Of a DNA stretch of 64,000 nucleotides, positions 1 to 64,000 are shown in pieces. Made by a program: the position numbers and the translations under genes. The notes below the pieces were generated by a model. That model was not told where the DNA came from. It saw only the letters and a program-made list of their open reading frames with translations, and did no database searches. The DNA is taken from assembly GCA_951406725.2 (NCBI GenBank), contig OX597816.1, positions 93,806,001-93,870,000 on the forward strand, written 5' to 3'. Position 1 is the stretch's first letter. The number at the start of each line of letters is the position of its first letter. The stretch is from Octopus vulgaris. Taxonomy: Eukaryota.

Positions 1-165
1 AAGAGGAGAGAGAGAGAGAAAGAGATGTAAACCAGTAAATGTCGCCAAAGCTGGTAATCTTTCGCTTCCTATTTTGATCCACAACTGACAATTTAAATCA
101 GAACTTCTTTGAACGAAGGAAAACCAGTTTCGGCATTCTTTGCTCTACTCTAATCCATTAATGGC

Positions 166-383
166 TCACTGGCGCCGTCCAGTGAAAGCTGGCGTCACAA
201 GAACTACCAAGTGCGACAACGCATTGGCCAACAGGGAGTAGAAAAGTCTCGTTCTAGCGAAAAGATGCTGCATAAGTGGCCGAAATCTAATTCCCCCTCC
301 CCTTACATTACTTTCCATGCTATCACATCTGCAGACACCTTGACTAACTAGCATAATTATACATTTCTCATTTCCCTCATCAC
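166..383 (-). CDS. Candidate coding exon of an unidentified minus-strand gene
   Basis: Acceptor tttcaatctttgatacAG ends at 384. The frame (x)DEGNEKCIIMLVSQG...PAFTGRRQ is open to TGA at 168-166, with an overlapping GTGAGC donor at 169. Phase is compatible with the exon at 11838-11907. No homology recognised. Confidence 0.3.
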
Positions 384-2519
384 CTGTATCAAAGATTGAA
401 ATCCTTTCCTAGATAGTTCGCCTCCCAAACTTCAAAATTCATCTAAATACGCACTGAATGATCTCCCAAGAGTTATTTGCAAATGATTTTTAAATTGGGC
501 GTCATCCTGTTGTTAAAGCTTAATTAGGAATGTTCACCTGCAAATAAAACCTTATGGAAAAGACGAGACACAAAACTGTTTCTCGAATCCCCTCCGCAGT
601 TTTTCCTTTCCTCTTCCTTTCTCTTTCCATCTCATCTTCTTTGTTGTCAAGATTTTTGGCTCCCACTAATATCAATAACACGTTCCTATCCTTAGGTAGA
701 TGTATGGCTGAGAGGCGTATTGCCAGATATTTTATACAGGGGCTGATATCGAATGCACCGACTATCCACGATATATAACATCCATTCTAGGCACGATGTA
801 AATTTCTTTCTTGTCGCCATAAACAACATAAACATTATTGTATTGTCTAGTAAACCAAGACAATAAATTCAGCCATGAAATTCTTCTTAGATCCCAATTT
901 AATTAACCTACACAAACATTTATCATTGTCAGACGTAATAACCAAGCAAATTAGGTGCCAGCTCATGTTTGTATAAAAAGACCGGTTAACTTTATGGATT
1001 ACGTGTCATGGGTTCGAATTAAGCGTAGTCAAATGAATTTTAGCCTTTAAATTCATTTGACTGCGCTTAATTAGCAGAAAGTCGAAACCAGTCACTTTGG
1101 TAAAGTGATCTGCAAAAGGTTAGCACTCCTATCACATGAATGTATCGTTTATAATGATTGTCGCTAAAATAGCTTCTTTCATGAAGCATTTTATTGTTGT
1201 TGGTGGTGCTGTTTATCTTTGGGATAGCCCTGGTATAGCAGATCTCTGATCAAAGGTACACATACTTGACCAATCTGAAACGTCCTATTTTTAAGACTAA
1301 GTTCTGAAGAAAATTCGGCTGTAATTTTTAGCAGGTCAGCGTAGAAGTCAATTTCAAAGACAATGTAATATTTCCCGTGCAATTAGTTCCTGTGTAGTTC
1401 CTCTTGGCTCCTAAATGTTAGGCTAATGGGAGATGGCAATCTTTGCATGGTTTTACTGGTTTCAGTCGCTACATCGTTTTCCTCTATGATTTTAGTGCCC
1501 TGATATATGGTGCGTTCAGCATTGTTTTCCCAGAGACACGACTCAGTGGTTCGGTTCATACTGTTACCACCTCTTTGTTTTCTTCTTTTTTTTTGTATTT
1601 GATGTGTTGTTATTCAACAAAATTATTTTCCATAGACAAGGAATTTTAGAACAGCTGATGTTACACAGTTGTAGTTAATGACGTCCTGACTGAATATTGG
1701 ATCGAACAAGATTGTATTTCTTTCCCCGTCGCAGTTTTTTTTTTTTTGTTCCTTATAGTGGATGTTTTATTGTTTGAAATGGCTATGGGCAAGTACTCAG
1801 TCGTATTGCTTCGTCGAAGGGTAGACCGCTTATACGTTTGATTTTTGTAGTAGATATTTGTTTAATAAGAATTAGAAGTTATTCTACTATACATAGAGGT
1901 TGGTTCTTAAATATATTACATGCTGTCCATGCGAACCTGGATTTAGGTTTATAGTTGCTTTCAAACATTGGCATATTACCGATAAATAGAGACTATTATT
2001 TGTTTCATAAGTGTGGTAGCCTCTCCAATTTCTGCTCCTTCATAGTTATTCATAAAAATATCGAATGCTTCTATGTTCAACAGATTAAGACGGAACCAAC
2101 AGAAGATATAACGAAGTGCTTTGAGCAGTCATCAGATTTTCAGATGCGTGGTACAGACAACAAATGACTATGTTGTTATCGCAATAGTAATTATTGCTTG
2201 GTAACGGTTATCGCTATGACTGATTTAGTTTCGATCGAAGATCCTTAGATAATGTTCTTTTTTGCTTATTATAATTGTTCATATTTTTTCGTTTGTTCGT
2301 AAAAAGGATGAGTTTTTCCACTTGCACTGAAGTCTAAATTTTTGCCATACAAAGCATGAATGGACTCTTGGTTAGTAAAGTTATGTACCCTATCTCGATC
2401 AATTAATTTCGTTCCCGTTCTATATAATTCTCATTGCATTCTGAGCATGAAATCTAGTAGTGTAAATTATTCGTTTTGTAATTTTGAAATTCATAACTAC
2501 AATAATTTTGAATTTCTTT

Positions 2520-2592
2520 TCCACTCATGATTTTTTTAAAATGTTCCCTGCTAAATCAAACCAATCATCTCACAATGAAGGCTTCCACATTT
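2520..2592 (-). mobile_element. Short mariner fragment
   Basis: Near-identical to 8457-8531 (cctgctaaatcaaaccaatcatctcacaatgaaggcttccacatttc). Confidence 0.7.
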
Positions 2593-2859
2593 CGTTGCTA
2601 GCATAACTTCTTAATATAATACAAGACTGGCTTTTGTCGAGTCTTCTATAACTGGGTAGTTGTGTCAGATTGTTAATTTTGAGCCCATATGCTATAAGTT
2701 TTATTTCATTTTATAAAAGATATCATAGTGATAAATTTATTACTTTGACATCATTTGGTTCAGTATTTCCTAAAACCAAAGAATCGTTATTTACATTATT
2801 TACATTATTTACATTTGACGGTTTTTGTCCTCATCCTGTTTTGATTACGAGCTTTGATA

Positions 2860-3513
2860 CTCAGTCTCAAACTATCCAGGAGATTTAGCAGCCTTTGGCG
2901 ATGATGCCATGGGCAAAACTCAGATCAAAGTATGATACAACTGCACCAAACATGACTGCACTTCAGTGGAGAACGAGGCATGTGCAGGTAAGCAATCCAC
3001 AAGCCAAAACGAGAAGCCGATTGTGAAGGTCCGGTGAATAGTCATGGAAGACCGTGCTGTAGTAACCCAGCAAATTATTCACGAAGTGGTAATAAGCACA
3101 GGATTAGTGCATTCTATTTTAACGGAAGATTTGTGCATGCGGAGAGTTTTGAAAAAATTACTCGGATACTTTTTGAACGTTCCTTGTAATCCAAGCTTTC
3201 CTGGTGAAGGACAACACATCACTTGTTCGACAGGCACCCTACTCTCCCGACTTCTGGCTTATCCCCAAACTGAAAACTACGCTGAAAGGGAAGCGATTCG
3301 AGTCGTGAGAAGAAATTATGAGATAAGCGACTGCGGAGCTCCACAGCATTAGAGAGAAGACATCCCAAAAGTGTTACCAGCAGTAGCAGAACCACTGGGA
3401 GAAGTGTATGAACCCCACAGGCAAGTATTTTGAAGGTGATTCAATAAAATTTGTGAAATGTACAAAATCGTGTTTTTATGCCTAAAGATCGGGTGCCTTT
3501 TGAATGCACCTCG
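2860..3513 (+). mobile_element. Decayed Tc1/mariner transposon with right TIR
   Basis: Transposase remnants (AFGDDAMGKTQIK..., MEDR...IIHEVVISTGLVHSILTEDLCMRRV, QAPYSPD). Ends ...gcacctcg followed by TA. Confidence 0.85.
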
Positions 3514-3734
3514 TATATTAGTTACACGTTGAGTTTTGAGACACTTTTTAATGCAATACAATCAGTGAATACATAAACAAACAGAAAAGAATCCATACAA
3601 TGCATATATATATTTTGCAATCTCCGGTGAAAATGACGTATCAGTATTCATTTTTGATGAACGATCTGCAAAACTGATTTATTTCTAGTGATCAAATTAC
3701 ATTAGCGCACTCCCTCCATCAAATCACGTCTACA

Positions 3735-3895
3735 GGTGCACAAGTGTGTCACACGTCAGATGTCGAAGTAATCGCAGAGCAATGTGAAAATAAAGCGCTT
3801 TGCTCAAGAACACAATTCACCGTCCGGTCCAGGAATCGAACACACAATCTAGACATTGTGAGTGTAACACTCTAACCGCTAAACCACGAAGCTAC
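3735..3895 (-). mobile_element. tRNA-derived CORE-type SINE, decayed
   Basis: Reverse complement shows a tRNA-like head (ttcgattcc) and gtgttcttgagcaaagcgctttattt, as in the copy at 12815. Confidence 0.7.
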
Positions 3896-3920
3896 ACAAA
3901 TATATATATGTATGTATATA

Positions 3921-4004
<84 letters not shown>

Positions 4005-4024
4005 CGTGTGTTTTGATCCTTTAC

Positions 4025-4570
4025 TAATGAGAGACCTGAATCTTATAAGGCATCATGTAAGGGTCCTTCAGCGCTTCCATCAGAGATGTCTGAGACACAT
4101 TCTGAACGTTGGCTGATCCTTGTCGACTTCAGAAACAGAGCTCTTAAGGGGATCCGGAATCCTGAGCACTGAGGCGGTGTTGCACAAGCACCGTTTATGT
4201 TGGACAGCACACCTTGTTCGGATCAGTGATCAGAGAATTCCTAAGCAGATGCTATATGGCGGAAAGCGCCCACAGCAGAATCCAAAACTACGATTTAAGT
4301 ATTGTTTAAGGTCCTTATTGAATGCATGCGAAATAAGGGAGGTCATTTGAGAATGCTTGTCTTCGCAAATCAAAGAAGGAAATAAGTAAAGGACAGAGTT
4401 GCTACTTTCGAAAAAGAAGCATTTTTCACGCAGAATTTACACAAGCTGCTTGAAAACGCACCGCCTATGTAGTAAATGGGGGAAGCATAATATGCCAAAT
4501 ATGCAGACGTGTATGTTTATCAAGAGCTGGGCTCATTGGTCACCAGTGGAGCTACAAATGTAAAGCATAA
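4025..4570 (+). mobile_element. RTE-clade LINE 3' fragment
   Basis: AFHQRCLRHIL...RLCWTAHLVRISDQRIPKQMLYG..KRP..PKLRFK, and a terminal C2H-type finger CQICRRVCLSRAGLIGH. Confidence 0.85.
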
Positions 4571-4649
4571 ATTTTTATGAGTACGCAATGATATAATTCG
4601 TGACACAGTTCCATATAATATACACTTTTGAAAATCTAATGCCAAACCA

Positions 4650-5530
4650 ATCAAGTGTACTTCTTTATTTTAAAAGATAATTAAATTCTAATTAACACTG
4701 ATATATTCTCTGTGCATTTTCAACGGATATGAGATAACAGCGCGGATAACTATGCGCTGTTCAGAGACGGCAGATAAGGGAAAATATGGTGACTACTCTG
4801 TTATTAGAAGATGAAAATTCACATTCATTTTGTGGGTGCTATGAAAAGAGGAAACGAATCCGAGGGGGCGAATGGGTGAGAGGTTTATCAAGTGTTATAA
4901 CCCCTGACTCCATAGTATTTCAGATGGCTGTAAGGTCGCAAGAATCTTGTAGTTGAACATATATGCGAGTAATTGAGGTAGCTTTATGTTTGGAGAGTTA
5001 GCATATATGCAGGAGCCTTTTTTGCGGGAAGGGGGTTTGGACTGTTTCCAAAATATTTAAGCCCAATTTTGGGCGCAGATGTATATGTTTGTTCATTTGC
5101 GTTTGGTTTGGTTAAAAACTTAACTGCGTTTTCAGAATGTGAGGGTAGAAGGGACGAAAGTGGAGAACCTAGTAAATATAGTCATGGTAGCGTTCATAGG
5201 TAACTTAATATATATACCTTCTCTCATGTAGGCAAGGGTTGAAAAATCTCGGAAGCTGCGAATTTTATAATGATTCTTCCTCGGTTAGACATAAGCTGGA
5301 TTTTCTAATGCTCTAAAAATTAAACATTGGACTTATCTAAGATTTTCCACTGGTTTTCTGTATTGCTTTCCTTTAACCCCCAGACATACGTGATCAGGGC
5401 TGTAACATTGCGTCTTAGGCATGTTTGGGACCCTGCAACGTTATCTCAATTGTATTTGTGTTACAATGACCGTGAAGAGGACATTTGCTGTTATCTCTAC
5501 ATGAGTATCCTAGTTCGGTCTTAGGTGTGC
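4650..5530 (-). mobile_element. Heavily decayed Penelope-like element 3' part (tentative)
   Basis: Weak remnants (VYIKLP, NYKILA, ESGVITLDKP) and a degenerate HHR-like trace at about 4735-4770. Confidence 0.3.
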
Positions 5531-7218
5531 CCCCAATTATAATATAAAAACAATATTATGAGTGTAACTAACCGCCAAGAAACAGAGGAATGGCAACCAT
5601 AAAACTTAAATCAAAGCTGTGGCATGGTCAGTTGTCTTCACTAAATCTATAGAGTGAAAGTGAAAGACTGGTAAGGCCGCAATGTGAACACAACATTCAT
5701 GGTTGCTTCACACATATAGACATATTTATGTATGAATATATGTATATAAATAAATAAATGTGTATACATATACATATACAAAAATATATATTTATACGTT
5801 TGTGTATATGTATGTGTGCGTCTGTGTGTATTTATATATATAAACACGCACATATGCAGACACACACACATCTTATATATATAAAATTTTATATCTTTGT
5901 ATGTTTCCCAAAGATTGAAAAACACCTTCATGAGTTTTGTACAAAATCTAATGTCATACGAGAAAGGTCTGTATCTCGACTTTGGCTCCAACAAGGCGAC
6001 CTTTTTTTATAGCATGATTGTTTTGTTAATAATTATCACAGATGTTACAATTCTAACTAAATGCAATAGCTTGTCATTTGTGGAGTCATAAAATGGAAGC
6101 AATATAATTAAATATTCTGGTGGCGGAACTAGACAGCTTAACGTTTTTTTAGTATATTATTATATATTATACAATTCCGTCGACGCCGTCTTTGACTTTC
6201 ATTCTTCCGTGGCGGATAAAATAAAGTACCAACCAAGAACCGAGTTGATTTTATCGCGAGTTCTCTCCTCCAAAATGTGTGCTATTATACCTTAGTTCGA
6301 TATTATGTGTGTGTGTGAAAGTCTATGCATTCATGTATGTGTGCGTGCGTGTGTGTGGTCTATAGATATATATACATACACACACACACACACATATATA
6401 TAAGGATACATACTATATGTAATTTCATATTTATATTTATTTATCCTTGGCTTAACGGGATTAATGATTGTCTAATGACTTATGCATGCTTTTGATTAAG
6501 GTAGAAGAAAAATATAAGAAAGAATTCGAAAGCCCTCCTTCGAAGGTTCAATAGATTTTTTTTTTGTCTCTAATTGAATACTTGATATAAGCGCCCTTTA
6601 TTATCGATGGTTAACCAAGTTCTCTTCTTTATATGTTCTGGTCATTAGCAAGTACTGTGGGCTGTACAGCTCATACCGGCAGCACTTTATAACTGCAAAT
6701 TAAAAATTTCGCTAGTTTTTCATTGCGGTCCACATACCCCTTGTGAGTTACTTGAAAATTGATATACACAAGATCACTACAAGAAGTGAACTTTCCAAGT
6801 ACTATCCTTATGTCCTACTAAGTAGTGGAGTCACACAGAAACTCACATATATTTCATTTGATACATTAATCGTTGCATTGAAGAACTATTGAAATACAAG
6901 ATAAATATTTTGAAGATTCGGGTAAAAGCTATCCATATCCACTGCAGGCTTGTTAATGGCCGACGAGACCAATACAGCCCGAGGGCACCAACTGCAAGAG
7001 AAATTATATTCGTGTTTCCTTCTGCTCTATCACGATTGTCTCCATTTATCCTCTAGGTCAGTTCTCGAAAAGACTATACTGACGAATAGTGTGTCGTATA
7101 GAGTCTGAGAAATGACACGTTAATAAAAGCATCGAATCGAATATTTTATTTTATCAGCTTTCAATTATTGTCGGTATACTCTTATTAATGTCTGAGTATT
7201 CTTTGGTATAACTACAGC

Positions 7219-7620
7219 TTTCTGCATCCCTACCCAGATTTGGATGATCATAACTTTCAGAAAAATGGATATTTTTTAATGAAATTTTCTATGAATATGT
7301 GTTATATCTTGTAGATTTCGAATATTTAGTATTTTTGGGGGAAAGTGTTTTAGGAGGGAGGGAGCTGGAGGATTTCGGAAAATTCACCGGAGTCCACTTC
7401 AATTCGTCTTAACTTTTAAGAAAATGGATATATTTTTTAATGAACTTCTCTACAAATTTACCTCGGACTATGTAGATTCTGAGAGCATAGGAATTTTGGG
7501 GGAAAACTGTTGGGGGTTATTTTTAAGAACTGTTCCCCACTCGGGGATGCTTTGGGACAAGTCGTCCATATTTGTTTCATTTTCTCCGCTTTGTGCATTT
7601 GTGCATCCGTAGATTTCTAC
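7219..7620 (+). repeat. ~400 bp repeat, left arm of an inverted pair
   Basis: Reverse complement of 7993-8380 along its whole length. Contains an internal duplicated subunit (aacttt..gaaaatggatattttttaatgaa...tgtagatt). Ends gtagatttctac. Confidence 0.9.
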
Positions 7621-7935
7621 TGAAGCATCAAACAGGCTATAAAGTCAAATAAAGCCCTCACCAGAAAACTCGTCATGCTAAAAATAACAGCTAAAGGTCT
7701 GGTACACAGAAATATGTTAATAAGATGATTTATCTGTTGCATACGATTTTTTTTCTCTTTAAGTAACTTCCCAGGTAAACGTTTCTAATAGAAAGGCAGA
7801 AGATACCAGAAGCAAAAATAAGGAATATACACGCACAGTTAAATATAGAAGTGTAAAGTATAATTTGTTACATAACCTCTATAATAAACGTGATATTGAA
7901 TGAAATAATTCCCCATTTGGACTTTTTTAATTACA

Positions 7936-7966
<31 letters not shown>

Positions 7967-7992
7967 GTATGTGTGTGTGTGTGTGTGTGTGT

Positions 7993-8380
7993 GTAGAAAT
8001 CTACGGATGCACAAACGCACAAAACGGAGAAAATGAAACAAATATGGACTTGTCTCGAAACACCTCAGAGTGGGGAACAGTTCTCAAAATAATTTCCTAC
8101 TTTTTCCCCCACCCAAAATTCCTGTGTCCTCGGAATCTACATAGTCCAAGGTATATATGTAGAGAATTTCATTTAAAAATATCAGTTTTCTTGAAAGTTA
8201 AGATGAATTGAAGTGAACTCTGGTGGATTTTCCGAAATTCCCTCCTAAAATACTTTCCCCATAAAATTTTGTATATTCGAAATCTACATGATATAACACA
8301 TATTCGTAGAAAATTTCATTAAAAAATATCCATTTTTCTGAAAGTTATGATCATCCAAATTCGGCAGTGGGGGCAGAAAT
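7993..8380 (-). repeat. ~390 bp repeat, right arm of an inverted pair
   Basis: Starts gtagaaatctac and mirrors 7219-7620. Confidence 0.9.
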
Positions 8381-8439
8381 CAATAGTTATGCCTATTCTT
8401 TTGTGCCATATTCTTACCAATAACACCCAAAATATTCCC

Positions 8440-9123
8440 TTCATTTTGAATTTCTTTTCCACTCAAGAATTTTTTAAATTTTACCCTGCTAAATCAAACC
8501 AATCATCTCACAATGAAGGCTTCCACATTTCAGAATGTCCTGAGTGATCTCCATGCGGAGTTGCATATCTCCTCCGTCAGCACCATGGGTACGAATTTCG
8601 CTGGCACTCTCCGCATGAACAAATCCTCAATTAAAATAGAATGCACTGATCCTGTACTTATTCCCACTTCGAGAGCAGTTTCCTGGAGAATTCTGAGAAT
8701 AGTCTTCCATGGCTATTCTCCGAACCTTCTCAGTCGGCTCCTCGCCTCAGCTGGAGGATGGCCTACCTGAGCGTGCCTGGTTCTCCACTGAGATGCTGCC
8801 GACCTTTGAAGCAGTTGTACCACTGCTTGATCTGAGTTTTGCCTATGGTATTACCGTAAAATGCTTGTTGAGTCTTCTGGATATTTGAGCTTGATTTTAG
8901 AAAAAAAACTTGGTGCAATATCTCTGCTCGATGCACCCGGTTACCTTTTGTGAAAACGAAAATCTGAGCTGTACGCACGTCCGTATTCTAGGCGTAACAG
9001 CCGGAAACTGACGCGGCCTACCGTTTTGAAAGTTTTCATGAGTGCACAAGAAGGGTGGTGTTGCATCTAACCCAAGCATTTTGTCCACGCGGTATTAGTT
9101 GGATACTTTTCCAGCACACCTCG
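8440..9123 (-). mobile_element. Decayed mariner transposon, 5' half with TIR
   Basis: Minus strand starts TA-cgaggtgtgctggaaaagtatcc. Remnants EQRYCTKF and QQAFYGNTIGKTQIKQWYNCFKGR. Confidence 0.85.
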
Positions 9124-9281
9124 TATATATCATATATCATATATACGTGTGTGTGTGTACGTGTGTGTGTATATATATATATTTGCTTATTTTTACATTT
9201 TTTTGCTGTCGTGGTAATGGCGATTTGACGTCTATGTTTAGCATATAGGCCGTCCACTTTAGTGGTCAGTCCTCTAAATTT

Positions 9282-9321
<40 letters not shown>

Positions 9322-9352
9322 CACATATATGTGTATAACATATATATATATC

Positions 9353-9389
<37 letters not shown>

Positions 9390-9402
9390 CATATATGTGT
9401 AT

Positions 9403-9463
<61 letters not shown>

Positions 9464-9580
9464 ATATATAAAATATATATGCACACATTTATATATAAAC
9501 ATATATACACATACATACATATACATTCATCTACATATATATGCAGACATACATGTACGTACACACACACACACATATAT

Positions 9581-9624
<44 letters not shown>

Positions 9625-9659
9625 ACATATATACATACATACATTTTTTTATCTTTTAT

Positions 9660-9880
9660 CTTTTAGTTGTTTCACTCATCAGACCGCGGTCATGCTGGGG
9701 CACCGCTTTAATGAATTATTAGGCGAATGAAACGACCCAGTGTTTATATTTTTTGAAAGCCTGCTACTTATTCTATCGATGCCTTTTGCCGAACCATTTA
9801 GTTATAGGGACGGAGACACACCAGCACTGATTCTCAAGTGGTGCTAGGGATAAACGCAAACTCAAAGATACGCGCACACG
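9660..9880 (-). mobile_element. 3' half of an OR-like SINE
   Basis: Matches 52800-52980 (gcggtcatgctggggcaccgc...cctgctacttattctatcg...ccgaacc). Confidence 0.75.
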
Positions 9881-9924
9881 CACACACGCACACACACACA
9901 TACATACATACATACATACATACA

Positions 9925-9957
<33 letters not shown>

Positions 9958-9961
9958 GTAT

Positions 9962-10012
<51 letters not shown>

Positions 10013-10079
10013 TACACATATATGCATAAGTACATACATGCAGACATACATACTCTTGCATATCTATACAATATTTCTA

Positions 10080-10225
10080 ATTTTGGCATTAGGCCAGCAA
10101 TTGTAAAGAGAGGGTGAAGTCTATTACATTGACCGCAGTAGTCCACTGGTATTTTATCGATCCATAAAGGATGAGAGGCAAAGCCGACTACGGTGGAATC
10201 TGAACTCAGAACGTAAAGAGCGATA
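10080..10225 (-). mobile_element. tRNA-derived SINE (Meta-like domain family)
   Basis: atcgatccataaaggatgagaggcaaagccgac...ggaatctgaactcagaacg matches the family consensus seen at 25390-25838. Confidence 0.8.
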
Positions 10226-10263
10226 ATATGGGCATACATGTGTATGTATGTTTACATACATAA

Positions 10264-10295
<32 letters not shown>

Positions 10296-10784
10296 CTGTA
10301 AATATGCATGTGTGCTGTTGTGTATGCGTGTGAATATATGAATATGCGTGTGTGTGCGCGCGCGCAAGCGCGTGTGCGTGTATGGGGAAAGTGAGAGATG
10401 CATAAAGAGACAGAGAAATGCATAAGATATGAAAATGTATAAAACGCATATACTTGCACATGCACACACACACATACATACACGCACGCAAACACACTCT
10501 CTCTTTCTTTTTATCTCTCCCTTTCATTCTCTCTCTTTCTGTCTTTCACTTACTCTTTCTCTGTCACTCACACACACACACACACACACACATACGTATA
10601 CGCGTGCATATTTCAATTAGGACGCATGTTATTGGAATAATCAAATGCACATTTGCATGCATTGACAAGAATATCAGAAAGAACTCATAGAAGTGTGTGT
10701 GTTTGTGTATGTGTGTGTGTTTGTGTGTCTGTGAGTGCTTGTTTCTGTTAAACTGTGTCTAACCGTCAATATATGAGCTCCTTT

Positions 10785-10915
10785 CCGTCGAGGTCGACTT
10801 TGCCTTTCATCCTTTCGGGGTCGATAAATTAAGTACAAGTTGCGTTCGCGGGGTCGATCTAATCGACTGGCCCCCTCCCCAAACATTTCTGGTTTTGTGC
10901 TTAGAGAAGAAAAGA
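10785..10915 (+). mobile_element. tRNA-derived SINE fragment (Meta-like domain)
   Basis: gaggtcgactttgcctttcatcctttcggggtcgataaattaagtac. Confidence 0.85.
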
Positions 10916-11064
10916 ATATATGGGCTCCTTTAAGTTCGTGTATGCAAACACTCTCTACAGGTGTTGAAATCTTAAGATCGAAAAAGTGACATTTTTTTCG
11001 GTCATAAGGCGCGTGTATGTACGTATGAATATGTGTGTATATTAGTACACACACACACACAAAC

Positions 11065-11102
<38 letters not shown>

Positions 11103-11193
11103 GCCAGTAGGAATATGTAAATATATCTATGAGAATGTATATCTATGTATGTATAAATGCATACTAATATACACGTGTGTGTATATAAACTCA

Positions 11194-11233
<40 letters not shown>

Positions 11234-11560
11234 CACATACATTTGTATATATCTATATGAATGTATATTTAAGTATGTATTTATGAATACATATGTATAT
11301 GTGTGTAAACGTAGGTATGTATGGCCTCTATAAGATTCATAATGTTGAAGAAAGACACTCGTTTCATTCATATATGCGTGCGTACTCACACAAACAAATA
11401 TACTCGGACGAAATCACATATTCCCTGAAATACATATGCAAGAGACAGACATGCACACATACTGTTGCGCTCGTTTGTTCATACTTACCAATGAAGCAGA
11501 AGCGGCCGCAAGTTTTTCGTCCCCTCACATGAAGAGGGAGAAAGAAGCTAGAAAGAGAGC

Positions 11561-11628
<68 letters not shown>

Positions 11629-11837
11629 CAAGCAGAAACGGAGTCTTAGAAAGAGACAGAGAACGCATGTGAGTGAGAGAGAGAAAGCAGCTGACACGCC
11701 CGCAAATACATCTTGACAGAGCGACTTAAACCAACAGACAGGCCTCAGACGACATTACATTGGCTACAAAGAAATCCTAACAAAGGTTTCAGAGACAGAA
11801 AGACGCAAGTATGTTTACCTCAGCTTTTGTTACTCAC

Positions 11838-11907
11838 AGACACCGACTGAATGTGAGCGTCCAGGGTTATGATCTCTAGTCAAGACGGCTGCCTCCCCCT
11901 GAGACAT
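11838..11907 (-). CDS. Candidate first coding exon MSQGEAAVLTRDHNPGRSHSVGV
   Basis: ATG at 11907 with an in-frame TAG 18 nt upstream. GC-balanced non-repetitive sequence. Perfect GTGAGT donor at 11837-11832 (phase 1). Possible acceptor near 12371. Confidence 0.4.
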
Positions 11908-12141
11908 ATGACGACGCTCTGGCTAATAACTATTGCTGTTGTTATTGTTGTCGTTGTTCACTGTTCGTCGTCATCGTCGTCATTATATTGTAGTTGTCGT
12001 CGTTGTCGTTGTCGTTGTCGTTGTCCTTGTCTTGCTATTATTGTCGTCGATTTCGTGTTGTCGTCGTTGTCGGTCACTAACGATCTTCAATGTCATTATT
12101 TTGGGCTTTGCACTTGCTGTTGTGAAAGTAACAATTTCCTT

Positions 12142-12182
<41 letters not shown>

Positions 12183-12466
12183 GATTGTGTGTGTTTGTAT
12201 AAAGTAGTTTGATATAGTCACCTCTACCACTACCACCGACCGATGTGTATGAAGTATGTATTGCATGTACGCTGGTGAATGTGGTTGTTTGTACATCACT
12301 TTAACCATGTGTTACTAATTACATACAACATTAGTCATCATGTCATTCTCTTGCAGCAAATTCCCGTGTCCTACATTAATATGTAAAGGTTTAAAACATC
12401 TATTGCTCGCTTTAGTTGCAATTTAGATAAGACTATCTCTCTCATTCTCGCTCTCTTCTCTCTCTC

Positions 12467-12508
<42 letters not shown>

Positions 12509-12814
12509 GCAAAACTTTATAAATGTATAACTCATTAAAAAAAAATTGCTTAAAGATCCTTTGATGTTCATTATTTTAAATTTTATGCTGATGAAGGCAA
12601 TCATCAGACGGCTAATGACTATAATGACACGTGAGTGGACTGAGGGTCGTATGAGACGGATATTTGGTAGCTGTTTATGTTTAGATTTAGCTAAGTTTAT
12701 TTTTCTCGAATTTATACAGTGCTGGCGATTCCAAATAAGAATGAAATAGAATTATATATGGCTACCAACGAATAGAAACTTTAAGATCTTTATAACGTGT
12801 AATATATATATATT

Positions 12815-13160
12815 ATGGCTCAGTGGTTAGCATGGCTCAGTGGTTAGAGCGTCGAGCTTACGATCGTGAGGTTGTGAGCTCGAATCCCGGACCGGGCTGC
12901 GTGTTGTGTTCTCGAGCAAAACACTTTATTTCACGTTGCTCCAGTTCACTCAGCTGTAGAAATGAGTTGCGACGTCACTGGTTCCAAGCTGTATCGACCT
13001 TTGTCTTTCCCTTGGATAACACTGGTGGCGTGGAGAGGGGAGGCTGGTATGCATGGGCGACTGCTGGTCTTCCATAAACAACCTCGCCCGGACTTGTGTC
13101 TAGGAGGGTAACTTTCTAGGTGCAATCCCATGGTCATTCATGACCGAAGGGGGTCTTACC

Positions 13161-13163
<3 letters not shown>
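12815..13163 (+). mobile_element. Full-length young tRNA-derived CORE-type SINE
   Basis: A box tggctcagtgg (duplicated at the 5' end), B box gctcgaatccc, and CORE-like gtgttctcgagcaaaacactttatttcacgttgctccagttcactcagctgtagaaatgag. Confidence 0.9.
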
Positions 13164-13214
<51 letters not shown>

Positions 13215-13218
<4 letters not shown>

Positions 13219-13576
13219 CTGAAGTTGTCTGTGTATGGCAGGCTTGGTAGCTTTCAACTAACACTGTCTCCTCCGAGACCCTGCGGCGCAAGTTGACCAA
13301 AATTGAGAGTATGACAGAAGGCCTGCTCTTCCTTCCGTAGAAGAAAAAATTCAAATCAGATAATGTTAACACCAAAAATTATTTACATCAAAAAGGTGCT
13401 TTTTTTCTATGAAAATCCCTATTTTTTACGCTTTTTTTACTGTTGTGTCGCCATTTTTCGATGTATTTCAACCAGAAAAATGTTCACAAGTTACATAATG
13501 CAAAATTTTTCCTTTTCAAAAATTCCAATTCTAAAGGGTCGAAACAAACCCGAGCAACGCCGGGCGATACTGCTAG
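13215..13576 (+). mobile_element. Non-autonomous Helitron
   Basis: Begins in (TA)n-aaagctgaag. 3' GC hairpin cccgagcaacgccggg followed by CTAG|t at 13573-13576. Confidence 0.8.
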
Positions 13577-13919
13577 TATATATATATAAAACGTGTGTAC
13601 TGTGTTTATGTTCTTTATTTTTTTATGTAAATTTCAAACTTTCAAACCCAATTGAACGTAACTTTATCTGAAAGGGTTTGTCTCCCCTATGATAGTTGAC
13701 CACTAAGGGAAAACCGTATTTATGTTAGGTTTCGTGGAAATCCTGTTCTGCATCGCACTGGGACATCTACCGCACTGCGATAATTTTGCAGGATGTGAAT
13801 ATATCGCACATCTTTACGAGTTATATACATATATGTGTGTGTTTGTATGTATGTAAGGGTTCATGTATGTATGATTGTATGCATTTACATACTCTTTGTT
13901 ATATCTGTGTGTGTAAACG

Positions 13920-14160
13920 GGGTAAAGACTCCCTTCGGTCATGAATGACCATGGGATTGCACCTAGAAAGTTACCCTCCTAGACACAAGTCCGGGCGAGG
14001 TTGTTTATGGAAGACCAGCAGTCGCCCATGCATACCAGCCTCCCCTCTCCACACCACCAGTGTTATCCAAGGGAAAGACAAAGGTCGATACAGCTTGGCA
14101 CCAGTGACGTCGCAACTCATTTCTACAGCTGAGTGAACTGGAGCAACGTGAAATAAAGTG
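13920..14160 (-). mobile_element. 5'-truncated copy of the same CORE-type SINE, inverted
   Basis: Near-identical reverse complement of about 12922-13163. Confidence 0.92.
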
Positions 14161-14198
14161 TGTATACACAAAATGTGTGTATACACAAAATGTGTGTG

Positions 14199-14256
<58 letters not shown>

Positions 14257-14340
14257 CATACAAACACATACATACACACACCCAAGCACTCACACACACA
14301 TATATATATTAATAAATGAATGAGAGAAAACAGGAGTTAC

Positions 14341-14440
14341 GTAATCACTTTCATTAACAGCACTGTTTCTGTTACATGGAACCGATCTCCCATAATTGAG
14401 TGCGAATGAATCCTAGCTTCCTCAGAGCTATTTCGATTAC
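14341..14440 (-). ncRNA. Degenerate type I hammerhead-like motif
   Basis: Minus strand: CUGAGGA ... GAAACAG-UG-CUGU-U, with distal gtaatc/gattac pairing. Core-proximal stems I and II are imperfect. Confidence 0.4.
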
Positions 14441-14464
14441 TTTCTTCTTAATGAGGTAAACATG

Positions 14465-14501
<37 letters not shown>

Positions 14502-14506
<5 letters not shown>

Positions 14507-14899
14507 CAAAATGGGACAAGAACCCAAAACACCCGGGCAACTAGGTGATACAAAAAAGGACAACAAAACATCCAGATAGACGATACAAAAAAATAGAGGA
14601 CGGGTCATTCGAAGCCTTTTATCCTCAGTCAAGAACCGGATCATCCTCGCAATTTCGGCTGATTAGTCTTGAGATTGCTCTAATCTGGCCAGCCCCAAGG
14701 AAAAACTAAGCTAAGAGCATTAGATTCCTTGGGAAAAAGCATCGAATGTATACGAAAACAAGGACGGAAAAACAGACGATGTTACACGAATATATATACA
14801 AAAATACAATAAAAATAATAATTATAATAATAATAACAGGACATAACAACAGGCGTCTTTTGACTAGGGACGAATTGAATTCAGCTGGTGTGTGTGGAA

Positions 14900-14900
<1 letters not shown>
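14502..14900 (-). mobile_element. (TA)n-embedded non-autonomous element, family A (copy 1)
   Basis: Homologous to 45830-46215, 44886-45015 and 24505-24670. Non-coding and T-rich on the minus strand. Confidence 0.85.
14613..14707 (-). ncRNA. Candidate permuted hammerhead ribozyme with kink-turn (family A)
   Basis: GGCUGG-CCAGAUU-A-GA-GCAAU-C-UCAAGA-cuaau-CAGCC-GAA-AUUGC-GAG-GA-U-GAUCCGG-u-UCUUGA-CUGAGGA. Confidence 0.6.
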
Positions 14901-14993
<93 letters not shown>

Positions 14994-15344
14994 ATGTATG
15001 TATATTGGCACATATAGACACGCAAATAAAGTAATAGAATTAGGTAGATATATTAGATTACTGAGATGTAAGTACAGAAGAGACACGCGCACAGACAGAG
15101 ATATACACACACGGATATTTATACACACACGCGCGTGAATGAGGCCTTATCTTTAATGCATTTTTAGTTTCTGTTTTGGCAGAAAAATTTGCAGCATCCG
15201 CATCACTAGGCGTAGTATTCTTTCCTATTCACTACATTTCGGATTTGGACCTAATATTTAAAGTGCGCTCTACTTACGTTAACTATAACCGTTCCCGTTT
15301 TCTATTGTATGCTCCAAGCGAGATTAGCATTCATCTATCCGTTT

Positions 15345-15570
15345 TCGGCAAGGTAGACAGCTGGTAGAATCGTTAGCACGCCGGACAAAATGCTTTGCGG
15401 TATTTTTCCGGCTTTGTGTTCTGAGTTCGAATGTGGCAGGCGTCGAACTTGCCTATCTTCCTTTTGGAATCGATAAAATAAATTTACCAGTCAATAACTG
15501 TAGTCGATGTAATCGACGTGCCTTCTTCCTCAAAAATTATTGGCCTTGTGTCAAAATTAGAAAGAATTTA
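15345..15570 (+). mobile_element. tRNA-derived SINE (Meta-like domain family), diverged
   Basis: agctggtagaatcgttagcacgccggacaaaatgc...ttctgagttcgaa...gcctatcttccttttggaatcgataaaataa. Confidence 0.8.
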
Positions 15571-16727
15571 CCAGTTTTCTGTGAACTAGAGTTGTAAAAG
15601 GGGCCAAAATCGATCAAAAGCTTTCAATGCAGTATGGACACAATGTTTCGTCACTTCGGATTGTCTAAAAGAGAAGCAATTGGTGCAAGCCGTAGTTCAT
15701 TTCTGAGACGGAAACATTTTATTCTCTTGGAGAATACAAAAAATTATGTAAATTTGGATCAGTTTGTTGAAAATCCAGAAGACTTTAAAAAATGTTGTTG
15801 TCATTTCTTTTAAAATATTTTTTGCCACAAAAATATTTAAAAAAAGCAATTAGATTACACGAAGCTGAGGAGTGACTATGGTCGATATACTGAGAGCGAC
15901 GGTTTAACAATTTAATGGACTATGCAATTTCAAACTTTCTTCCATAGTGACGAGAGAAAGAGAGAGGGAGAGAGAGAAAGCGAAAAAAAGAGAAAAAGAG
16001 AGACAGACAGACAAATTGGCAGAGATCATGCTTTGTGACGTGCGCACAGTTAATTTTTACGCCAATGAAAAAGTTGATAATGTATTACGGGTATTGCTTA
16101 AATATGCATATATATACACACATATACATTTGTAACGAACTGAAAGAATAAGTACTCAGCATAAGTCGGCGAATAGTTTAATATAATATTTTTTATTACC
16201 CATCCCTACCATTGCCTTGTATTTTTGGGTGTTTTTTTTAATTGTACGATGATCCACATTTATTCACTCAGTTTTAAGGACGAATGACATTCCGCCACTG
16301 ATTTGTGCACGCGCACTGAGTGTGAGTGTGCATTCTTGTGCTTGTGTGTCTGTGAGTGTGTGTATGTGTATGTGTATGTAATTTAGGAATAGTGAACCGC
16401 GAAGCAAATATAGCTGTAAAGAATAGCGTGTAAATAAACCCTTTTGGTTAGAAAATGTAGAAGGCTGCCCGTGGGACCCGGTGCCACATCACACACACGT
16501 TCAAGAATTTGGACCTGGAGATCTCCATTTTCAGCGACTTCGAGGGTCACCCCCCAGTGGTGTTGGGCGTCAACGAAGAGCCCTCGACTACAAGACGACC
16601 AAATTTTTTTTTTCCAAGGTCTGGGGTGCCCACCCTAAGCCCTAGACCATCACATAATCACACTTGCCCGTCTTGTTGCTTAACAACAACAACAAAATCA
16701 CACACACGCAGACACATACACACACAG

Positions 16728-16770
<43 letters not shown>

Positions 16771-19700
16771 CACCCACCCACCCACACACATATATACATT
16801 TATACACACACATGTTGTAAATGTAATCAGCATTACAATATATGTACACAGCTCATGTTATACTTCTTTGATGCACAAGTCATTCAGTACCAGATAAGAG
16901 ATATCATTCTCATGCTTTCATACATACGAGCGGAAATTTCTACGTAACTCCAGTTTCTGTATATTTTATAATAACAGATCAAATAAAATTTAAAATAAGC
17001 TAATTTATTAAATAATAATTTATTATTCTACTCATTTGATCAGAAGCGTATACCTGGACAGGAATTGCCAGGAGCGTTGTGATCTGCTTTTAAGAGCGGA
17101 GTGCAACTAAACTCTAGTCACTGGACATCCGTTATTCTGACAGATAATCAAATAAATACATAAATGCGCACATATGTGCGTGAGTGCCTGAGTGTGAGTG
17201 TGTGTGTGTCTGTGTGTGTATGTATGCGTGTTTGTGCATGTATAGGCGCACACACACGCGCGCGCACACGCGCACACACATACACACGCATACACATAGG
17301 TCAGAAGATATAAGAGGCGAATATATAGTTAACCAAGTGACTTCCATAGGATTATGTATGTATATACACACACACACACATGTATGACTGTCTGCTTGTC
17401 TTGTATATATGTGTATGTATGTATGTATGTATGTATGTATGTATGTATGTATGTATGTATGTATGTATGTATCTGTATATCTCTGTATTCATGTGCATAC
17501 ACACACACACACAAACACACACACATAAAAAGTTTTTTTAACCGAAATCCTGTTTAAATTCAATAATGGCTTAGATTCAAAAATTAATCGAATCCTACAA
17601 TTTCAACCTAAAAACCAACAAAATAGATTAATATATAAATAAAAAAATTATTCCTAAAAAAAAAGTTATGCAAAAGATTGATAATGAAGTAACGTTAATA
17701 CAGATAAGTTTAATTGAAGTTGTATAATAATGCGAGGGAGTTAAATAATCTTTTGAGTTCTCTTTTCCAAAATTCTGTTAAAACATTCACATCCAAAAGA
17801 TCAGGTTTTCAAATGTGAAAATAGCATTAATTCTCAACACTGACATATCGGAGACTCCCATTCAAAAAGTATTTAAATCATCGAAATCTCTTAAGGAGAC
17901 AAGATGTCTAAAAATCAGCGACTTTATAATTTTGAGCACATCCACAATTACACAGTGCATACATGTACACGCTTATCTTTATAATATGTGAGTGTGTTTG
18001 TCCATTGAAATATATAAGGACATAAGAAGCTCGAAAGTTTTTGTATTTCTGTTTGTGTATATCTGAACGCCATACATGTTTATATATGTGTATTTGTGTT
18101 TAATTGTGTGCTTGTGAGTATGAGTATTTGTGTTTAGTTGTGTGTTTGTGTATTTGTATGTGTATCAATGTATATTGTATTTGCATTAACTTATACTCTG
18201 GCACACTTCTCCATTTCTCTTTTCTACATTATTACCTTTACTTTATATTTAAGAAAGCACCTGCCTTCGGTCTTCAGATCTCAGTGCAGACTTACTGACA
18301 ACTAGCGGCATCAATAGCTGTTCTGTGAACAACTAAGCCCTACTAACTAGTCAGCTTATCCTTGGTAAATATTTTCCATTAAGGTTAATCTCCCCACTTG
18401 ATCTCTTTTACAGAGCACCACATAGCTGACTTTCATTGTAACCGGTAATAAATTGAATCAAGACGCCAGTAACGACTTTTTAAGACCAGTGTAAAGCTCT
18501 CAATAATAGGAACAACAATAACAGCAACAACATCAGCAGCAGATACAAGAGCAGAGCAAAAGCAGCAGATGAGCAGCCAGGCTTGTTGAGAATGCTAACA
18601 TTTAAGTCTGGCTCAGGTTGGACGGCGGCTGTGTTGAACGAAATGAAAATGAGATGGACTAAGATAAAGACAAATGAATAAAAAGGTAAATAGATTGATA
18701 ACTAACTAAACAATAAAATACAATAATTTATCATTTCCTTTTCTTTGTTATGGTGCTTCTGATACAGAAGTGTTTGCCGAAGATTTCGTTTTACTGATAT
18801 GCCACCAAATATTTTATGTAAAACCGTTTTGTCTATCAAAATCTACAATTGCACCGGCAAAAACAATCAAAATAATTGTGTTATTTAGATGTTTTTTCAC
18901 TAATTAAAAATTATTCCTGTCGTATGAAGGTATGCCTCATTAACCGCTTTTGAATGTTGTTGTCATTTATACAAATCTAGGATAACAATGTCGTCAAAAG
19001 ATAAGGACACGACACACTGATCAGTTCGCTGAGGATCTCCACGATTCTAGGGACCCAAGTTAATTTATATGCTCTAGGTATTACGCAGGGATCCCCAGTG
19101 ATTTACTTTGCTCGGGTACTTATAATGCTGTTAAAGGTATCCTAATAATAGATAAGCTTTTGGTAAGCCAGAACTGCAATCTATTTTCGATTGTTGAGTT
19201 ATGCTAATTTCATCTCACCTCATGACTATAAGAAATGTATGAATATATCTCTGCCCTTATAAACATGAGGTCCTGAATCTTGTCAAAAATAGATTACTGT
19301 AAGATACGGACAGTCTCGTGTATGTAATATAGCGAATAAAAAAATCCGTGGCGGATATCTCATTGAAATGTGTATGGCAATAACATTGCTTAAATATCAA
19401 CAAATATTGATTGATTGGTCTTCACTCTATTAAGCTTTAATGTATTCTGATATTCGTTAATTCCTTACTGAATACTGCTCCTTCAAACGGTAGATGCAAC
19501 CTTTAATGATTGAAGTACAGAAATATCTAAATCACAGTTATTTTTGCTACGGTTATTTTTGCTGAAATCAGATTACTAAAAGTCAAAAACCTCTTTATGA
19601 TTTACACCTACTCTTACTGAAATATGTACATCATTTAATTAACCAAGTATCGGTTGGATGTGATGACAACAGTGGTAGATTTTAGTCTCACTAGCTAAAT

Positions 19701-19844
19701 ATTCGCCAAGATGAACACAGTTGTGTTTATCCATCTGGGGTTGTTGATCGATTCCTTTTACTATTCTTTTATTCGCGACAAGTCATGTGTGCTAGAAATG
19801 ACAGAAATATTTCACCAAATCATATCATAATATATTTAAAAAGT

Positions 19845-20140
19845 GGAGACGTATGGCCTGGTGGTTGGAGCAGCGAACTCGCGGTCGAGGGATCGCGGGT
19901 TCGAATCTCAGACTGGGTGATGTGTGTGTTTATGAGCGAAATACCTAAGCTCCTCCGGCAGACGGTAATGGCGAACTTCTGCTGAATCTTTCGCAACAAC
20001 TTTCTCTCACTCGTTCTTCCTGCATCTAGCATCTCACCTGCGATGGACTGGCGTCCCGTCCAGGTGGGGAACCTATACACCAATGAAACCGGGAAAACCG
20101 GCCCTTATGAGGCAGGCATGACTCGAGAAGGAACAAAACA
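19845..20140 (+). mobile_element. tRNA-derived SINE with a V-like block
   Basis: A box tggcctggtgg, B box ggttcgaatc, cctgcgatggactggcgtcccgtccagg, and an (aac/aaaac) tail. Confidence 0.85.
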
Positions 20141-20376
20141 AAACAACAACATATTAAAAAACAAGCAATACGTAAGATAATGTATTCTTAGATACATAAG
20201 CCTACTGGTAAGTCAGTGTTTGAACACCTTTCATTGTAAGTATTCTCGATGACAACTGAGCGAGTACTAAACTACAACAACAAACGCAGCAAACTTGTTA
20301 TCCGATCCCAGTTTTAAAAGTAAGTTGATAAGCCAAAATTGGTTGTTGGGAGAAATAGGTGCGTGCATTTGTGTGT

Positions 20377-20424
<48 letters not shown>

Positions 20425-21215
20425 TAAACCGCCGAATAATGTTTGCTACTTAGCAAAAGTAGCTTATCCTCTCGCAGTTAAATTGTTGACAGATCTCAGT
20501 GTAAATGATGTTATCGATCTAGAAGCTCAAGAAAGCACAAAGTAGATGATTGTATTTAATTTGAGTGAGGAGAAACAGCAAACTTCATGTAATGTTAGGT
20601 AGCACGCTTATTGTTCTCAAAGTGTTGTATACAACTACATCAAAATCCTTATAGTCTATGGGTGTAGCAATTATAACTGAAGATCCTTTGACCAGCTATA
20701 ATTATTCAAATATACCAATTTGTTGTTCCATCCCTTCTATATCCCTTTACATAACCGGAAGCATTCTCAGAACTGCCATCTCGGAAATGGACACATTGTT
20801 GAAAACAGATCTGAATAAGTAGTGTATAACAGAATAATTATCTTATAAGTTTGCTAAACGCGAATTTAAAATTTGAGCCCCGAAGTTCAGTGATTCATTA
20901 CAATTTTATTCGGAATACATGAACACTAACTAATTCAAACATTCGGTTAGCGGTCTTAGTTAAGAGAGCGTCGATCAATTTAAATGATTTTTCTCAATGT
21001 CTACCATAATTGATAAACGCAAGGGGTAATTTTTTCGAAGATATCATTGAGACATAAGTAAAAGAAATATGAGTTCGATTCCCAATTGACGCTCGAGTTT
21101 GAGCCACTTATGATTGTTTTGTGTTTACAAACACGCGCGCACAAGCAAGCACGCACAGGCAAGCACGCACAGACAGACAGACAGATAGACAGACAGACAG
21201 ACAGACAGATAGATT

Positions 21216-21282
<67 letters not shown>

Positions 21283-22308
21283 TACCAAGCTTCTGTTTAA
21301 AAAGTGAAACACCTCTAAGCTAATACAAACATTCTCGTTGAAGTGCATTAATACGTACATATAAATTAGTTTTGCACATTTTGTGTAAAGTATAAATGCA
21401 ATATTCGATAATACATAAATATTAAATTTGTAAATAGATAAAAGAAATCAAGAATCTCTCACAATTAGTAACATATCGTTAGACATAAATATGGACAATT
21501 GAATTAATCTAGTACGTGACTGGTTTTATTTCAGACTCGGGGCGATGAGTTTATGTTCATCATGGCGCATTTTAAACAGAACATAGAGGGTCGGAGCTAA
21601 AAATATTTTTTTAAATACATTTAACGTGTTCCTGTTACACCTCTTCCTAATATGACAAATATTAGTAAGTACACATATTCCCAGGCATTCATGAGGGCAA
21701 AAGAGCGCGTGCATAAAAAACAATCATTCATTTTTCCTTTACAAATTTGATGAATTTTGAATAGAATTGAGATAGAAAATAACGAAGAAATATTGTATAA
21801 ATGGGGATAGAAAGAGAAAAAGATGTGGTCGTACGTTGAAAAGAAGTCTTTTCTTTTCTTATTGACCTGACACACCCTGTTAGGTAAAAAAAATATTACC
21901 TTTTGATACAAATGTTGATAGAAAGGAGCTGTTTAAAATGAAGAGTGCTACAGTATCATTAGGTGTGTATGAGACAGAACGACAGAATTTTACATCAAAT
22001 AAAGACTTGTATTCACTGTCTGTTGAAGAGGAAACAATAAAAGGTACTGTCGCTGTTTTAAACTCTACTACTACAACCTGAACAGGTCACTCTTGTTAAC
22101 TCAACTTACTCTTACACACTGGATATCTCAAGTTTTCTTAACTTACATCAACCAACATTGATTGACCTTACCGTCATGCGTGATGTATGAGATGTGACTA
22201 TGTATGCAATTATGTATGTACGTATGTATGTACGTACGTATATTTACATATGTGTATGTGGATATAAATTCAGTTTCGTTCAATTTTAGAGAATGTGTTA
22301 TGTATGTA

Positions 22309-22379
<71 letters not shown>

Positions 22380-22484
22380 TTTTTTTAAAACAAACAGAGA
22401 AAAAAGACAACAAAAAATACAACAACACGAGGACTTAGCACATACAAAGTTTTAATAAGACGCTCAGAGAAAGAATAGGGTGGT

Positions 22485-22521
22485 TGTTTTACGTTTCGGG
22501 AATAGCTCTTCCTCGGAAACA
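22485..22521 (-). ncRNA. Minimal (Penelope-type) hammerhead motif within a TA-flanked element (about 22385-22600)
   Basis: UGUUU-CCGAGGA-A-GAG-cuauu-CCC-GAA-ACGU-A-AAACA. 5-bp stem I, palindromic stem III, U4C variant. Confidence 0.6.
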
Positions 22522-22609
22522 GGAAACATAGGAAAGTCCAAAGGAAAAGGAAGAAAGAGGAAAACATCGCCAACAGTCCACGTATAGTTACATTTTTGAA
22601 AAATATATA

Positions 22610-22712
22610 GGTGCAGGCTTGGCTGTGTGGTAAGTAGCTTGCTTACCAACCACATAGTTCCGGATTCAGTCCCACTGCGTGGCACCTTGGGCAAGTGTCT
22701 TCTACTATAGCT
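22610..22712 (+). mobile_element. 5' part of an OR-like CORE SINE
   Basis: tggctgtgtggtaagtagcttgc...ttcagtcccactgcgtggcaccttgggcaagtgtcttctactatagc. Confidence 0.85.
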
Positions 22713-22769
22713 TCTTATAATGACGCATCTTATAACTGATCCATTCACTTTCCATAATTTTAAACTTGT

Positions 22770-23960
22770 AAGTAGAAAAATCGTGTAAATTCAAATCATA
22801 CGATGCTAAGTTCATTCGAGCGAAAGTGAATAAAATGCTCAAAGAAGACATTATCGAGCCATATAAGTGTCGTTAATGGTAACTCCAAGAAAGTAGATGA
22901 TTGGTTAACCTCTCAGAAGCTATTTACAAATTCATGTCCTTACACGTTTAACAGCTGCTCAACTTAGACAACTATTTAGTTGACACAGTCTATTCTTACA
23001 ATATATTTAACACTGTCGACTTAAGTAACTCGTTTCATTGTGTTATATTGCATCCTGATGATAAGCTATTTACTACTTTCGAGGTAGACGGCCAATATTT
23101 CAGTTTAAACATTTTAGTTTTTGTCTTAAAATGTGTGTCAGGCGTTTCCATCAAATTACAGGCAGTCTTATTCTTGAAAACAAATTTTAAGGCATGTACT
23201 CCTATTTAGATGATGTTACAATCAATATTTCTCCTCGATGTGTAATAATACCAAAGAGGCGCATAACCACAATGTCTCTAAATTCTTATACGTTATACAT
23301 AAATCTAATAAATATAATACTGAAATACGATAACTGAATTTCTAACTAAATCTGTCTGTATTCAAGGTTATCAAATTAACTAAAGCAAATTGAATCCTGA
23401 CCCCTCACGTTTAACTCCAGTTAAAGAAATGCTCGTGTCTGCTAATACGCAACTCTTATCTTGTATGCCGAATCTGTTCGCTAATTATTCCCAATGGGTT
23501 CCTCGCTTCTCTGAATGAATAAGACATCTAATTAATGCTCATTTTCCGCTCTCAGAAGAAGCTGTAACGGCAATCAATGACTTTTAAAAATGTCTATTAC
23601 GGAGTCTGCCAAAACTGAAGTAGACAAACATATGTCGTTTGCCATCGAAACGGACGCCTCTGAGGCCGCCATCGAGACTACTCTTAATCAAAATGGTAGA
23701 CCCTAGACTTGTATTTTTATTTTCTCGGTCACTAAATTGTGCCGAGGAGAATAGTTACGCAGTAGAAAAAAAGATTTATGCGATACATGAAGATATCAGA
23801 AAAGAAGTGCTACTTTCTCTGAGTCAAACGATTTACCCAAGTGTCTGATCCGAAATTTGTAGCTTAGTATATTTGCTATAAAGCATAAATTTAAGATTAA
23901 AATGAGAAAATATCACGTTATTAATAACTTCAGCCGTTTAAGTACGAAATGTTACATCGT
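22770..23960 (+). mobile_element. Decayed Ty3/Gypsy pol (RT + RNase H)
   Basis: KMLKEDIIEP, FNTVDLSNSFHCVILHPDDKLFTTFE, YSYLDDV, YSQWVPRFS, FAIETDASE, FSRSL..AEENSYAVEK. Many stops and frameshifts. Confidence 0.9.
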
Positions 23961-24377
23961 CATGAATTCAGTAATACTCTGTATATATTACCAGGTAATA
24001 TTTGTGGTAGTTTTCGGAGAGTAATCTCAACTTACGAAAGTTCACAAGACGGATGCATTTGGTTCAGGTACGAAATGTTCTGTATTCGGTGTAGGATATT
24101 AAACATGATATTTCTACAAGTCACATTTATCAAAAATTAGGCAGAATACTATACACCAAATCAACGTCATGTCGTCAGAGTTGTGCGTATCTTTCACCGA
24201 ATCGGCAGTTGTGTATAAGACCGTCACCTTTAACATCAAGTACTAAATTTTTGTTGGTTATTTTTGAAGAATATTCCCATTTTTTCCATTCGATATCTTT
24301 TGTGATAATTCCTTATTGACTACCATTTCTTCTTCACCCGTGTTATTACACACACACGTAGGTAAATATAAATACAC

Positions 24378-24449
<72 letters not shown>

Positions 24450-24504
24450 ACATATATACTTATGAGACCAAAGTGTACATACGCCACTATATTTTTACAT
24501 ATAA

Positions 24505-24670
24505 AAAAAATACAGAAATGGGACAAGAACGCAAAACATCCAGACAGTTAGGTGATAAAAAAGGGACAACAAAATATCCAGAAAGACGATACAAAGAAAA
24601 CATGGACGGGTCATTCAGATTTTTTTACCCTCAGTCGAGTTCCAGATTATCTTTGCAATTTCGGCTGGTT
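24505..24670 (-). mobile_element. Family A element, 5'-truncated variant subfamily (copy 4)
   Basis: Minus strand: ccagccgaaattgc-aaa-ga-t-aatctgg-a-actcga-ctgaggg ... ttgcgttcttgtcccat. Confidence 0.8.
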
Positions 24671-24679
24671 ATAACTACA

Positions 24680-25020
24680 CACTTGCGCCAATCTTTTTCA
24701 TCCACGCTGATAGTTGAGTGCTGATACTTTGAAATGCACCAATTACTATTGGTAACATGTCTACTCTCTTCATTGACCACAATCTTCATATTTCTCACTT
24801 CAAACCGTCATAGTTGTTTTTTTTTCTTCCTCTTTCACACTGATCCTGTTGTCACCGGGGTATGCTATGTCGATTATCAAACGTGTTCTTTCTTATTTAT
24901 TCACCACAACACTGTCTGGTTCCCAATGTCTAGTTGGATGATCACACTAAATCATTGCATCTCACAAGATTTTGCGTTTTTCATTTTCGGTGACTCCTTC
25001 TGGAGTTTTCTCATAACACG
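24680..25020 (-). mobile_element. Dong/R4-type non-LTR restriction-like endonuclease fragment
   Basis: EKTPEGVTENEKRKIL, EPDSVVVNK, LIIDIAYPGDNRI, PIVIGA. Confidence 0.75.
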
Positions 25021-25389
25021 CCATTATTATTGTTCTTGTTCTTGTTCTTGTTCTTGTTCTTGTTTAGGCTGCCTTCCAGGCCAAATATTAATAATAACGT
25101 CACTATAGCGTGTTCGAGTAATGAATTAATGGCTGGATAAAGATCGTCTCCTGAAATAAAAAAAAATTGGTTTGTTGTATCATGAGTGAGAGATGTTATA
25201 AAGCAGTGCTTTTTTTATTTGTGGAATGCATTTAGAGCGATCAAGAAGAAAGAAACCATACCTCCATCTAGCACAAAACGAAATTCCCTTTCATATGACC
25301 CCAAAATAATGGTTAAAAGCCCTGGTTGATGATTGGAACAATGTGGCTTCTATCGTCTAGAGCAGGACATGTCTAAGTGTATATTTTGC

Positions 25390-25838
25390 TATTACTTTAC
25401 TGCCCACAAGGGGCTACACACAAAGGGGACAAACAAAGACAGACAAACGGATTAACTCGATTACATCGACCCAGTGCGTAACTGGTACTTATTTAATCGA
25501 CCCCGAAAGGATGAAAGGCAAAGTCGACCTAGGCGGAATTTGAACTCAGAACGTAGCGGCAGACGAAATACCGCTAAGCATTTCGCCCGGTGTGCTAACG
25601 TTTCTTATTTCTTTATTGCCCACAAGGAGCTAAACATAGAGGGGACAAACAAGGACAGACAAACGGATTAAGTCGATTACGTCGACCCCAGTGCGTAATT
25701 GGTACTTAATTTATCGACCCCGAAAGGATGAAAGGCAAAGTCGACCGCGGCGGAATTTGAACTCAGAAAGTAACGGCAGACGAAATACAACTAAGCATTT
25801 CGTCCGGTGCTCTAATGTTTCTGCCAGCTCGCCGCCTT
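25390..25838 (-). mobile_element. Head-to-tail dimer of the Meta-like-domain SINE
   Basis: Two ~220 bp near-identical units joined at about 25605. Head ggcggcgagctggcag at 25836. Confidence 0.92.
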
Positions 25839-25884
25839 CAGAAATGTATTTTGTCTTCAAGACCAAGCATAGAATGAAACAATA

Positions 25885-26430
25885 GGTAAAGATGGTTCAC
25901 TACACCCACGCAGCATCTGGTGCTACAATATGTAAAGCAGCACAATACAAGGTCACAGCTAGGAACAGTGGTTACGCTATTGAGCCTTGGTTCGTTTTTG
26001 TCATTATGGTTCGTTACAGAGGGACAATGAAAACAGAAGTTGCAAGAAGCAAAATTTAGTTGGAGCAGGGGTCAATATGGAGGTACAAGTTATAATCATT
26101 CTTGAAGTGTACAAACGACTCCGAGGCTGGCGGTTCAAGGTAGAATACTTATTACTATGCTTGTGGGAGTAAAAGATACAAGCAGCTGTTCTATTCAGAG
26201 AAAGTGAGGAAGAAGATGAAGAGGACCGTCGACGAAATGCAGCAAATGTAGCAACAATAGCCCCACCACCACCACCACCACCACCACCACCACCACCACC
26301 ACCACCACAGAAAATGACCGGTTACACAATTCAAAGGATAATCGAGATGCTCTCAGGAGCTGGCGTTCATGAAGACGAAGAGCATTCTCCAAGTAATATT
26401 ATTCAATCGGGTTTTGATAGTAATATTTAA
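25885..26430 (+). pseudogene. Decayed ORF of unknown family with an acidic and poly-Pro C-terminus
   Basis: One frame runs GKDGSLHPRSIWCYN...RLRGWRFKVEYLLLCLWE*...ESEEEDEEDRRRN...P13..QKMTGYTIQRIIEML...FDSNI* with only a few stops. Confidence 0.35.
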
Positions 26431-27079
26431 CATTCTCTAATATTGCTGGTATGAAAAGAACCGATTTGATAGGTGCTACTACTTTAAGACTGATGTGAAG
26501 CCAGCATTCTAGGGAAGCATTTTGGAGTAGTTTACAAATTTTATCTGTGAAACCAAATGTGTGTAAATGAATGTAAATTCTTATGCGTTATAAGACCTAC
26601 TTCCTACTTGTGAAAGAGTTTGTTGTGTTTGATTTGTGTATTATTTAGAATAGTGAATGATCGGGGTTCTGCTAATAAGAATGTTTTCTGAATTATTGTT
26701 ACATGAAAATCGTGATTGGGTTCAAAATATGTTTTACCTGTGGTTCCTTTAAATCTTGTTAGTGTTGCATCCTTTCCTGTATTAGAAATAATTATTATAA
26801 TGTTCAGTTTGTTGAGTGCTTTCAATACTAATGCATAATATTAATGACTTAATTTAGCATAATTTATTATACATTGCTTATTGCATATTATCTTGCGATA
26901 TCAGTTTCTTTACTAAACCTGTTGATTTCAGCACGGAGCCAAAGCCTCCCTACTAGAAACTAACAAAATCAACTAATGACGCAAAATAAATAACAGCAAA
27001 ATGTGTGAAAAGAAATACTTAACTTCTCCGGTTTTCTAGTTTCAATCAAGAGAGTGAATACATTTACAGGCTTAACAGA

Positions 27080-27450
27080 GTTGGAGCTTACACTGGAAAT
27101 CCTGCCAGCGTTATTAATATCAACAGGAAAATGCTGATATAAACATACACCAGAAAAAATTTCGAGGAAGGACTAAATGACCATACTTTATGATATACCA
27201 ATATACAGAGATTGCAAGATCAAGGCCAAACGACAGAATTTTTTTTTTATTATTATTTAAGGTCACCAGAAGAAAGTGCTTCCATCCCCGAATAAAGGTT
27301 TGAAAGAATGGAAATAACCAGAATGTGGGGACTGAAAACAGAAATATTCCCTATAACTATAGATGCCGTTGAAATGATTAAAAAGAGTTGCAAACAAAAA
27401 CACATTCAAAGTCCAAGGGCTTACAAGTATCTAAAGAATACAGAACATAG
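27080..27450 (+). mobile_element. Decayed Dong/R4-type LINE 3' fragment
   Basis: YKHTPEK, DIPI...KIKAKR, EITRMWGLKTEIFPI. Confidence 0.6.
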
Positions 27451-30404
27451 CCACAACAATGCATATACAGCTGTGTTCGTTTGTGCAATGAAAGCACAGA
27501 AATAAAATTTGCAAAAGAGTAATAATCTGCCCAGGTTTATGTAGTTATTCAAAGTATTCAGTTCTCAGTATTTTAGCATAATATGAATGTAGTAACCAAG
27601 ATTATCCCAAATTCATTCCTAATTAAAACAGCACCACACTCTAATTAGAAACATAACAACGGATTTGAACAGTGTGACCCATGCGTAATTAGTGAAGTGT
27701 CGTTCATTCGTTCATTTTGTGAGGAAATGTTCATAATTAGCTTTCACTCTAAGCATTTCTTACGTCTTTTCAATATCGTTAATTACTAAATTTTTATAAT
27801 TACATTAAAAATATATAAAATATATATAAAAATATATAACCACTTTTGTTTGTAAGATTTTTGCATCTTTTCTAAGACAAATAACTTGACAAAAACATTA
27901 ACATGTTCTTCACAAACAATTTCGGAAAGCAGCTCAGTAAATATGTCAGAGTGTTGCGGGTGTCAAAATATCTTATTTTTACGGTTGTTAAGAGACACGA
28001 CTCTGTCCTGTTGTTGTCAGAAACTGACACTCTCACAGCTCCTCTGACGATCAACAATATTTCATTAATTCCTTATGACTGTTTTATTTGCTTACTTGTT
28101 TGTTTTAATTTATGCCTGACTGATTACGTTGCCTGTTGCCTTCTTTTCAGACGAAGACAAACGACTAGAGAGTCCTATAAACGTCTCGAAATAAAAAGTA
28201 AGATTCGAGGCGAGGGAGAGAAACTCATGTCAATGAAGCATTGACTAGAATAGTTTTGGCCGGCGCCACACAACTTCAAGTCAATACTGGTTGGGTGGTC
28301 TGGCCATAAACCTCGTCTCGCTCTGCTAATTCAGGTGACGTAATTAAATCAGATAGAGTTTATTGTGCGCTTTTCATATTGTTGTTTCAGATCTCATTGC
28401 TGTGCTAAAGTTTCGGCTACTGCTGCTACTGTGGTTAGAGATGAGAAAAAGTTTCTACAATTACCAACAATTTATTGTATTGAATCTGAATCAATTACAG
28501 CAAGATTAACAAATAGTTTTCTGCTGTAACCAACAGCCTGTTTTAATTAACCTTTAACTATATTCGCCATAACAAATAAAACTGTTTTTTCTGTTATGAT
28601 TAATGGTATCTTAAACAGTTAGAAAAGTTGCAATTAATTTCTTAATATTTGCCTACTTTTATTGACCCATGGAGAAGGAAAATCCTATAAATATTTTTAG
28701 GAATTGAACATAGATCATAAAGGTGCAATGAATTTCTCTGCAAGGATTTTCGTTCTGTGCTCAGTGAATTTTATCCTTTCATCGTCTTTGAATCTTCCTG
28801 TGTTAAAACCCACCAACTAAACTTTTCAAAGCATTTCACACTGAAATAGTTATAGCTTTCATACTAGTAACGAACATTGTAATGTTCATGGTAAACACCA
28901 GCAAACCATGTTCGATTCCTCCTTGTGCTAATTTCATTCACTTTGCTAAATCTCTTGGTAAAAGCCACACGCCTCATTTGTCTCACATTAAGTAAACAGA
29001 AATGATCACCTATCGATGGATACTATTGATTGATCAGGAATAGTGAATCAACTGATTATATTTCACTAAGTCAAGGACTATATAACTATATTTTTCATAG
29101 CATATTATGTTGTAGGGTATATAGTTATACTGAATTACAGGTACAACTCATTTTTGCCAGCCGGTATGTTGTAGGGTATATAAGTCATAGGGTATATATG
29201 TTGTAGAGTATGTTGTAGGGTATATTGAAGTAATAAACATGCTGAATATTAATGTACGTGATATATTTCTGGGAGTAGGCGAACAGTCGGAGAATTTATG
29301 CAGTAATATAATGTAGTGTTTCGTGGAGTCATGAAATCTATGAAGCATGACAAAGGAATCGATCTCAATCCTCAACATAATTTAAATATCACCTTCTTTG
29401 TCTGTTTTTTCTTTCTATCTTTTTATCTACCTAATCCTCCCCACCCCCGTACTCCTCTGATATCACTAACTCTCTTGAAAAAACCTTGAACAGCGACACA
29501 ATCTTATTTTCTTGCATGTGACGATACCATGTACTTAAGTAAGAAGTCAATACACTCCATTGTACATTCACACACATAATTGCATGAACGATCATAATAT
29601 TATTTTTTTGTTGTATAAAACAACATTCGCAAATGCCAACTTATTGACTCTGAAAGTCTATAAAAGTCTGTATTACAGACAAGAATTGTTGTCTTAATCA
29701 GACATGCATTTCATGATAATTGAAATTTTGAAACTTGTAAATAATTACTGAGCGTAAGAGTGTCATTATATCATTCAAACAGCTAACACATGAGAGTAAG
29801 CAAAATAGTTTACTTCCGTGTTGGAAAGATATATCCATGATAGCGACATCAGTTCCAACTGATGTCGTTGAATACCACTCCGCCAAAGCGGAGCCAGCAT
29901 TACAAACACCCTATTCGACCATGTGAGCCTCTAACTTTCACAACATTAAAACACCACGTAATCTGAATTAACCAATAAAGGCCTAACAGAATTCACCTTG
30001 AATTTGTTTCAGGTCTCCCACTCTTCCCTTAATATTTGATGAGATGGACCACGAAACTTTAAGTTATCTTGGACCTGAGTCAAACTATATTACCTAAAAG
30101 TATATTGTAACTCTTAGCAAATGTGTTGAGGGCCACTTTCTTTCTTTGTGCATTCGTCTGTGTGTGGATGTGTGTGTGTGTGTGTGTGGATGTGTGTGTA
30201 CTATAGATAATTAATTTAGTGTGTGTACTATTAGATAATTAATTTATAAATCCATAAATCTTTTAAAATGTTTTAGCCCGAAGGCCGCGGCCATGCTGGG
30301 GCACCACCGCTGAAAAAAAATATGAGGTCTCACCGAGACAGATAATTATTTATTTAAACTCGGAATTTCGAAGAAAATGATAAATATAATCATATTGTAT
30401 TTGC

Positions 30405-30625
30405 GACGGTGAATTTGCAAAATCGTTAGAGCATCGGACAAAATGTCTCATGATGTTTATTCCGATAGTGCATTCCGTCCGAATGCAGCTCCTGCCGAGT
30501 TCACTCTATTTTTCATTGTTCTGAGGTCAAGAAAATAAAGTACCAGTAAAGCATAGGGTTCTATGGTATCGGCTAATCAATTCTCTACTCTCAAACCTGC
30601 TGGTCTTGTACCTAAATTAGTAATC
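30405..30625 (+). mobile_element. Old SINE copy (Meta-like domain family)
   Basis: gcaaaatcgttagagcatcggacaaaatg...ttttcattgttctgaggtcaagaaaataaagtaccag. Confidence 0.7.
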
Positions 30626-31289
30626 ATTAGTTTTGCTACATCTCACGGTACTTTGCTCCATCTCGCGTTACACTGTTTACAAACTAGTGGATTATCTGTG
30701 AAAGACATATGAATGCCCAACTGAAACAGATCTATGTCATTGAATAGATATTTCTATTTACTTCAACAATATCAGATTATTGGAAAGGGCATATATAATA
30801 ATTATAATAATTATAAATAGTGCAGTCAGTACTAAGCCCAATTGCAAGGAACCCATAGTTTCAGGTTCATTGATACTGGTAATTTGCCAATTTATCTGAC
30901 GAAGTTGTGTTGCAATGAATATCCGTTGCAATAAAAATTTTGAAACCCAATGCACTGCTGATATAAGTTAGTGATCCTTATGTGAATGTAAGTGTACGTA
31001 CGCACACGTATTAGTGTATGTGTGTATATATATATATTGCGTGTGTGTGTGTATGTGTGCGCGTGAAGCGTGCGTCCATGTGTGCGAAAAAACTTACATC
31101 CGGTTGTGGTATATTCCAACCCGGGAGGTCTACAACAGGCCTTGAACACTGACATTACATTACTAGGTTAACCAACTGATTCTCCTGCCCTCCCCCAATC
31201 TTAATCGTCGTTCTTTAATCTTCTCTGATAGTTAATGAAAACATAAATTACTTGACTGTACCTCATGTTTTCATTACTCATAAACATTC

Positions 31290-31790
31290 TTTTCAGTGTG
31301 GGACATGAATTTGTCGAACAACTCGTTAGACAGATAGGAGCCTGTGAATTTCTTAAGACACCTTTTTGACAGATACGATTCAGCAAATTTGTAAAAATTA
31401 CTTGTTAGATAAATTCAATGAGACACTTGTCTGACACTTGAGAGGTATTGAATGTGTAAAGACTTGTTTGACAGATGTCAGTCAGAGAATTTATTTAGAC
31501 TTGTTTGACAAATGTGAGAGAGTTAAAAATCATTAAGATAGCCTGTTTGATGGGTTTGAAACAATGAATTAGTTAAGACACTTGTATGGCAAGTGTTTTC
31601 CGTCACTTAATTTATTTAAGTACTTGTCTGTCGGTGAACTAACGATACTTGTTTAACAGATATACGTCAAATAATTTGTTAAGGGACTTTTATCTGTCAT
31701 ATGAGACACAACGAATTTCATTTAAATACTTGTGGGATGAGAGTCAATGGGTTTACGACAGAAGTTGTCTGACTTTGAGTTTTGACAACT
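31290..31790. repeat. Degenerate ~40 bp minisatellite
   Basis: Recurring gaatt(t/a)gttaaga(c/t)acttgt(t/c)tgacagat unit, roughly a dozen copies. Confidence 0.7.
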
Positions 31791-32324
31791 GCCTCGCAAT
31801 ACGTTTGCTAATTTTTGTTTAGCTAAGTCAACTACGGTCAAGCAGACCCATGAGCAACATGTGTCCTTCCTTTTTTAGGGTATTATTTGATGGAGATTTG
31901 CCTTCTATTTTCAGTAGGTCGAGACACATCGTAGAGAGCTCCTTGATTAATCAATGTATTTCAGACAGTGAAATGGATTGAATTGGCATGTTTGGCATGA
32001 AAGCTGTCAAACACCTTCGAAAACCCCATCCAAATGTATGTTAAAGGAAAAATATTAAATTTTTTAACCCCTTCTTAATGGGGATACAGAAAAATAGCTG
32101 ATCCCATATCAATTCATCCAATGTACATTTTACTGTATGAAATGTAGCTTTATATTATGCATGTAGATTTATACTACCATTTGAATACTGCTGTATGTGT
32201 GTGTACGTGTATTCGTGCGTATGCATATATACGTTGTGTTTGTGTGTATCTATGTGAGTGTAGATACGGTGGTGGTGAAGTGTTTGCATGTGAGTGTAAG
32301 AGCGAGTATGAATAATGTTTGCAT

Positions 32325-32722
32325 TCACAAGGCCAGCAATCTCGGGGGAGGGTGTAAATCGGTGTAATCGACACCAGTTTTCAATTTGTACACATTTTAT
32401 CAACCCCGAACGGATGTAAGGAAAAGTCAACCTCTGCGGAATTTGAACTTAGAACATAAAGACGGACGAAATACTAATAAGCATTTTACCTATTTCTTTA
32501 CTACCCACAAGGAGCCAAACACAGAGGAGACAAACAAGGACGGACAAACGGATTAAGTCGATTATACTGACCCCAGTGCGTAACTGGTACTTATTTAATC
32601 GACCCCGAAAAGATGAAAGGCAAAGTCGACCTCGGCGGAATTTGCACTCAGAACGTAATGGCAGACGAAATACTGCTAAGCATTCCGCCCAGCGTGCTAA
32701 CGATTCTGCCAGCTCACCGCCG
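32325..32722 (-). mobile_element. Two abutting SINE copies (Meta-like domain family)
   Basis: Same family as 25390-25838. Junction at about 32490. Confidence 0.9.
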
Positions 32723-32931
32723 ATTGTATCAAATATTGATGTTGTTCTTGTATAACGGTCAGGTCAGCCCGGACTGAACAATCACATAAACAATAGCATT
32801 TTTGCCATGACCATCCCATCCTTTAGGAGTGCATACGATTAAATGATCAGATAGACTCTTTTTAAGTTTATAGTGTATGATTTTAAAGACATTTGCCCAG
32901 TATTAATAGCAGGTCGAACGACCGTGTAGAG

Positions 32932-33176
32932 CAGTGGTTCACAATCAGGGTCCACATGAACCTTAAGGGGCCCAAATAAGATTTTGTTGTTAAAATTTAT
33001 GTGCAGCAGATTAATTATTCTCCGTCTATGCACAAAATATTCTTTCATGCAATTCCTAATAATATCTAATTATAAAAATATATCATTTTTAAACGATCAA
33101 ATGGTTGTGAGGGTTCATCTCAGTAAAATAAGAATTAAAGGGGTTCATAAGTAATAAAAATGGTTGGGAACCACTA
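32932..33176. mobile_element. hAT-type MITE
   Basis: TIRs cagtggttcacaa / ttgggaaccacta. Degenerate 8-bp TSD gtgtagag / atgtggag. Confidence 0.75.
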
Positions 33177-35821
33177 ATGTGGAGGTTTATTTGTTGATGC
33201 GTCAGTCTTGATTGAGTGTGTGAATGTCTGAGTAAATTTGATTACTTATGCAGATGTGATATATTATCAAAATTGAAACGGTAATGGCAGAAGTCTTTTG
33301 TGAATAGAAGCATAAAGTGCATCTTTGCCTCAATGTATACAATATATACACACTCATATCTATATCTCTGAATGACCTGATTACACATGATCATATACAT
33401 ATCATTATATGTATAATAATATTGTGTATGATAATAATGTCCGTGGGGATGTTATTTTATTTTATATCCCAAGTTGGCGAGAATAGCACAACTGCACAAC
33501 TGACTACAGGCTTTCACTGGGCTAATCACTGTATTTCTATCCACGGGAGTAAGAAAGTACTGTCTGTAAACTTGTAGACCTCTTTGAAAGAAAATAGACA
33601 CTTGCGCACACGCTCACACTTACATACACACACACATACACACCCATACATACATACATTGGAAAGCCTCACTGTGAGTATAATAAGAATGTAAACATCT
33701 TCTTTCTATATTATTTATGTGCAAAAAGTGGGAAAGCAGTCGGTTTGTTCACCGCTTTTTGAAGAAAACATTCCCGCTTTCCTTCCCCAACAAGTACATA
33801 GGTCAATTGCGATGTAAATCAATCATAAATTAGACTGGCACAACAGGGGATAGCCTATTCGGCGTATTTGCCTTTTAGACGACTCGTCACTAATTTAACG
33901 ATATCTATTTTATGCACACTACGGCGTAAATCAGACAAACGGAAATAAATTTTCTTAAGAAAGAGTTTCATGCGTAGTACTAAAGGGTCGAGGCGATATC
34001 TAACACTGATGAAGCAAAGTCACACCAAAACACCGACTTTATCAATTTGTTGACGTCCTTAGTGCGTAGCATGTATTACACACAAAGTCTATCACCGAGA
34101 TAAAATTCCGCAGCGAAAGCTATTAACGTAGTAGAGTACAGGAACGTTTTAAAAATGAAAGTAAAAATTATTACGCTGATTCTTGCTACTTATACAGAGA
34201 GAGGGAGAGAGATAGACAAACGAAGATAGATAGAGACAGACATACAAAGAGCTTGTTTGAGAAGCGGTGTTCGTCCATCTATAAGCAATATAGGTAATCG
34301 AAAGTACTCTTTCATTTTTTAAAGCTGCTGTTGTTTCTACTACTTACAATGGTAAACTGTACCACCCCAACGAATTTATTTGTTATTTGGTGAATTGAAA
34401 TAACTGAGCCTTTCGTATTTTAACCGAACACTCTAACCACTAAACTATACGTCTTCACTTAAGTGTTTACAAAATTTGACTAGAGCCATCGTGGCAGATT
34501 TTGAGTGCTAGACATGTAGAAATAGCGTCCAAATCTTCCTCAAATCATAGTCCCATAAAAGATAAATAATATGGCAGGGGTCAACGTGTGTAACGGATGG
34601 AATATTATTTCTCATAAGGATGCCCGGTGCATAACTCACAAACACCATCATTATATATCGCAGGAAGCATTAAAAAACGAGCCTGGAAAAGTTTGTGGAG
34701 AGCGGAAGCAAAAAAATATTTGTCCTTCACTAATATTATTTTAATTCCTCTACGTTCAAACATGGTCATAAAATAGAGTACCAGTCGAGTACACTGTTTC
34801 AATTAATCTACTATAACCTTTTCCATGGAAAAATCGACCTTTTGTCAATGCTAAAAAGTCAATATTATTTTAATTCCTTCGGTAAGTTTGGGAGAGTGAA
34901 ACCTACTGGTATGTTAATACTTCGGCCAAGCTACGAAGGCGTCAGTTTACTGTTACGTAACAAACAGCCTGCTGCATATCCAGAGAGAGTAGGAGAATGA
35001 AAGAGAAAGAGAGGAGGAAAGAGAGAAGAAAGTGAGGAGAAAAGGGAGAGAAAGAGAGGATCAGAAAGCGAAATAATTAGTAACAAAGGAAATATATCTG
35101 AAAGGCCCGTAGAGAGCTGTTTATTTGTTTAGTATGTCGTCAACGCCTACAGCTTCGAAATCAAATTAAATTGTTAACTCCAAGGAAACTTACCAAAGCC
35201 AACCAAACGTTATAATTCTAACCTTTAACGTAAGCGACAGGCAGAGATAGCGTTTGACAGCCAGTGTCAGTCGAGATACATGTCTAATATATCAACTAGA
35301 AAATCGTAATGCTTGCTGGACCCTGCCATCTTACTTGATGTTAGCAGCATGTTGCTGGCATTCGTCTGGAAGCATGACTGTACAAATACACACACACACG
35401 CACACACACACACATATGCATTGCATGTATGTATGTGTGTATATTTATGTGTGTGTGTGTGTGTATTGTATCACGCACAGAGATAGATAGATACAAACAT
35501 TTACATACACGCAAATGCACACACATATAAAAGCATGTGTATATAAGGAGTTTCTAAGTAGCATGCAGGCGACTTGGTAGGGAAACAATCATCAATGCAT
35601 TTAGATATGCATGTCTCTGTTTATTTTCAACCGCCTATTGCTTGCGAATGTGACTCTATGCATAGGTACCGCCGTATACGCGTGCATATGCATGAATATT
35701 TATGACACAAAATTCAGCTAAAGGTATGTATATATATCACGTTCTGTTCATCTTGCTCTAGAATTATTTTGGGCGAATAGTGTTGAAGTTATAATATCAA
35801 CTTAATAGCACTTTAACTAAA

Positions 35822-36108
35822 ACTGGCTCTCAGTCGGTTACGACGATGAAGGCTCCTGTTGATCTGCTCCTGAGTATTCCACAGACATTCGTACTTTCAA
35901 CGTAGTTCTCACGGAAATTCAGCGCAACACAGAATGTGACAGGACTGGACCTTTGAATTACAGGTACAGCTCATTTTTGCCAGCTGAATAGACTGGACCA
36001 ACTTAAAATAAAGTGTTTTGCTGAAGGACACAACGCGTCGTCGGGAAGCGAACACATGACCTTACTCTGTGTGCCAAACACTCTAACCACTAAGCCATAC
36101 GCCTTCAC
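35822..36108 (-). mobile_element. CORE-type SINE
   Basis: Reverse complement: gtgaaggcgtatggcttagtggttagagtg...gtgtccttcagcaaaacactttattt...cagctggcaaaaatgag. Confidence 0.8.
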
Positions 36109-36576
36109 TTAAATGATAACTAAATTTGACTAGAAGCCATCATGGCAGATTCTACATCATTGCTCGACCTATAGAAATAGCAACCAAATCTCCCTCAAAT
36201 CATAGTCTCTTAAAAGATGAAAAAAAATGGCAAGTGTCCACGTGTGTAACGAATGGAATATTATTTCCCGTAAGGATGCCCTGAAAGAGTTGGTTTGGAG
36301 CTACACCACAGCGAGTAAAATTCGAACACCTTATAGTAGAATCAAAAGCGAGGCGATCAACCTACAGCTCCAAGCAGAAACTAGGTGGTCCTATCTTATA
36401 ATACATATTTTCTCTTGCGTTGACTGACGGCACGGAAGTCAGCTGCGACAGTTTTATTAGCGTCGTCTAAATTAATTTAAATAACACGCGCTCAACGTGC
36501 ACCACGCCATCATTCATATACATATATGGGCGCGCCCGTACATACACATTCACATCTATCTATCTATCTATCTATC

Positions 36577-36653
<77 letters not shown>

Positions 36654-36688
36654 ATGTATATATTTATTTACGTATGTTTATATGTATG

Positions 36689-36763
<75 letters not shown>

Positions 36764-37149
36764 GGCGGAGGGAGAGAGGGAGGTATCTCCAGCTTCAAAG
36801 GTCAGAGGCAATCCGGAAAAAGGAGAGTTGTTTTACGCATACATACGCAACCAGTCAGATCATTAAAGTAAAGAAAATTAACGCACTCTCAAAGGTTAGA
36901 CCTCGCCAAACACTACTCAAGTGTGCCCCACCATTAATCCATAGTGTATTGAAGTGCTTCGAACTTCCTGCAGCTGTGGTTAAGCTCGTGGTGAGATTAA
37001 TAAGGAAATTTCACCACCAAATAGCAGAGATTCGAACAGAGCACTATACTATACATGTACTATATCTGTAACTCGTGCGTAGCTGTCATGTTCCTAGTAA
37101 CAGAAGTAGGATGAAACTCATTGCCTGAAAAGCTGGTATCAATACGCTG

Positions 37150-38290
37150 TATCCAGTCTATATAGCCTTCGTGGATGACATAACACTTCTAATACTATCA
37201 ATCCAAGGAGCATGGTAAACCCTGAGTTTACTGAAGTAGATGGCTGCATGATCACGCATAAATTCAAATCAGGAAAATCTCTGAGCTTCAGTATCCTGAA
37301 TGGAAAGCAAATAAAGGACATCTTCAGTATTCAGAGGTCTGAGATTCCAGTAATTCGGGGAAAAGGAATTTGATGCCTTGGGAAGAATTATGGAGTACAA
37401 AGACAACGGTTAAGATACTTGTGGCCCAACTAAATAACTGACTCATGGTTGTTGACAATAGCCAGCTACTCGGAAGATGTAAAGTGTATTGCTTACATTA
37501 CACTTTCATGCTCATAGTATAGTAGTCGTTCTTGCTATATGACTTTCCTATGACTCTCCACGGAGAGGACGTGCAGTAAACTCGTGCGAAGATGGCAGAG
37601 TGTTCTCCTAACCTCCGGCTCTTTCAAATAGCAAGACCTCCAAGCTCCACTTGCCAATTCATCGGTAAGACCATTGACGGGAAAGTCGGACATAAGATGA
37701 CCTTAAAAGGCGGCAGGAATTGCAAGTTCCAGGAAGTTATGAAGTACTCGAAGTACTTGGGTTTATTGGTTGGTAATCGGTCAATACGGATAGGTCTTGA
37801 GAAGTACAGCACCAAGAAACAGAGCAATTCCAAAGCGAGGAGCAAGAGAGGGCTCAGAGTGCCGAGTTTCCAAGAGGCGACAGGAGAAGATGGCTGTGTT
37901 AAAGTGGTAGAACTTTCCTGCCAGAGACAGTGATTTTAGTGGACTTAAACACTTATACAATAATTGCCCTAGAGGGATCTCTGGAATACTGAAGAGAGAA
38001 AAATGATTACCTTCATGTGTACTGCAGGTAACTCAGAATAACGTTAAAATCTGCGGCAAAGTAAATTCATACTGCTAGCTGGGTGGAGAAACTGTTTGTA
38101 CTCAGCAGCATTTGACTTATAGCACTAGGAATATATTGATCAAATGGAGATAGGATAAGTTCCTTAAGGACCTGCAGAGATTTAATGGCGGCAAGCAACA
38201 TACATCATTGCCCAAAGGCATCAGATTACAATTGGAATGTGATAAGGCATCTGAGACAAAAGCAGATGTGATGGACCTGTTTTCTATTTT
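37150..38290 (+). mobile_element. Decayed HERO-like (R2 group) non-LTR retrotransposon
   Basis: AFVDDITLL, KFKSGKSLSFSILNGK, EIPVI...CLGK, SKLHLP, KVGHKMTL, VKVVEL..Q. Confidence 0.7.
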
Positions 38291-38960
38291 GCATCAAACC
38301 TTTAAATGAGACATGCAAGTGGGGCATTTGCCATTTTAATGACAATAAATATATTTCTAGAAATTAAAGACCTGTTCTCAGGTATCTGAAAAAATTAAAT
38401 TTGCCTGAAGATCAAATGGTCCCTATATACCGATGAGTATACCGATGAGGTACTGTTTTCATGTGCCATGCCTACTGGTATCGGCAAACATGGACATCAT
38501 TGCCGAATTCTAAACATTCACAATTTGTTTTTTAATTTCCCGTTGCATTCTACCGGTTTATTTACAATTCACTCAGCTAGTTTTCTTTCGTTCCTAGCTT
38601 ATCCAGAAGGACTGGTTCACGTGACATCATAGCAAGGCCGCTTGCAGGCTGGTCTGTGGGATACAAGTCTTGAGGCCAGGGCTCAAGTTCTGTATGCTTT
38701 AGCCAGGCCTGGCACCTCCACCCCGTGGTAGAGAGGACTTGAAGGTAGTTGAGGCTTTGGGGTAACTTCATATACCTTCAAACTCCAGAATTGGAGTCTC
38801 AATAGATGCAAATTAATTATCAAAACTAACTGTTATTTATTGAAATTTCAATAATTTGCCTCACGTAGGTAGGGGTGAAAGGAAGAGAGCTTTTTACTTT
38901 TACATATATCGCAGGATTATGATTATATTATGAAATTTATGCACATGTGCACTCACACAC

Positions 38961-39013
<53 letters not shown>

Positions 39014-39091
39014 TATAGAGAGAGAGAGAGACAGACAGACAGACAAACAGACAGACAGTCAGAGAGAGAGATTTCTATTTATTGTGTATAC

Positions 39092-39134
<43 letters not shown>

Positions 39135-39137
<3 letters not shown>

Positions 39138-39601
39138 CCATCGTCCATCTTTCTTTTCCTCGCGTGACCATCTTTCGTTTCCTGCACGGACGTTTAAAAG
39201 AACGGACGTGTTTTTCTCTTTCTTCTCTCTTTTCTCTTTAAAAGTAAATGTTCCCCCAGTGTTCACTATTTTCCTCTCGTCCTGGTCTAACGATCCTCCA
39301 TGTTTCTTTTCGTTCGGTTTCCTTGTATGTCTCCGTCATTTTTTTGTTCCTAGCTTTGACCCTCCATAAATCCTAAATTTTATTTTAGAATTTATGGGAG
39401 CAACTGTCTTTGAAGTCTCATATTGTTGTTAAATTCTCGAAATGAGGAGTAGATAGACAGCTGGCAGCTGATGAAGGGTTTTTTCTCTGTGTTTACTTGT
39501 CCTGTTTTCCAGTTTTCTCGTTGTTTACGTATTTCACTCGTTTTTCCCTCGTTTGTTTACGTATTTTATATTATTTGCACCGTTGGTGACGTTCTGTACC
39601 C

Positions 39602-39603
<2 letters not shown>
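39135..39603 (+). mobile_element. (TA)n-embedded non-autonomous element, family B
   Basis: Pyrimidine-rich non-coding insert between (TA)n and (TATG)n. 3' end cgttctgtacccat resembles the family A end cgttcttgtcccat. Confidence 0.65.
39358..39480 (+). ncRNA. Candidate permuted hammerhead ribozyme (family B)
   Basis: GACCCU-[hairpin]-GAG-caa-CUGUCU-uu-GA-agu-CUCAU-A-UUGUUG..CUC-GAA-AUGAG-ga-GUA-GA-U-AGACAG-c-UGGCAG-CUGAUGA-AGGGUU. Confidence 0.55.
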
Positions 39604-39634
<31 letters not shown>

Positions 39635-39678
39635 TGTATGTATGTATGTATGTATGTATGTATGTATGTATGTATGTA

Positions 39679-39752
<74 letters not shown>

Positions 39753-39756
<4 letters not shown>

Positions 39757-40027
39757 TCATCGCAGAGTATACACGCAGCAAGTATAGATGGGCTGGACAC
39801 GTCGCCCGGCTCACCGATAATCGGTGGACGCACGCAGTTGTCGAGTGGTACCCGTGTGAGCAGAAAAGATCACCCGGAAGACCTCCACGTCGGTGGAGTT
39901 ACGATTTCAGGAGGACGATTGGGATCACGTGGATGAGAAAGGTGCGATCCAGAGAGGAGTGGACAGCGTGCTGTGACCAGCGGTGTCAAATGGACGCCTG
40001 ACGGACTGGTCAGTCAAGGTGATCAAA

Positions 40028-40030
<3 letters not shown>
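39753..40030 (+). mobile_element. RTE-type LINE 3' end
   Basis: KYRWAGHVARLTDNRWTHAVVEWYP..KRSPGRPPRRW..D....W......REEW. Confidence 0.9.
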
Positions 40031-40097
<67 letters not shown>

Positions 40098-40549
40098 ATA
40101 TAATCACCTTATTTTGAAATGGTATGGATAATACCGTACTAAATTCTGGTGCCCCAACTTAAGTACCATATTCATCTGAATCCACACACACACACACACA
40201 CATATATATTATTTATTATTCATTATTATTTAATTGAACGTGACGCATCCATTTTCCCAGTAAGTTTATATATATATATATGTGTGTGTGTGTGTTTGTG
40301 TTTGTTTGTGTGTGTTTATGTGTGTGTATATACAGATATATATATGCATTTACATTTATATATGCATACACGCACAAACACACACGCATACACACGCGCG
40401 CAAGCGCACGCACACGCACATACACATAATTACATTCGCTCCCCTTTATTAACACTTTCATTTTGTCTAATTTCCTTACAATCCAAATAAATATTTTGAA
40501 ATACATTCTCCCTATTCATATTGCTAATAAGGTAATAATGTCTTGCAGC

Positions 40550-41359
40550 TTTCTAGATGTTTCCTAAAGAGGAAATCAAGATGAAATCAATAAGAAATAT
40601 AATCCACAGAATTATTTAATTATAGATTTTTTTTAATAACGTCGGCGACGAAAGAGTAGACATCTCATAAAAACTGAATTATTGCTGATAAATTAGAAAA
40701 TCTCTCGCTCTAAAACCGAGCCATAATTCTCTTGGCTGATTATGTTGGGGTTATTATCGATAAGCTTCAGTAGATGGTGCTTTTGTCGCCAGCTAACCTC
40801 GCACATCCTAATCAAGAGATATTGCCAAACTCGTTGATCACGGTCTGGAAATGTTAGACTTCGAGGTTTCCTTTTCTATAACATGCCAATTTCTATTCAG
40901 ATATATAATTAAACCTCAACTTTCCTTTCCTATTTTTTAATCATTCCTTATTGATTGAGTTTTATTTTATTGACTTAAAGTGATAATGATTTAGATAGAT
41001 ATTAAGTGGAGTCTAACCATAACCCTCTTTAAAACGAGAGATAACACGCCAAGCAATGATGCAATCAGATATTTTACATCCATTCATCGAGTTTGATGAA
41101 TATGAGTGACATGCAGTTTAGCCTTCTGCAGACTTATAGCTGCAGAGTAAACGTAGGGTGGGACTATTCTAGGACGCAAAAATTTCTGGTTAGAACACAT
41201 TTCCAGTACTAGAGTGTTCAAATATAACAGAAGTTGTGAAAAGTGAGTTTTGGGAGTGTTTTGTTAGTAGTAGTGTGCAGCTTATTAATTCACAGATGAT
41301 TCAGAAGCTAATCTAGTAATTCTAGGAGAGAGAGCGAGAGAGAGCGAGAGAGAGAGAGA

Positions 41360-41424
<65 letters not shown>

Positions 41425-42800
41425 ATAATAGTGCATATTTTTATAAGCATTTGCTGCATTATTTATTTATATATTAGTTGAAGTCCAGATAATGTTCGTA
41501 GCAACAGTGTGCTCTGTAGAAACTCAGCAAATTATCTGGGTAGAAGAGTTTAATGTATTTATGTGAAAGCCGAATCTTTGGGATAAAGAAATGCAAGTTT
41601 GTGGAGTTCTGCTATGATGTATTCAGAAGTAGATGGTGTTGTTAGATTGTTTTTTGAATATGTGTATTAACTGTGTTTTAATTATTGCGAAAAAGGAAGG
41701 GTGTTATGTTCTCAATAGAAGATTTTTCTTCGAATTTTTTTTTACCATAGAAGTAGTGCAACTCTAGCGGGTGGTGTCAGGGTAGCATAGGGACGAGTTA
41801 TGCACGATACATACAATATGTATCGGAGTACATATGGTAAAAGTAAATGGTCATTAATGTATAAAACGGTGTAGGAGTCATTATCAAATTCTGCAACATA
41901 CGGAATTCATTGAATGTGGGTCGCGGTGACAAGGAAGATGTGAATCATGATGTGAGAAACAGCTGGAACATTTAGACTGGTAACTTTGCAAAAATGCTAC
42001 CGTATCAGTCGAAGTCAAAGTCTTTGTTGTATCCAAAGAGGCAACATGAATTCGTTGATGCTTTAAGTGTAGTAGATTTGGCTCTATGTGCACTATATGT
42101 GAAAGGAAAAGACAGTTGTTTACGACTTCAACATCTCTTTTCAGAAGTGTAAATATGTGACAGTAACGGATGTTTCTATGGGTTAGAGTCGATTCTTGTC
42201 TTGAGAGATAATAACAGAAGGTAGAAGCTTGATTGGGAGAGGGTAATGGAAGGAACAGGTATCAAAAGAAGAAGCATTGGAACATTATATGCATGAACGA
42301 TACTACGGAGCCATCTTGACTTGGTTAAGGAATAATGGAGTGAAGTATTCTGTAAAAGTTTTGCAAAAACACCACCATTTACTTTCTTGATGCTCATTTA
42401 ACAAACATTGCGATATGTAAACGTTAGTATTGCTCAGGCATTTCTTGCAAGTGTTGCAGACAGAGTTCTTCATTAATTGCGTTTATTGTGTAGATGAATT
42501 TCGATCCGAGTTGGTTGGAGAGTTACCTCGAACACGCCTTTAAAAGATAGCAAGAGATGATATTCTTAATGCGAAGTTTAGATTTAAAGATCAGAGTATT
42601 TGGATAGTTAGTATGTCTGCCAAAAATACGGGGATGGGGGAAAATGCTAACCGGAACAGACACCATGGCAAATGTTTTGGCCTCTACGCTCGTGAAGTCT
42701 GTATCCGAGATGAATTTTGCACACTGAAGTAACCGGAGATGATGACGTCAAACATTAGGGACTTGAGTTATTTGTCTTCTGCGTAAGGCAAGAAGCAGTC
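40550..42800 (-). mobile_element. Possible very old LINE ORF1/APE remnant
   Basis: Strand-biased non-repetitive block with Cys/His-containing fragments. No clean motif recognised. Confidence 0.25.
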
Positions 42801-42872
42801 AAACACCTGATTATAAGGTGAACTGACTCAACCACAACGATTTAATTTGTTGTTATTGATGTTGAAATTATG

Positions 42873-42916
<44 letters not shown>

Positions 42917-43119
42917 TGCTGTTTTTGTTTTTGCTGATGTCAATGACGATGGACATGATGATAGCCGTGATGATGTACTTGGTGTATTTCATTAATATTT
43001 CTAAAATTGTCAATGCTTTTGATACTGTATTTTATTTTGTGTAAACATAGCAATACCGATTCCTTCTTCCTCCTCTCCCACCACCTCCTTCTCCTCCTCC
43101 TCCAATCTCCTGCATCCGC

Positions 43120-43185
43120 ACTCACACCTTCCTCACCAACCACTATTTAAAGAAATGCAAATTTCATGTTTGAAATATGGCGGAC
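43120..43185 (-). promoter_or_regulatory. Candidate promoter / non-coding first exon
   Basis: YY1-type CCGCCATATT (43183-43174), octamer ATGCAAAT (43155-43162), GTGAGT donor (43125-43120). Confidence 0.3.
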
Positions 43186-43597
43186 GCACAAAAAGACAAT
43201 ATAGAGAAATAACAACATCAAGGAAATAACTAAAACTGTGATTATAAAAAAAAAAGACGACGACGACGATGACAACAACAACAACAACAACGATGACGTG
43301 GATGACGAGGGGGGAAAATACGGAGCAAAAGAAGTAAGAATAATATTAGTAATAAGTCAACAGAACTAATAAATATCGAATCACATGGCCACCGGTAGCT
43401 GAGCATTATGTAGTACCAGGAGACGACTAGCGATCTACAGACAGTATGTCTGTGAATACACGCCAACATATCTGTCAAGCATATGAGTTTGTTATAGGTT
43501 ACTGTCTAGACGGTGCCAGAGGTTTGGCCGCCACCTTATGGTTTTGTAAATTTTCCATCATCTAGTCTATGTGAATTGTACAAAGTTAGTTGTTCAA

Positions 43598-43698
<101 letters not shown>

Positions 43699-43820
43699 TG
43701 TGTATGTATGTATGTATGTATGTATGTATGTACGAAATACGCCACCCCATTGCTTCAAACGTTGGGTAGTGCATTACTTGTTAGTCGCGCTGAATTTTTC
43801 ATTGCTTTATTCTGCTCTAC

Positions 43821-43919
<99 letters not shown>

Positions 43920-44344
43920 ATGTGTGTGTGAGTGTGTGTGTGTTTGTGTGCGCGCGCGCGGAAAATGGTATGCATATTATCTGTGTATTTATGTGTGTGC
44001 GTGTGTGTATACATTTGTATATATTTATGTTTGTACGTACATACATAGATATGTGCGTTTGCGTGTGTGTGTGTGCAAGCATGCTTGTTTATAAACACAC
44101 TCAAACACAGCCAAAACGTTTATACATATATATATATGTGTGTGTATGTGTGTGTTTGTATCAGTGACTGAGTGTGTGTATGAGCTTATGTGTGTGTGTG
44201 TGTTTGTGCGTGTCTGCCTGCATGCGCGGCTGTAAGCGTAATATGAAAAGCAAGTAGTAGTTGTAAATAATTCAGAGACACGCAAACATACACACACGCT
44301 CGTGCGCACATACACACATACAAGCGTATCTATATTTATATGTA

Positions 44345-44485
<141 letters not shown>

Positions 44486-44496
44486 TATATAGAAGG

Positions 44497-44547
44497 AGCT
44501 TCTACAGGACTAGTACTGTTTCATTCAAGAGAAATCTTCAGGAAGCT
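44497..44547 (-). ncRNA. Type I hammerhead ribozyme
   Basis: AGCUUC-CUGAAGA-uUUC-ucuu-GAAu-GAA-ACAG-uacuaguc-CUGU-A-GAAGCU. 6-bp stem I, 4-bp stem III, GUA triplet. The stem II base pair is non-canonical (U-U). Confidence 0.8.
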
Positions 44548-44806
44548 ATTTAACAAGAATTGTATTAGCATTTATACATTTAGGCAGGTTTAAAGGAGTG
44601 GTGGTGGGGGACTTTTTTGGGGGTAGGCATAGCGCAAAATATCATACTTGGGGGAGTGGTCACGGAGTCAGTGGTAAGTTAGATGAAAGAATAGATAAAT
44701 AAAAAAATAAATAAAAAAATAAAAAAATAAAAAAATAAAAAAATAAAAAATAAATAAAAAAATAAAAAAATAAAATAATAAAATAAAATAATAAAAGAAT
44801 AAAAAA

Positions 44807-44885
<79 letters not shown>

Positions 44886-44888
<3 letters not shown>

Positions 44889-45015
44889 AGATTAATCAGC
44901 TGAAATTGCGAGGATGATCCGGTTCTTGACTGAGGATTGAAGGCTTCGAATATCCCGTCCGTGTTTTTTGTATCGTCTTCTAAATGTTTTGCGTTCTTGT
45001 CCCAGTTTGTATTTT
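44886..45015 (+). mobile_element. Family A element, 5'-truncated (copy 2)
   Basis: (TA)n|tcaagattaatcagctgaaattgcgaggatgatccggttcttgactgagga...ttgcgttcttgtccca. Confidence 0.85.
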
Positions 45016-45024
45016 TACATATAC

Positions 45025-45091
<67 letters not shown>

Positions 45092-45549
45092 AGTGGATAC
45101 GATGACATATTAAAATCACTTAATTCCAGTATCAGAATATGTGTACCTTTCATACAGCGTTGTTGTTCTCATGAATAGAAACAAGAAAATAAATAACAAA
45201 TATACGTAGAAAAATACACATGCCATGCCCGATCCCCCATCATCCAAATTATCGATAGATATTTCTTGCAGATGCAGACAGATTCAACGCAAACCGGGTG
45301 CTTATAAATATTCTAATTATATGACCAATATCCAACATATAAGTATGTAAACAAGCACACATATGTATGTATACATGGGAGGAGGCTTCCTGAACATGAA
45401 ACCAATGGTAGCCTTGATGTTCAAATAAAGAATCTTTATCCAACAATGTGTATTTGAACACTCATTCTCATTGTTCGTTTAGATATTTACGTGTATATCT
45501 ACTATCTATCTATCATTCTATCTATCTGTCTATCTCTCTGTATGTGTAA

Positions 45550-45642
<93 letters not shown>

Positions 45643-45647
<5 letters not shown>

Positions 45648-46215
45648 CTGTCCTTTTTCTCGCCCCTCCTTAATTCTTCTGTCCCTCTGCTTCTACTTCT
45701 CTCTCTTCTCTTCTCATATGACTGCCGGTCATCCTAGCTTCTTCTTTCTTGGTCTGACCGCCATCCATGCAACATCGATATTCTTCTCAGTGTCTGTGAA
45801 ATCTGTGTATCTCTGCCGTAAGGCTTCATTTCCACACGCGCCAGCTTAATTCAATTCGTCCTTAGTTGAAAGACACCTGTTGTTATGTCCTGTTATTATT
45901 TTTATTGTAGTTCTTATTGTATTTCTATTTGTGTAACTTTGTCCGTTTTTTCCGTCCTTGATTTTGCATACATTCACTGCTTTCTTCCAAGGAATCTAAT
46001 CTCTTACCTTAGTTTTCCCTTCGGGCTGGCCAGATTGGAGCAATCCCAAGAATAATCAGCCGAAATTGCGAGGATAATCTGGTGCTTGACTGAGGGTAGA
46101 GGGCTGCGAATGACCTGTCCTTGTTTTCTTTGTATCGTCTATCTGGATGTTTTGTTGTCCCTTTTTGTATCACCTAGCTGTTCTGATATTTTGCGTTCTT
46201 TTCCCATTTTGTATT
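45643..46215 (+). mobile_element. Family A element, longest copy (copy 3)
   Basis: Flanked by (TA)n and homologous to 14502-14900, with extra 5' pyrimidine-rich sequence. Confidence 0.85.
46011..46105 (+). ncRNA. Candidate permuted hammerhead ribozyme with kink-turn (family A)
   Basis: GGCUGG-CCAGAUU-G-GA-GCAAU-C-cCAAG..CAGCC-GAA-AUUGC-GAG-GA-U-AAUCUGG-ug-CUUGa-CUGAGGG. Confidence 0.55.
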
Positions 46216-46520
46216 ATTTATATATGTGTGTGTGTATGTGTGTGTGTGTGTGTGTTTGTATATATGTATGTATATATACATATAATTATTACGCAAAGTA
46301 ATTACTCAAATGTAGAAGTGTGCGTATTTTATAAAGGTTAAAATACCTGCTGCGTTTAGTATTAGTCAACTGTGGCTCAAATTTTATACGCTACCCCATC
46401 CAGAATTATTTGGCCTTCGTCTAATCGAACTGGGTGTGTATGAGTGAAGCGTGGAACTTTATATTGAGCCAAGATATTGGATTACATGTTGCTCCTTCCA
46501 TGTTGCACTTCTATACTATA

Positions 46521-46603
<83 letters not shown>

Positions 46604-46759
46604 GTGTGTGTGTGCGCGCGCGCGTGTGCGTAATGACACATTCAGCAAGAAAAGCAGACCAACAATAAAGTAATTACCAGGAGTTTGGCTGTCCCTTAAG
46701 TATAATATCTCTTAATTTTGTGAATTTTATCTTCCTAGAATAGCAAAATACTCATGTAT

Positions 46760-47450
46760 ATTTAAATGATAAACTTCTGGAAAGATTTACAGATTTTTAA
46801 AGTTCCAGTGATGGATTGAATCTGTAGTCTTCGAATTAGCTTTCTCCTTTCTGGTTTTGAGAAGCCTAATTTCTCAAGATTCGGATTTAGGCAGTGTGTT
46901 TCATATCCCATTTCCCTAATAATTACATGTATAAACCTGAGCTTGGAATCTGGATAGAGTAAGTGCAGATTTCTCAATAGTGCAGCATAGGCGGGTTTTT
47001 TTTTCACTGATTTTCAGTTTTATATTAACATCCGCTGGGCAGCTAATTATCACAACTGTACCCAGTTACTCTGCTCAAACCCAAATCATTATATCGGGTA
47101 CTTACATTTTATTTAGGTCTTCACTGGTACATTCCACCAGTATTTCTTTTTATTATGAGTGGCTCTGGCTTCTACCATATTGTGGGTTCTTATTTCTTTG
47201 TTTTCGGGATTATCCTTCCGACGGATTTCATTATAGAGGGTCCGAGCTATAACGTCATGTCTTATCAGTAGATAATACTGTGATGACATTTTCGGGCAAC
47301 TCCTTATGATATGGGGAATATCTTCAGTGTGTACTCCACAAAGTCAGCATCGGTTGTCACACTTTACGGTTTTATCTGCATCTCCATCCCTTTTATGAAT
47401 CAGGTACTTGGTATTTCTTGTTCCTGGATTGCAAAGGCATACTCTCAAAG
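46760..47450 (-). mobile_element. RLE-type non-LTR (R4-like) 3' fragment
   Basis: CCHC knuckle C*LCGVHTEDIPHIIRSC, then RHDVIAR, PDIMIW, SCPADVNI, YAALLRNLHLLYP. Confidence 0.8.
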
Positions 47451-47579
47451 TGGGAGGTAGCAATATATATACAAGGATCAAAAAAGTTTGATTCAAATTC
47501 ATTGGTACTCTTGAGTTTCAAGCATGGTGCTAGTCGCCAATCATTTTGAAATTGAATGACAGAAGTTGATTGCTATTAT

Positions 47580-49560
47580 CTTTAAAGTGGGTTGTGATTG
47601 GTTGAGAAAGGTCATGCGGTGTCGTGGTTTGATGTTGGTATATGAGTAAGAGTTAGTAGGAAAATACAGCATGGTGAACAGAAAATAGACCACGTGGCGA
47701 TTAGGAAATCGGTCAACTTGTTGGGGGAAGTAAGAAGGGGTGGAATGTGCAAGTATATAGTTCTATATGTGGATGTGGAAACGCCTTGATATGGTTTTGT
47801 GTGCATGTGCGTGTTGATGCAATCGTGCGCACTTGTACATGGGAGCGCACGCGCATGTCTGTACACACACAAACACACATACATACGCTTCACACACACA
47901 CACATACGCTTTACACACACACACACATACGTACGCTTAGACAAACATGCACGCGCGCACACGCACACATACACGCGCATACACACACATGCACACACAT
48001 ACTCGCATACACACACATGCGTATTCATTCATATGTACATATGTATATTTGCATGCATGTATGCATGCATACCAGGGTGCATTCGCGCGTGTGTGTGTGA
48101 GTATACAAACGCAATAAAGCGTTGGGGATTGGTAAGCGTTGGGAATAGGTATGCGTTGAGAATTAGTATGCTTTGGAGGGTTGGTAAAAGTTGGGGATTG
48201 GTAATTGGCGGTCCTGCTCATAGGGTTGGTTGGTAGCGGTGGCCTTGGTGCAGGCGGGGTAGAGCAGCAGCTGGTGCTAAGGTGGTATATCCGAATTGTC
48301 GGCAGTCAGAGGCTTGAAATTTTCCAGAACGGCATACCACTAGTGAGAGCAAAACGATAAATCTTTTTTCTTGTTGATGGATACAGCGGGTTTTTGGAGA
48401 TATGCAGTTTTTCGCGGAGGCAGAGCTGGCAGTTGGAGGTGCCGGATGAATATGATTGTGCTCTGTCGACAATAGTCCACTTGATCCTGGATATTTCACC
48501 TCGGAAATCACGGAGTCTCCAGACAAAGCGAAACAGAGAACTAGAATTCTTTCTGTCCTTGGATCTAAACGAGTGCATATACTGGGAGTATTTTTTCTTG
48601 AAGTTATTAGTTGTCATACCTGTATATTGCCTAGTAATGCCATCGGATGGTGAAAAGATGGCTCTGTATACTACGGCCCTTGATAGGCAAGATCCTTCTA
48701 GAGGGTACATGGTGGGGTTTCGGAAGTTGCAAGTTGGGATTGGGGGAAGTTTGGGTGCATTTGTACGTCTGTTGATGCGTGCGATATTAGATGCGATGTT
48801 GTCTACGCAAGAGTATCTTATCTTGACATTATGAGGGTTGAAGAGTTTGTGATACTGATGGCCTCTAGGGGAAGTGTTTCTTAATTAGCGACAGGAATCC
48901 CCTAGCAAAATTGATGGAAACTTCTGGGTTGAAATGGTGGGGTATACCATATAATTTTCCTTCTTCTGTCTCTTTGGGGTGAGGAGAGGGTGTTTGAGGT
49001 TTGTCCACATACGTGAGCTTCCCAGTAGACCCGCTCCTAGCCAAAGCAACGTTGTAGTGGGGGGCAACCCTGCTAAAGTTCTCTCTTTTGGCCGAGAGAT
49101 TAGATAGTCGTTTACTAATGCCGGGAGCCAGGCTTTTAATTACAGCGTGGGGTGGATTGAGCCCTTGTGGATGTATAGTGTATCCTTGTTAGGTTTCCTG
49201 TACGGATAATACTTGCCTGTACTAAGGTCTAAGGTTACGTCCAAGAAATTGAACATAGTCAGGTTGGTGGTAACCGTTATGGACAGGCCGAACTCCTTAA
49301 ATATTTTTATCAAATTCTTCCTGAACTTGTCCATGGTGTGGGCGTTCATATAGCTTGAGAGAACCAGGCCGTCGTCCCTATAGAGGTAGGTACGTCTCTT
49401 CAGGATATCTAAGATGTATAACCAGACAAGATAGGCGATTTCAGTGCCGTCAAAGCTCCCTACAGAGACGTCGAACAATGGGTCACCTTCTTTTTTCACC
49501 CAGAAGGAATCGTTATGGGCCAGAATTGACTTGGGGTCGATTTGTTCGACTAATATCCCT
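47580..49560 (-). mobile_element. Penelope-like element (RT C-terminus + GIY-YIG endonuclease + 3' region), decayed
   Basis: FDVSVGSFDG, LYRDDGL, NFLDVTLDL..YYPYRKPN. GIY-YIG region PLEGSCL..VVYRA..YTGMT..FK..CQLCLREK. Confidence 0.92.
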
Positions 49561-49754
49561 TAAAGTGGTGCTCTAGCATGACCACAGTCAAATAGCCTAA
49601 ACAAAAGACTGTCCTTACAGTTTCGGGCAGTTACACTTGAGCATATATCTTTATGTATGCATACATATATACACATGCATACATATACATACATATACAC
49701 GAACATACATATATATATATATACATACATATATTTATATACATATATACATAT

Positions 49755-49859
<105 letters not shown>

Positions 49860-49964
49860 TATATATAAATATATATATATATATATACACATATATATAT
49901 GATTGATTGATTCTAGTTTCAGCTTATGAGCTGTGGCCATGCTGGGGCACCGCCATATATATAT

Positions 49965-50068
<104 letters not shown>

Positions 50069-50189
50069 TTCATTAATGAGAATCAAATATTCTCCGTATA
50101 GAATGCACTTCTTAGTTCCCAAGACATTTAAACTTGTGCGGGTATAGAAGTAAATGTTGGGATAAGCAAGTTAGAAAATGAATATATCT

Positions 50190-50400
50190 TCTTTTCTACT
50201 CTAGGCACAAAGCCCGAAATTTTGGGGAAGGGGCTAGTCGATTAGATCGCCCCAGTACGCAACTGGTACTTAATTTATCGATCTCGAAAGGATGAAAGGC
50301 AAAGTCGACCTCAGCGAAATTTGAACTCAGAAAGTAAAGATAGACGAAATACCGCTAAGCATTTCGCGCGGCATGCTAACATTTCTACCATCTCGCTGCC
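50190..50400 (-). mobile_element. SINE (Meta-like domain family)
   Basis: gaaaggatgaaaggcaaagtcgacctc...tttgaactcagaa...gacgaaataccgctaagcatttcg. Confidence 0.9.
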
Positions 50401-50868
50401 TTACATAATTTATATATTGATCTGTCTAACCTGCTTATTCCTTCATTTACTTCTACAAATATATATACATACATATGTATACATACATATTTACATACAT
50501 ATGTATACATACACACTCGCGTGCGTGCACACACACTAACACAATGAGCGTTCACATACGACATTCCCTCACAAGGCATTCGTGGGCCTGGGGCTACTGC
50601 AGAAGACACTAGTCCGGAGTGCTGTGCAGAGGGGCTGAACCCCGAAATCACGTGGAGCTTAACTACGGCACTTTACCATATATGTGTGCGTTCATACATG
50701 CATTTATGTATATACGCGTGCATGTTTGTATGCATGTATGTGTGTGTGATTATTATTAATAATTTTAACGCATGCGTGCACACACATATACATACACACA
50801 TAAAAACATGGCTATAGATTCTGAGTATTCTAACAGATCATAATGTGATCCTTATATTGTCCTTTGTA

Positions 50869-50972
50869 CACCCTGATGATTTTCCGTCCAAAGTAATTTA
50901 AAATGCAAAATTATATATCAATATATATTTTGTAGCTATAATTTTGTTTGTTAACTGAAACCATTGTAGGTG
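50869..50972 (+). ncRNA. Type I hammerhead-like motif with a long stem II
   Basis: CACC-CUGAUGA-[77 nt incl. gcaaaattata/tataattttgt helix]-GAA-AC-cauu-GU-A-GGUG. The base of stem II is degenerate. Confidence 0.5.
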
Positions 50973-51111
50973 AATATGTTAGCTAATTAATACATTAATT
51001 TGTATGTATTATATCTCTCTGTTTTCAAACTTAATAAAATACATACGCACACACACACACGCACACACACATATCTGTAAATGTAATATGTGACAATTAT
51101 TCGGTAGCCAT

Positions 51112-51172
51112 GATAAAACTCCGAGTTTCGGATGCCAAGTTTGAAATCTACGTCGTCATCTCTTCAGTTATC
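51112..51172 (-). ncRNA. Type I hammerhead with near-palindromic stem III, inside a TA-flanked element (about 51072-51297)
   Basis: GAUAA-CUGAAGA-GAUG...CAUC-C-GAA-ACUC-g-GAGU-U-UUAUC. Confidence 0.7.
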
Positions 51173-51293
51173 CGGCCATCGGGAAAATGCTATGAAAAAT
51201 GACCGTTAGACAAAGGGAAATTACTGTGTGATTGACCGTTTTTAAGACAAAAGAGCTATTTGAATGACCGCTAATGTCTTACCATTTTTACCA

Positions 51294-51367
<74 letters not shown>

Positions 51368-51444
51368 ACACATGGGGCGGTAGGGGAGGCGCTGCATTAA
51401 ATGAACTGTTGCATATAAACTATAACGTATGTATATCAAAGTGC

Positions 51445-51503
<59 letters not shown>

Positions 51504-51917
51504 TTGTATATATTCATATACGCATGTGTGCACATGTGTATTTGTGCTTAAACGCCCGCGCGTGTTTGTGTGTGTAAACATACACTTGCATTTACAAACG
51601 AGCTTCATGTCTGCTTGCCAAGGGAAAACAATCTGCGAAAGTGTAGTGCGAATTAGGAGATAAGAAGAGTGTTAGTACTTCAAGGTTTAAGGAACAATTG
51701 CGCTCAACATATATCTTAGCTCTTTTGACGACCTCTAAGAGTTGTTTCAAGAAGCTTTATCTAACAACCAGAGCATACCATTGGCTGCTTAGCACTAAGG
51801 AAATAATAAGCAATCTGAACAACTCTGAATCGATGGAGATAGATATATTTCTCACAGCAGAACTATAGCTGCTGCTGGTTCTGGTGCTGGGGCTGATCCT
51901 ACTAGATAGATAGAGCG

Positions 51918-51948
<31 letters not shown>

Positions 51949-51962
51949 CTCACACACACACG

Positions 51963-52001
<39 letters not shown>

Positions 52002-52519
52002 ACATGAATATATATGAAAAGTAACAAGCATAATGAGAATGACGCCAGACGACCATTGTAAAATTCATTAGATAGATAGCAGCCCTAGAAGAGACAGATT
52101 CCACCATTTATATCTACATTGACCCATTTACGAGTAAAGTCTTACAAACATATATATTTTATATATATATTTATATACATTTATATATATATATATATAT
52201 ATACTCATACACGCACGTACATATACATACATATATATATATATACGCACACACACAACAACGTTAAAACATAATTCCAACAGCTTTTTAATTTATCATT
52301 TCTCTATGATCTTCAGTGTCTAGACAGTTGTTTTTACTCTGATATATTTGGTAGTTTTAAAGCATTTAAATGCATAACAACATTTCTCAACTGTCCTATA
52401 ATTTAACGAATCTGGTTATTGCTTACTTCATACATACATACATACATACATACATACATACATACATACATACATACATACATACATACATACATACATA
52501 CATACGTACATACATACAT

Positions 52520-52770
52520 GTGAAGGCGCGTGGCCTAGCGATTATGCTGTTGCACTTGGAATCGCCTGATCGTGTGTTCGATTCCCAGACCGGGCTGAGC
52601 AAAGCACTTCATTTCACGTTGCTCCAGTCCGCTTTTGATCAAAGGAGAATGTTGGCCTGCTCGTCTAGTTAACGGGGTGTCGTCATTCGGTGGATAAAAC
52701 GATGCAAAGCGCATTGCCACCAGCGATGTACAACATCTGATAGTCTGGTCGGGCACACGGTCATGTGATA
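52520..52770 (+). mobile_element. CORE-type SINE
   Basis: gtgaaggcgcgtggcctagcg...gttcgattccc...gagcaaagcacttcatttcacgttgctccagtcc. Confidence 0.8.
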
Positions 52771-52799
52771 TATATATATAAATATATATATAACCTTGT

Positions 52800-53011
52800 A
52801 TTTGTGTTAGTCATTTGGCTGTTGCTATGCTAGGGCACCACCTTTTAGTCGAACGAATCAAGCCAGCAATTTTTTAAAGCCTAGTACTTATTCTATCGGG
52901 CTCTCCATCGAACTGCTAAGTAACGGGCACGTACACAAACCAACAAGAGTTGTCAAGTGGTGTTGGGGACAAACACAGACGCACAAATACACACACATAC
53001 ACACACACACA

Positions 53012-53083
<72 letters not shown>

Positions 53084-53245
53084 GACATACATATATACGA
53101 CGGGATTCTTTCAGTTTCCGTCTACCAAATCCACTCACAATGCTTTGGTCGGCCCGAGGCTATAGTAGAAGACACCTGCCCAAGGTGCCACGCAGTGGGA
53201 CTGAACCCAGAATCATGTGGTTCGTGAGCAAGCTATTTACCACAT
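52800..53245 (-). mobile_element. OR-like CORE SINE with an internal microsatellite
   Basis: Head matches 22610-22712 and tail matches 9660-9880. Confidence 0.85.
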
Positions 53246-53254
53246 ATATTTATT

Positions 53255-53825
53255 TCAAGTTTTGGCACAATGCCAGCAATTTCTGGGCAGGGGTAAGTCG
53301 ATTACATCGACTCCAGTACTCAAGTCGTATTTATTTTATTGTACCGAAATTATGAAATGCAAAGTCGACCTCGGTGGAATTCGATCTCAGAACGTAAAGT
53401 CGGACGAAGTGCCGCTAAGCATTTTGTCCGATGTGCTAATGATTCTGCGACATCACTATTTTCATTATAAGTTTACATATATTAATGGTAGTTCCTCAAA
53501 TCCGAGCAAAGGCGGCTCTACAATTTCCTGGTGAATAACCTGCACATTTGGTTTGTTTATAACGATCAAATTTTCTCCATCAATTCCACGCTATACCACA
53601 CATTAGATGTTGAAGTGATCGCAGACCCCGAAAGGATGAAAGGCAAAGTCGACCTCGGCGGACTTTGAACTCAGAACGTAACGGCAGACGAAATACCGCT
53701 AAGCATTTCGCCCGGGGTGCAAACGGTTCTGCCAGCTCGTCGCCTTTAATGTAAATAAGTAATGCTTTTTACTGGAAGCACAATGTCTCAAATTTGGGGA
53801 AAGGGATTAAATCGATTACATCGAT
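53255..53825 (-). mobile_element. Cluster of three SINE pieces (Meta-like domain family)
   Basis: Copies at about 53255-53450, 53622-53745 and 53770-53825. Confidence 0.85.
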
Positions 53826-54456
53826 TAAAGATTAAAGATTAAATATTAAAGATTCGGATCTCCGATTTTAATAAATTCCCATAAAAAAAAAAAAAAATTT
53901 AATTCTCACATTTGATCCCTGAGATTGTAAAACAGATGGGCTGGTCATACCTGGGATGCCTTATATTATACGTCTTATTGATCAGAAATGACCTGAAAGA
54001 TCAAACTACAACAATAAACATCTTTATGTTATTCTTTCTGCCTACATCACTTCCTTCTCTCCCACTCTGTCTCTCACTCTCTCTCTCCCACTTTCTCTCT
54101 CTTTCTCTCTCTCTCTCTCTCTTAATTGTATGTTTATCTTCTTTAGGCAAAACAGTAGAAATAGCCAGCAGGTGTAGTAGTGAAAATGAGAGAGAGAGGG
54201 AGAATAAGAGAATAAAACAGGCAGTCAAAGCTAGAATGATACAGTTTTACTTTTATTTCCATAAGATCCTTTAATTAAATAAACAGAAACATAGTCCTTC
54301 CCCTACCACACCAGTTCACCGTTCTTTTCAGCTTTCGTGTTTTTTTATTCTAGGACACTTCTTTTCCTTATTATTTATTTTGCTCCGTCCCACTCTCTCC
54401 CTCTCTTCTCCGCCACTACGCGTGTATGTATGCAGGTTTTTCTTCTGTCATTCACA

Positions 54457-54496
<40 letters not shown>

Positions 54497-54611
54497 ATAT
54501 ATAAGTGTATGTATATATGTGTATGTGTATGCGCACGTAAATATAATATATATAATGCAAATGTATAAATCTGTATATATGTATCTCTCTCTCTTTCTTT
54601 CTGTCTCTTTC

Positions 54612-54681
<70 letters not shown>

Positions 54682-54746
54682 TATGTATATATACAATACA
54701 CATGCATATTATATTCGTATATTGAAACAAATAATGCGTATGTGCG

Positions 54747-54876
<130 letters not shown>

Positions 54877-55954
54877 GATGTCTATTTATTTATTTATCAA
54901 GCAGTCTATGAGTCGCAATATTCGCTTCCACAAATATTTTTTTAAAAGACGTCTTTGCTATTTTGTTACAATTTTTTTTTTTTTCAAATCAATTCTGTCA
55001 CTGCTTCTTTCACTTGATTTCCCTCTAACCTCACCTTGGTCTTATGTAAGGGTCAAAACATCCATATAACGTGTAGGTTGAAGGTAAATAGTTGTAACAA
55101 AGTCTTGCTCTTTGTGATCTGTTGTAAAGGTAGCATTACTGTATTCTTTATTTATTCCTTGGCCTACCTCAATATTTGTATCAGTAAAATGTTATAAAAG
55201 TCCCACGAGTTATTAACCCATTAACTTCCATGTGGTGATTTTATATCTAATATGGTTTTGTTTTGGTTGTTTTGCTTTTCGGTGTCCTTTCTTTTAAATT
55301 AAATTTCAGATTAACATTAGTATGATAGGCGTTAGCTCACACGGTTTGCTGTCCGTTTCACAGACAACACGTACTTGGTTTCTCTCCCCAATTAAGAGCT
55401 AGAAACCTCAGCCCCAAGGTAAAATCATACATAGCTATACAATATATAGCTATTTGTTTGTGTGTTTGTATGTTGAACGCTGAAAACACTAAATAAAATT
55501 GATAATATTTCAGGGTTTTTTTTTATGTCATTTAAATTAATTTGCCCATTTCGCAGATAACTGTGCACTTATTTCAGAAAACGAATTGTGGGCGGAGGGC
55601 GAGTTGGTCGTGTATTTGTTCCTATTTCTAGCAATCCACGTACTGTCTATTTCACCGTAATGCTTCTTACAGAGTGAAAACATACTCCATCTATCACTCA
55701 ATCTATCTCCAACTTTCTCTAAGTTTATACATTACATTTATTCCTTTGAAGTCGCCTCCGGACCTCTGCTCACTCTCTTTGTCTATATGTCCCTCTCTAT
55801 GTCTCTATATCTCTCACTATCTCCCTCTCCCTCTTTCTCTCTCTTTCTCTCACTCACTACCTCTACCTCTTTTTCTCTCTAGAGAAAAAATATGTGAGAC
55901 AGATACAAAGCGGATTAGGGAGAAAAAACAAATGAGACAGAATGAGGATGGAGG

Positions 55955-56649
55955 TAGCTACATCTATAAATCTATCGACAAAGTTGTCGACGAGGACGAT
56001 GTTGTTCATTATCCTGTCGAATTCCTCAATAGTCTGGTATGACGCCTTGAATTGAAGATGGGAACAGTCATCCTGCTTCTCAGAAACCTGGATCAGTCAA
56101 GATTGTGCAACGGTACAAATATGGTTGTGACTGAACTATAGCCTCACATTATCGAAACACGAATCCTCACTGGAGACTTTGTATTTATACCTAGACTACC
56201 ACTAGTACCAACAGATGTCACCTTTCGTTTCAAACGATTGCAAATCTCAGTGAGAGTCAGTTAGGTATTGACCATTAACAAGGCCCAAGGTCAAACAGTG
56301 CAGGTTGTCGGTCTCCATTTAGAAGAGGGATGTTTCTCATAGGGTTAATTCTATGTAGGTTGTTCCGAAGTAGGAAGCCCACAGAAATCATTCACATATG
56401 TTCCAAAGAAAAAGTATAAAACATTGTATGTACTAAAGTTCTCTAAAGGTTTTATAATTTTCGTACAATACATTTTTTTATTGCTATCTATATTGCTTTC
56501 TGCATTTAGATATTCTGAATAAATTTGTAAAATTATGTAATGCAACATGTAATTACTTTTAACAATTTTTATTGTAAGGAAAATGGGCACTACGATATGA
56601 ATTAATTTCAACACCGTACAGACCGGGTCAAAGGACGGAAGGCCCGCTA

Positions 56650-56650
<1 letters not shown>
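55955..56650 (+). mobile_element. Helitron 3' end (PIF1-like helicase remnant)
   Basis: YPVEFLNSL, LELKMG..ILLLRNLD..RLCNGT, FIPRLPL, TINKAQGQT, CFS*G*FYVGCS. Terminal GC-rich segment then CTAG|t at 56647-56650. Confidence 0.92.
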
Positions 56651-56743
<93 letters not shown>

Positions 56744-56781
56744 CTATTTTCTATTTTCCCTCCCTGTTTATTTCTGTGTTC

Positions 56782-56817
56782 CTTTATGTCGAAGAGCGTA
56801 GGTTCGAAACGTAAAAG
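56782..56817 (+). ncRNA. Degenerate minimal hammerhead in a TA-flanked element (about 56741-56905)
   Basis: CUUU-aUGuCGA-A-GAGC-guag-GUUC-GAA-ACGU-A-AAAG. Two core substitutions. Confidence 0.5.
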
Positions 56818-56904
56818 ACTTTCTCACTCCCCGAGCGTTAAACTAATACATCTGTTTGTTGTTTACACACTTGTCTCCGTGTTTTGTCTTTTTGTAAATT
56901 CTCG

Positions 56905-57015
<111 letters not shown>

Positions 57016-57029
57016 TATATATATATATT

Positions 57030-57092
<63 letters not shown>

Positions 57093-57614
57093 GCGGGGTG
57101 TATGCATGTATGCATGTATATTGCATACGTAACAATGTAAACCCATCCAAGTAACATACTTAATGTAAAAATACCCGGAAAAAACAAATAAACTGCCGTA
57201 TTCGTCCTCAGATAATATCTCTTATCGACTTGCAATGTTTACAAGCATAAACATATCAGTAACAGAAGAAATGTGTCTAGTGGCGGCGGTGAGAATGCTA
57301 GTTGCATGTTTTTGTCTCTTTGGTGTTAGTCAGTAACATGTGCTCACTGTCAATCATATGCTAAGACAAAATCGTCTGCTACCGAAATAGGAAAAAAATC
57401 ACTGATCGTTGATCTGATTAGTTGCCCGGCTGAACAGCAATCCGTTATATGCAACAGAAGCAGTATTAGGTTAAAATAGCCATCTGTGTATTATACTTAA
57501 TGCAAATTACATATAATTTAATCAGAATTTCGAACTCATGACTGTGTTCATGTACTTATAGCAATACTAGCCATACTTTTCAATAGTGTAGCTAATAATA
57601 ATACATATTAATAG

Positions 57615-57755
57615 GGCGGCGAGATGGGTGAATCATTAGCACGCCGGACAAAATGTTTAGCGGTATTTCGTCCTTTTTTTAGGCTCTGAATTCAAATACC
57701 ATGAGGCTGACTTTGTTTTTCATACTCTTGGAGTCTATGAAATATGTACCAGTCG
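57615..57755 (+). mobile_element. SINE 5' part (Meta-like domain family)
   Basis: ggcggcgagatgggtgaatcattagcacgccggacaaaatgtttagcggtatttcgtc. Confidence 0.8.
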
Positions 57756-58474
57756 GGATCTTTTCTGTTGTTGCTACAGTTTTATATTTCTTTAAATTTT
57801 GTTCCAATTGGTTTTAAATCTGGTGTACTGATCTAGTTTTGAATGCTAATTATGAAAAAAGTTAATAGAGTTTAAAGTTTGCAAATGTTTAGTAATTTTA
57901 ACCAATTAAAGGCTACAGACACATCGATGCCTGTTTCCGTAGTTACAAGCAAAGCTGTAATCTGCTTAAACCATATCAATGTGTATTTTCTATACCTGTG
58001 TATTTTCTTTGAAAAGTGCCTATTTTCTGACCCTCTGTACTTCACTCCTGTCATTCTCACCTGTCTTTTTTCTTTTTTTTTTTTCTTCCTTCTGAGAAAC
58101 GGATATTTTTGGTTGCCGTCCTGTCACTACATCATTTTCATAATTGTGAACCTTGTTTCCCCTGAAAATTTTCTGTGATAACGAGTCGTAAGTTTTCATT
58201 TTGTTCATTAAAAATTCGTCATCAAAATGTTTTGCTGCCATTTTATGATAGACAGCCATCGCACAAAAAAATTCCAGCTTCCAAATCTTGCTTTCTGACT
58301 GGGTAAAATTTATCAAACTTTAAACCCCTGTAAATTTTTTCTAAAATTTTTCGGGAACCAATAAATAGCAAAATCGGATTCAGCATTAAAAAATAATAAT
58401 TACCAATATGCCAAATTTGAAAATTTTCACTTAATTATAAAATTTCGAAATCTGCGACAGCGACAGAAAGGACT

Positions 58475-58720
58475 CACCAGTCGCATACTGGTGTCAGTGC
58501 AATCGACTTACCCTCTAGCTCCGAAATTGCTGGCCTTGTCCCAAAATTTGAAGCCAATATCAGATATTATTATGGAGGCGAGCTGGCCGCATTGTTACCG
58601 CGTCGGGAGAGTGCTTTACGTTCTGAGCTCAAATGCCACCGGGGGCGATTTTGCCTTTCATCCTTTCGAGTGTCGATAGAATAAAGTACAAGTTGAACAG
58701 CCTTGTATCAAAATTTGAAA
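58475..58720 (+). mobile_element. Two SINE fragments (Meta-like domain family)
   Basis: gcaatcgactt...gctggccttgt, then ggcgagctggc...ttttgcctttcatcctttcg. Confidence 0.75.
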
Positions 58721-58831
58721 CTAAAGTTAGTAAGTATTAATCAATAAAACGATAAGAAATACACCTGTCTGAGAATCAGTCAGAAAATCATATTATCGGC
58801 GAATATAGATATATACAAACGTAGATACTCT

Positions 58832-58862
<31 letters not shown>

Positions 58863-58966
58863 GGGTATAAACACGTTTACACAGACGCAGTAGCAAATAT
58901 AAATACGTATGTGTGTGTGTATATATATATATATATACATACATACATACAGGGAGACAGACAGGC

Positions 58967-59003
<37 letters not shown>

Positions 59004-59042
59004 CATAGGCAGGCAGGCAGGCAGACAGAGAGACTGACAAAC

Positions 59043-59114
<72 letters not shown>

Positions 59115-59116
<2 letters not shown>

Positions 59117-59385
59117 GTTTCTTTATTGGCCACACAGGGCTGCACACAGATGGGACAAGTTGCAAGGTAGAGCTTTTCTTTTGGGGGATGAAAAAGACAA
59201 AAAACAAAAGAAACAAAAAAAAGGTCGCGTAGGTTTTCGATCAAAAAGGATCGTAAAAGGGAAAAAGAAGAACAAAAAAAAATAATAAAAAAAATAAAAA
59301 ATAAAATAAAATAAATAAAAAAAAGAAGAAAAGGAAAAGGAACAGACAGAAAATATACAAAGAAAAACCAAGCGTAAGTATACAT
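59115..59385 (-). mobile_element. T-rich retroelement 3' UTR ending in AATAAA and (ATCT)n
   Basis: Minus strand ends ...gtggccaataaagaaacttatctatctatc. Confidence 0.45.
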
Positions 59386-59949
59386 CCATAGACTCTCTGC
59401 CTGTCCTAAATATATTATTAATAGATTGATTTAAAATATTTCAAACCAGATTTTAAGACTTTCAGCAAATGTTAAAATTTGTTAGGAAAATGCATTAAAA
59501 AAGAATGGGTTTAAAGAAAATATTTAATATATTCTCATTAGTATTATTATAAAATACAACTACTAATTGTTAAATTATCCACTGAATAATATAAGGGTAT
59601 ATTTGACGGAAACTCAATCAAACAGAGGGGTTTTAAAATTAAGAAAAAATTGCAATGATAAGAGTATAGTAATAAATTGAATAAATATAGATACTAACAA
59701 AAGTGGATCAATGAATTAAAATGTAATATTTAAAAATAGGGTATGTATAGCAGACACACCTGGAAATAGTTTTAGCATTGACTTTGAAGCCACGAGTAGA
59801 GCGTCTTCCTTTAATAATTGGGAGAATTATAGCAACAAATTAAAAAAGAATACCATCATTAGTAATATAGAACATAAATGAAAAAACTACTTCTGAATAT
59901 CCTAGCAAGGTTGAAAACAGTAAGATAATATAAATAGTATTATACCTTC

Positions 59950-61365
59950 AGTGCTGATATCAGAATGGAGTTCGGACTGAGAAAGTGTGGTGTGTTAGTC
60001 TTGAAGAGAGGCAAAATCAAATGTATGGTCGGGCTAACGATATCGTCGGGGGAGGTTATGAAGCAGATAGAAGAGACGGGCTATAAGTACTTGGGGATTT
60101 TGGAAATGGATAAATTGATGGAGAAAGAAATTACAGTAAAATTTAAGGCAGATTACTTGCACAGACTGAGACTGATCCTTAAGTCGAAATTAAACGGACG
60201 GAATAGCATTGAAGCTAGCATCACCTGGGCGGTTTCACTCCTTAGATATGGAACAGGGATAAATGCATGGAAAGTATATGAACTAAACAGCATAGACAAA
60301 AAGACAAGGAAGTTACCCAGTTACCCAGAAAGTAACACAAATTGTATGTAACAAGAAAAAGAGGAGGAGAAGACTTACTGGGTGTGAACAACATAGCATG
60401 GTATGTAAAAACTGCCACATAACCGCTATTATTAGAAGTAAAATGGTCAGGCGTGTGTAGTATGAAAGATTGCAAAGATAAAGAACTGTACAAGCAATTG
60501 AAAACGATTGAAACTGCTAACAAAGGTGGGTAAAGAAATGAATGCATGGTCAATTTCATATGGATGTTGAAGATAATTCAGACAGAGAAAAATATGGCTG
60601 TGGATGACTATAAGTGATCTAAAACCGGAAACGGAGGTTCTAATCTGTGCTGCCCAAGAACAAGCACTAACAACAAATTACATAAAATACAGAATAGACA
60701 ACACATCAGAAAGTGATAAGTGCAGAATCTGTGGACAAAACGGTGAAACCTTATGGTATATTACCAGCCAATGTACGCCACTAGCCCAGAAGGTTTATAA
60801 GAGACGCCACGACAATATAGTCAGGCTTGTCCATTGGATACTTTGTAACAAGTATGGACTTGACAGAGCCCAAAATTGGTACGACCACAAACCCGAAGGC
60901 ATCATCGAAAATATAAATGCAAAGATTCTATGGGATTTATGATTCTGTGCGACCATGAGATAGAGAATAGGAAGCCAGACATAGTCTTAATTGAGAAAGA
61001 AAACAAACTAGGCTGAATAATAGATATAGCATGCCTAGAAGACAACAGGGTATGCGAAGAGGAAGAAAGAAAAGTCGAGAGATATGACAGGTTATCTTGG
61101 GAGGTTAAGCAGTTGTGGTCGATGAAAAAGATAGTAGTAGTACCAATAATTGTCGGAGCTCTGGGAACAGTGAGCAAAAATTTCGAGATGTACATGAAAC
61201 AAATAGGGGCTGCAGTAAGGGTGGAGCACTTGCAGGAAACAGCACTGCTTGAACCGCTCGAATACTCCGGAAGGTGCTCGGAAAATAAGAGGTGTTACCT
61301 TAGTTCACAGGTAGTGAACAGCTGATACCGTAGTACATCTCCAGCGTTAGAAGCTGTGCAAAGTC
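59950..61365 (+). mobile_element. 5'-truncated Dong/R4 non-LTR retrotransposon
   Basis: MEFGLRKC, YKYLGI, KPETE..ICAAQEQAL, CRIC..ETL.YITSQC..LAQ..YKRRHD, KPDIV..IIDIA, VVPIIVGALG. Followed by (GAA)n/(TAA)n. Confidence 0.95.
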
Positions 61366-61464
61366 AAGAAGAAGAAGAAGAAGAAGAAGAAGAAGAAGAA
61401 GAAGAAGAAGAAGAAGAAGAAGAAGAAGAAGAAGAAGAATGATGAGGATAATAATAGTAATACG

Positions 61465-61547
<83 letters not shown>

Positions 61548-62924
61548 GTTCTACAATAGGCACAAGGCCTGAAATTTCTTGATTAAGAATAGTAAATTTC
61601 TGTGAAAATTTTTTTGTTAGAAATAATAGATTTGTACTCTACAAAAGTATAGAGTGACTCAGTAGATTAATGCAGAATTGTTTTTATTATAAATGAACCT
61701 TAAGGTAGCGAGCTGCCAGAGTATTAACTATACTAAACAGTAAAGCCAGTCGTCACATCAAAATGGCTGTTGAATGTTACTACTAGTTTAACCCCAGGCA
61801 GATTCTCCACCAGCTGGTTAGCAGTGCGAATACATATATGTATTCACACACATACACACACACATACACACACATAAATATACACACACACTCACACACA
61901 CACACGCATACACATATACACGCACACAAAGAAAACAAGAAAACATACAGATACATAGACATACATTTAAGAGATTAGCTTTTTGTTACCTGTTCTAAAG
62001 AAAAAAAACGTTTTAAAATAAAACTTTGAATAGTAACAAGGTAAATCAATTTCTAAGGAACTAATAAATAAACTTCACTGTACGTATTGAGTTTTATTTC
62101 TACAATTTTTACAACCAAACATATATTAGCTTATATTTTCTTTACATAAACTTTCAAAATTTTGTGGCTATATATTAGATACTGTTTCTTCTCGTTTAGA
62201 TGAAGTTGGGTGGAGAATAATCAACACAAAAGTACGCAAATAAGCAATAAAAAAATTGGTTAAGTCTCTCCTTGCCTTGATTGACTGTGTATTTGTAGAA
62301 GAGACCAGTTGGTTGACTAGTCTTTGTTTATCGAGCGTCTGTCTATTATTATTGGGCCTCCTTGTCTGCCCTGTTGTCATCATTGTTTGTATTTTCAATA
62401 GTGTTGGGCTGGTCTAAGGCGACTGTGGCTCCATGAATATTTCAGATTTTTCATGCTTTAGTCAAGCTGTCGCTAGCATTTTGCCCATTATTTCACACTG
62501 CAACACTTCACAGATACTTGTTGAATTTCTTTTATATTTTAGAAACAAAAAATGCATTTTCGTCTTTTAACATCAATTTACCCTGACAAATTGTACCATA
62601 GAGAAGAAGAAAGTTTTTTCTTTTTTCCTTTCCAGCTAACTCGGCAAGAATGTCTAGCCAACACTTTAACTGTAAAGCAAAGTAATAGGAGCACCGTCTT
62701 TGTTTATATTCAACTCTTCAAATATGTGTGTGTATGTGTGCGTGTGTACATACATACATACATACATACATACATACATACATACATACATACATACATA
62801 CATACATACATACATACATACATACATACATACCACATGCTTATTCCCAATTGATCTCTAAAAGTAGTTAACTTTTATTGAACAGAAGGAGTAAAATCTC
62901 TCAAATAACCCTCAATACCTTATT

Positions 62925-63060
62925 GGTTTCAAGTTTTGGCACAAAGCCAGCAATTTCAGGAAAGCGGATAAGTCGATTACATCAACCTCAGTATTCAACT
63001 GGTACTTATTTTATCGATCCCGAAAGGATGAAAGGCAAAGTCGATTTTGGTGCAATTTGA
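62925..63060 (-). mobile_element. SINE fragment (Meta-like domain family)
   Basis: actggtacttattttatcgatcccgaaaggatgaaaggcaaagtcga. Confidence 0.85.
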
Positions 63061-63699
63061 AACTGACTATATAATATTCTATCCAGTATTATTTCTAATT
63101 TTTTGTATCCTCAATTATTTTCTAACTACCATGCTGAAAATATTTTTTACTTCGACAATTTCAACAATATTGATTTCAGCATAGTTTAGCAGCAAGGTAA
63201 AAAGGTGTAAGAATTACATAGGTTGGATGTCAATTCCGGACTGAAGCGATATAGTTTCACCAAATTTTTATTTATTTTTTTTTTATCTTTTGATTAATGC
63301 ATGAAAACTTTGCCGGTCATTTATCTGAATGAAGAATAGAATGTTTACAGAGAATACTATTTGTTAATGATAAAGGGCAGAAAGATGACCGAAATCTTGA
63401 TAGACAAATACTCTTTTACGACATCATATTAATTCGTGGTTTAAGTCTTTCCATTGAAACTACGATTCAGAAACTGAGAAGCTAACATATAGTTTAGGTT
63501 TTGTCAGGTGTTCGTAAGATATTTTTCTGGATCCAAGATAATTTTTCTCCTATCAGTCACAGAAAATTGTAACGCAATTTTTTGTCACCAATATCGTACA
63601 GTTAAGTTGCCAATGTTTTTTTTTTTGCAAGCCTTTTTTAAAATAACGATAATAATAAACTACCTATGTCACTTCACATCCCACTAGGTAGCGATAGCA

Positions 63700-63815
63700 T
63701 CACTCCGACCACGTTTGTTCATGTTCTGCAGGAATACAAAAACAATCATCATGGTCGAACTCAGAATGCCCTTGAAGGACAGGCTCGATACTTACAACCA
63801 GCTAAAGAAAACCGA
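63700..63815 (+). mobile_element. HERO-like RLE fragment
   Basis: LRP..FMFCRNTKTIIMVELRMP..D......K resembles the RPD..VELTVP motif. Confidence 0.5.
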
Positions 63816-63817
63816 GT

Positions 63818-64000
63818 GGAGGCGCGTGGCTAAGTGTTTAGGGTGTCAGCATTATGATCGTAAGATTGTGGTTTTGACTCCTGGACCGGGCGACGAGTTG
63901 TGTTCTTGAGCAAAACACTTCATTTCACGTCGTTCCAGTCCACTTAGCTGGCAAAAATGAGTAACGCTGCGTTGGACTGGCGTCCCGTCCAGCTGGGGAA
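63818..64000 (+). mobile_element. CORE-type SINE with a V-like block, runs off the window
   Basis: ggaggcgcgtggctaagtg...gtgttcttgagcaaaacacttcatttcacg...ctgcgttggactggcgtcccgtccag. Confidence 0.85.

Follow-up and report, generated by a model that had tools for sequence, protein, structure and literature searches.

Does an octopus retroelement carry a hammerhead ribozyme whose catalytic core is split between two distant strands? The question is raised by a locus on the minus strand of a 64,000-nt stretch of Octopus vulgaris DNA, referred to here as the window. A first-pass annotation of the letters had placed the conserved hammerhead parts in the order UH, GAAA, core, which lies outside types I, II and III (the cyclic arrangements of core, GAAA and UH), and knew of no description of the topology. 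The order cleavage site, GAAA, CUGANGA is, however, already known: Eckert et al. 2023 (PMC10085705) described it as type SGC and validated it by experiment. In the available text of that paper the SGC and CSG orders, both validated, come with an extra helix between stems I and II, and the sequences derive from metatranscriptomes and metagenomes. The same text deems block C uninterruptible and counts six permutations as possible. The reading of the order therefore holds and its novelty does not, whereas the split core and the retroelement setting are what we did not find in print.

Results

Layout of the window copy

All hammerhead elements named earlier lie on the minus strand and in register when checked against the sequence. 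Hammerhead position numbering is used throughout. The element that holds them, family A, is laid out as follows, with the evidence given last.

14502..14890, minus: family A retroelement copy, non-autonomous, 5'-truncated, about 390 nt; its fixed 3' end runs into (TA)n
14734..14748, minus: P0 5' strand, outer helix, 3' end abutting P1; in the minimum-free-energy fold
14695..14732, minus: P1 hairpin, last base pair directly before G10.1; folding and recurrence
14690..14694, minus: stem II 5' strand, displaced to the 5' end of the ribozyme (G10.1 = 14694); pairing counts, covariation
14679..14689, minus: P4 5' strand and non-bulged strand of the kink-turn (k-turn), G and A at 14680 and 14679; covariation, folding
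14673..14678, minus: stem III 3' strand (14678-14674), U16.1 = 14674, C17 = 14673; pairing counts, covariation
between 14673 and 14672, minus: predicted cut; pile-up of copy 5' ends
14667..14672, minus: stem I 3' strand; covariation, with two compensatory changes in a subfamily
14657..14666, minus: 5-nt linker and stem II 3' strand (14661-14657; C11.1 = 14657); covariation
14649..14656, minus: G12, A13, A14 and A15.1 (GAAA, 14656-14653) and stem III 5' strand; pairing counts, covariation
14635..14648, minus: 3-nt bulge of the k-turn (14648-14646), tandem GA (14645-14644, facing 14680-14679) and P4 3' strand; folding, counts of k-turn positions
14629..14634, minus: stem I 5' strand; covariation
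14622..14628, minus: catalytic strand C3 to A9, CUGANGA, with stem II not next; core-position counts
14606..14621, minus: P0 3' strand, 0-2 nt from A9; folding

Read 5' to 3', the proposed ribozyme would begin with P0a, P1, the stem II 5' strand, P4a, the stem III 3' strand, UH, the stem I 3' strand and the linker, and would continue with the stem II 3' strand, GAAA, the stem III 5' strand, the bend, P4b, the stem I 5' strand, CUGANGA and P0b. It would thus be a hammerhead with a non-circular SGC connectivity, opened inside the catalytic block. Covariation supports stems I, II, III and P4, and folding together with recurrence supports P0 and P1. Rfam returned no hammerhead for 14480-14880, where five sub-threshold matches were irrelevant, and for the whole window only microsatellite-driven miRNA matches among 150 of 318 listed.

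As far as the available text describes the SGC ribozyme HRIMA-1, family A resembles it in the S, G, C order, the short linker between stems I and II and the double-pseudoknot core. The extra helix of SGC, to which P4 is the family A equivalent, joins the other sides of stems I and II. Block C is whole in SGC but split in family A, where stem II does not come after CUGANGA, and the ends that are open in SGC are here closed through the k-turn, the opening lying instead at A9/G10.1 and bridged by P0/P1. SGC is reported there only from metatranscriptomes, whereas the split form is genomic and sits in retroelements. CSG, with two sequences known in the same text, has the same cyclic connectivity but an intact core and no P0/P1 nick. 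The predicted family A form is the SGC/CSG cyclic arrangement opened at a seventh place, and it conforms neither to types I, II and III nor to SGC as defined. Because the descriptors given in PMC10085705 demand stem II right after the core, they could not find the split form.

Neither a split core, nor a k-turn within such a ribozyme, nor any ribozyme of Naiad is described in the open literature and preprint main texts searched. The available parts of PMC3088659, PMC10162972 and PMC13725137 describe no such ribozyme, and those of Forgia 2023 and Perreault 2011 hold no split-core or extra-helix hammerhead. A natural hammerhead that lacks the A9-G10.1 bond is without precedent in the literature examined.

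Recurrence and covariation across families

A sequence-free pattern (GAAA block, 3-nt bulge, GA, CUGANGA) that excluded family A at position 15.2 gave 3,720 genome matches, compared with 328 for the control. Family A itself has the triplet AUC (U15.2-A16.2), and nearly all other families here have C15.2-G16.2. We fetched 90 loci, most of the 100 matches listed, which held 92 distinct matches with truncated and chance ones included. At least 9 of 10 pairs in stems I and III were formed in 52 of these 92, against 33 of 2,344 cross-family chimeras. Within the 52, for which GAAA was demanded by the search pattern, UH stands at 16.1/17 in 48, A15.1-U16.1 is paired in 50 and G10.1-C11.1 is G-C in 48, while at most other stem positions several Watson-Crick pair types occur. 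The distance from H17 to G12 is 13-16 nt in 50 of the 52, corresponding to a short linker between stems I and II.

The position of stem II decides whether this could be an ordinary SGC ribozyme, with the stem II 5' strand placed after A9 beyond an insertion of 5-7 nt. Family A does offer a 4-bp downstream partner, seen in the window copy as a 4-nt partial complement of stem II downstream of A9, but this partner is missing both from other families and from the subfamily in which stem I has changed. An upstream partner with at least 4 of 5 Watson-Crick pairs is present in 46 of the 52 matches (chimeras, 349 of 1,966), against 7 with such a partner within 18 nt downstream of A9 and 2 in which the stem II 5' strand follows A9 within 1-2 nt, the arrangement that defines the class. 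The downstream stretch is moreover occupied by P0. We regard the ordinary arrangement as very unlikely, and the upstream partner bears out the earlier proposal of a chain opening between A9 and G10.1. The subfamily concerned, of at least 961 copies, carries two compensatory changes in stem I and one additional stem II pair, and has lost the partial stem II complement after A9.

Covariation was assessed in an alignment of 24 hand-picked representatives of A-like families that omits L066, which has an internal deletion, and L121, a near duplicate. Of all cells, 84.4% are paired, compared with at most 45% in slid controls; 16 of 24 pairs show two-sided changes, and A15.1-U16.1 is A-U in 24 of 24. 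Because relatedness inflates the shuffle control, we give more weight to the slide control and to the chimeras. The weakest helix is P4, with 71% of cells paired, a value that is partly due to four rows standing one column out of register. Covariation among genomic copies, one of the checks suggested for this locus, came out in favor of the fold: stems I, II, III and P4 all show compensatory changes, and three helices stand in register around the core with covariation. P0 has a compensatory change from A-U to U-A in one subfamily.

Short helices can also fit by chance in a repeat, and a loose descriptor finds two weak window matches with 12 of 15 pairs. Such a fit is refuted by the chimera, shuffle, slide and reversed-pattern controls and is contradicted by recurrence in other phyla in the accessible parts of the Naiad records described below, which makes it practically negligible. 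Many families of unrelated sequence share the fold in this genome, and one of them has a copy in the window:

39359..39479, plus: decayed copy of a different family, split-core layout with the P0/P1 nick, no canonical k-turn

In this copy the bend between stem III and P4 is an AGUA/GAA internal loop, which we take to be loop E-like and which has relatives in L162, L187 and L240.

Core and k-turn conservation

With the seven core positions left free, CUGANGA is present in 97 of the 100 family A matches listed; A, U, G and C all occur at position 7, and G9 occurs in none of the 100. That A9 is G in two window copies had been raised as a caveat, and it mostly falls away. The sister copies L066 and L196 of the second window copy have A9, and since no listed copy has G9 either, the two window copies most likely represent private decay, judging from these sequences.

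The rules for k-turns ask for a canonical stem, a 3-nt bulge, tandem G.A/A.G and a second stem, and the family A motif has these at the sequence level. When the k-turn was left free in the search, GA was kept in 97 of the 100 listed copies while about ten forms of the bulge occurred, in agreement with the earlier observation that the bulge changes and GA does not. Across families, the canonical n-strand GA is found in 30 of the 52 matches, in which 3b.3n is mostly non-Watson-Crick (U.U in 12 and C.C in 4 of the 30), and Naiad examples inspected by eye, the coral ones included, lack the k-turn. The proposed k-turn is thus canonical in sequence but lineage-specific, one way among several of making the bend from stem III into P4, which other lineages form by other means. 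We found no description in the open literature of a hammerhead, a k-turn and a retroelement together.

The A9/G10.1 opening

The first-pass annotation had the opening closed by an outer helix, which was misassigned: in place of a pairing with (U/C)CCUU, folding gives a longer helix, P0, together with an upstream hairpin, P1. P0 begins right after A9, its 5' strand ends where P1 begins, and P1 ends before G10.1. We searched for this junction by folding the flanks alone with the core blocked, and called it tight if all three joints were at most 2 nt. Tight junctions were found in 19 of 35 other-family matches (11 of them gapless) and in 55 of 80 family A copies, compared with 11 of 350 shuffles and 34 of 223 chimeras. 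P0 and P1 also form in the unconstrained fold of the window copy. As first proposed, the k-turn leads on into a further helix, P4, which covariation and folding support and which would link the far ends of stems I and II.

In a nested fold the core of the window copy adopts other hairpins at -16.2 kcal/mol, compared with -7.6 kcal/mol for stem III plus P4, a value that leaves out two pseudoknot stems of about -5 and -8. Stem III plus P4 is the minimum-energy fold in 2 of 5 subfamily examples. Two uncommon changes in the window copy strengthen the competing hairpin, so this particular copy may be a poor ribozyme.

Strand-swapped dimers are known for minimal PLE (Penelope-like element) hammerheads, and the same helices might here form between two molecules or tandem units. 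The units do stand in tandem, and a single chain needs three mutually crossing helix sets that compete with local hairpins. P4, P0 and P1 are nevertheless all present in cis with lengths that suit a single chain, and swapping strands leaves the A9-G10.1 break as it is. We consider the dimer quite unlikely and keep to a fold within one chain.

Copies and genomic setting

The host genome has 2.8 Gb and is rich in microsatellites. A 34-nt family A pattern has 5,534 exact matches genome-wide and its reversed control none, a pattern placed at the element's 3' end has 7,059, and the family is present in four further contig sets. The window holds four copies, the one described above and the following three.

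45841..46225, plus: second copy of family A, with 84% identity and G9 in its core
24488..24671, minus: third copy, decayed, of the subfamily with changed stem I
44886..45058, plus: fourth copy, preceded by (TA)n and starting at the predicted cut

At the 3' side the copies end at one fixed point and run into (TA)n, and at the 5' side they are truncated to different extents. Some form partial tandems of a non-coding monomer, and others carry inverted 5' pieces. Tandem units are spaced 755-872 nt apart (monomer about 800 nt), and each is non-coding with one hammerhead, which is the layout of a non-LTR retrozyme. Animal non-LTR retrozymes are described, in the available text of 10.64898/2026.07.22.740005, as PLE-derived non-coding tandem units with one type I hammerhead each. 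Family A shares this tandem layout but is not type I and would be missed by type I descriptors.

Several other repeats were seen alongside. One ordinary retrozyme-like tandem family (about 353-360 nt) has a hammerhead core in the canonical order and occurs at G000:C1:21143781 and in many other places. Two family A copies (L098 and L099, G000:C1:29.83 Mb) are oppositely oriented, 5.7 kb from each other, and share one 5' junction, a layout that suggests a larger inverted duplication. An abundant short SINE-like repeat of about 217 nt, partly in tandem, occupies 25389-25840, 32367-32721, 50184-50416, 53244-53757 and 62921-63061. Long inverted-repeat pairs, about 0.4-0.8 kb apart, lie at 12921-13161/13920-14161 (98%) and 7205-7620/7993-8393 (83%).

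A footprint at the predicted cut

We mapped the 5' ends of the first 100 listed of the 7,059 3'-end matches by anchored alignment, using a pattern that ignores the ribozyme. The 21 nt that begin exactly at the predicted cut hold 24 of these 100 ends, compared with 1 in the 20 nt upstream and 6 in the 20 nt further downstream; a few of the mapped ends are inversions or internal deletions. The end hazard is 0.018 per nt in this interval and 0.001-0.004 elsewhere (binomial p of about 1e-6 on each side). The start of the interval was predicted and its width was picked after seeing the data, and among 21-nt intervals offset by -15 to +15 the highest count falls in the one that begins at the cut. 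The pile-up fits reverse transcription that starts internally and runs off a cleaved 5' end.

According to the available text of PMC11167929, reverse transcription of an Anolis PLE starts internally, and in vitro its hammerhead cleavage is dispensable for insertion, with no reads ending at the site. Stalling of the reverse transcriptase (RT) at a structure could also produce a pile-up, and the motif might then be a hammerhead-derived but non-catalytic fold that acts as a binding site for the Naiad RT/endonuclease or as a pause signal. The dispensable cleavage in Anolis is in line with this, and the A9-G10.1 break might cripple the core. Such a role does not sit well with the retention of every catalytic position while position 7 and the stems vary freely, with the avoidance of G at position 17 (UH in 48 of 52) or with a pile-up that both starts and stops at the cut. 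We judge a non-catalytic fold unlikely and favor cleavage.

Link to Naiad elements

Naiad PLEs are reported to lack canonical hammerheads by Craig et al. 2021 (PMC8557442), where, in the available parts, some annotations read 'HHR_core' or 'half_core' and fit no descriptor. The 3' ends printed there for Naiad_Obim and Naiad_Ovul are matched in this genome. Read by eye, ten Naiad consensus records in the accessible portion of the supplement have the split-core layout with unrelated stem sequences, among them Naiad_Obim, Naiad_Ovul, three from Acropora and a weak one from a ctenophore, with a stem I of only 2 bp; the remaining four stand in or beside the cnidarian and ostracod parts. In six of the ten, P0 starts at A9 and P1 ends at G10.1. 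The nematode part contains eight records that, again by eye, show intact-core CSG hammerheads with a long interaction helix. Of the 50-odd Naiad records in the supplement, those read in the bivalve, spider and fish passages showed no split-core layout. Judged from these records, the split form would occur in ctenophore, cnidarian, mollusc and arthropod elements and the intact CSG form in nematodes. Some further records in the same portion have a C-run before CUGANGA and no parsable layout, and are possibly further ribozyme variants.

In the octopus genome, an RT C-terminal fragment 860 nt before one split-core ribozyme has 145 matches. A Naiad_Ovul-type ribozyme follows about 0.5-1.4 kb downstream on the same strand in 19 of 50 RT loci by eye and in 16 of 50 by descriptor, while the family A ribozyme sequence is absent behind the RT in the 50 examined of the 145. 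No informative ORF stands beside the family A copies among the matches listed, and three family A motifs are absent from the accessible supplement of PMC8557442, in which line breaks can hide matches. L271, in which an RT fragment lies 2.4 kb after an A-type ribozyme, was considered as an autonomous partner and rejected as separate insertions. Pfam gave no name for the RT fragments, and the RT peptide motif was not matched in the available supplement, whose protein lines are incomplete; it is therefore the match at DNA level to the printed 3' ends that supports the Naiad label.

Family A probably has Naiad as its partner, a link drawn from the shared fold and insertion style. Common to both, in the available text of PMC8557442, are (TA)n targets, partial tandems and inverted 5'-truncated pieces. 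Naiad elements have an ORF with N-terminal GIY-YIG and C-terminal RT, whereas complete family A monomers have none, and family A would therefore be at most a non-autonomous Naiad derivative. Elsewhere in the window, 48309-49559 (minus strand) holds broken ORF fragments that resemble a Penelope-like RT with C-terminal GIY-YIG; Pfam gives no match, and from their motifs they are presumably Neptune-like.

Discussion

We are close to certain that the window element carries a real, selected RNA fold. That parent elements contain an active split-core hammerhead is, on the model presented here, a well-supported expectation. The broadest claim, which we hold to be likely if somewhat less so, is that this hammerhead would be active in vivo, would lie beyond the six permutations with a nicked-helix splint at A9/G10.1, and would represent a clade-wide Naiad ribozyme with split and nematode CSG forms.

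In the proposed mechanism, P4 would run back from the end of stem III and tie stems I and II together at their distal ends, taking over from the loop-loop contact. P0 and P1 would stack as one helix, the nick of which holds A9 beside G10.1 in place of the missing phosphodiester, and cleavage would follow H17 by ordinary hammerhead chemistry. The carriers would be non-autonomous, retrozyme-like derivatives of Naiad PLEs, in which the ribozyme cuts tandem transcripts into unit-length RNA. Reverse transcription would start internally, about 105-150 nt downstream; it may run off the cut end and give short copies, or continue on an uncut or circular template and give partial tandems.

The layout provides a new descriptor for thousands of candidate ribozymes that have been missed. 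A9/G10.1 may serve as a new insertion point for engineering switchable hammerheads, and the predicted k-turn would be a natural one in a ribozyme scaffold, through which L7Ae-family proteins could regulate it. If the proposal is true, the copy ends are a genomic footprint of PLE RNA that was cut in vivo and then used as template, and the published view that the CUGANGA-stem II block cannot be interrupted would be overturned. Non-circularly permuted hammerheads would then be common in invertebrate genomes, not metatranscriptome rarities, and Naiads, which dominate many of these genomes, would not proliferate without hammerheads, as the published view has it.

What the first reader, a model, noticed from the sequence alone, without database searches (positions are those of the whole stretch)
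44886..45015. Truncated family A copy begins at the predicted self-cleavage site
Seen: this copy starts (TA)n|TCAAGA, the first base of the predicted 3' cleavage product (GCAAUC^UCAAGA). The boundary is ambiguous by 1 nt because of the TA tract. Copy 4 (24505-24670) also loses homology within a few nt of the same site. Inference: these are reverse-transcribed copies of the cleaved RNA, a genomic fossil of ribozyme activity that is independent of the folding argument. Only two truncated copies are available here.
Basis: partly seen in the sequence, partly recalled or inferred. Interest (0 to 1): 0.85.

Follow-up and report, generated by a model that had tools for sequence, protein, structure and literature searches.

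The report
Knotted hammerhead ribozyme in animal retroelements
This short repeat copy belongs to an abundant mobile element whose copies often begin just downstream of a predicted RNA self-cutting site, and that site sits in an unusually rewired, still untested form of the hammerhead ribozyme that may explain why one large class of animal retroelements seemed to lack one.

Summary
The copy at 44886 does start at the predicted cleavage product (+1), but the genome shows a step, not a sharp peak. Among 176 family A copies, 62 start at +1..+21 (2.6%/nt) against 0.41%/nt upstream and 0.26%/nt downstream; a free change-point fit puts the upstream edge at +1; only 5 start exactly there. A second family shows a weaker pile-up at the equivalent site. 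The site lies in a hammerhead core with strands in the non-circular order S-G-C, backed by compensatory changes (12 of 23 pairs). Unlike published type-SGC ribozymes, the stem II partner lies upstream, two extra helices fill the A9-G10.1 position, and a k-turn-like loop closes the fold. Four families in this genome share the layout, and by eye so do published octopus and coral Naiad 3' ends, which were reported to lack canonical hammerheads. Best reading: a non-autonomous Penelope-like element whose RNA self-cleaves, with reverse transcription often ending near the cut. Cleavage itself is untested and no RNA-end data were available.

The parts
44886..45015 (+). Family A copy of the finding: 3' part of the unit, starting at +1 (first base of the predicted 3' cleavage product) and running to the family's common 3' end
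44807..44886 (.). (TA)n tract at the 5' junction (target microsatellite)
45019..45087 (.). (TA)n tract at the 3' junction
44886..44891 (+). Stem I 5' strand (block S, 3' of the site); pairs with 44924-44929
   Evidence: read by hand; pair counts
44897..44909 (+). Block G: stem II 3' strand (44897-44901, position 11.1 mutated C to T in this copy), GAAA (44902-44905), stem III strand (44905-44909); their upstream partners are missing in this truncated copy
44910..44922 (+). k-turn-like 3-nt bulge plus GA (44910-44914) and 3' strand of the helix that links stems I and II (44916-44922)
   Evidence: k-turn consensus recalled
44924..44936 (+). Stem I 3' strand (44924-44929) and CUGAnGA core strand (44930-44936)
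44937..44951 (+). 3' strand of outer helix P0, directly after A9
14482..14900 (-). Family A copy that reads through the site and keeps the whole predicted ribozyme
14606..14748 (-). Complete predicted ribozyme: P0 5' strand 14748-14734, hairpin P5 14732-14695, stem II 5' strand 14694-14690, linking helix 14688-14682, stem III strand 14678-14674, site between 14673 and 14672, GAAA 14656-14653, CUGAnGA 14628-14622, P0 3' strand 14620-14606
   Evidence: read by hand; P0 and P5 in the MFE fold of a relative
45644..46227 (+). Longest family A copy in the window; site between 46045 and 46046 (stem I decayed)
24497..24673 (-). Family A copy 4 (subfamily with compensatory stem I), starts at about +6
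24459..24489 (-). About 30-nt tail behind copy 4's 3' end; the same motif opens the unit in tandem copies
   Evidence: read by eye
39136..39605 (+). Family D copy: different sequence, same ribozyme layout; site before 39423, GAAA 39439-39442, CUGAnGA 39468-39474

Best explanation
Family A is a non-autonomous Penelope-like (probably Naiad-driven) retroelement of 714-859 nt that inserts into (TA)n. It carries a hammerhead ribozyme whose strands come in the non-circular order S-G-C and whose backbone is opened between A9 and G10.1: stem II's partner lies upstream, and helix P0 stacked on hairpin P5 brings A9 and G10.1 together; a helix plus k-turn-like loop ties stems I, II and III. The RNA cleaves at +1. 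Reverse transcription primed at the (TA)n 126-169 nt downstream runs towards this end; on cleaved RNA it stops or is trimmed 0-20 nt short and joins the target, often by microhomology, giving the pile-up of short copies such as 44886-45015. Uncleaved, religated or circular RNA lets the other half read through and gives long and tandem copies. Shown: the start distribution, conserved core, paired strands. Inferred: catalysis, the mobilising enzyme, the cause of the 0-20 nt loss.
For: Start step with edge at +1; tracks the site, not distance from the 3' end; weaker repeat in family C, 11 starts in 1308 nt against 10 in 3062 upstream (p 0.026) and 22 in 8873 downstream (p 0.002), best window -2..+16. 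Core GAAA, U16.1/C17 and CUGAnGA are invariant or nearly so across 32 sequences while N7 varies. Stems II, III, I are 95.6, 100 and 97.4% paired; 12 of 23 pairs change on both sides; slid controls at most 47.6% paired. A descriptor scan of 1.46 Mb gave 101 S-G-C hits, 7 of them in two families not searched for, 0 in the reversed control; those families show the same upstream stem II, P0 and P5 (by eye). P0 and P5 appear in the MFE fold, z -3.9. Type-SGC hammerheads cleave in vitro (PMC10085705). Published octopus and coral Naiad 3' ends fit the same layout by eye. Fixed 3' end, variable 5' end, partial tandems, inversions and tail match PLE hallmarks (PMC8557442).
Against: No cleavage assay and no RNA-end data. 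Only 5 of 176 copies start exactly at +1; the mode is 10-13 nt downstream, which cleavage alone does not explain, and the R2 precedent describes mainly target-side deletions. Family C enrichment is only about 2.6-3.4 fold and its lower edge is loose. In the Naiad-type family 27 of 30 copies read through the site (anchor at +8, so little of the zone is visible). Most two-sided pair changes come from one split (4 family B rows against 28 family A rows), so they are few independent events; one pair of the linking helix is an A-C mismatch in 14 of 32 rows and family B is misregistered there. PMC10085705 states that known hammerheads have at most 1-2 nt between CUGAnGA and its stems, so activity of this opened core is not assured. 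No autonomous partner of family A was identified.
Confidence: 0.72

Rival explanations
1. The fold is a real ribozyme, but the pile-up comes from reverse transcriptase stalling or switching template inside the knotted core of uncleaved RNA.
For: The zone covers stem II', GAAA and stem III strands; the mode (+10..+13) abuts stem II'; the MFE fold offers an alternative hairpin whose 3' arm spans about -1..+16; inverted junctions cluster there too (11 of 20 automatic calls).
Against: The stronger helices P0 and P5 and the first core helices met by the enzyme show no excess (0.26 and 0.41%/nt); the inner part of the alternative hairpin is absent from the centroid fold; 30 of 62 starts lie at +1..+11 where the core would already be unwound.
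Confidence: 0.14
2. +1 is a transcription start of an internal promoter, or the start of truncated master copies, and short copies are full-length products of that short RNA.
For: PLE pseudo-LTRs hold promoters and start sites (PMC8557442); a fixed RNA 5' end gives the same step as a cut.
Against: The edge falls on the hammerhead UH position in two families of different sequence; it recurs in several subfamilies; 0 of 5 copies starting at +1 have an extra G before them (cap-derived G is recalled knowledge and n is small).
Confidence: 0.08
3. The zone is a microhomology artefact: its AT-rich bases anneal to (TA)n targets, and the structure is irrelevant to where copies start.
For: 33 of 62 zone starts are TA-flanked; AT/TA dinucleotides are 0.19 per nt there against 0.08-0.15 elsewhere.
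Against: A 1.3-2.4 fold difference in opportunity cannot give a 6-11 fold rate; 29 of 62 zone starts are not TA-classed; the AT-rich stretch at -61..-120 has 0.24%/nt; family C's zone begins with a C/T-rich stretch.
Confidence: 0.04
4. The conserved fold is not catalytic (for example a protein-binding or packaging signal) and resembles a hammerhead by chance or descent.
For: No assay; opened A9-G10.1 link is outside published alignments; k-turn-like loops often bind proteins (recalled).
Against: All core positions are kept across families that share little else, with the variable N7 and UH pattern of hammerheads.
Confidence: 0.08

Closest known systems
Type-SGC hammerhead ribozyme (HRIMA-1; Eckert et al. 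2023, PMC10085705)
   Same: Order S-G-C; short linker from stem I to stem II (5 nt here, typically 3 there); a helix joining the far sides of stems I and II; full core.
   Different: There block C (CUGAnGA plus its stem II strand) is assumed unbroken; here the stem II strand lies upstream and P0/P5 sit between A9 and G10.1. Here a k-turn-like loop joins the linking helix to stem III. There found only in metatranscriptomes, none in genomes of known organisms; here in thousands of copies in an animal genome.
Naiad Penelope-like elements (Craig et al. 2021, PMC8557442)
   Same: (TA)n targeting, 5' truncation, partial tandems, inversions, short tail; the published Naiad_Ovul and Naiad_Obim 3' ends fit this ribozyme layout by eye, and a 19-letter motif from them occurs 434 times in this genome.
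   Different: Family A is a short unit, and six probes including three family A motifs found no matching record in that supplement; the paper reports no canonical hammerhead, only 'half cores'.
Non-LTR retrozymes / PLE pseudo-LTR hammerheads (bioRxiv 10.64898/2026.07.22.740005, abstract)
   Same: Non-autonomous, hammerhead-bearing, PLE-linked, can occur in tandem.
   Different: Family A is mostly dispersed and 5'-truncated, with a longer unit and a non-circularly permuted ribozyme; type I cores and 150-400 nt units for retrozymes are recalled.
R2 retrotransposon 5' HDV-like ribozyme (PMC3774820)
   Same: Ribozyme cut site leaves a trace in genomic 5' junctions; microhomology priming.
   Different: Different ribozyme class; there the cut defines the element's 5' end and variation is mainly on the target side; here the site is 126-169 nt from the 3' end and about half of the copies pass it.

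Membership tests
Hammerhead ribozyme | Core CUGAnGA, GAAA and UH at the junction of three stems | tested here: met
Hammerhead ribozyme | Stems I, II, III with covariation, A15.1-U16.1 and G10.1-C11.1 | tested here: met
   U-A 32 of 32; G-C 26 of 32 at the first stem II pair; few independent events
Hammerhead ribozyme | Site-specific self-cleavage | not testable with these tools
   indirect only: start step at +1
Hammerhead types I, II, III | Circular strand order (CGS, GSC, SCG); Rfam match | tested here: not met
   order is S-G-C; no Rfam hit at gathering, no hammerhead family among 32 weak matches
Type-SGC hammerhead | Order S-G-C with short stem I to stem II linker and a helix joining stems I and II | tested here: met
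   (linking helix 81% paired, 2 of 7 pairs two-sided)
Type-SGC hammerhead | Stem II strand directly after CUGAnGA (unbroken block C) | tested here: not met
   the covarying partner is upstream (4 of 5 pairs two-sided); the bases after A9 pair in P0; so not filed as type SGC
Penelope-like elements (Naiad) | 5' truncation, partial tandems, inverted junctions, (TA)n bias, 30-40 nt tail | tested here: met
   the tail was seen by eye in single loci and not counted
Penelope-like elements (Naiad) | RT plus GIY-YIG ORF, or proven link to such an element | tested here: inconclusive
   longest copies run into their own 3' end or a TA tract; no ORF scan of family A was run; link rests on shared fold and habits
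Non-LTR retrozymes | Tandem units giving circular RNA | not testable with these tools
   two-unit tandems at 714-859 nt spacing; no raw RNA reads
Kink-turn | C-helix, 3-nt bulge, tandem G-A/A-G pairs, NC helix | tested here: inconclusive
   pattern fits by eye in families A, B and the Naiad-type family, bulge letters vary while GA stays; looser in C and D; consensus recalled, no structure

The most novel reading that the evidence does not exclude
A hammerhead topology outside the six published permutations (core opened between A9 and G10.1 and closed by a stacked four-way junction) is the standard ribozyme of many Naiad Penelope-like elements from cnidarians to cephalopods and of several very abundant non-autonomous families; nematode Naiads use type CSG; Naiads therefore do not lack hammerheads, and genomic copy starts record in vivo cleavage.
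Probability: 0.6. Interest if true: 0.9.

Novelty: new variant of a known kind. Interest (0 to 1): 0.82.

Why it matters
Non-circularly permuted hammerheads were known only from metatranscriptomes of unknown hosts; this would place one in an animal genome at high copy, with a connectivity that the describing paper assumed could not occur. It offers a direct answer to why hammerhead searches failed in Naiad elements, and a 143-nt test construct. The role of hammerheads in Penelope-like elements is described as unclear (PMC8557442); a step in copy starts at the cut site is genomic evidence that cleaved RNA is used as template, and about half read-through points to religated, circular or uncut templates.

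Tried and rejected
Sharp peak at +1: rejected (5 of 176). Uniform truncation: rejected. Canonical type I hammerhead using the bases downstream of CUGAnGA: no stem I partner and U at 15.1 (by eye). Downstream strand as stem II: not kept in long subfamilies or family B. HDV-like, twister, pistol, hairpin folds: strand order does not fit (by eye, recalled consensus); Rfam blank. First 5'-end caller jumped gaps into TA tracts and was replaced; calls beyond about -120 remain unreliable and were censored; junction classes are automatic and some are wrong; both arms of a few inverted pairs are counted. Family C first pass (66 rows after over-strict de-duplication) gave p 0.056 raw and 0.008 with three by-eye corrections; the 92-match rerun without corrections is the one quoted. 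Exact family B pattern found only itself. Metagenome scan: 0. RNA runs: no RNA holder listed; the four runs laid were contigs and cannot show ends or strand. Family A is not the published octopus Naiad. No ORF-linked Naiad-type copy within 1.5 kb in 30 matches. Earlier scan notes: nothing. A genome-wide count of TA junctions got no answer. The frequency of the tail behind the 3' end was not counted. Literature searches that found no description of this fold: (open-access library only).

Full report
Observation. The window holds four family A copies; the ones at 14482-14900 and about 45644-46227 read through the site; copy 4 starts at about +6. The genome is 2.8 Gb; I infer an octopus because a motif from published octopus Naiad consensus sequences occurs 434 times and L310 continues like that 3' UTR.

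The element. Copies share one 3' end followed by (TA)n and have variable 5' ends. The longest run into a TA tract or into their own 3' end through a short tail motif (seen by eye in L014, L019, L038, L043, L109); tandem spacings are 714-859 nt. Inverted junctions occur. These are the Penelope-like hallmarks listed in PMC8557442 (12 passages read). Two exact patterns give lower bounds of 2500 and 1575 copies, reversed controls 0. No autonomous partner was identified.

I took the first 100 listed matches of an anchor near the 3' end (100 recovered) and of an anchor at +17 (99 recovered), all on contig C1, and called 5' ends against 20 reference copies. After removing shared copies and starts inside the anchor, 176 remained. 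Starts: +22..+86, 15 in 5810 nt at risk; +1..+21, 62 in 2379; -1..-60, 22 in 5362; -61..-120, 10 in 4236. A free two-change-point fit returned +1..+21 with +1 as the lower edge. Exactly +1: 5; mode +10..+13. So truncation is far from uniform, but it is a zone with a sharp upstream edge, not a spike. The zone follows the site in subfamilies whose 3' end lies 126-129 nt (27 of 76) or 169 nt (9 of 23) away. It is not confined to TA junctions (33 TA, 11 inverted, 15 other, 3 tandem; automatic classes, some wrong). In family C (827 matches, 92 of the first 100 examined) the equivalent zone has 11 starts in 1308 nt against 10 in 3062 upstream and 22 in 8873 downstream; best window -2..+16 with a loose lower edge: same direction, weaker. 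In the Naiad-type family 2 of 30 matches start at +1 (neighbours in L327, probably one event), 1 at about +7, and 27 read through; the anchor at +8 hides most of the zone.

The RNA fold. The site is the UH position of a full hammerhead core, but the strands come as S (site), G (GAAA), C (CUGAnGA). A diverged relative, family B (15 of 30 loci parsed), supplies compensatory changes. On 32 sequences (28 A, 4 B) stems II, III and I are 95.6, 100 and 97.4% paired, 12 of 23 pairs change on both sides, and slid partners pair at 15-48%; most changes stem from the A/B split, so they are few events. The stem II partner that covaries lies upstream of the site, not after CUGAnGA. The bases after A9 pair instead with a strand further upstream (P0), which is followed by hairpin P5 and then G10.1; both are in the MFE fold. 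I infer that P0 stacks on P5 and returns A9 and G10.1 to adjacent positions. A helix joins the far ends of stems I and II and continues into stem III through a loop that fits the k-turn pattern (consensus recalled); bulge letters vary, the GA pairs stay. A descriptor scan of 1.46 Mb of loci and window gave 101 S-G-C hits: 89 A, 5 B (both selected for) and 7 in two further families, C and D, one of them in this window at 39423; 0 in reversed sequence. By eye C and D have the same P0, P5, upstream stem II and linking helix with different letters. Rfam finds nothing.

Mechanism. Shown: start distribution, core conservation, pairing. Inferred: the RNA cleaves at +1; a Penelope-type enzyme primes at (TA)n downstream and copies towards the cut; on cleaved RNA the cDNA ends 0-20 nt short and joins the target; uncut, religated or circular RNA gives read-through, long copies and tandems. 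R2 elements give a precedent for a ribozyme site shaping 5' junctions, though mostly through target-side deletions (PMC3774820, passages), so the 0-20 nt loss is unexplained. Rivals are stalling in the core, a start site at +1, microhomology, and a non-catalytic fold; each fits less well but the first two are not excluded without RNA ends. The RNA runs on offer were contigs and gave no such data.

Comparison. PMC10085705 (abstract, parts 3-4 of 8, passages, first part of the Discussion; figures and supplements not seen) describes active type-SGC and CSG hammerheads, found in metatranscriptomes and metagenomes, not in genomes of known organisms, and assumes CUGAnGA and its stem II strand cannot be separated. 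This RNA works like type SGC but fails that defining feature, so I do not file it there. PMC8557442 reports that Naiads lack canonical hammerheads and flags eight 'half cores', Naiad_Ovul among them. In supplement text shown around search hits, the 3' ends of Naiad_Obim and Naiad_Ovul, three near-identical records printed before Naiad_Aacu, Naiad_Anas and Naiad-1_Movir, and one record in part 8 fit the opened layout, and the two records printed before Naiad-3_Nbra and Naiad_Hpol fit type CSG. Three other 3' ends shown (before Naiad_Parc, Naiad_Smim, Naiad-3_Dst) showed no such fold to me. All this is by eye and unscored. A 2026 preprint links non-LTR retrozymes to PLE pseudo-LTRs (abstract and 5 passages) without mention of octopus or permuted ribozymes in the passages found.

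Novelty. Searches found no description of this topology or of non-circular hammerheads in animal retroelements; the library omits most subscription papers. Interest 0.82.

Noticed in passing
window 39136-39605 (+): Family D copy with the same ribozyme layout but different sequence; relatives in L079, L082, L123, L223. The L123 copy starts at about +1..+2 after a TA tract.
   Followed up: partly
PMC8557442 supplement, records printed before Naiad-3_Nbra and Naiad_Hpol: 3' ends of two nematode Naiad consensus sequences fit a type-CSG hammerhead by eye, with a long helix joining stems I and II.
   Followed up: partly
PMC8557442 supplement, records printed before Naiad_Aacu, Naiad_Anas, Naiad-1_Movir and one in part 8: 3' ends fit the opened S-G-C layout; in the three coral-type records P0 and P5 are visible and an internal loop replaces the k-turn.
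   Followed up: partly
L307 (about 540-700, +): A family C copy starting at +6 is joined to a family A 3' end, suggesting one enzyme mobilises both or that copies target each other's tails; L082, L123 and L069 also hold two families side by side.
   Followed up: no
L099, L152, L198, L125, L182: Head-to-head inverted pairs whose breakpoints lie in the +1..+21 zone.
   Followed up: partly
L327 (downstream of the match at 2102) and L020 flank: A different repeat with what looks like a canonical short hammerhead on the opposite strand (recalled pattern); a possible control family for the start-histogram test.
   Followed up: no
window 25390-25822, 32367-32721, 50184-50416, 53244-53757: Abundant dispersed repeat family with a 217-nt tandem duplication at 25390; probably SINE-like.
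   Followed up: no
window 7205-7620 / 7993-8393 and 12921-13179 / 13900-14161: Pairs of nearby inverted repeat copies (83% and 96% identical).
   Followed up: no
L002 and L003: Share at least 1.5 kb of upstream flank: a family A copy carried inside a larger duplicated sequence.
   Followed up: no
runs X18, X19: Contigs from runs labelled organisms B and C also hold the family, so it is not limited to one species label.
   Followed up: no
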